Shown: positions 1 through 33,177, counted from the first letter of the stretch. The stretch is 33,177 nucleotides of DNA from Deferrisomatales bacterium (GCA_033551855.1 JAWSUI010000043.1:1-33177), one strand, 5' to 3'. Numbers and translations are program-made. The notes: generated from the sequence alone by a model not told the origin.

Positions 1-42
1 TCACGTCCGGATCTGTGCGGGGGGCGGCCCGCAAGGGCCGTC

Positions 43-96
43 CCTACCGCGACCCCGGCACGTGCTCGGGGTCGGGGAGCCCCTCCGCTCCGCCCC
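43..96 (+). repeat. REP-like ~50-bp hairpin repeat, copy 1
   Basis: CCTACCGCGACCCCGGCACGTGCTCGGGGTCGGGGAGCCCCTCCGCTCCGCCCC; similar sequences at 28228-28280 (+) and 12838-12880 (-); internal stem CGACCCCG/CGGGGTCG. Confidence 0.65.
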
Positions 97-143
97 AAGG
101 TGACGTGGTGGAAACCGGGGCTCCCGTGCCCGCCCGAAAACTC

Positions 144-352
144 GGTTTTTCCGGTAAACGACCGGGCGGGCCCGCCCATTCCGGCAGACGATGCCGGGTT
201 GCACGGCAGGTGCTCTCCCCCGCCGCATCCGGAATCCTCGCGGCATCGCGACTCCCGACGGGGCTGCTCACGTCGAGCGGCCGTCCGCCTACGTGGTCGG
301 GTCCACCCGCTCGTCCTTGGACACGAGCACCCGGTCGTTTCCCGGATGCCCC
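144..352 (+). mobile_element. 209-bp MITE-like element, copy 1 (most degenerate ends)
   Basis: Colinear without indels with 26124-26332 (29 mismatches over 151-348, about 85%); ends GGTTTTTCCGG / CCCGGATGCCCC; flanks GAAAACTC (136-143) and GAAAATTT (353-360), 6/8 direct repeat. Confidence 0.8.
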
Positions 353-383
353 GAAAATTTGGCGACGACCCCAGCAGTTCCCC

Positions 384-412
384 TTGACGGGGTCGGAGGA
401 GAGAGGTATTTT
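384..412 (+). promoter_or_regulatory. putative sigma70 promoter of the tetR-acd operon
   Basis: TTGACG (384-389), 17-bp spacer, TATTTT (407-412), upstream of RBS AGGAG (428-432). Confidence 0.55.
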
Positions 413-424
413 ACTGACCAGTAA
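411..424. promoter_or_regulatory. palindromic putative TetR operator
   Basis: TTACTG-AC-CAGTAA perfect inverted repeat overlapping the -10/+1 region directly upstream of a TetR gene. Confidence 0.55.
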
Positions 425-439
425 GTAAGGAGCGTGCCG

Positions 440-1033
440 ATGCCCCACCCCGACGACCGCAGGGCGCAGATCTTCACGGCCGGGGCCCGTCTGTTCGCCG
501 AGAAGGGTTACGGGAGGACGAGCCTCCAGGAGGTGGCCGATGCCCTCGGGGTCACCCGCCCCGCCCTCTACTACTACTATCGGTCCAAAGAGGAACTCCT
601 CTTCGAGATCACGTCGTTCGTCATGGACCGGGTGGCGGCCGACCTGCAGGAGGTGGCGGCCGGCAGCGGCTCCCCCCTGGAGAAGCTCCGGGACCTGATC
701 GGCCGGTACGTGCGGTTCTTCGCCTCCCACCCCCACGAGCTGACCATCATGTCCACGGAGGTGGACTCCCTCGGGCCCGAGAGGCGCGAGGTCATCCTGG
801 AGCGCCAGCGGGGGTACCTGCGCACGGTGCGCTCCATCGTCCGGGAGTTGCTGGGGGACCACCCCGGGACGCCCCTGGACGAGACCTCGGTGGCCTTCGC
901 GCTCCTGGGCGGAATGAGCTGGATCTTCAAGTGGTACGACCCGGCCGGCCGGGTGAGCCCGGAGAAGCTGGCCGCCGACTTCACCCGACTCTTTACCTAT
1001 GGGCTCCAGGGCCCGCCCCGTGGAGAGGAGTGA
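440..1033 (+). CDS. TetR/AcrR family transcriptional regulator (KstR2-like C-terminus)
   Basis: HTH LFAEKGYGRTSLQEVADALGVTRPALYYYYRSKEELL; C-terminal WIFKWYDP; ATG 440 with AGGAG 7 nt upstream. Confidence 0.9.
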   Translation: MPHPDDRRAQIFTAGARLFAEKGYGRTSLQEVADALGVTRPALYYYYRSKEELLFEITSFVMDRVAADLQEVAAGSGSPLEKLRDLIGRYVRFFASHPHELTIMSTEVDSLGPERREVILERQRGYLRTVRSIVRELLGDHPGTPLDETSVAFALLGGMSWIFKWYDPAGRVSPEKLAADFTRLFTYGLQGPPRGEE

Positions 1034-1040
1034 CGCGACC

Positions 1041-2192
1041 ATGTCCCAGTTCGAGCTGACCCCGGAGCAGAAAGACATCCAGAAGGCGGCCCGGGAGTTC
1101 GCCCAGGGGGAGTTTCCCCAACGGGCCCGGGAGGCCGACCAGCAGGAGGAGTTTCCGCAGGAGCTCTACAAGATGGCGGCAGACCTGGGCTTCCTGGGGC
1201 TCTTCTTCCCGGAGGAGTACGGGGGGGCGGGCCTGGGCTATCTGGAGTTCTGCCTCATGGTGGAGGAGTTCTGGCGAGCCGACCCCGGCCTGGGGCAGGC
1301 GCTGGGATCGGTAACCTTCGGGGCGGACCTCCTGCTGCTCCACGGCACGGAGGAGCAGAAGCGCCGGTACCTCCCGCCGATTTGCACGGGCGAGGCCATC
1401 ATGGCCGCGGCCATCACCGAGCCGGACGCCGGGAGCGACATCGCGGCGGTGACCACGGCGGCGGTCCGCGACGGGGACGAGTGGGTGATCAACGGCACCA
1501 AGATGTTCATCACCAACGGCATTTCCGCCAAGTTCGTCCTGGTGTACTGCCTCACCAACCCTCACGCCCCGAGCCGGCACGAACGGCACTCGTGCCTGAT
1601 GGTCGAGACCGACCGGCCGGGCTACAAGGCCACCAAGCTCCACGGCAAGCTCGGCATCCGGGCCTCGGAAACCGCCGAGGTGGTCCTGGACGGGGTGCGG
1701 GTGCCGGCCGACAACCTCGTCGGCACGGAGGGCATGGGGTTCTTCCACTTCATGGACTTCTTCAACCGCACGCGGCTCCACATCGCGGCCCAGGGCGTGG
1801 GCGTGGGCCAGGGGGCGCTGGACAAGGCCGTCCGGCACGTGAGGAACCGCGTGCAGTTCGGGCAGCCCCTTGCGGCGTTCCAGGGGGTTCAGTTCAAGAT
1901 CGCGGAGATGGCGACCCGGGTGGAAGCCGCCCGGGGCATGGTCTACCGGGCCGCGGCCCTGGTGGACGACGGCACCGTGGACCACCGCCTCATCGCCATG
2001 GCCAAGTGGTACGCCGGGGAGACGGGGGTGCGGGTGGCGGACGAGGCCCTCCAGCTCCACGGGGGTTACGGCTACCTGGCCGAGTACGACGTGGAGCGCT
2101 TCTACCGCGACGCCAAGATCGTGGAGCTCTACGAGGGCACCAAGGAAGTGGAGAAGCAGATCGTGGCCCGGACCCTCCTGGGGAAGGTCTGA
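1041..2192 (+). CDS. acyl-CoA dehydrogenase
   Basis: Motifs PEEYGGAG, AITEPDAGSD, NGTKMFITNG, KLGIRAS, QFGQPL, LQLHGGYGY, YEGT; ATG 1041. Confidence 0.95.
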   Translation: MSQFELTPEQKDIQKAAREFAQGEFPQRAREADQQEEFPQELYKMAADLGFLGLFFPEEYGGAGLGYLEFCLMVEEFWRADPGLGQALGSVTFGADLLLLHGTEEQKRRYLPPICTGEAIMAAAITEPDAGSDIAAVTTAAVRDGDEWVINGTKMFITNGISAKFVLVYCLTNPHAPSRHERHSCLMVETDRPGYKATKLHGKLGIRASETAEVVLDGVRVPADNLVGTEGMGFFHFMDFFNRTRLHIAAQGVGVGQGALDKAVRHVRNRVQFGQPLAAFQGVQFKIAEMATRVEAARGMVYRAAALVDDGTVDHRLIAMAKWYAGETGVRVADEALQLHGGYGYLAEYDVERFYRDAKIVELYEGTKEVEKQIVARTLLGKV

Positions 2193-2217
2193 CGGCAGGT
2201 CATGGACGGGGTATTAG

Positions 2218-2379
2218 GACAGGATGACAGGATGAACAGGATGAACAGGATGACTGTGGCAGGGCGGGTTGGAAAACCCGGAAATCCACTCTGTGCTGAG
2301 GTTTCAGGCCTCCTTGTTGTGGCGACAACGAAGAATACCCTTGCGTGGCGGACTGTCCCGACCATCCTGCCATCCTGTC
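2218..2379. repeat. gene-less inverted-arm element A (ACAGGATG tandem units plus complementary arm)
   Basis: Four tandem (A)ACAGGATG units at 2218-2252; right arm CATCCTGCCATCCTGTC (2363-2379) complements 2218-2234 at 16/17; lower-GC interior. Confidence 0.75.
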
Positions 2380-2392
2380 GAAGGATCTACCC

Positions 2393-3532
2393 GTGACCAA
2401 GATTCGCGACATCGACGGCGTCGCCCTGGCGGAGCGGTTCGAGCTGGGGGCTTGCCTCCAGTGCGGGCGGTGCACGGGGGGGTGCCCCATGAGCCTGCGC
2501 TCCCCCCTGAACTCCCGGCGGCTCCTGTACGAGAGCCTCCTTCGAGAGGACGGGGAGGCCCTCCTGGACCGGGAGGAGGTCTGGGACTGCACCGCGTGCC
2601 GCACCTGCGCGGACCGTTGTCCGCGGGGGCTCGAGCCGGTGGAGGTGATCCGGGCCATTCGGACGGTGAAGATCGAGGGCGGCCGCATCCCGGAGACGGC
2701 CATGGCGGCCCTGGAGTCGAGCCTCAAGCACGGAAACCCCTGGGGCCGATCCCGTCAGAAGCGCACGGCCTGGGCGGAGGACGCAGCGGTGCGCAGCCTG
2801 GAGGAGGACCAGGAGTCCGAGCGGCTCTGGTTCGTGGGGTGCACCCCGGCCTACGACCCCCGGTGCCAGGGCATCGCCCGGGCCCTGGCCCGGGTCTTCG
2901 ACGCAGCGAAATACGATTACACGACCCTCGGGGCGGAGGAGGTCTGCTGCGGCAGCGAGATCCTGCGCCTGGGGGAGCAGGGGCTCTTCGAGGAGCTCGC
3001 CGAGACCAACCGGGAGAGCTTCCGGGAGCTCGGGTTCCGGGAGGTGGTCGCGACCTCCCCCCACTGCATGAACACCTTCCGCGGCGACTACCGGCTGGAG
3101 ATCCCCGTCCGTCACTACAGTCAGGCCCTGGCGGACCTGGCCGCCGAGGGGAGGATCCCCTTCGGGAAGGACGTCCCCCTGCGGGTCGCCTTCCACGATC
3201 CCTGCTACCTGGGGAAGCAGAACGGCGTCTACGAAGCCCCCCGGGAGGTGCTGGGTTCCGTGCCGGGAGTGGAGCTGGTGGAGTTCGACCGCTGCCGGGA
3301 GCGGAGCCTGTGCTGCGAGGGAGGCGGGGGCCGCATGTGGATCGAGGGGTTGGGCGAGGGGGAGCGAAACGCCCAGCTCCGGGTGCGCGACGCGGCGGCA
3401 ATGGGGGTGCACGCCGTGGTGACGGCGTGCCCCTTCTGTCTCCTGACCCTGGAGGACGCCCGGAAGACGGTGGGCCTGGAGGAGAGCCTCGAGGTGATCG
3501 ACCTGGCGGAGCTCGTGGAGCGGGGGCTGTAG
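2393..3532 (+). CDS. soluble Fe-S oxidoreductase, HdrC-like ferredoxin plus CCG domains (HdrD-like)
   Basis: CLQCGRCTGGCP, CTACRTCADRCP, VGCT, EVCCG, HDPCYLG, CCEGGGG, TACPFC; GTG 2393 after AAGGA; no membrane segment visible. Confidence 0.85.
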   Translation: MTKIRDIDGVALAERFELGACLQCGRCTGGCPMSLRSPLNSRRLLYESLLREDGEALLDREEVWDCTACRTCADRCPRGLEPVEVIRAIRTVKIEGGRIPETAMAALESSLKHGNPWGRSRQKRTAWAEDAAVRSLEEDQESERLWFVGCTPAYDPRCQGIARALARVFDAAKYDYTTLGAEEVCCGSEILRLGEQGLFEELAETNRESFRELGFREVVATSPHCMNTFRGDYRLEIPVRHYSQALADLAAEGRIPFGKDVPLRVAFHDPCYLGKQNGVYEAPREVLGSVPGVELVEFDRCRERSLCCEGGGGRMWIEGLGEGERNAQLRVRDAAAMGVHAVVTACPFCLLTLEDARKTVGLEESLEVIDLAELVERGL

Positions 3533-3548
3533 AACCTTAGATCGGATG

Positions 3549-3696
3549 GACGGGATAACGGGATGAGCAGGATGGAAGGATCTTGTGCGCAGAGGCGAGT
3601 TTCCTTTCCCGTACAAGATCGATGAAGCATTCAGGGGTATCACCAGGGACCCCTCACCACCCCGGGTGGTCATCCTGACCATCCCGTTATCCCGTC
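3549..3696. repeat. gene-less inverted-arm element B
   Basis: GACGGGATAACGGGATG (3549-3565) is perfectly complementary to CATCCCGTTATCCCGTC (3680-3696); stem extends to 24/26 bp around a 96-nt loop; outer arms identical to those flanking GxxExxY. Confidence 0.8.
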
Positions 3697-3733
3697 GATA
3701 AGGGCTCTTGACCTTTCTCTGAGGAGGGACCCC

Positions 3734-4525
3734 ATGAACGTGGCCGTCTTCGTGAAGCACGTCCCCGACACGACCGAGGCCGACCTGCAGGTGGCGGCCG
3801 ACGGCCGCTCCCTCAAGGCCGGGGGGCTCCCGTACCAGATGAACGAGTGGGATCGGTTCGCCCTGGAGGAGGGCGTGCGGCTCAAGGAGGCCTCCGGAGG
3901 CACCCTGACCGCGTTCCTCCTCGGGCCCGAGGAGCACGAGGAGACCTTGCGGCGGTGCCTGGCCGTGGGGGCCGACCGGGCGGTGCGGGTCTGGGACCCG
4001 GCTCTGGAGCGGCAGGGGCCGGTGGCCGCGGCCCGCGCGCTCGCCGCGGCCGTGGGCGGCGAAGCCTTCGACCTGTGCCTCTGCGGCGCCCAGGCGGACG
4101 ACGACGGGTACGGGCTCGTGGGCCCGACCCTGGCGGTCCTCCTGGCGATGCCGAGCGCGAGCCTGGTGAATCGCCTGGAGGTGCGGGACCGGGTCGCGGT
4201 CTGCGCCCGGGAGCTGGAGGGGGGCTGGAGCGAGGTCGTGGAGCTCGACCTCCCGGCCCTGATCACCGTCCAGACGGGCATCAACGAGCCCCGCTACGTG
4301 TCCGTGCTCGGCATCCGGAAGGCCCGCTCCAAGCCCATCGACCTGGCGGGGCTGGACGCCCTCGGCCTCTCCCCCGAGGCCGTCGGGGAGACCGGCAGCC
4401 GGCTCCGGGTGGAGGCCCTGGCCCCCCCGCCCCCGGGCAAAGAGGCCGAGCTTTTCACGGGATCGCCCGAGGAGATCGCCGGTCGCTTCGTGGCCGTGCT
4501 CAAGGAGAAGGGAGGTGTCCTGTGA
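3734..4525 (+). CDS. etfB: electron transfer flavoprotein beta subunit
   Basis: VKHVPD, MNEWDRFALEE, GADRA, CGAQADD, LPALITVQTGINEPRY; RBS GAGGAGG. Confidence 0.92.
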   Translation: MNVAVFVKHVPDTTEADLQVAADGRSLKAGGLPYQMNEWDRFALEEGVRLKEASGGTLTAFLLGPEEHEETLRRCLAVGADRAVRVWDPALERQGPVAAARALAAAVGGEAFDLCLCGAQADDDGYGLVGPTLAVLLAMPSASLVNRLEVRDRVAVCARELEGGWSEVVELDLPALITVQTGINEPRYVSVLGIRKARSKPIDLAGLDALGLSPEAVGETGSRLRVEALAPPPPGKEAELFTGSPEEIAGRFVAVLKEKGGVL

Positions 4526-5499
4526 GCGTCTGGGTCGTCGTGGAGCACCGGAACGGCTCGGTGCGCGAGGTGACGGGGGAGCTCCTGAGCGTGGCCCGGG
4601 CCCTGGGCGCCGGCCCGGTGACGGCGGTGGTGCTGGCGGGTCCCGGCGAGGCGGCCGCCCTGGCCGGGGCGGCCAAGGGGCGCGCGGACCGCCTCCTCCT
4701 GCTCGAGCACCCGACCCTGGCCGGTTTCAACGGCACCGCGGCGGCCGCCGCCCTGCGCGACGCGGCCCGGTCCCGGGCGCCGCGGGTGGTGCTCGGCGCC
4801 CACTCGGCCGCCGGTACCGATTGGGCCCCGACCCTGGCCGCCCTGCTCGACGCCCCCGTGGTCACCGACGCGCTCTCCCTGGCCTGGGACGACGGGGGCC
4901 TCTCCGCCCTCCGGGCCGTCTACGGCGGCAAGCTGCAGGCGCGGGTCCGGCTGCTGCCGGCGGACACCGTGGTGGCGACCCTGCGCCCGGGCGGCACCGA
5001 GGCCGGGTCGGCCTCGGGAGGCGCCGACGCCGAGGTGGAGTCGGCGACGCCGGACCTGCCCGCCTCCCTCGGGAAGCGGTTCGTCGAGTGGGTCCAGGAG
5101 GCGGCCGGCGCGGTGGACATCACCCAGGCGGACGTGCTGGTGAGCCTGGGGCGGGGGATCGGCGACAAGGAGAACGTCGACGTCGGCGTGGCCCTGGCCG
5201 AGGCCCTGGGGGCCACGGTCTCCTGCTCCCGGCCCGTGGTCGACGCCCACTGGCTGCCCAAGGAGCACCAGGTGGGGATCTCGGGCAAGACCGTCAAGCC
5301 CAAGGTCTACATCGCCCTGGGCATCTCGGGCGCCTTCCAGCACGTCAGCGCCATGCAGGGCTCCGGGGTGATCATCGCGGTCAACAAGGACTCCAAGGCC
5401 CCCATCTTCCGCGTGGCCCACTACGGTATCGTCGGAGACCTGTTCAAGGTCGTCCCGACGCTGACGAAGGCGGTGAGGGCGGCGAGGAGAGCGGGCTGA
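4522..5499 (+). CDS. etfA: electron transfer flavoprotein alpha subunit
   Basis: RAVYGGK, ADVLVSLGRG, CSRPVVD, QVGISGKTVKPKVYIALGISGAFQH, NKDSKAPIF; GTGA overlap with etfB stop. Confidence 0.92.
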   Translation: MSVWVVVEHRNGSVREVTGELLSVARALGAGPVTAVVLAGPGEAAALAGAAKGRADRLLLLEHPTLAGFNGTAAAAALRDAARSRAPRVVLGAHSAAGTDWAPTLAALLDAPVVTDALSLAWDDGGLSALRAVYGGKLQARVRLLPADTVVATLRPGGTEAGSASGGADAEVESATPDLPASLGKRFVEWVQEAAGAVDITQADVLVSLGRGIGDKENVDVGVALAEALGATVSCSRPVVDAHWLPKEHQVGISGKTVKPKVYIALGISGAFQHVSAMQGSGVIIAVNKDSKAPIFRVAHYGIVGDLFKVVPTLTKAVRAARRAG

Positions 5500-6048
5500 C
5501 GGGATAACGGGATGGACGGGATGGAGGAAGATCAGGGGCGACGGCTGCGGAGAACGGGAGATGGCGAGAGGCACCAGCGGTCAGGTCGAGCCGGTTCGAG
5601 GTGACGGGATATCGGGATGCACGAGATGGAGGGGGACCACACGTGGCGTTTCGGGAGGTCACAGAAACCATAATCGGGTGCGCCTATCGCGTTTACAATG
5701 CGATGGGTCACGGATTCCTGGAGTCCGTCTATGAGAAGTGCCGTCTCATTGAGCTCCGCAGCTTCGGCCTTCAGGTAGAGAACCAAAAATCCATAACCGT
5801 GAGGTATCAAGGTGAGGTGGTCGGAGAATTCGTGGCGGACCTGCTGGTGGAAGGCAGCGTCATTGTCGAGCTGAAGGCGGTGCGAAAGTTGTCACCTGTC
5901 CACGAGGCCCAGCTCGTAAACTACCTTGTGGCGACGGAAAAGCCGGTGGGGCTCCTTGTGAACTTTGGCGAAACTCGGGTGGAAGTCAGAAGAAAGGTCC
6001 CCAAGCTTCTTCCAGGAGAATCCATCCTTTGAATCCCGTTATCCCGTC
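5498..6048 (+). mobile_element. putative hairpin-bounded GxxExxY cassette (element C)
   Basis: GACGGGATAACGGGAT (5498-5513) is a perfect inverted repeat of ATCCCGTTATCCCGTC (6033-6048); degenerate extra arm at 5603-5619; encloses a lower-GC nuclease-fold ORF. Confidence 0.6.
5643..6032 (+). CDS. GxxExxY protein (PD-(D/E)xK nuclease superfamily)
   Basis: GFLESVY signature; ADLLVEGSVIVELK (D...ExK); EAQLVNYL and GLLVNFG; GTG 5643 after GGAGGG; about 53% GC counted over 5641-5820. Confidence 0.9.
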   Translation: MAFREVTETIIGCAYRVYNAMGHGFLESVYEKCRLIELRSFGLQVENQKSITVRYQGEVVGEFVADLLVEGSVIVELKAVRKLSPVHEAQLVNYLVATEKPVGLLVNFGETRVEVRRKVPKLLPGESIL

Positions 6049-7417
6049 CGAAACTCCCCCGTCAGCCCTCGTAGTGGGGGCGGGGATCGCCGGGATCCAG
6101 GCGGCCTTGGACCTGGCCGAGGCGGGGGTGAACGTCACCCTCGTGGAGCAAGGGGACTCCATCGGGGGCCGCATGGCGCAGTTGGACAAGACCTTCCCGA
6201 CGCTCGACTGCTCCTCCTGCACCCTCACCCCCCGCACGGCCGAGGCGGGGAGCCACCCCCGCATCCGGCTCCTCACCCGGGCCGAGGTGGTCTCCCTGGA
6301 GGCCCAGGACGGCGGGTTTCGGGCCCGGGTCCGGGTGCGGCCGCGCTACGTGGACCCGGAGGCCTGCGTGGCCTGCGGGAAGTGCAGCGAGGCGTGCCGG
6401 CTGCGAGGCCGGGTGCCGCGGGAGTTCGACCTGGGGCTCGGCCGGGGCAGCGCCATCGGCGTGCCCTTCCCCCAGGCGGTACCCGCGACCTACGCGGTCG
6501 ATCCGGCCCGCTGCCTCCACCTGACCCGGGGCAAGTGCGGGGATGGCCCCCGCTGTGCGGAGGCCTGCGACGTGGGCGCGGTCCGGCTGGACGAGACGGA
6601 ACGGGTGGAGGAAGTGGCGGTGGGTGCGGTGGTGGTCGCGACGGGTTGGTCCCCCTACCGGCCGGACGACCCCGAGACCGGCAGGCCGGAGCTGGGCTTC
6701 GGCCGCTACCCCGAAGTGGTCACCAACCTCCAGTTCGAGCGGCTCTGCTCCGCTTCGGGTCCCACGCAGGGGAAGATCCGGGTGCCGGGGGCGGAGGGTT
6801 CGCCCCGGCGGGTCGCCTTCCTCCAGTGCGTGGGGTCCCGGGACCGCACCACCGGCGCGGCCTACTGCTCCCGGGTGTGCTGCATGGCGAGCCTGAAGCA
6901 GGCGGTGCTCGTCAGGGAAAAGCTCCCGGAGGCGGAGGTGACGGTGCTCTACATGGACCTGCGGGCCTTCGGGAAGGGCTACGAGGAGTTCCTGGAGCGG
7001 GCCCAGCGGCTGGGGGTGGTGCTGCGCCGGGGAAACCCCTCGGAGCTCTACCGGAAGGGGGACGCCCTCGCCGTCCGGTTCGAGGACACACTGTTGGGAA
7101 CGGCCCAGGAGCTCGCGGCCGATCTGGTGGTCCTGGCCGGCGGCCTGCGGCCCACCCCGGACCTCCCGGAATCGGCCCGGGTGCTCGGCGTGGACGTAGC
7201 CGAGGATGGCTTTCTGGCCTGCCCCGACCCGCGGGACCCGGTGCTCTCGACCCGTACCGGCGTCTTCCTGGCCGGGGCGTGCCGCGGGCCCCTCGACATC
7301 CCCGACGCCGTGGCCTCGGGGTCCGCCGCCGCCGCGGCGGCCCTGGGGCACCTCCTGGGAGCGGGCGCGGAGCCCGGAAGAGCGCCCCCCCCCTCGGACG
7401 AGCGGCAGGCCTCATGA
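6029..7417 (+). CDS. hdrA: HdrA-like flavoprotein with inserted ferredoxin domain, lacking the N-terminal CxCG domain
   Basis: LVVGAGIAG, GGRMAQLDKTFPTLDCSSC, CVACGKCSEAC, PFPQAVP, FLQCVGSRD, YCSRVCCM, YMDLRAFGKGYEEF; TTG start overlapping the GxxExxY stop (start uncertain). Confidence 0.85.
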   Translation: MNPVIPSETPPSALVVGAGIAGIQAALDLAEAGVNVTLVEQGDSIGGRMAQLDKTFPTLDCSSCTLTPRTAEAGSHPRIRLLTRAEVVSLEAQDGGFRARVRVRPRYVDPEACVACGKCSEACRLRGRVPREFDLGLGRGSAIGVPFPQAVPATYAVDPARCLHLTRGKCGDGPRCAEACDVGAVRLDETERVEEVAVGAVVVATGWSPYRPDDPETGRPELGFGRYPEVVTNLQFERLCSASGPTQGKIRVPGAEGSPRRVAFLQCVGSRDRTTGAAYCSRVCCMASLKQAVLVREKLPEAEVTVLYMDLRAFGKGYEEFLERAQRLGVVLRRGNPSELYRKGDALAVRFEDTLLGTAQELAADLVVLAGGLRPTPDLPESARVLGVDVAEDGFLACPDPRDPVLSTRTGVFLAGACRGPLDIPDAVASGSAAAAAALGHLLGAGAEPGRAPPPSDERQAS

Positions 7418-9159
7418 AGCCCGAACCCCGACCCCCGACCCCTGTCACCCCAAGGGGCGCGGCCGTCTACCTCTGCCACTGCGGCCAGAACATCGCGGCC
7501 ACGGTGGACGTGGAGGCACTGGCCGAGGAGCTCGCGGCCAAGCCCGGGGTCTCGGTGGTCCGGCACTACCCCTACCTCTGCTCCCGGCCCGGCCAGGAGC
7601 TGCTCCGAGACGACCTCCGGCAGGGCCGCGCCGGAAGAGTGGTGGTGGCGGCGTGCTCGCCCCGGATGCACGAGTCCACCTTCCGCAAGGCTTGCGGGGC
7701 GGAAGGCCTGAACCCCTACCTGCTGTGTCACGTGAACGTGCGGGAGCAGTGCTCCTGGGTCCACCCGGACCGGGGGGAGGCCACGGCCAAGGCTCGGGAG
7801 CTGGTGCTCATGGGGCTGGCGCGGGTCCGGACCCAAGAGCCCCTGGAGGGGCGCGAGGCACCCGTGGTGCCCGCGGCCCTGGTGGTGGGGGGTGGGCCGG
7901 CGGGGCTGGCCGCCGCGGCCTCGTTGGCCCGGATGGGGCTGGGGGTGGTGCTCGTGGAGGCGGCCGGGCACCTGGGCGGGCGGGCCGCCGCCCTGGGCCG
8001 GTCCTTCCCCGAGGGGGGCGAGGTGGGGCCGTGGCTCGCCCAGCGGGTGGGGGAGATGGCGGGGAACCCCCGGGTGGAAATCCTGCTCGAGAGCCGTCTC
8101 GTCTCCCTGGAGGGTCCTCCCGGAGGCTTTCGGGCCGTCCTGGAGACCCCGGCCGGAGCCGTCGAGCGCGCCGTCGGCGCCGTGATCGTCGCCTCCGGGG
8201 GGGGCCTCTACCGCCCGGACCACCCGGAGGAGGGCAGGCCGGAGCTGGGGTACGGGTCCGACCCCCGGATCGTCACCCAGGAGGAGCTGGAGGAGCGGTT
8301 CCGGGGGAGCGAGGGCCCCGTGGGGGCCGAGGGGGAGCCCGCCCGGTCCGTCGCGTTCCTCCAGTGCATCGGGTCCCGGGACACCACGGCCGGGGCGGCC
8401 CACTGCTCCCGGGTGTGCTGCATGGTGAGCGTGCGCCAGGCCGAGGAACTGCGCTCCCGGAACCCCGGGGCGACCGTCCAGGTGCTCTACATGGACCTGC
8501 GGGCCTACGCCCGGGGGGCCGAGGAGGCCTACGAGGCGGCCGCCCGGGGCGGGGTGCTCTTCCGGAGGGGGAGCGCCTCGGAGGTCTACCGGAAGGGGGA
8601 CGCCCTCGCGGTGCGTTTCGAGGACACCCTGCTCGGCGAGGCACAGGAACTGGAGGCCGACCTCGTGGTCCTGGCCTGCGGGGCCCGGCCCGCCGAAGGG
8701 GCCGGGGAGCTGGGCCGGGCCCTCCGGATCGCGACCGGGCCCGACGGGTTCTTCCTGGAGGCCCACCCGAAGCTCCGGCCGGTGGAGACCGCCTCGGCCG
8801 GGGTCTACCTGGCCGGGGCGTGCCAGGGGCCCAAGGCGATCGACGAGGCCGTCAGCTCGGGGCGGGCCGCGGCGGCGCGGGCCGGGGCGCTCCTGCTCCG
8901 GGGCCGGATCGACGTGGATCCCGCGGTCGCGGAGGTGGACCCCGACCGGTGCGCCGGCTGCGGGCTGTGCGCACCCCTGTGCCCGGCCGGGGCGCTCTCC
9001 CCCCTCCCCCACACCGGCCGGATGGGGGCCGAGCCGACCCTGTGCCAGGGCTGCGGCGCCTGCGCCGCCGCCTGTCCCTCCAAGGCCGTGAGCCTGCGCC
9101 ACCACCGCATCGGGCAGATCCTCGCGGAGCTGGACGTCGCCGCCGGCGGAGGCCGGTGA
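7414..9159 (+). CDS. hdrA: HdrA-like flavoprotein with N-terminal CHCG domain and C-terminal 2[4Fe-4S] ferredoxin
   Basis: YLCHCGQNI, ACSPRMHE, NVREQCSWVH, VVGGGPAG, QCIGSRD, CSRVCC, EAHPKLRPVET, CAGCGLCAPLCP, CQGCGACAAACP; ATGA overlap. Confidence 0.88.
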   Translation: MKPEPRPPTPVTPRGAAVYLCHCGQNIAATVDVEALAEELAAKPGVSVVRHYPYLCSRPGQELLRDDLRQGRAGRVVVAACSPRMHESTFRKACGAEGLNPYLLCHVNVREQCSWVHPDRGEATAKARELVLMGLARVRTQEPLEGREAPVVPAALVVGGGPAGLAAAASLARMGLGVVLVEAAGHLGGRAAALGRSFPEGGEVGPWLAQRVGEMAGNPRVEILLESRLVSLEGPPGGFRAVLETPAGAVERAVGAVIVASGGGLYRPDHPEEGRPELGYGSDPRIVTQEELEERFRGSEGPVGAEGEPARSVAFLQCIGSRDTTAGAAHCSRVCCMVSVRQAEELRSRNPGATVQVLYMDLRAYARGAEEAYEAAARGGVLFRRGSASEVYRKGDALAVRFEDTLLGEAQELEADLVVLACGARPAEGAGELGRALRIATGPDGFFLEAHPKLRPVETASAGVYLAGACQGPKAIDEAVSSGRAAAARAGALLLRGRIDVDPAVAEVDPDRCAGCGLCAPLCPAGALSPLPHTGRMGAEPTLCQGCGACAAACPSKAVSLRHHRIGQILAELDVAAGGGR

Positions 9160-9188
9160 CGGGAGCGGGCGTCTTGCCCGGAAAGAGC

Positions 9189-9278
9189 GGCGGGCGGCCC
9201 CCTCCAACCGGGAACCGCCCGCCCTTCGTCTCGTGCGTTCACCTTCGCGGCAACCCCCTCCCTGCGTCGAGGGGGGTT
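9189..9278. terminator. GC-rich hairpins between convergent hdrA and glnA
   Basis: GGCGGGCGG/CCGCCCGCC stem and AACCCCCTC/GAGGGGGGTT imperfect stem; U-tracts are weak. Confidence 0.35.
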
Positions 9279-9312
9279 CCTCTCTCTCGCGTCACTCTCC
9301 GAGCTTGAAGAC

Positions 9313-11409
9313 TCAGAGCTTGAAGAGCAGGTCGCTGTAGGTCGGCACCGGCCACAGGTCCCGGGCGGTGACGGCCTCCAGGGCGTCGATGGGCGACCGG
9401 AGGGCCGCGAGCGCCGGCACGACCTTGTCCCGGTAGGCCGCGGACTGCTTCTCCACCCCGGCCGCCCCCTGAGCCTTTGCCGCCTCCTTCTCCAGGGCTG
9501 CGGCCGCCTTGACGGCCGACTGGAGCAGCCCGCCCACTTGCGCCAGCAGGTCCTTCTGCACGGCGGCGTGCGCGCCTGCGGCCTGCACGGACTGGCCGAG
9601 CTCGGTCATGAACCGCACCACCGCCGGGACGTACTGCCGGCGCGTCATCTGCAGCGCCGTCTGCGCCTCGATGTTGATGTGCTTGGCGTACTGCTCCAGG
9701 TAGATGTCGTACCGGGAGTGGAGCTCCTCCTTGCTCAGCACGCCGTAGCGCTCGAACAGCGCGGTGGCCTTCTTCGTGACGAAGGCCTTGAGGGCGTCCA
9801 CGGTGTTGCGCACGTTGGGCAGGCCCCGCTTCGCGGCCTCCTTCGCCCACTCCTCCGAGTAGTTGTTGCCGTTGAAGATGATGCGGCCGTGGTTGTTCAC
9901 GGCGTCCTTCACGGTGGCCAGGATCTCGGCGTGGACGTCCACGGCCTTCTCGAGGCGGGTGGCGACCTCGTCCAGGGCCTCGGCCACGATGGTGTTGAGC
10001 GCCACGTTCGGCCCCGAGATGGACTGGGACGAGCCCACCATCCGGAACTCGAACTTGTTTCCGGTGAAGGCGAAGGGGGAGGTCCGGTTGCGGTCGGTGT
10101 TGTCCTTGGGGAGGTCGGGCATGGTGTCCACGCCGATCTTCATGAAGGCCGCCTCCTTGCGGCCCGACCGCTCTCCCTTGGCGAGCTTGCACAGGACCTC
10201 GGTGAGCTCCTCCCCCAGGAAGACCGAGATGATGGCCGGCGGAGCTTCGTTGGCCCCCAGGCGGTGGTCGTTGCCCGAGCTGCCGCAGGTGGCGCGCATG
10301 ATGTCGGCGTGGGTGTCGATGGCCTTGAGGAGGGCCGCCACGAAGACCAGGAACTGGGCGTTCTCGTCGGGGGTCTGGCCGGGGTCCAGAAGATTCACGC
10401 CCGTGTCGGTGGAGAGCGACCAGTTGTTGTGCTTTCCGGAGCCGTTGATGCCGGCGTAGGGCTTTTCGTGGAGCAGGCAGACCATGCCGTGGCGCAGCGC
10501 CACCTTCTGCATCGTCTCCATGACGAGCTGGTTGTGGTCGGCCGCTATGTTCGTTGTCGAGAAGACCGGCGCCATCTCGTACTGGGCCGGGGCGACCTCG
10601 TTGTGCTTGGTCTTGGAGCTGATCCCCATCTTCCAGAGCTCGACATCCAGGTCCCGCATGTAGGCCGAGACCCGGTCCTTGATCGCCCCGAAGTACTGGT
10701 CTTCAAGCTCCTGCCCCTTGGGTGCGGGCGCCCCGAAGATGGCGCGTCCGCACGTCATCAGGTCGAGCCTCTTGAGGTAGTGCTCCTTCTCCACCAGGAA
10801 GTACTCCTGCTCGGGCCCCACGGTGGGGATGACCCGGGTCACCGCGTCGTCGCCGAGGGCCCGCAACACCCGGAGGGCCTGGTGGGACACCGCCTTCATC
10901 GAGCGCAGGAGCGGGGTCTTCTTGTCCAGTGCCTGCCCGGTATAGGAGTAGAACGCCGTGGGGATGCACAGGGTGACGTTGCCGGCGGCGTCCTCCTTCA
11001 GGAAGGCCGGGGAGGTACAGTCCCAGGCGGTGTAGCCCCGGGCCTCGAAGGTGGCCCGGAGGCCTCCGCTCGGGAAGGAGGAGGCGTCGGGCTCGCCCTG
11101 GATGAGCTGCTTGCCCGAGAATTCCATGACGACCCCGCCGTCCGGGGTCGGGGAGATGAAGGAGTCGTGCTTCTCGGCGGTGGACCCGGTGAGGGGCTGG
11201 AACCAGTGGGTGTAGTGGGTCGCGCCCTTCTGGATGGCCCAGTCCTTCATGGCGTTGGCCACCACCGCGGCCACCTCGGGCTTCAGGAGAATCCCTCGCT
11301 CCACCGTCTCCTTGAGGGCCAGGTAGCTCTCCTTCGGCAGCCGTTCCTTCATGGCCTTGTCGTTGAACACGTTGGTGCCGAAGAGGTCGGGTACTTCCAG
11401 GTGTCCCAT
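9313..11409 (-). CDS. glnA: glutamine synthetase type III (GlnN-like)
   Basis: 698 aa; [95 protein letters not shown]. Confidence 0.95.
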
Positions 11410-11613
11410 GTCGTCTGCCTCCCTGATGGACTAGGCCGAGATCTCCGCAGGACCTCGTGGTTGGGTTTTGGGTCTCGGGTCGGCTGGACCGACAAATTTG
11501 TTGCGCCGGCCCCTGCGACCTCACAAAGTTGTCGCTTCGTCTCCCCGCCCCCGGGTGCAAACCGGCAGCAACGCCCCTGCCGCCCGTCCGTCGGCCCGGT
11601 CGGGGTGGGGTTT

Positions 11614-11630
11614 TGCAAGGACCGGGCCAA
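11614..11630 (-). promoter_or_regulatory. sigma54 (-24/-12) promoter for glnA
   Basis: Minus strand TTGGCCCGGTCCTTGCA with exact GG-N10-GC spacing, upstream of a nitrogen-assimilation gene. Confidence 0.7.
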
Positions 11631-11640
11631 GACGGCCTGA

Positions 11641-12636
11641 TCAGGTCCTGCGGGGTCGCCGGGCCCGGGGGCGGTCCCGGCCCCCGCCGCCGCTCAGCAG
11701 CCCCGCCACGTGGGCCGCCGCGCAGGGGCCCAGCCCCCGGAGCTCGTACCCTCCCTCGAGCACGCTCACCAGGCGCCCGCCGCACAGGGCGTCCGCGGCG
11801 GCCGCCAGCTCGCGGGTGATCCGCCGAAAGTCCTCGGGGGCGAGGCTCAGGTGTGCGCCGGGCTCGGTGGCCTGGGCGTCGAACCCCGTGCTCAGGAGCA
11901 GGAACGCCGGGCGGAAGCGCTCCAGCGCCGGAAGGACTGTCCCCCGAAGGGCGGCCAGGTACCCGGCCCCGTCGCAGCGGGGGGGCAGGGGCACGTTCAG
12001 GGTCGCCCCGCGGCCGTCCCCCCTGCCGACCTCCCCTGGGTAGCCGGTTCCCGGGAACCGGAGGGTGAGGGGGTGCTCGTGCAGAGAGACGTAGAGGACG
12101 TCTCCCCGCGCCTCGAAGAGCGCCTGGGTGCCGTTGCCGTGGTGGGCGTCCAGGTCCACGATCGCAACCCGCTCCAGGGCGCCTCGCCGGAGCAGGTGCT
12201 CGGCCGCGACGGCCACGTGGTTGAAGAGGCAGTACCCCCGCGCCCGGTCGCTCTCGGCGTGGTGGCCTGGGGGCCGCACGGCGCAGAAGGCGCGCCGCAC
12301 CTCCTTCCTCCGGACCGCCTTGCAGGCGGCGAGCACCCCACCCGTTGCCAGGGCGGCCACGTCGTAGCTCTCGGGGCAGAGGCGGGTCTCCGGGTCGCCG
12401 ATGAACCCGAAACCCGCCTCGCTCGCCCGGCGCACCAACTCCACGTAGGCGGGTTCGTGGACGAGGGCCAGGTCCTCGGCCGTCGCGGGCCCGAAGCGCA
12501 GCCGCACCAGACGGCCGGCGATGCCGGGGCCCTCCAGCGCCCGGGCGATGGCGTCGAGCCGCTCCGGCTGGTCCGGGTGGCCCCGGCCCGTCCAGTGCCG
12601 GCGGAAAAAGGGGTGTTCGATCCAGCCGACGGCCAT
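11641..12636 (-). CDS. histone deacetylase family protein (AcuC/acetylpolyamine amidohydrolase-like)
   Basis: HPDQPERL, RPPGHHA, GYCLFN, DLDAHHGNGTQ, GFD, LEGGY. Confidence 0.92.
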   Translation of the reverse strand: MAVGWIEHPFFRRHWTGRGHPDQPERLDAIARALEGPGIAGRLVRLRFGPATAEDLALVHEPAYVELVRRASEAGFGFIGDPETRLCPESYDVAALATGGVLAACKAVRRKEVRRAFCAVRPPGHHAESDRARGYCLFNHVAVAAEHLLRRGALERVAIVDLDAHHGNGTQALFEARGDVLYVSLHEHPLTLRFPGTGYPGEVGRGDGRGATLNVPLPPRCDGAGYLAALRGTVLPALERFRPAFLLLSTGFDAQATEPGAHLSLAPEDFRRITRELAAAADALCGGRLVSVLEGGYELRGLGPCAAAHVAGLLSGGGGRDRPRARRPRRT

Positions 12637-12837
12637 GGGGCCATCGTACCCCGGCCCCCGCCCTTGGCGAGGCGGAGGACCCGGGGTGCCCGGAGCACAC
12701 CCCGCTTGCCGAGCGGGCGGGGAACCCCGGGTGCCCAGTATCCGCCGTCAGATTCTCCGGCGGGGTCGGGGAGCCGCGAAACGCAGCCCCGTACCGCCTC
12801 GACCGATGGGCCCAGGCCCCGCAGAATCGGGTGAAGC

Positions 12838-12880
12838 GGGGCGCACCGGAGGGGCTCCTCGACCCCGAGCACCTGCCAGG
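12838..12880 (-). repeat. REP-like ~50-bp repeat, copy 2 (partial)
   Basis: Minus strand CCTGGCAGGTGCTCGGGGTCGAGGAGCCCCTCCGGTGCGCCCC closely matches 54-96. Confidence 0.6.
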
Positions 12881-12988
12881 TGGTGGATTCCGGGTGCGGT
12901 CTTTCCTTTGCGGGAGGGCCGAGTCGCGTTAGGATTCCCCTGTCTGCCCCCGACCGCGCCCCGGTGCGCCGAGAAAGGATTGCCCTGC

Positions 12989-13171
12989 ATGAAGATCGTC
13001 GTAGACCCCCGGAAGTGTCGCGGTGCAGGGGCGTGCGCACGGGCATGCCCGGAGAACGCCATCACGGTCGTGGACGGCCTGGCCCGGGTCGACCCGGAGA
13101 AATGCGATCTCGACGGCATCTGCATCGCGGCGTGTCCCCACGAGGCGATCCACCTCTCCGACGAGGAGTAG
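12989..13171 (+). CDS. small dicluster-type ferredoxin with altered ligands
   Basis: MKIVVDPRKCRGAGACARACPENAI...VDPEKCDLDGICIAACPHEAI; RBS AAGGA; 60 aa. Confidence 0.85.
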   Translation: MKIVVDPRKCRGAGACARACPENAITVVDGLARVDPEKCDLDGICIAACPHEAIHLSDEE

Positions 13172-13225
13172 GGTTACGGCCGGCCCGGGCCGGCGGCGCC
13201 CCGGAGACCGAGAGGAGGAGGACCG

Positions 13226-13408
13226 ATGCCCATCGTCAACATCGACTGGCTGGAAGGCCGCAGCGTGGAGCAGAAGCGCCGGATCTCCCGGCGCGTCACC
13301 GACGCGATCGTGGAGGTCTCGGGGTGCGCCCCCGAGTCCGTCACGGTGATCTTCACCGACCATCCCCGCCACGACATCGCCAAGGCCGGCAAGCTCCTGT
13401 CGGACTGA
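13226..13408 (+). CDS. 4-oxalocrotonate tautomerase family protein
   Basis: N-terminal catalytic Pro (MPIVNI), EGRSVEQKR, C-terminal AGKLLSD; 60 aa; RBS GGAGG. Confidence 0.9.
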   Translation: MPIVNIDWLEGRSVEQKRRISRRVTDAIVEVSGCAPESVTVIFTDHPRHDIAKAGKLLSD

Positions 13409-13421
13409 AGGAACCCCCGCC

Positions 13422-13586
13422 GTGAAGCCCGCCGCCGAGAGGTCCTACACCTGCGCCCACTACCGGGAGGAGATGCGCCTGCTGGGGTTGCGGCGGAGAC
13501 TGGAACAGGGCTCCCCGGGCCCCGAGGAGAGGGAGGAGCTTCTCCGGGAGATCGAGCTCCTGGAGCGGACGATGGCCATGGGGTGA
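13422..13586 (+). CDS. 54-aa hypothetical protein (not in ORF track)
   Basis: GTG...TGA, MKPAAERSYTCAHYREEMRLLGLRRRLEQGSPGPEEREELLREIELLERTMAMG; AAGGA upstream; helical-hairpin pattern; host-like codon usage. Confidence 0.65.
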   Translation: MKPAAERSYTCAHYREEMRLLGLRRRLEQGSPGPEEREELLREIELLERTMAMG

Positions 13587-13930
13587 CGGCCGGCCCGGGG
13601 CTTCGCGCGAGCCGTTGGAGCCCCGCGAACCCAGATCCAACAACCAGTTCCTGGGCGGGCCCGGGGAGACCGGAACGGCCGCCGCGCACCGCATCGACCG
13701 AAGCGCCGGCACGCGGCCGGTTCCGCTGAGGCTCGCCGCTCCGGGCTCCTTTGGGGTCGCGTCTCGACGTGCCGTGGATGGCGCGGCGGAGCGCAGGGCG
13801 CCCCGGGTCCCGCGCACCCGGGGGACCACGGACCGAGGAGGCCTCCGTCTTGACGTCCGCGAACCCCCTCTGCTAAGCAGGGAGGCCGATTTCCGTCCCT
13901 GGGGACGATGACAGCGAGGGAGGAGACCCC

Positions 13931-15181
13931 GTGGCACGCGTCAACGACAGCTACCTGAAACTGAAGGCGGGCTACCTCTTTCCGGAGATCGGCCGCCGGG
14001 TGAAGGCCTTCGCCCAGGAGAACCCAGGGGCCGAGATCATCCGGCTGGGCATCGGCGACGTCACCCTGCCCCTGGTGCCCGCGGTGCTGGAGGCCTTCCA
14101 CGCCGGCGTGGAAGACCTCGCCCGGGCGGAGTCCTTTCGCGGGTACGGCCCCGAGCAGGGGTACGACTTCCTCATCGACACCCTCATCGAGAAGGCGTAC
14201 CGGCCCCTGGGGGTGCGCCTGAAGCCCTCAGAAGTATTCATCTCCGACGGTTCCAAGTGCGACGTCGCCAACATCCTGGACGTCTTCGACCTGGGCAACG
14301 TGGTCGCCATCTGCGACCCGGTCTATCCCGTGTACAACGACACCAACGTGATGGTCGGGCGCACGGGGGAGGCCGACGAGAAGGGGTACTACCGGGGCAT
14401 CGTGTACCTTCCCTGCACGGAGGAGAACGGGTTCATCCCGGACCTTCCCGAGGGCCGGGTGGACATCGTCTACCTCTGCTACCCCAACAACCCCACGGGA
14501 GCGGTGGCGACCCGGGGAGAGCTCGCCCGTTGGGTGGAGTACGCTTTGGCCCACGAGGCGGTGCTCTTCTTCGACGCCGCGTACGAGGCGTTCATCACGG
14601 AGCCCGACATCCCCCGCTCCATCTACGAGATCCCGGGCGCGGAGAAGTGCGCGATCGAGTTTCGGAGCTTCTCCAAGACGGCCGGGTTCACAGGGGTCCG
14701 CTGTGGGCTGACCGTGGTGCCCGAGGCCCTCACGGCGCGGGCCGCCGACGGACGCGCGGTCCCCCTGAATGCCCTCTGGAACCGGCGCCAGGGCACCAAG
14801 TTCAACGGCGTCTCCTACCCCGTCCAGCGGGCGGCCGCCGCCGTGTACTCCGACGAGGGGTGGCGCCAGAACCAGGAGGTCATCCGGTACTACCAGGAAA
14901 ATGCCCGGACCATCCTCCAGGGGCTCCAGGCCGCCGGGGTCAGGTGCTACGGGGGGGTGAACGCCCCCTACATCTGGCTCAAGGCCCCCGGCGGGCTCAC
15001 CAGCTGGGAGCTCTTCGACAAGCTCCTGCGCGAGTGCCACGTGGTGGGCACACCCGGCAGCGGCTTCGGCCCCAGCGGGGAGGGCTACTTCCGCCTGTCG
15101 GCCTTCGGCGACCGGGCACGGGTGGAGGAGGCAGTCGACCGCATCCGGAGGCGGTGGGGGGCTGGGGGGGGGGCGCCATGA
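13931..15181 (+). CDS. dapL: LL-diaminopimelate aminotransferase
   Basis: [69 protein letters not shown]. Confidence 0.95.
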
Positions 15182-15585
15182 GGGACACCTACCGCATCGG
15201 CGACACCTTCACATACCGGCTGGCCACCACCGAAGACATGAGCGCCAGCCGGTACCAGCAGAGCTCCCCTCCCGTCTTCGCCACGCCCCACCTCGTAGGG
15301 GCGGTCGAGGCCGCGGCCGCGCGACTCATGGAGGGATGGCTCGACCCGGGGGAGATGAGCGTGGGGGGCCGGGTCGAGCTCAAGCACACGGCCCCCACCC
15401 CCCTGGGCTGGGAGGTGCGTACCGTGGCCACCCTGCTCGAGGCCGAGGGGAAGCGGTTCTCCTTCCGCGTGGAGTGCTTCGACGAGCTCGAAAAGATCGG
15501 GGAGGCCGCCCACACGCGATACGTGGTCCGCGCCGAGAGCTTTCTCCGCGCCCTGGAGGAGAAGCTGCGGCGGCGGGCCCGGTAG
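15178..15585 (+). CDS. hotdog-fold thioesterase (fluoroacetyl-CoA thioesterase FlK-like)
   Basis: VFATPHL...EAAA...SVG...HTAPTPLG...HTRYVV; ATGA overlap with dapL. Confidence 0.85.
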
Positions 15586-15729
15586 GGGAGCGTCTCCGCA
15601 GCCGGTGTCCCCCCTTCGCCCCTCGGGTGCGGCACGGCGTTTCGCGGCGGCCCTTTCCGAACCGGCGCGGCTCCTGGGCGGGAGAACCGAGGCCCGGCCC
15701 ACCCCTCCAAAAAAATCTTCTGTTTCTAC

Positions 15730-15816
15730 TAGACACACACCGTTTGTTTGCTATCATGTCCGAGCGCCAAAAAAGGGGGGGACAACTTCGCGGCTCTTGA
15801 CCAGTGAATACGTCAA
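15730..15816 (+). promoter_or_regulatory. AT-rich promoter region of the Qrc/ACIII-like operon with a TTGAC-N10-GTCAA palindrome
   Basis: TAGACA (15730-15735), 16 bp, TG-C-TATCAT extended -10 (15752-15757); TTGAC (15797-15801) / GTCAA (15812-15816). Confidence 0.45.
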
Positions 15817-15911
15817 CAATCGGAACCGAACAACATTGATCCGGTAGCGTAGGTTTTGCGCCTGCAAACCGGAGCGGTCACGGCGGGAACCCGCCGACGG
15901 GACAGCGCCCC

Positions 15912-16412
15912 ATGACCCAGCGAACCTTCGTCTTCTTCCTCGTCGCGGCCCTGTGTGCTTGGCCGGCCCTTTCCCCGGCCTTTCGCCGGGCGGTTACCCA
16001 GCCCATTGCGTTCAACCACCAGCTCCACGTCGAAGGCAATGGGATGGAGTGCGTGGAGTGCCACGTCTACGTCCTCACCCAGCCTTTCGCCGGCCTTCCC
16101 TCGTTGGAGCGCTGCCTCGAGTGTCACGAGACTCCGCTGACCGACTCCCCCGAGGAAGAGAAGATCCGCCAGTTCGCGGCTCGGGCAGAGCCGATCGTCT
16201 GGAATCGCCTGTACGAGTTGCCGGACGATGTCTACTCCTCCCACCGCAGGCACGTGGTGGCCGGGGGGATGGACTGCGCCGAATGCCACGGCCCTATCGC
16301 CTCGACGACTCGGCCCCCGCCGCGGCCCCTCCAGAACATGACCATGGCCTTCTGCATGGACTGCCACCAGCGCAGCGGGGTCGCCAACGACTGCCTCGCC
16401 TGCCACATGTGA
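15912..16412 (+). CDS. membrane-anchored pentaheme cytochrome c (QrcA/ActA-like)
   Basis: Five CxxCH (CVECH, CLECH, CAECH, CMDCH, CLACH); QPIAFNHQLH; TMAFCMDCH; N-terminal hydrophobic segment. Confidence 0.88.
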   Translation: MTQRTFVFFLVAALCAWPALSPAFRRAVTQPIAFNHQLHVEGNGMECVECHVYVLTQPFAGLPSLERCLECHETPLTDSPEEEKIRQFAARAEPIVWNRLYELPDDVYSSHRRHVVAGGMDCAECHGPIASTTRPPPRPLQNMTMAFCMDCHQRSGVANDCLACHM

Positions 16413-16589
16413 GGGCCCCTCCGGGGCGGGATGCCCGAGGGCGAGCACCCCCCCGGTCGGCACGGCGCGAGGAGAGAGAACACCCGGCTGTAGGGGTGGG
16501 CGAGCCACGCAGCCCGCCAGCCGGGATGAATCGGGGTTCGGACGGATCGCGTGATCCCTGGACGGGCCCTCGGGCTCGGGAGCACACCG

Positions 16590-18974
16590 ATGGAGACGAC
16601 TCGCCGGAGCTTCCTCAAGACCGCCGGTGCCGGTGCTCTGGGGGCGTGGATGGTACCCTTGCTGCCTTGGAGGGCGCTGGCCCAGGAATCGATCCGGGCA
16701 CCCTTCGACCCCCGTCTCTCCAACCACTTCCTCTCGGTCTGCCGCCAGTGCCCCCAGGGATGCGGAGTCCTCGCCGAGGTGGTGGAGGGCCGGGTGAAGA
16801 AGCTCCGGGGCAACCCGTTGCACCCCAGCAACCGGGGGACGCTGTGCGCGCGAGGGGTGTCGGCCACTCAGCTCCTGTACAACCCGGACCGGATCCCGGG
16901 GCCGTTGCGGCGGGCAGGGGAGCGGGGGGAGGGCCGGTGGGAGCCCATCGGCTGGGATGAGGCCCTCGCCCTGGTGGCCGAGAGACTCACCGCGCTGCGG
17001 GGGGCCGGAAGGCCCGAGGGGTTCGCCGTTCTCGCGGAGCAGCTCGGGGGGCTCGAGGGCACCCTGGCCCGCCGGTTCTGCCGGGGGTACGGCACCGCGA
17101 ACCTCGTCGACCTCGGCCGGTACCCAGCCTCCGGCGGCGCCACCGCCGCCGCGGCGATGCAGGGGGTCCAGGGCCCGGTGGTCTTCGATCTCAAGAACGC
17201 CTCCTATCTCCTCTCCTTCAACGTCCCCTTCCTCGAGGCGTCACGGAACCCCATCCAGACCTGGCAGGGGTTCTCCGAGCTCCGGGCGGCCCGGGGCAGG
17301 CCGCGGGGGCGTTTCGTCCACTTCTCCCCGGCCCGAGACCTCACCGCCTCCAAGGCGGACCTGTGGGTCCCGATCCGGCCCGGCACCGAGGGGGCCGTGG
17401 CCCTGGGCCTGGCCCACGTGATGCTCCAGGAGGGACTCTACGACCACCCCTTCGTGCGGCACCGCTGCGACGGGTTCGCAGACGGGGCCGAGGGCGGCCG
17501 CGTGATCCCGGGTTTCCACCGCCACGTGCGCGAGCACTACCGGCCGGCCCAGGTGGCCGAGCTCTCGGGCGTCCCGGTGGAGAGGCTCGTAACCCTGGCC
17601 CGGGAGTTCGCGCTGGCCCAGGCCCCCCTTGCCCTGTGGCAGGACCAGTCAGGGGTGGCGTCCCAGCCCTTGGCCGTGCAGATGGCCGTGCACAGTCTCA
17701 ACGCGCTGGTGGGAAACATCGACGCCCCCGGGGGGGTCCTGGTGCCCCGGACCCTGCCCGACGACCTGCCGGGCCCCGTCGCGTCCGACGCGGCAGGCGC
17801 GGCCGGCCTCGCCCGGGGGCCGCTTGCGTCCCCGGAGCACTCGGGTTTCCTCCTGCCGGGGGCGGCGCCCTGGTCCTTCCCCGAGCGAGCCCTCGCGGGG
17901 AACCCCTATCCCCTGGAGGCCGTGCTCGTCTATCGGGCCAACCCGGTCTTCGACCAGCTCAACGGGGAGGCGTTCCGCGAGCTTCTCCGGAAGGTCCCCT
18001 TCTCCGCGTGCATCGCCGCGTTCCACAACGACACCACCGCGTGGTGCGACCTGGTGCTGCCGGAGAGCCACGCCCTGGAGAGCTGGTACGCCGGGGTGAA
18101 CCACACCGACGGGGGACACCCGTTCTTCAACCTGGCGGAACCCGTGTTGGCGCCCCGCCACGACACCCGGCACGCGGGGGATGTGTTCCTCGAGCTGGGT
18201 CGCCTCTGCGGCGGTCCCATGGCCGAGAGCCTGCCCTGGGCCCGGTTCCAGGACGCCGCGTTCACCTACCTCGGCCTGGTCAACGGCCTCCAGGCGGGTG
18301 ATCTCTTTGGCCTCCCCTACGAGGAGGTGTGGACCCGGCTCCTGGAGCGGATGGGGTGGAGAGCCCGCGCCCAGGTGACGGATGCCGAGTTCTGGAAACA
18401 GTGTCTGGGCGCGGGGGGGTGGTGGGACCCGATCTACTTCCACGGGGAGTGGGAGCGGTCACTCCCGACGCCGTCGGGTCGTTTCGAGCTCCGGCCCAGC
18501 GCCCTGGGGGGCGCCGAGGAGTCCCGGCGCCTGCCCCACCACCCGGAGCCCCCCGCCGGGGGCTCGCCGGACGACGCCTACCCCTTCCACCTGCTGGTGT
18601 ACGCCTATCCCCACCTCAGCCAGGTGGAGAGCTCGAACCAGCCGTGGCTGCAGGAGATCTCCGGGGAGCGGGCGCTGGACCACTGGGAGACCTGGCTCGA
18701 CATCCACCCCGGGGACGCCGAGCGCCTCCACCTCACGGACCGGGCCGGCGTGTGGGTCGAGTCCCGAAAGGGGAGGGTCCGGCTTCGGTGCCGGTTCGAC
18801 GAGGGGGTGCAGCCCGGCACGGTGCGCATCCCCTTCGGTCTCGGGCACGCGCACGGAGGCCGGTGGATGCGGGGGATCGGCGTCACGCCGGTCCAGCTCG
18901 TAGCCGAGGCGTTCGACCCGAGCGCCGGGACGCCCGACTGGCAGTCGACGCCCGTGCGGCTGCAGAGGGCTTAG
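16590..18974 (+). CDS. Tat-exported molybdopterin-oxidoreductase-family subunit (QrcB/ActB-like)
   Basis: Tat motif TRRSFLK; CRQCPQGC...LCARG FS0 motif; YNPDRI, IRPGTEGA, CDLVLPE; C-terminal IHPGDAERL..GTVRIPFGLGH. Confidence 0.85.
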   Translation: METTRRSFLKTAGAGALGAWMVPLLPWRALAQESIRAPFDPRLSNHFLSVCRQCPQGCGVLAEVVEGRVKKLRGNPLHPSNRGTLCARGVSATQLLYNPDRIPGPLRRAGERGEGRWEPIGWDEALALVAERLTALRGAGRPEGFAVLAEQLGGLEGTLARRFCRGYGTANLVDLGRYPASGGATAAAAMQGVQGPVVFDLKNASYLLSFNVPFLEASRNPIQTWQGFSELRAARGRPRGRFVHFSPARDLTASKADLWVPIRPGTEGAVALGLAHVMLQEGLYDHPFVRHRCDGFADGAEGGRVIPGFHRHVREHYRPAQVAELSGVPVERLVTLAREFALAQAPLALWQDQSGVASQPLAVQMAVHSLNALVGNIDAPGGVLVPRTLPDDLPGPVASDAAGAAGLARGPLASPEHSGFLLPGAAPWSFPERALAGNPYPLEAVLVYRANPVFDQLNGEAFRELLRKVPFSACIAAFHNDTTAWCDLVLPESHALESWYAGVNHTDGGHPFFNLAEPVLAPRHDTRHAGDVFLELGRLCGGPMAESLPWARFQDAAFTYLGLVNGLQAGDLFGLPYEEVWTRLLERMGWRARAQVTDAEFWKQCLGAGGWWDPIYFHGEWERSLPTPSGRFELRPSALGGAEESRRLPHHPEPPAGGSPDDAYPFHLLVYAYPHLSQVESSNQPWLQEISGERALDHWETWLDIHPGDAERLHLTDRAGVWVESRKGRVRLRCRFDEGVQPGTVRIPFGLGHAHGGRWMRGIGVTPVQLVAEAFDPSAGTPDWQSTPVRLQRA

Positions 18975-19010
18975 CAGGCTGCGGAACAGCAGCCTGCCAA
19001 GGAGGCAGTG

Positions 19011-19694
19011 ATGCCGAGATGGGGCATGGTGATCGACCTCGACCGCTGCACGGCCTGCCGGGCCTGCGTGGTTGGTTGCCAGCAGGAGAACAACATCGGC
19101 TTCGCCGGGCCGGAGCAGGCGGCGCTCGGGCGGGTCATCCACTGGATGGAGATGCTCACCATCGGAGAGGGGGAGTACCCGAACCAGCGCACCCACATCC
19201 TGCCGAGGCCGTGCCTGCACTGCGATCATCCCCCGTGCATCAAGGTCTGCCCCGTGAACGCGACCAACCGAAACCCCGAGGGGATCGTGGCCCAGATTCA
19301 CAGTCGGTGCATCGGCTGCCGGTACTGCACCGCGGCCTGCCCCTACACGGTCCGCTACTTCAACTGGTACGAGCCCTCCTGGCCCGGCGAGATGGCCCAC
19401 GCCCTCAACGACGAGGTCTCGGTGCGCCCGAAGGGGGTGGTCGAGAAGTGCACCTTCTGCCATCACCGGCTCGTCCGCGCCCGGGAGCAGGCCCGGATGG
19501 AGAACCGCACCATGCAGCCCGAGGAGTACCAGCCGGCGTGCGCGGAGATCTGCCCCACCCGGGCCATCTACTTCGGCGATCTCGACGACCCGACGAGCGA
19601 CGTGTCGGTGCTCTCTCGCAGCTCCAGGGCGCTCATGCTGCTGGAAGACCTGGGCACCGAGCCCAAGGTGATCTACCTGAAGGAAGGGGAGTGA
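19011..19694 (+). CDS. 4Fe-4S electron-transfer subunit (QrcC/NrfC/ActB2-like)
   Basis: WGMVIDLDRCTACRACVVGC, PCLHCDHPPCIKVCP, RCIGCRYCTAACPY, EKCTFCHHR, PACAEICP, GDLDDP; RBS AAGGAGG. Confidence 0.92.
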   Translation: MPRWGMVIDLDRCTACRACVVGCQQENNIGFAGPEQAALGRVIHWMEMLTIGEGEYPNQRTHILPRPCLHCDHPPCIKVCPVNATNRNPEGIVAQIHSRCIGCRYCTAACPYTVRYFNWYEPSWPGEMAHALNDEVSVRPKGVVEKCTFCHHRLVRAREQARMENRTMQPEEYQPACAEICPTRAIYFGDLDDPTSDVSVLSRSSRALMLLEDLGTEPKVIYLKEGE

Positions 19695-19695
19695 C

Positions 19696-21105
19696 GTGAG
19701 CTCGAGGCACGCACCAGACGCCCCCGGCCCCGATCCCAAGGATGTCCGCCCGAGGCCCGCCGACGAAGGGCTGGACGAGGTCCTCTTCCGGCCCGTGCTG
19801 GAGACGGGGCGGGGCTTCTACCTCACGGTGGCCGTCCTCTTGGCCCTCACCGGCCTGGGGGTGTACGCCTACGTCCACCAATACCGCTACGGCCTCGGGG
19901 TCACGGGGCTCAACAGGCCGGTGTACTGGGGCATCTACATCACCAACTTCGTCTTCTTCGTGGGGATCAGCCACGCCGGCACCCTCATCTCGGCCATCTT
20001 GAGGATCTCGAACGCGGAGTGGCGCCGCCCCATCACCCGGAGTGCCGAGGTCATCACCGTGATGGTGCTCTTCTTCGGTGTGGGGAGCATCCTGATCGAC
20101 CTGGGCCGGCCCGACCGCATGATCAACGTCATCAAGCACGGGCGGTTCGAGTCCCCGCTGCTCTGGGACGTCACGAGCATCAGCACCTATCTCACCGGCA
20201 GCCTCATCTACCTCTACCTGCCGCTGATTCCCGACGTGGCGCTCCTGCGCGACCGGGTCCGGGGAGCGTGGCACTGGTTCTATCGCATCCTGGCCCTGGG
20301 GTACACCGGCACCCCGCGCCAGAAGCACCTGCTCGAGCGGCTCATCGGCATCATGGCGGTCATCATCCTGCCCATCGCCGTCTCGGTGCACACGGTGGTC
20401 TCCTTCGTCTTCGCCATGACCGTGCAGCCCATGTGGCACAGCGCCATCTTCGGCCCCTACTTCGTGGCCGGGGCCATCTTCTCCGGCATCGCCGCCCTCA
20501 TCGTGGCCATGGCGGTGCTGCGCAAGGTCTACCACCTGGAGGACTATCTCAAGCCCATCCACTTCAACTACCTGGGCATCCTCCTCCTCGTCATGACCCT
20601 GCTCTGGTTCTACTTCACCTTCGCCGAGTTCCTCACCACCTGGTACGGCGCCGAGCCCACCCACATGGCCGTCTGGTGGGCGAAGGTGACGGGGCCGTAC
20701 GCGCCGCACTTCTGGACCATGTTCCTGACCTGCTTCGTCATCCCGATGATCTGCCTCGCGCCGCCGCGGTTCCGGACGATCACCGGCACCGTGATCGCGT
20801 CGATCTCGGTCAACATCGGCATGTGGCTCGAGCGCTTCCTCATCGTGGTCCCCACCCTGGCCAACCCTCGCCTGCCCTACGGGACCGGGACGTACTACGG
20901 GACGTGGGTCGAGTGGAGCATCCTGGTCGGGTGTCTGGCCGCTTTCGTGCTCCTCTACACCCTCTTCACCAAGCTCTTCCCGATCGTCGCCATCTGGGAG
21001 GTGCGCGAGGGGCGCGAGTCGGCCCTCCAGGAAGTCCACGACCGGGTGAAGGCCGCCCTGCCCGGGGAGGGTCGCCTCCCGCCGAAGGAGCCGGCGGAGG
21101 CGTAG
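19696..21105 (+). CDS. NrfD/PsrC-family integral membrane subunit (ActC/QrcD-like)
   Basis: WGIYITNFVFFVGISHAGTLISAILR, WRRPITRSAE, DLGRPDR, SPLLWD, WHSAIFGPYFVAGAIFSG, GMWLERF; many hydrophobic helices. Confidence 0.9.
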   Translation: MSSRHAPDAPGPDPKDVRPRPADEGLDEVLFRPVLETGRGFYLTVAVLLALTGLGVYAYVHQYRYGLGVTGLNRPVYWGIYITNFVFFVGISHAGTLISAILRISNAEWRRPITRSAEVITVMVLFFGVGSILIDLGRPDRMINVIKHGRFESPLLWDVTSISTYLTGSLIYLYLPLIPDVALLRDRVRGAWHWFYRILALGYTGTPRQKHLLERLIGIMAVIILPIAVSVHTVVSFVFAMTVQPMWHSAIFGPYFVAGAIFSGIAALIVAMAVLRKVYHLEDYLKPIHFNYLGILLLVMTLLWFYFTFAEFLTTWYGAEPTHMAVWWAKVTGPYAPHFWTMFLTCFVIPMICLAPPRFRTITGTVIASISVNIGMWLERFLIVVPTLANPRLPYGTGTYYGTWVEWSILVGCLAAFVLLYTLFTKLFPIVAIWEVREGRESALQEVHDRVKAALPGEGRLPPKEPAEA

Positions 21106-21205
21106 AACGCCCTGCGGGCGGTCGGACCCGCGGGTCGCACCGGAAGAGACCCGGGGACGTGGGAGTCGGCATCGGCAGGTCACGAGGGGGAACGGAGAGG
21201 GCACC

Positions 21206-22414
21206 ATGGGACGAAGCCGCTTCACAGCGTTGGGCGTGGCGGCCGGGCTTGCGCTCGGCATGGTCGCTGCCCCCGCCCTGTCTGCGGACGAGCAGGGCCT
21301 GGACATCCAACAGCTCCGCGAGGGCTGGAGATTGTTCAACGAGAGGCAGTGCACCGCCTGCCACGCGGTGTGGGGGGAGGGGCAGGCCCTGGGGCCGGAC
21401 CTGGGGCGCCTCGCCACCGAGTTCCTCTCGGCGGCCGAGCTGGCGGGCGTCATGTGGAACCACGCGCCGGACATGTGGAGCCGCATGATCTCCCGCGGCA
21501 TCCCGGTGGGTGACATCTCGGAAGAGGAGATGCAGTCCCTCTTCCTCTTCCTGTACTTCCTGCGCTTCATGGACGAGCCCGGCAACCCCGTGCGGGGCGA
21601 GGCGGTGGCCCACCGCAAGGGGTGCGTAGCCTGCCACGCGGTCGAGCCCGGCGAGCCCAGCGCAGGGCCGAGCTTCCGTGCCTTGGGGGGCGAGGTCAAC
21701 CCGGTGATCTGGGCCGGAAACCTGTGGAACCACGCCCCCGAGATGTACCGCGAGATGCGGCGTCAGGGCGTCTCCTGGCCCACGTTCGAGGACAACGAGA
21801 TGGTGGACCTCTTCGCCTACGTGCGCAGCGTCTCCGCCGCCGGCGAGCGGTCGTATCTGGAGCCCGGGGACGAGGGCCGGGGCCGGAGGGCGTTCGAGGA
21901 GCTCGGCTGTGCCGCGTGCCACGAGGGGCCGCGCCGCCCGGGCACGCCCCAGGTTCGGGACCTGGCCCGAAACCCGCGCACCGTGGGGCAGATGGCGGGC
22001 GCGCTTTGGAACCATGCCCCGGCCATGGCCGAGGCGGCGCGGTCGGCGGGCCTTCAGTGGTCCCCCATGGAGCCCCAGCAGATGGTGGACCTCATCGCCT
22101 ACTTCTTTTCCATGCGGTTCTACGAGGAGACCGGGGATCCGGTCCGGGGAGGCGCCGTGTTCACCGAGAAGCGCTGTGACCTCTGCCACGGGCCGGGAAA
22201 GGAGGCGGAGGACCTGCGTGATCCGGCCCAGGAGCTCACCGCCATCCGGATGGCACGATTCATGTGGCAGCACGGCGTGGAGATGCTCCACCGGATGGAG
22301 GAGCTCCAAATCCCTTGGCCGACGTTCGCCGGGGACGAGTTCGTGGACCTGCTGGCCTTCCTGAAGGGCGAGGGGGCCGCCCCCGGCCCCGCCGCTCCCC
22401 CTCCGTCCCAATGA
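21206..22414 (+). CDS. periplasmic tetraheme cytochrome c built of four tandem c-type domains
   Basis: Signal peptide; CTACH, CVACH, CAACH, CDLCH, each followed by WNHAP.M (fourth WQHG.EM). Confidence 0.85.
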   Translation: MGRSRFTALGVAAGLALGMVAAPALSADEQGLDIQQLREGWRLFNERQCTACHAVWGEGQALGPDLGRLATEFLSAAELAGVMWNHAPDMWSRMISRGIPVGDISEEEMQSLFLFLYFLRFMDEPGNPVRGEAVAHRKGCVACHAVEPGEPSAGPSFRALGGEVNPVIWAGNLWNHAPEMYREMRRQGVSWPTFEDNEMVDLFAYVRSVSAAGERSYLEPGDEGRGRRAFEELGCAACHEGPRRPGTPQVRDLARNPRTVGQMAGALWNHAPAMAEAARSAGLQWSPMEPQQMVDLIAYFFSMRFYEETGDPVRGGAVFTEKRCDLCHGPGKEAEDLRDPAQELTAIRMARFMWQHGVEMLHRMEELQIPWPTFAGDEFVDLLAFLKGEGAAPGPAAPPPSQ

Positions 22415-22525
22415 GAGCCCGGGGCTGGCGGCGGCGGCCCCATGGCGGCTATCATCATGGAGCAGAACGTCACCAGGACCGGGCCGCCGGAGAAGGCCCC
22501 GCAATTCCCGAAGAGGAGGTCTCCG

Positions 22526-23713
22526 ATGCGGTATCTAGGACTCGTCGCCGTGCTGGCGTTGCTGCTGCCCGCCCCCGCTGCCGCCACGCAGGACGCCGAG
22601 ATCGACTATTCGAAGCTTCGGATCGACACCGAGGGCTTCAACCCGGCGAGCCGCTGCGGGGAATGCCACATCGACATCTACAACCACTGGCGCGAGTCCA
22701 TGCACGCCAAGGCGATGACGGACCCCGCCTTCCTGGCAGCCTTCCGCGCGGAGCGGATCCAGTCCGACCCGGCCCTGCGGGCCCAGTGCCTGAGCTGCCA
22801 CGCCCCGACCCTGCACTATGACCCGAGGCTGTCCCTGAGCGACGAGGTGGTGCAGGAGGGGGTCGGCTGCGACTTCTGCCACTCCGTGCAGGGGCTCGAC
22901 CCGACCAACCCCGAGCGTCCCTTCCAGGTGGAGTGGGGCAAGCTCAAGCGGGGACCCCTCAAGGACACCGAGTCCCCGGTCCACGAGACGCGCCACCTCG
23001 AGCTCTTCACCAAAGCAGACTTCTGTGGCGTGTGCCACGAGATGTCCAACGCCAACGGGTTGCCCATCATCACGACGTATTCGGAGTGGAAGGAGGGGTA
23101 CTTCGGGAAGGAGGGCACGGCCCAGTGCCAGGAGTGCCACATGCCCCTGGCGGCCGGGTTCACGGTCTCCGAGCAGCACCGCAAGACCAAGCGGCGCATC
23201 AACCTCCACAGCTTCCCCGGGGGCCACTCCCGCTCCCAGCTCCTCGACGCACTGAGCCTGGAGATCCTCGAGGAGTCCAAGCTCTACGGGATCATGCGCG
23301 TCAAGCTCGGCCTCACCAACCGGGGCGCCGGCCACTCCGTTCCCACGGGGAACCCCCTGCGTCGCGTGATCGTCGACTTCAGCGCCTACAGCGCCCTGAA
23401 CCAGCTCATCTACAACGAGCAGGTGGACATCTCCCGGCGGTATGCCGACGACGAGGGCACGGAGCTCCTCACCGACGAGGGCGTCCTCCTCGACGCCACC
23501 CAGGTGCTCAAGGACAACCGGATCGCCCCGGGAGAGACCCGGGAGCTCGTGTTCGAGTTCGCGGCTCCCCACGAGCGACTCCTGGTCGACACCAAGGTCA
23601 TCTACGTCTACGACAACCCGGCGTTTCCCGACCTGGCCCGCGAGGAGAAGCTGATCAGCTTCACCCGGGTGGTGAATCGGGCGGCGGGGAGAGCCGGCGG
23701 CCCAGGGGAGTGA
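22526..23713 (+). CDS. periplasmic pentaheme cytochrome c (c-552/c554-like) with beta-rich C-terminal domain
   Basis: Signal peptide MRYLGLVAVLALLL; CGECH..IY..W..SMHA, CLSCH, GVGCDFCH, CGVCH, CQECHMP; GAGHSVPTG; RBS AGGAGG. Confidence 0.85.
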   Translation: MRYLGLVAVLALLLPAPAAATQDAEIDYSKLRIDTEGFNPASRCGECHIDIYNHWRESMHAKAMTDPAFLAAFRAERIQSDPALRAQCLSCHAPTLHYDPRLSLSDEVVQEGVGCDFCHSVQGLDPTNPERPFQVEWGKLKRGPLKDTESPVHETRHLELFTKADFCGVCHEMSNANGLPIITTYSEWKEGYFGKEGTAQCQECHMPLAAGFTVSEQHRKTKRRINLHSFPGGHSRSQLLDALSLEILEESKLYGIMRVKLGLTNRGAGHSVPTGNPLRRVIVDFSAYSALNQLIYNEQVDISRRYADDEGTELLTDEGVLLDATQVLKDNRIAPGETRELVFEFAAPHERLLVDTKVIYVYDNPAFPDLAREEKLISFTRVVNRAAGRAGGPGE

Positions 23714-23786
23714 CGGGCGCCGGACCCGCGCAGAGGCCTCCTGTTTCGGGTGGGCCCTGGACGGCGCAGGGACGTCCCGCCGTCGT

Positions 23787-23820
23787 GCGGCCGGGTGGGT
23801 CTCCCCACCCGGCCGCTTTC
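23787..23820 (+). terminator. putative intrinsic terminator after the cytochrome operon
   Basis: 13-bp perfect stem GCGGCCGGGTGGG-TCTC-CCCACCCGGCCGC followed by TTT. Confidence 0.5.
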
Positions 23821-23836
23821 CGAATGCCTTCCATTT

Positions 23837-24045
23837 GGTTCATCCGGGGAATGTCCGAGTACTCGTCTCCAGGGACGATCGGGTGGTCCCGACCACGTAG
23901 GCGGATGGCCGCTCGACGGGAGCAGCTGCTTCGGGAGCCGCAATATCGTGAGGATTCCGGATGCGGCGCGGGAGCGCTCCCACCGTGCAGCCCGGCATCG
24001 TCTGCCGGAGTGGGCGGGCCCACCCGGTCGAGTACCGGAGGAACC
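23837..24045 (-). mobile_element. 209-bp MITE-like element, copy 2
   Basis: Ends GGTTCATCCGG / CCGGAGGAACC; flanks TTCCATTT (23829-23836) and TTCTATTT (24046-24053), 7/8 direct repeat; about 87% identical to copy 3, no indels. Confidence 0.85.
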
Positions 24046-24047
24046 TT

Positions 24048-25964
24048 CTATTTCGGCTCTGCCCGACCTGCCCTCTCGGCCATGAGGTGGGCGACGGCCC
24101 GGGTGAAGGCTGCCGGGTCCCGCGGGCGGCCGCCCTCCAGGAGGAGGGCCTGGTCGTAGAGGAGCCCGGCGAATTCCGCGAGGAGAGGGTCCTCGGCGTC
24201 CGCCTCGAACCGGGCCTGCAAGGCCTTCAGGAGGCCGTGGGAGGGGTTCACCTCGAGGGTGCGCTTGCGGGCCGGCACGTCCCGGCCCAGTGCCTTGAGC
24301 ATCTTTTCCATCTGGGGGTCCAGATCCCCCACCTCCCCCACGAGGCACGCGGGGGAGTCGGTGAGCCGGCCCGAAACCCGGACGTCGGCCACCTCCTCGG
24401 CGAGCCGCTCCTTGAGGAACCCCAGGAGACCCCCGTAGGCCTTCGCCGCCTCCTCCTTCTCCGGCGCGCCGGGTCCGAGGTCGAGCTCCCCCTTGAGAGC
24501 CGAGCACAGGGGCTTCTCCCGGTAGGCGCCGAGCTCGGAGAGGAGCAGATCGTCCACCGCGTCGGTGGCCAGGAGCACCTCGTACCCCTTGGCCCGGAAG
24601 GCCTCCAGGTGGGGCGAGGCGGCCGCCTCCCGCCGGGAGGGGCCGGTCAGGTAGTAGATCTCCTTCTGCCCCTCGGGCATCCGGTCCACGTAGTCGGCCA
24701 GGGTCGTCGTCTGCCCCTCGGCGGTGGCGGTGGATTCGAAGAGCAGGAGGTCGGCGACCGCCTCCCGCCGCTCGGGGTCGAAGTGGATCCCCTCCTTGAG
24801 CACCCGGCCGAGCTCCCGATAGAAGGCCCGGTACTCGTCCGGCTGCTCCTTCTTCATCTCCTCCAGGGCCTCCAAGACCTTCTTGGTCACGCTCTTGCGG
24901 ATCACCTCCACTTGGCGGTTCTTCTGGAGGAGCTCCCGGGAGACGTTGAGGGGAAGGTCGGAGGACTCCACGACCCCCCTCACGAAGCGCAAATAGGGCG
25001 GCACCAACTCCTCACAGTGATCCATGATCTGCACCCGGCGCACGTAGAGCGTCGGCCCGGCCTTGTAGTCCTTGGAGAACAGGTTCCAGGTCGCGGCCTT
25101 GGGAAGATAGAGGAGCGCCGAGAACTCGGTGGTCCCCTCGCCGCGGTAGTGGATCACGTTGGCCGGCTCCCCGAAGTCGTGGGAGACGTGCCGGTAGAAC
25201 TCCGTGTACTCCTCTTCCGAGACCTCGGCCTTGGGCTTCAGCCACAGGGCCTTGCGGGAGTTGAGGATTTCCTCTTCCTCCACCTCCACGAGCTCCTTGG
25301 GGTCCACCGTGCCGGGCTTCTTGCGGGTTACCCGCAGGGAGATCGGGTACTCGATGAAGTCCGAGTAGCGCTTCACGATCGCCCGAAGCTCCCACTCCTC
25401 CAGGTAGGCCCGCTCCTCCTCCTCGAGGGTCAACACCACGTCGGTGCCCGGGGTGGGCTTTTCCGCTTCCTCCACCGTGAAGGTGCCGTCCGCGGCGGAG
25501 CGCCACAGGGTGGCCGCCTCGGGGGGCGCGCCGGCCCGCCGGGTCAGCACCGTCACTTCCCGGGCCACCATGAAGGACGAGTAGAACCCCACGCCGAACT
25601 GGCCGATGAGCTCGGGGTGTTCCTTCGCCTCGCGATTCTCCAGGAGCTTGAGGAACTCCTTCGTCCCCGAGTGGGCGATGGTGCCCAAGGCCTCCACCAC
25701 CTCGTCCCGGGTCATCCCGATGCCATTGTCCCGCACGGTCAGGGTCCCCGCGGCCTTGTCGGGGACGAGCTCGATCTTCCACTCCCCCGCCCCCTCGTAC
25801 CGCTTCTCGTCGGTCAGCGCCTCGTAGCGGGCCTTGTCCAGGGCGTCGGACGCGTTGGAGATGAGCTCCCTCAGGAAGATCTCCTTGTGGGAGTACAGGG
25901 AGTGGATCATGAGGTCGAGGAGCTTCTGGACCTCGGTCTTGAACGTCAGGGTCTCGGTGGTCAT
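24048..25964 (-). CDS. htpG: molecular chaperone HtpG (Hsp90)
   Basis: SLYSHKEIFLRELISNASDALDK, DNGIGM, IGQFGVGFYS, YLRFVRGVVESSDLPLNVSRE, LEVNPSH; start MTTETLTFK. Confidence 0.96.
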   Translation of the reverse strand: MTTETLTFKTEVQKLLDLMIHSLYSHKEIFLRELISNASDALDKARYEALTDEKRYEGAGEWKIELVPDKAAGTLTVRDNGIGMTRDEVVEALGTIAHSGTKEFLKLLENREAKEHPELIGQFGVGFYSSFMVAREVTVLTRRAGAPPEAATLWRSAADGTFTVEEAEKPTPGTDVVLTLEEEERAYLEEWELRAIVKRYSDFIEYPISLRVTRKKPGTVDPKELVEVEEEEILNSRKALWLKPKAEVSEEEYTEFYRHVSHDFGEPANVIHYRGEGTTEFSALLYLPKAATWNLFSKDYKAGPTLYVRRVQIMDHCEELVPPYLRFVRGVVESSDLPLNVSRELLQKNRQVEVIRKSVTKKVLEALEEMKKEQPDEYRAFYRELGRVLKEGIHFDPERREAVADLLLFESTATAEGQTTTLADYVDRMPEGQKEIYYLTGPSRREAAASPHLEAFRAKGYEVLLATDAVDDLLLSELGAYREKPLCSALKGELDLGPGAPEKEEAAKAYGGLLGFLKERLAEEVADVRVSGRLTDSPACLVGEVGDLDPQMEKMLKALGRDVPARKRTLEVNPSHGLLKALQARFEADAEDPLLAEFAGLLYDQALLLEGGRPRDPAAFTRAVAHLMAERAGRAEPK

Positions 25965-26123
25965 CGGCGCCTCACGTCTGCACGGGTTCGGGTTGAGGTG
26001 AACGGGGCGCCAAGGTAAGCAGCCCGGCAGCGCGGCGCAACCCCGAGGACGAGATCTTCCCCGCCCCGGGCCGCCGCCCGGGGCGGGAGCCCCCGCTTTC
26101 CCGGATCCACCACCGGTTTGTCG

Positions 26124-26332
26124 GGTTCGTCCGGTAGACGACCGGGTGGGCCCGCCCCCTCCGGCAGGCGATGCCGGGCCGCACGGTAGGTGGGCTCCCG
26201 CGCCGCACTCGGAATCCTCGCGGCATCGCCGCTCCCGAAAAGGCTGCTCCCGTCGAGCGGCCGTCCGCCTGGGTGGCCGGGCCCACCCGGTCGTCCCTGG
26301 ACACGAGTACTCGGTCATTCCCCGGATGAACC
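26124..26332 (+). mobile_element. 209-bp MITE-like element, copy 3
   Basis: TIRs GGTTCGTCCGGTAGACGACCGGGT versus reverse complement of right end GGTTCATCCGGGGAATGACCGAGT; flanks GTTTGTCG (26116-26123) and GTTTATCG (26333-26340), 7/8 direct repeat. Confidence 0.85.
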
Positions 26333-26416
26333 GTTTATCGGGCACGGCCGGCGAGTGGCAGGCGGGGGATTCCGGCTCTCGGGGGCTCTTGAGCGGGAGC
26401 GCCACCTCAGGTATAG

Positions 26417-26569
26417 CAGGACGATGAAAAAGCGGCCTGCGGTGCGCCCCACGGAGGGGGCGCCGAATCCCGGAGCTTGAAAAGCGCAGTGATTCGCGAG
26501 GGTTCGAAGGGGCCGTCCCCGAAAGCCCTCACCTGAAAAACCCCGTGGAGGGGGTTTTTCAGTACCCTG
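26417..26569. mobile_element. 153-bp MITE-like element of a second family
   Basis: Ends CAGGACGATGAAAAA / TTTTTCAGTACCCTG; ATAG on both sides (26413-26416, 26570-26573); internal perfect 12-bp hairpin at 26533-26562. Confidence 0.6.
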
Positions 26570-26613
26570 ATAGGGGGCGTCGACAGCCCTTCCCTTGCGA
26601 CCCGAGGACTACG

Positions 26614-27774
<1,161 letters not shown>

Positions 27775-27777
27775 GGC

Positions 27778-28164
27778 TCATCCCTGCTCCGGCTCCCATC
27801 CCTCCAAGCGCGCCAGGTCTTCCTCGTCCAGGCCGAAGTGGTGGCCGATCTCGTGCAGCAGGGTGTCGTAGATGACATCGTAGACGTCCAGCCCGTCCAC
27901 CCGGGCCCAGTGCTCGATGGGCCGCTGGTAGAGGAGGATCCGGTCCGGGAGCGACCCACCCGCCGTCACGCTCCGCTCCGCCAGGGATATCCCCTGGTAG
28001 AGCCCCAGCAGATCGCTGGGGCTCTCGATCCCCATCTCCGCGAGGGTCTCGGCGTCCGGCCAGTCCTCCACCACGAAGACCACGTTGTCCACATGCCCGA
28101 GGAGCTCCTCGGGAAGGGCGTCGAAGGCCTCCTCGGCCAACTGCTCGAAACGGCGTCGATCCAT
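27778..28164 (-). CDS. zincin-like metallopeptidase (minimal zincin family)
   Basis: LLGLYQG, LPDRILLYQRP, LHEIGHHFGL (HExxH). Confidence 0.88.
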   Translation of the reverse strand: MDRRRFEQLAEEAFDALPEELLGHVDNVVFVVEDWPDAETLAEMGIESPSDLLGLYQGISLAERSVTAGGSLPDRILLYQRPIEHWARVDGLDVYDVIYDTLLHEIGHHFGLDEEDLARLEGWEPEQG

Positions 28165-28227
28165 GGACCCTCCCGCGGGCCCGATTGTACGGGACCGTCC
28201 GGGGGCCGGTCAAAGCCGCTCCCCTTT

Positions 28228-28280
28228 CCTACCGCGACCCTGGACGTGCCCAGGGGCCGGGGAGCCCCCCGCTCCGCCCC
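28228..28280 (+). repeat. REP-like ~50-bp repeat, copy 3
   Basis: CCTACCGCGACCCTGGACGTGCCCAGGGGCCGGGGAGCCCCCCGCTCCGCCCC aligns with 43-96; stem CCCTGG/CCAGGG replaces CCCCG/CGGGG. Confidence 0.65.
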
Positions 28281-28392
28281 GCCATCCGCGGCGACTCGGA
28301 CGGGTACCCCGGTCCGGCAGTGGACCCCGACTTCTCACCGGGCGGCCCATGGGGTAGGATGGCACCTCGTTTTGCCCTGTCAGGAGGAACCC

Positions 28393-29010
28393 ATGCACTG
28401 GAGAGTCTTGCGAATCGGCCTGTCCCTGCTCGTGTTGGCCGCCGTGGCGGGCTGCGCCTCGAAGGCCGTGGTCCTCGACCCCGGCCCGGTTCCCATGCCC
28501 GACGGCGCGAGCCGGGCGGAGGGGGGACACGCGTGGTCCCTCTGGGTCGCCCAGGCCCGGGACGTGCGGCCGGAGGGGGAGGCCGGCCAGAAGCTGGGCA
28601 TCCTCTACACGCGCTTCCAGAAGAACCCCCGGGGGGCGTACCTGGAGCCCTCGCCGGCCGACTACGTGGGCGAGCAGCTCTCCCGGTATCTGCTGCACCG
28701 CGGCCTGGAGGCGTCCACCTCCCAGAGCGCCCGGCTGCTCCTGACGGTCGACCTGGAGCAGTGCAGCGTGTTGGAGAACCCGGGCTCGGTGTGGGCCGAG
28801 ATCACCGTGAGGGTGACGTACACCGTGCACCTGGCCGAGGCCGGGGGGCGCGAGCTCGGAAGGGTGCGCCTCCAGGGGGAAGCCCAGCGCAAGAGCCCGG
28901 GGGACAGCAAACGGCAGGCCGAGGTGGCCCTTCGCGATGCCCTGGCCGACACCTTCGACGCGTTGGCCCGCAGCGATGTGTTCCAGAAGGCCGTCCACGG
29001 ACAGCTCTGA
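28393..29010 (+). CDS. lipoprotein, YajG-like
   Basis: Lipobox VAGC after hydrophobic signal; ARDVRP motif; RBS AGGAGG. Confidence 0.7.
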   Translation: MHWRVLRIGLSLLVLAAVAGCASKAVVLDPGPVPMPDGASRAEGGHAWSLWVAQARDVRPEGEAGQKLGILYTRFQKNPRGAYLEPSPADYVGEQLSRYLLHRGLEASTSQSARLLLTVDLEQCSVLENPGSVWAEITVRVTYTVHLAEAGGRELGRVRLQGEAQRKSPGDSKRQAEVALRDALADTFDALARSDVFQKAVHGQL

Positions 29011-29767
29011 CCCCGCGACGGACGCCGAGGGGCGGCTCGCCCTCTACCGGCGTGCCGCCCGGGCGCTGAACGCGTTCTTTGCCCACTGGACAGCGCCCTT
29101 CTGTGTCCACTGCCTCGCCGTGACCGCCCTCCACCACCGGGATGACCCCCGGGCCGACGTGGAGCTCCTGACCGGGGTCTTCCCCGGTTGCTGCCACGCC
29201 GGTGTCGCCGACGCCCTGTGGGTACCGGGAACGGGGGAAGAAGGAAGGTTCCCACCGGAGTTGGGGCGGGCCGTAGCGCGGGAGCGGGAGGCCGTCGCCC
29301 GGGGCGGGGAGCCCCTTCGCTACGGCGTGCGCGAGCGGCGGACCGGCGTTGAGGCCGTAGGGGTGGCGTGCGCGCAGCTCGCCCCGGACGGGTGCCGGCT
29401 CGGGGATCTCAAGGCGCCCTTGTGTCTGTGCTACGCGTGCGAACCCATCCGGGAGGCCTTGGCCGGGGTCCTGGAGGCCGGAGGGTGCGGTGCGGCCGGC
29501 GAACTGCTGGGGGACGGCGCCGACGACTTCGTGGGGGCCCGGGCCGTGCTGCGAGCGGTGGTCTGCGGGCCCCGTCGGGAGGCCGGGACGGCGGTGGAAG
29601 CCCTGGAGGGGCGGCTGGAAGCCCTCGACCGGGCCCTCGAAGCCCAGGGCCTCTCGGGCGGGGGGCTTCTGGACCGTTGGCGGCAGGCACGACCGGGTCC
29701 CCCTGCGGGCCCCCCGGGGCGACGGCGATCGGAGGGACGACGACATGAGCGACGCAGCGACGTATGA
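28976..29767 (+). CDS. Cys-rich hypothetical protein (possible YkgJ-like metal-binding pattern)
   Basis: CVHC...GCC...C..LAPDGC.L..APLCLCYAC; fills the gap between the lipoprotein and trxB; start codon uncertain. Confidence 0.55.
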   Translation: MCSRRPSTDSSDPATDAEGRLALYRRAARALNAFFAHWTAPFCVHCLAVTALHHRDDPRADVELLTGVFPGCCHAGVADALWVPGTGEEGRFPPELGRAVAREREAVARGGEPLRYGVRERRTGVEAVGVACAQLAPDGCRLGDLKAPLCLCYACEPIREALAGVLEAGGCGAAGELLGDGADDFVGARAVLRAVVCGPRREAGTAVEALEGRLEALDRALEAQGLSGGGLLDRWRQARPGPPAGPPGRRRSEGRRHERRSDV

Positions 29768-30683
29768 CGCCATCGTAATCGGCGGCGGGCCGGCCGGGCT
29801 CACCGCCGGCATGTACCTCGCCCGGGCCGGCCGCAAGACCTTGCTCCTGGAGCGCACGCTCCTGGGCGGGCAGATCGCCCAGACCTCCCACGTGGAGAAC
29901 TACCCCGGTTTCCCCGAGCCCGTCTCCGGCCGCGACCTGGCGGCGCGCCTCGAGCAGCAGGCCCTGCGGTTCGGGCTGGAGATCCAGTTCGGGCGCGCCG
30001 AGGCCCTGCGCCTGGACGGGCCCTGGAAGGAGGTCACGGTCTCCGGGTTCCCCTTCCGGGCGCCGGTGGTCGTTGTCGCCACCGGCTTGGTGCAGGCCCT
30101 GGGGATCCCCGGCGAGGAGGAGTTCCTCGGGCGGGGAGTGTCCTACTGTGCCACGTGCGACGGCGCCCTGTACCGCCAGCGGTCGGTGGCCGTCGTGGGG
30201 GTGAGCGAGTGGGCGATGGAGGAGGCGCATCACCTGACCCGGTTCGCGGCCACCCTCCATCTGGTCGTCCCGGTGGCGGAGCTCAAGCCGTCGACCCCGC
30301 TCCGGAGGGAAGTGCTGGCCCACCCGTCCGTGCGGGTCGTGGCCGGAGCACACCCCGTGGAGATCGTGGGGGACGCGTCGGGCGTCACGGCCTTGCTGGC
30401 CGACGTGGGCCGAGAAGGCGAGCGGACGCGGCTGGACGTGGATGGAGTCTTCATCTTTGCCGGGAAGAAGCGGCCCGGCACGGAGTTCGTCCGGGGGCTG
30501 GTGGACCTGGACGACGACGGGTATGCGCGGGCCGACGAAGCATGTGAGACCTCGGTGCCGGGTGTCTACGCAGTCGGCGACGTCCGCCGCCACCGGTTCC
30601 ACCAAGTGGCGTCCGCCGTGGGCGACGGCTGCATCGCCGGCATGGACGCGCTGCGCCACCTGAAGAGAGGCCGCGAGGGGTGA
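29745..30683 (+). CDS. trxB: thioredoxin reductase-like flavoprotein (TrxB family, NADPH motifs altered)
   Basis: IGGGPAGLTA, GGQI...VENYPGF, GRGVSYCATCDG, TSVPGVYAVGDV, QVASAVGDG; RBS GGAGG. Confidence 0.8.
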   Translation: MSDAATYDAIVIGGGPAGLTAGMYLARAGRKTLLLERTLLGGQIAQTSHVENYPGFPEPVSGRDLAARLEQQALRFGLEIQFGRAEALRLDGPWKEVTVSGFPFRAPVVVVATGLVQALGIPGEEEFLGRGVSYCATCDGALYRQRSVAVVGVSEWAMEEAHHLTRFAATLHLVVPVAELKPSTPLRREVLAHPSVRVVAGAHPVEIVGDASGVTALLADVGREGERTRLDVDGVFIFAGKKRPGTEFVRGLVDLDDDGYARADEACETSVPGVYAVGDVRRHRFHQVASAVGDGCIAGMDALRHLKRGREG

Positions 30684-31291
30684 GGCTGGCCGTCCTTGCC
30701 GACCTCCACGGAAACTTGCGGGCCCTGGAGGCGATCCTCCGGGACGCCGAGCGCCGCGGGGCCGACGGCGTGGTGCACCTGGGGGACCTGGTGGACGCCC
30801 ACACGGACCCTCGGGCCGCGGCGGGGGTGGCCCGTGCCCTGGAAGAACGGGGGGTCCCGGGGGTGCTGGGAGAGGGGGATCTCGCCCGCCTGGTGGAGGA
30901 ACAGGCCCGGGTGTCGGAGGGGCAGAATTCTCCAGTGGAGGCCTTCCTGCGCACCCTCCCGGCGCAACTGGCCGTGGAGGAGGGCAGCCTGCGTCTCCTC
31001 TTCGTCCACGCGAGCCCCGAGGGGCTCGAGGACGTGGGCCTCGCCGACCTCCCGGACGACGACCTTTCCCGGTACCTGGAGCGGTGCGGCGCGGACGTGC
31101 TCGCCGTGGGGCACACGCACCGGGCCCTGGCGCGCCACGCGGGGGGCCGACTGCTCCTGAATCCCGGCAGCGCCGGGTGCCCCCCACGGCCCGAGTGCGC
31201 CTCGGTCTCGTACGTTCTTCTCGACACCTCGGGCGGTCTCGCGGTGAGCCACGTCCGGCTCGAGATAGGCGTTGAAAGCCGAGAGCTCTAG
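30680..31291 (+). CDS. metallophosphoesterase (calcineurin-like, YfcE-type)
   Basis: ADLHGN, HLGDLVD, VHASP, GHTH, LNPGS; GTGA overlap. Confidence 0.85.
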   Translation: MRLAVLADLHGNLRALEAILRDAERRGADGVVHLGDLVDAHTDPRAAAGVARALEERGVPGVLGEGDLARLVEEQARVSEGQNSPVEAFLRTLPAQLAVEEGSLRLLFVHASPEGLEDVGLADLPDDDLSRYLERCGADVLAVGHTHRALARHAGGRLLLNPGSAGCPPRPECASVSYVLLDTSGGLAVSHVRLEIGVESREL

Positions 31292-31301
31292 CGTGTAAGA
31301 T
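31272..31301 (+). promoter_or_regulatory. putative sigma70 promoter of tRNA-Pro
   Basis: TTGAAA (31272-31277), 18 bp, TAAGAT (31296-31301), followed by a GC-rich discriminator. Confidence 0.45.
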
Positions 31302-31363
31302 TCCGCCCTCCTTCAGAGGGGGCTCCCTCCCTTCGCCCGTCGGGACCGTCGGGCTGGGAAAGT

Positions 31364-31440
31364 CGGGACGTGGCGCAGTCTGGTAGCGCGTCTGCTTCGG
31401 GAGCAGAAGGTCGCTGGTTCGAATCCAGTCGTCCCGACCA
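31364..31440 (+). tRNA. tRNA-Pro(CGG)
   Basis: 77 nt; acceptor CGGGACG/CGTCCCG-ACCA; D loop TGGTA; anticodon arm TCTGC-TTCGGGA-GCAGA; T loop GGTTCGAATCC. Confidence 0.96.
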
Positions 31441-31591
31441 CCCGCCCCCTCTCCTCCCCCCTTCCGCCCATCGTTCCCAATGCGAGACCGCCGGCGCGCG
31501 TGGGGTGTTTGCTGCGCCCGCGAACTCGGCTAAGATGCCGACGTGCCGTGCCTACACTGGAGCCGGATCACTCATCGCCAGGAGGGAGCCC

Positions 31592-32233
31592 ATGCGCGTG
31601 CGCCACATCATGTCGAGCCCGGTGATCACCATCCCCAGCGACACCCCCGTCCTCGAAGCCGCCAAGATGATGAAGGATAAGAAGATCGAGCGGCTTCCCG
31701 TGGTGGACGGGGACAAGCTCGTGGGGATCATCACGAAGGACCGGGTGCTTCGAGCCTCCCCCTCCATGGCCACCAGCCTCAGCCTCCACGAGATTCACTA
31801 CCTGTTCGCCAAACTCACGGTGAAAGAGATCATGCAGCGGGACGTCTGCACCGTGACGCCCGACACCACCGTGGAGAACTCCGTGCGCCTGGCCCAGGAG
31901 AAGCGCGTGGGGTGCCTGCCGGTGGTCGAGGACGGCCGGGTCGTCGGGATCCTCACCACCAATGACTTCTTCTACATGGTCCTCAACCCGCTGCTGGGGA
32001 TCGGCGAGGTGGGCTCCCGCGTAATCGTGCGGCACTGCGGGACGCCCGAGAAGATGGTCGCTGCCCTGCAGTGCGTGAGCGAGTTGAAGCACGAGGTGCT
32101 CAACGCCGCGTACCTCCCCAGCCGCCGGGGCGACGAGCGAGACCTGCTCATCCACATCGCGTCCGACGACGCCAAAGGACTGGTGGCGTGCATGAAGGAG
32201 CGAGGACTGGAAGCCGAGGAGCGCGAGCGGTAG
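31592..32233 (+). CDS. CBS-domain pair plus ACT-like domain protein (AcuB-like)
   Basis: VRHIMSSPVITI, RLPVVDGDKLVGIIT, PSMATSLSLHE, GCLPVVEDGRVVGILT; RBS AGGAGG. Confidence 0.88.
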   Translation: MRVRHIMSSPVITIPSDTPVLEAAKMMKDKKIERLPVVDGDKLVGIITKDRVLRASPSMATSLSLHEIHYLFAKLTVKEIMQRDVCTVTPDTTVENSVRLAQEKRVGCLPVVEDGRVVGILTTNDFFYMVLNPLLGIGEVGSRVIVRHCGTPEKMVAALQCVSELKHEVLNAAYLPSRRGDERDLLIHIASDDAKGLVACMKERGLEAEERER

Positions 32234-32266
32234 GCGGGCACCGGCGCTGCACACGCGGGCCCGGAG

Positions 32267-32917
32267 TTACCCCCCGGGCCCGCGCTCGTTGCCGGCAGCG
32301 GTCCTGAGAGCCTTGGCGAGCGCCGCGGCGTGCACCTCACCGGCCACGTGGAGGGGGTTGATGAGGAACACGTTGGGGTTGGCCTTGGCGAAGCAGTGGA
32401 ACTGGGTGGCGAGCCCCATGCGCGGCACCGCCTCCTCGGGGGTGAGCCCCACCACCGCCGGTGCGGCCCGCCAGGTGGCGGCGCAGGGCGCCCCCCGCAC
32501 GACGCGCACGGACGTGACGCGCCCGCCGGCCAGCTCCACCTCGAGCTCCGGGGCGCCGAAGGAGCGGGCGTACTCCCCGAGCTCCCCGAGCCGGCCCAGG
32601 GTGCAGCAGGTGGTGGGCGTGTGGGCCCGGGGGAGCTTCCGCCCCGATGCCACCACCGGGACGCCGGCGGCCTCGCAGCGGTCGAGGAGGTAGCCGGTGA
32701 GGTCCGGGTGGTAGAGGTGGTCGATCACCAGGTCGGCCCCAGCCAGGAGGTCCGCGAGGTTCGCGGGGAAGAGGGGCTCGGGCTCGTCGACGATCGCCGG
32801 GCAGGGTCCTTCGACGTCCACCACCCGGAGGTCCAGGTCCGGCCGGAGCTCCCGCACCGCCGCTACCTTCCCGTCGCCCCTCTTGTCGCGCTGAAACACC
32901 AGGATGCGCTGCAACAC
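32267..32917 (-). CDS. DUF166-like hypothetical protein
   Basis: ADLVI...HPDL, TPTTCCTL, FGAPELEV, VVRGAPCAATW, HVAGEVH; start (GTG 32917 or TTG 32914) uncertain. Confidence 0.65.
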   Translation of the reverse strand: MLQRILVFQRDKRGDGKVAAVRELRPDLDLRVVDVEGPCPAIVDEPEPLFPANLADLLAGADLVIDHLYHPDLTGYLLDRCEAAGVPVVASGRKLPRAHTPTTCCTLGRLGELGEYARSFGAPELEVELAGGRVTSVRVVRGAPCAATWRAAPAVVGLTPEEAVPRMGLATQFHCFAKANPNVFLINPLHVAGEVHAAALAKALRTAAGNERGPGG

Positions 32918-33177
32918 CCCGCTCCCTTCGCCCCGTTGCCCCCCCTGCATGGTACGCCGCCCCTCCCGACGGGGCAACGGCCTGCCCAGCATGGATCGAC
33001 CAGAAAGCGCCGGTCAAGCGGAGGCCGGGAGCCCCTGGGTTTCGCCCCGCAATCCGCGGCCATTCGGGGAAGTGTCCCGGCAGCCCCCGGTGCGCCGGTC
33101 TTCAGCCGTTTGCGCCGGCCTTGTCGAGTCGGTGGATGCGGTGCGGGGCTGCACTCCTGGGCTCCCGGACTCCGCCC

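Follow-up and report, generated by a model that had tools for sequence, protein, structure and literature searches.

Tandem-unit hairpins and a boxed GxxExxY gene in an energy-metabolism operon of a Deferrisomatales bacterium

Three palindromes, whose arms consist of GACRGGATR units of 8-9 nt in tandem, stand at the acd|FeS, FeS|etfB and etfA|hdrA junctions of one operon in the window (the whole 33,177-nt stretch of Deferrisomatales DNA analysed here), and the third encloses a gene of the GxxExxY family. The neighbouring genes encode an acyl-CoA dehydrogenase, a CCG/4Fe-4S protein, EtfB, EtfA and an HdrA-like flavoprotein; the host operon of the hairpins and the nuclease gene is one of energy metabolism. 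Among relatives and across phyla nuclease and arm sequence vary together, which suggests that the two act as partners. Hairpins of this class with a GxxExxY gene are widespread and barely described. An earlier, sequence-only reading had proposed a hairpin-bounded element mobilised by the nuclease-fold protein, an interpretation that is partly supported overall. The three hairpins with unit arms and the boxed gene are confirmed, in their coordinates (Table 1) and by the profiles PF13366 and TIGR04256; the single orientation ascribed to all three is uninformative, because an inverted repeat reads identically on both strands.

Table 1. Arms and genes of the three hairpin loci, in window coordinates
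Feature	Position	Strand	Description
Hairpin 1 left arm	2218..2252	+	four tandem ACAGGATG(A) units
Hairpin 1 right arm	2356..2379	+	CATCCTG units
Hairpin 2 left arm	3546..3574	+	GACGGGATAACGGGATGAGCAGGATG; 29 nt, 90%
Hairpin 2 right arm	3671..3699	+	pairs with 3546-3574, 29 nt, 90%
etfA	4522..5499	+	ETF and ETF_alpha domains; TGA stop 5497-5499
Cassette outer left arm	5498..5525	+	three units; 28 nt, 86% complementarity with 6021-6048
Cassette inner left arm (duplicated)	5603..5630	+	GACGGGATATCGGGATGCACGAGATGGA
GxxExxY PD-(D/E)xK gene	5643..6032	+	GTG start; 129 aa; motif G24-E27-Y30; D66, E76, K78
Cassette right arm	6021..6048	+	overlaps last codons and stop of GxxExxY; read in hdrA frame
hdrA	6029..7417	+	HdrA-like FAD/FeS oxidoreductase; TTG start 6029

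The window contains 15 ACRGGATR units where 2.28 would be expected (maximum among 100 shuffles, 5), and 14 of the 15 fall within the three elements. Hairpin 1, an A-variant, pairs over 24 nt (2218-2241 / 2356-2379) at 83% complementarity; directly 3' of its right arm come an RBS-like GAAGGA and the FeS gene, which starts with GTG at 2393. The perfect 16-nt arms of the cassette, GACGGGATAACGGGAT (5498-5513) and ATCCCGTTATCCCGTC (6033-6048), recur as the core of hairpin 2 (3549-3564 / 3681-3696), in which 96 nt separate the long arms. The cassette had been described with two arms, which holds for the outer pair; the description lacked the inner left arm, part of a ~105-nt duplication (5492-5534 vs 5597-5639, 81%).

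The boxed protein is a member of the GxxExxY family and, by its sequence, a candidate nuclease with the PD-(D/E)xK catalytic residues kept. Profile searches place the ORF in PF13366 (PDDEXK_3; E 2.9e-41, 140.9 bits vs a cut-off of 22) and TIGR04256 (144.3 bits vs 35). Across 50 sequences G24, E27, E76 and K78 are invariant, with Y30 and D66 present in at least 90%. An AF2 model (pLDDT 89.9) has a predicted PD-(D/E)xK, restriction-endonuclease-like fold, matched to Cas4 SSO0001 by Foldseek (E 2.6e-4) and to 3ijm by VIA-align (Z 8.6, rmsd 3.3 across 100 residues); neither search with the model gave anything beyond generic nuclease-fold matches. Composition sets the ORF (54.9% GC, GC3 66%) apart from its neighbours (69-76% GC, GC3 92-96%). 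Purifying selection is evident from dN/dS of 0.06-0.17 in all 7 computable pairs of the 10 ortholog pairs.

Five genomes of three genera, namely the window genome (G000), G001, G003, G005 and G007, carry the cassette at the orthologous etfA|hdrA site. The gene-bearing copy, taken earlier to spread, shows no spread here; it is single-copy and fixed at one place. Empty orthologous sites, as had been sought, are found in one congener and two outgroups (G006, G014 and G018), and on the HdrA tree G006 is nested among the cassette carriers (SH-aLRT 99). At the left border the TGA stop of etfA shares its last two bases with the left arm, likewise in G003, G007 and G005, and in G001 the stop falls within the arm. 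At the right border TTG 6029 is the sole hdrA start codon 5' of the Rossmann strand; it overlaps the cassette stop (TTGA), and HdrA residues 2-7 (NPVIPS) are arm-encoded. Generally, in cassette genomes, the hdrA start falls in the right arm or upstream of it and overlaps as TTGA or GTGA, the start codon lying within the arm in G000 and G003. The cassette is long established, held by purifying selection and tied into the translation of the operon. It may stay because its removal would take the hdrA start along. No excised or joined forms over the region were found in the one DNA sequencing run compared with it.

The arms had been noticed only in the operon; three hairpins are indeed there, yet the family is genome-wide. 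With nhmmer, G000 yields 75 arm matches, resolving into 26 pairs (hairpins) and 23 unpaired arms, beside one intact GxxExxY gene, inside the third hairpin; gene-less sister copies, as claimed, far outnumber the gene. An arm comprises about three tandem 8-9-nt units with the consensus TTTTG-GACRGGATRACRGGATGGACRGGATG. The exact 16-nt arm pattern was counted 41 times in G000, 50 in G001, 19 in G002, 14 in G003, 78 in G005 and 9 in G007, and was absent from G004, G006 and all 13 same-order genomes of other families; a reversed-pattern control gave zero in every genome scanned. In exact form the GGAT arm family is restricted to this one bacterial family. Within that family the cassette is present in 5 of the 6 genomes with arms and in neither of the 2 without. 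G006 has no exact GGAT hairpins, and allowing up to 2 mismatches gives 7 scattered singletons vs 1 in the control.

Enrichment of arms around GxxExxY genes, which the earlier reading had predicted, is borne out in relatives and beyond. An exact inverted repeat of at least 12 nt surrounds the gene at 16/20 relatives' loci vs 0/40 shifted windows, the background for such a flanking repeat being 3.1% of 3000 random windows; across phyla, 45/73 GxxExxY loci are boxed by similar arms vs 2/73 and 1/73 in controls. Arm type also tracks the protein tree. With arm-type labels assigned by eye, 12 changes are needed vs a shuffled mean of 16.9, and 0/200 shuffles are as low. An automatic Mantel test comparing arm 6-mers with protein identity, with one of the five orthologs kept and host relatedness still in the correlation, gives r = 0.288, a value reached by 0/2000 permutations. 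The GGAT clade of the protein tree (SH-aLRT 97) takes in genes of two other families, and the closest protein relatives, from Desulfobacterales and Nitrospiraceae records, have GACAGGATAACAGGAT arms. Arms of the GCAGATT type with at least 4 matches occur only in G004 and G037, both with a gene boxed by such arms, and in G028, with a gene truncated at the end of a contig.

Known systems of gene and dispersed repeat offer a comparison. In a REPtron, inverted copies of a dispersed gene-less repeat stand on either side of a single-copy, vertically inherited RAYT gene, whose product is an HUH/Y1 tyrosine transposase (PF01797), and REPIN doublets replicate as units. The preferred reading, held tentatively and at somewhat short of even chances, is a REPIN/RAYT-like partnership with the transposase's role taken by the PD-(D/E)xK protein. 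A single-copy, vertically inherited protein would recognise the tandem units in DNA by their primary sequence and would nick or cut the arms in trans, the breaks then being repaired from other copies. Such action would hold the arms near a genome-specific consensus and would seed fresh copies without a gene between cistrons; the gene-less hairpins would be non-autonomous and would vanish by deletion, through ordinary slippage across the palindrome.

The REP/RAYT likeness drawn in the sequence-only reading survives in the single-copy gene flanked by a dispersed repeat, gene and repeat being present or absent together. It fails on membership: the boxed protein is PD-(D/E)xK rather than HUH/Y1, the arms are tandem-unit arrays, and none of the genome's 11 PF01797 (Y1_Tnp) matches has GGAT units or tandem-unit arms alongside. 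Neither are loops conserved. No resembling pair was found among 20 G000 loops and dispersed G005 copies differ in their loops too, so whole-element copying, as in REPINs replicating as units or in MITEs with related interiors, is not seen; nor was a target-site duplication seen where G000 has a filled site and G002 an empty one. Integron attC sites are likewise imperfect palindromes between co-directional genes, conserved in their outer parts and variable at the centre, and on contig C99 of the present genome lone right arms stand between toxin-antitoxin modules, much as in a cassette array. Unlike integron arrays, the window has syntenic core genes rather than cassettes as flanking genes, and the genome has no integron integrase, its best TIGR02249 match scoring 84.2 bits where the cut-off is 265.

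Counting against the preferred reading, selection on pairing is not visible in G000 (figures below), the spread of arms alone is left unexplained, and strand-joining activity is not evident for a 129-aa nuclease fold. G002 has 19 exact arms and 0 GxxExxY matches (completeness 86%), and a CAGCTGG-unit hairpin common to G003 and G006 stands, in the latter, in a genome with zero GxxExxY matches.

The transcript offers a different route, which we regard as rather unlikely. Here the arms would form a 24-29-bp stem in the mRNA and RNase III would split the transcript into separately stable parts, GxxExxY being cargo in the loop without a role in spread; the models are 23S rRNA intervening sequences (IVSs) and phage T7 early mRNA. 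The excerpted account of the Coxiella 23S IVS (PMC4990558) describes a 28-bp terminal stem, tandem GACAGAT heptamers in the 5' arm region that resemble the units here, a loop ORF and RNase III cleavage in the stem. The likeness to intervening sequences proposed earlier thus holds for this case, and extends to ORF-bearing 23S IVSs of Coxiella and Leptospira generally (S23p / PF05635), with a small ORF inside a long inverted-repeat stem; the cassette has 28-nt arms at 86%, 16 nt of them perfect, around its small ORF and measures 551 nt. It is not a 23S rRNA IVS proper, since it sits between etfA and hdrA and not in a 23S helix. Further differences are the ORF, PD-(D/E)xK here and a four-helix bundle there, and the dozens of gene-less sister copies. 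As excerpted, the same source regards the Coxiella IVS as vertically inherited and selfish with a decaying ORF (PMC4990558), unlike the ORF under purifying selection here.

Folding and placement agree with a role in RNA. The stems of 24-29 bp fold strongly, at -65.9 kcal/mol (z -2.9) for hairpin 1 and -85.9 kcal/mol (z -8.3) for hairpin 2, with z -3.3 for the cassette, where the outer 16-bp stem closes the 551 nt in both MFE and centroid structures. Hairpins occur only between co-directional genes: flanking genes are co-directional at every G000 pair with both neighbours called and, by genome-wide gene calls, at 15/15 hairpins with both genes within 130 nt, the background being 635/939 gaps. 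The downstream RBS lies just beyond the right arm at hairpins 1 and 2. Intrinsic termination was rejected, as T-runs 5' and A-runs 3' of the arms reverse the terminator order and no arm was flagged; a scan of 2000-6300 gave one match, in the loop of hairpin 1, with 1.5 expected by chance.

Signatures of selection on RNA pairing do not follow. Transition mismatches giving G-U wobble are even between strands (35 sense, 37 antisense; p = 0.91), and the sense RNA is better folded than the antisense in 18/26 hairpins only (p = 0.075). Compensatory change on both arms of one variant had been claimed earlier; across G000, paired arms agree at 20.04 of 28 positions vs 20.01 for arms of different hairpins (p = 0.49). 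Pairs being no more alike than unpaired combinations, pair-specific covariation is absent and selection on pairing itself is not visible. A bare stem would not require the unit primary sequence to be conserved across phyla alongside the protein, and cleavage of the stem would sever the hdrA start that lies within the right arm in G000 and G003.

Conservation of sequence here, and not of pairing, would also suit a host regulator, the arm being a site array for a DNA-binding protein, IHF/HU-like or other, that organises or regulates operons. Paired sites of Geobacter metallireducens, in the excerpted text of Aklujkar et al. 2009 (PMC2700814), are read as global-regulator binding sites; they comprise 3-5 tandem 7-9-nt repeats on opposite strands at variable distance, in tens of copies, some within operons and one between proB and proA. 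The hairpins here fit that definition in strands, tandem repeats, variable distance and copy number. The excerpt (PMC2700814) keeps to the regulator reading and makes no link to GxxExxY or another boxed gene. Regulation by such a protein is nevertheless very improbable here, as a candidate regulator is lacking, sites are gained and lost between congeners, several unrelated unit families stand side by side within one genome, and the link with a nuclease-fold gene would be unaccounted for.

The arms are also labile. The dominant variant differs by genome, nearly all G005 arms being GACAGGATAACAGGAT, orthologous operon junctions included. One hairpin is shared by G000 and G002 with a homologous loop, each of its arms being one unit shorter in G002, and at metV|metF G002 has undergone a near-precise hairpin loss (flank identity 91-94%). 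Changes in unit number occur, as do right arms in series and local amplification in tandem, and single junctions bear unlike unit families by genus (acd|FeS in G003; mvhD|metV in G003 and G006). Such changes favour an explanation by host slippage and repair alone, through which tandem-unit palindromes would arise, change and vanish while small selfish genes (GxxExxY, four-helix-bundle, toxin-antitoxin) insert or survive in the loops, the gene-arm link reflecting joint transfer rather than recognition. We judge it unlikely. Slippage leaves unexplained the consensus of at least 30 nt across dozens of dispersed arms with unrelated loops, the same 8-mer unit with related proteins in different phyla, and the joint absence of arm family and cassette from G006.

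Cargo and orphan arm families do speak for slippage, and against a strict dependence of arms on GxxExxY; of the earlier claim that full and empty copies are tied to this gene, the linkage stands and the exclusiveness does not. Three kinds of cargo lie within arms of one build. Four-helix-bundle genes are found in arms of other unit types, with an exact repeat of at least 12 nt at 4/8 relatives' loci and two G000 loci also arm-boxed as judged by eye, and a hicAB pair is boxed by similar arms. Arm families without a cognate gene are exemplified by ACGCAAMG arms, which match 20 times in G000 and 17 times in G005 and box a GxxExxY gene in neither.

Inverted repeats flank GxxExxY genes far beyond the window. 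Among 41 related genomes, 16 of the 20 GxxExxY loci with full flanks have an exact inverted repeat of ≥12 nt beside the gene, versus 0/40 windows shifted by 1100 nt and 3.1% of 3000 random windows from the source genome, G000. Using a wider sample (73 of 80 loci from a contig collection covering many phyla and one archaeon), such repeats were found at 45/73 loci, with 2/73 and 1/73 in the controls. The enrichment of arms around GxxExxY genes, suggested as a check by the sequence-only reading, is thus evident in both samples. The arm units are variations on a single theme: ACAGGAT, CACAGAT, CACGGAT, CGCAGAT, CGCCGAT, CACAGAG, and CGCCAAG. Mapped onto a tree built from the proteins of 26 genes, arm labels that had been assigned by eye before tree building require 12 changes versus a shuffled mean of 16.9, and 0/200 shuffles were as low. 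Genes with arms of tandem 8-9-nt GACRGGATR units (GGAT arms), as in the window, form a clade (SH-aLRT 97) of five orthologs and genes from two other families, and same-genome GxxExxY genes with unlike arms fall in separate clades. An automatic Mantel test of arm 6-mers against protein identity at 58 loci, a single one of the five orthologs being kept, gave r 0.288 (0/2000 permutations as high); protein identity is 59.7% in pairs sharing arm 6-mers vs 49.5% in other pairs. GCAGATT arms are frequent only in G004 and G037, where they box a gene, and in G028, where a contig end truncates the gene.

Within the window, ACRGGATR occurs 15 times vs 2.28 expected (maximum 5 in 100 shuffles), and 14 of the 15 matches lie inside three elements: the gene-less hairpins acd|FeS (hairpin 1) and FeS|etfB (hairpin 2), and the etfA|hdrA cassette enclosing the GxxExxY gene. 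Coordinates proposed earlier for all arms and the ORF hold; the common orientation ascribed to the three hairpins is uninformative, because a palindrome is identical on both strands. Predicted RNA folds reach -65.9 kcal/mol (z -2.9) for hairpin 1, -85.9 kcal/mol (z -8.3) for hairpin 2, and -231.7 kcal/mol (z -3.3) for the cassette, the whole of which is closed by the outer stem. None of the three elements resembles a terminator. A second, inner left arm of the cassette, previously overlooked, lies at 5603-5630 and is the product of a ~105-nt duplication. The tandem copies, ~105 nt apart within 5492-5639, comprise the left arm and the stretch that in G003, a genome of the same family, holds the RBS and start (GGGAGATGGCG); the outer arm still matches the right arm perfectly, and the inner precedes the live GxxExxY start codon. 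The 1064-codon open frame at 5965-9159 is a high-GC artefact spanning two genes, the true HdrA-like gene being in the frame of 6029-7417; residues 733-1059 of the artefact give HdrA2-type matches that are due to a second gene located downstream.

Coordinates and arm types of the features discussed (window positions unless a contig, C, of G000 is named)
Feature	Location	Details
acyl-CoA dehydrogenase (acd)	999-2192	
Hairpin 1 arms, extended	2218-2241 / 2356-2379	24 nt, 83%
CCG/4Fe-4S protein (FeS)	2393-3532	
Hairpin 2 arms, short	3549-3564 / 3681-3696	
Hairpin 2 arms, extended	3546-3574 / 3671-3699	29 nt, 90%, 96 nt between
EtfB	3734-4525	
EtfA	4522-5499	
Cassette arms, short	5498-5513 / 6033-6048	16 nt, perfect
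Cassette arms, extended	5498-5525 / 6021-6048	28 nt, 86%
GxxExxY ORF	5643-6032	PF13366 / TIGR04256
HdrA-like flavoprotein	6029-7417	
Cassette arm pair, G000 and G003		GACGGGAT/ATCCCGTC
Cassette arm pair, G001 and G007		GACAGGAT/ATCCTGTC
Cassette arm pair, G005		GACCGGAT/ATCCGGTC
Four-helix-bundle gene	C116:1-500 (L052)	TIGR02436, E 1.6e-26; GAGGAC/GTCCTC-unit arms
Longer ORF	C3:142220-142950 (L052)	weak PF05635 match, below cut-off; TATAGGAC-unit arms
hicA/hicB pair	C48:2040-2977 (L051), minus strand	flanked by hairpins of ACGCAACG / CTCACGCAACGACGCAACG... unit family

The arms are not tied to the one operon and constitute a genome-wide family in G000 (4.24 Mb, 69.6% GC), of which the window is contig C43. 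Two-unit arms number 45 left and 43 right, vs 1 and 1 in the reversed genome, and a profile built from 41 seeds found 75 arms, i.e. 26 paired hairpins and 23 unpaired arms. The consensus is TTTTG-GACRGGATRACRGGATGGACRGGATG, with its mirror image at the opposite end; a T-run precedes and an A-run follows each element, the opposite of terminator order. Loop length is 4-149 nt, rising to 387 nt when the GxxExxY gene is included, and no similar pair was found among 20 G000 loops. The exact 16-nt arm pattern occurs in 6 of the only 8 genomes of the family (41, 50, 19, 14, 78, and 9 matches) and has zero matches in G004, G006, and 13 same-order genomes from other families.

Neighbouring genes are co-directional at every G000 hairpin pair having two called neighbours. 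An independent crude gene caller, finding only 2485 genes genome-wide, gave 15/15 hairpins co-directional where both genes lie within 130 nt, against a background of 635/939 gaps of 60-600 nt; it classed four hairpins as convergent or divergent, each with a neighbour >770 nt off, and placed one within a called gene. This strict intercistronic placement fits an explanation at the RNA level, by which the hairpins would behave like intervening sequences (IVS), and the precedent is strong. The Coxiella IVS is described as having a terminal stem of 28 bp, GACAGAT heptamers in three tandem copies, and an S23p ORF, and as being excised by RNase III; the same paper quotes an old idea that the ORF serves mobility (PMC4990558). 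Strand tests, negative or weak, count against the RNA-level explanation: wobble-type mismatches have no strand preference (35 vs 37).

Two further G000 loci carry GGAT arms in numbers. In the mvhD-metV-metF operon (C1:52018-54089, L053), GGAT hairpins occupy both mvhD|metV and metV|metF, and an unpaired right arm lies downstream of metF; this is a second electron-bifurcation-type operon punctuated as in the window. C99:1-8229 (L050) is a toxin-antitoxin island with a HicB-like gene, three PIN genes, MazE- and Phd-like antitoxins, and AAA/DUF4143; five single right arms, for which no left partners were found, lie between its modules at 140, 1862, 3641, 5322, and 6666 (spacing 1.3-1.8 kb), three of them preceded by a common ~60-nt sequence. 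The island looks like a cassette array, though the genome has no integron integrase, which rules out an integron link. In G005, an N run falls within a tandem series of at least five GGAT left arms (C73:760-1530, L042). Assembly probably fails across such series, so that the numbers of arms and genes counted in draft genomes are minimum values.

The cassette occupies an orthologous site. In five genomes of three genera (G000, G001, G003, G005, and G007), the etfA|hdrA junction contains the GxxExxY gene flanked by GGAT-type arms, the loci being anchored by protein matches to etfB, FeS, acd, and hdrA. In four of the five, the base preceding the arm joins with the arm's initial GA to form the etfA stop, TGA; G001 uses a TAA within the arm. 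In all five, the right arm is in the hdrA reading frame and either follows or surrounds the sole plausible start, which overlaps the GxxExxY stop as TTGA (start TTG) in G000 and as GTGA in G003. The Rossmann motif of the HdrA-like protein begins at residue 13-15, and the arm therefore encodes an N-terminal extension. This position of the hdrA start also weakens the RNA-level explanation. By supplying its neighbours' stop and start codons, a selfish cassette can become hard to lose. Cassette arms vary between genomes, left and right together. The HdrA N-terminus of the outgroup G018 (L036, 4640-4680) reads SPDPV, similar to the PDPV that the arm encodes in G001 and G007; this may be chance.

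Orthologous operons were also compared for empty sites, as had been proposed, and presence/absence variation was found. In G006 and the outgroups G014 and G018, etfA|hdrA is a short plain spacer with no cassette, and G006 contains no GGAT hairpins. As the HdrA tree places G006 with G003 and G007 (SH-aLRT 99), within the cassette-bearing set, a single gain and a single loss is the simplest cassette history.

Gene-less hairpins are less stable in position than the cassette. Four genomes have a hairpin at FeS|etfB, the loops being unrelated, and the junction is empty in G006 and G014, where FeS and etfB overlap by ATGA. At acd|FeS, G003 has a different unit family, and at mvhD|metV, G003 and G006 have yet another; the acd|FeS spacer of G014 (L035, 540-610) is a one-sided run of TTCCCGG heptamers. 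The metV|metF hairpin, present in G001, G003, and G005, is missing from G002, which is of the same genus as G000 (flanks 91-94% identical) and has about seven bases in its place, including the TCAA that ends the G000 right arm; this reads as a near-precise deletion of the hairpin. At mvhD|metV the G002 loop is homologous to that of G000, and each arm is one unit shorter. G005 displays local tandem amplification of whole hairpins, and one left arm can precede two or three right arms. In the one DNA run compared with the region, contigs span hairpins and cassette and show no joints, a result silent on excision or expression. A cassette fixed at one site in five genomes, empty junctions in a nested congener and outgroups, the filled/empty hairpin pair, and the two-arm change in unit number together make the window an unusually clean natural experiment and the protein's effect on its arms directly testable.

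The GxxExxY ORF has 54.9% GC and a GC3 of 66%, vs 92-96% GC3 in its neighbours, and evolves under purifying selection: for the 7 ortholog pairs, out of 10, that were computable, dN/dS is 0.06-0.17, dS being saturated in the other 3. Its product is predicted to have a generic PD-(D/E)xK nuclease fold, with no more specific identity from the fold search; the nearest matches of an alignment-based AF2 model (single-sequence AF2 pLDDT only 42.7) are Cas4, lambda exonuclease, Hjc, and restriction enzymes. Searching the PDB by sequence gave no relative (best E 0.4). The GxxExxY protein family is very large, with at least 7914 clusters at E 1e-10 among 8000 candidates scored, and a full-text literature search found no functional study of GxxExxY or PDDEXK_3.

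What is conserved is the primary sequence of the units, and it tracks the protein from host to host; the loops vary freely, and no selection on pairing is visible. This points to a unit-reading protein, the obvious candidate being the boxed nuclease-fold protein. Tentatively, and with rather less than even confidence, we propose GxxExxY as the enzyme of a third prokaryotic repeat-and-enzyme partnership, beside IS/MITE and RAYT/REPIN. A minimal PD-(D/E)xK nuclease would read tandem 7-9-nt units, maintaining and seeding hairpin arms by cutting and then short-tract repair, not by whole-element transposition. This would account for conserved arms enclosing unrelated loops. Arms are homogenised genome by genome, also at orthologous junctions (G005), as would be expected if they were cut repeatedly and then repaired over short tracts from other copies, a step that we infer. 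RAYT genes are single-copy and vertically inherited among many gene-less REPINs, gene and repeats being absent together. The GxxExxY pattern shares all of these traits, but involves another enzyme, and no copying of whole elements is observed. A RAYT link for the GGAT arms, tested in G000, is ruled out, as is a MITE model, for want of similar interiors and of any visible target duplication. That gene-less GGAT hairpins are internally deleted cassettes is unsupported, because no loop resembles the cassette interior and these hairpins hold no further TIGR04256 remnant.

Several observations speak against a strict gene-arm partnership, namely arms with no cognate gene, other boxed genes, and missing covariation within pairs. 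ACGCAAMG arms have 20 matches in G000 and 17 in G005 with no cognate gene, and box a gene in G001. A CAGCTGG-unit hairpin is common to G003 and G006, the latter without a GxxExxY or four-helix-bundle match at the thresholds used. The TRF-based census of other arm families was insensitive, returning 36 paired arrays only. In G000 (C116, C3) and in relatives, arms built alike also enclose genes of the four-helix-bundle family to which the IVS ORFs belong (TIGR02436 / PF05635); 4/8 loci in relatives have an exact repeat of ≥12 nt. The hicA/hicB pair of C48, the lone GGAT right arms between toxin-antitoxin modules on C99, and a boxed GxxExxY remnant on C9 likewise speak against strictness. Covariation between partner arms, named as a criterion in the sequence-only reading, is absent within G000 pairs: arms agree at 20.04/28 positions within and 20.01/28 between pairs (p = 0.49), and therefore each arm tracks the family consensus, not its partner.

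If true, the third partnership would bring under one system the 23S rRNA intervening sequences, the thousands of GxxExxY genes that lack an explanation, and the Geobacter 'regulator sites'. To our knowledge, no mechanism for intervening sequences has emerged since the 1990s. The Geobacter repeats have so far been left as 'unidentified regulator sites'; Aklujkar et al. 2009 describe paired tandem-repeat sites at variable distance and read them as sites of a regulator (PMC2700814). A GxxExxY remnant of 47 residues (E 1.7e-10) at G000 C9:84504-84868 is still inside a perfect 16-nt inverted repeat with arms of another unit family, the GCAGAG type, and appears to be a cassette decaying in place.
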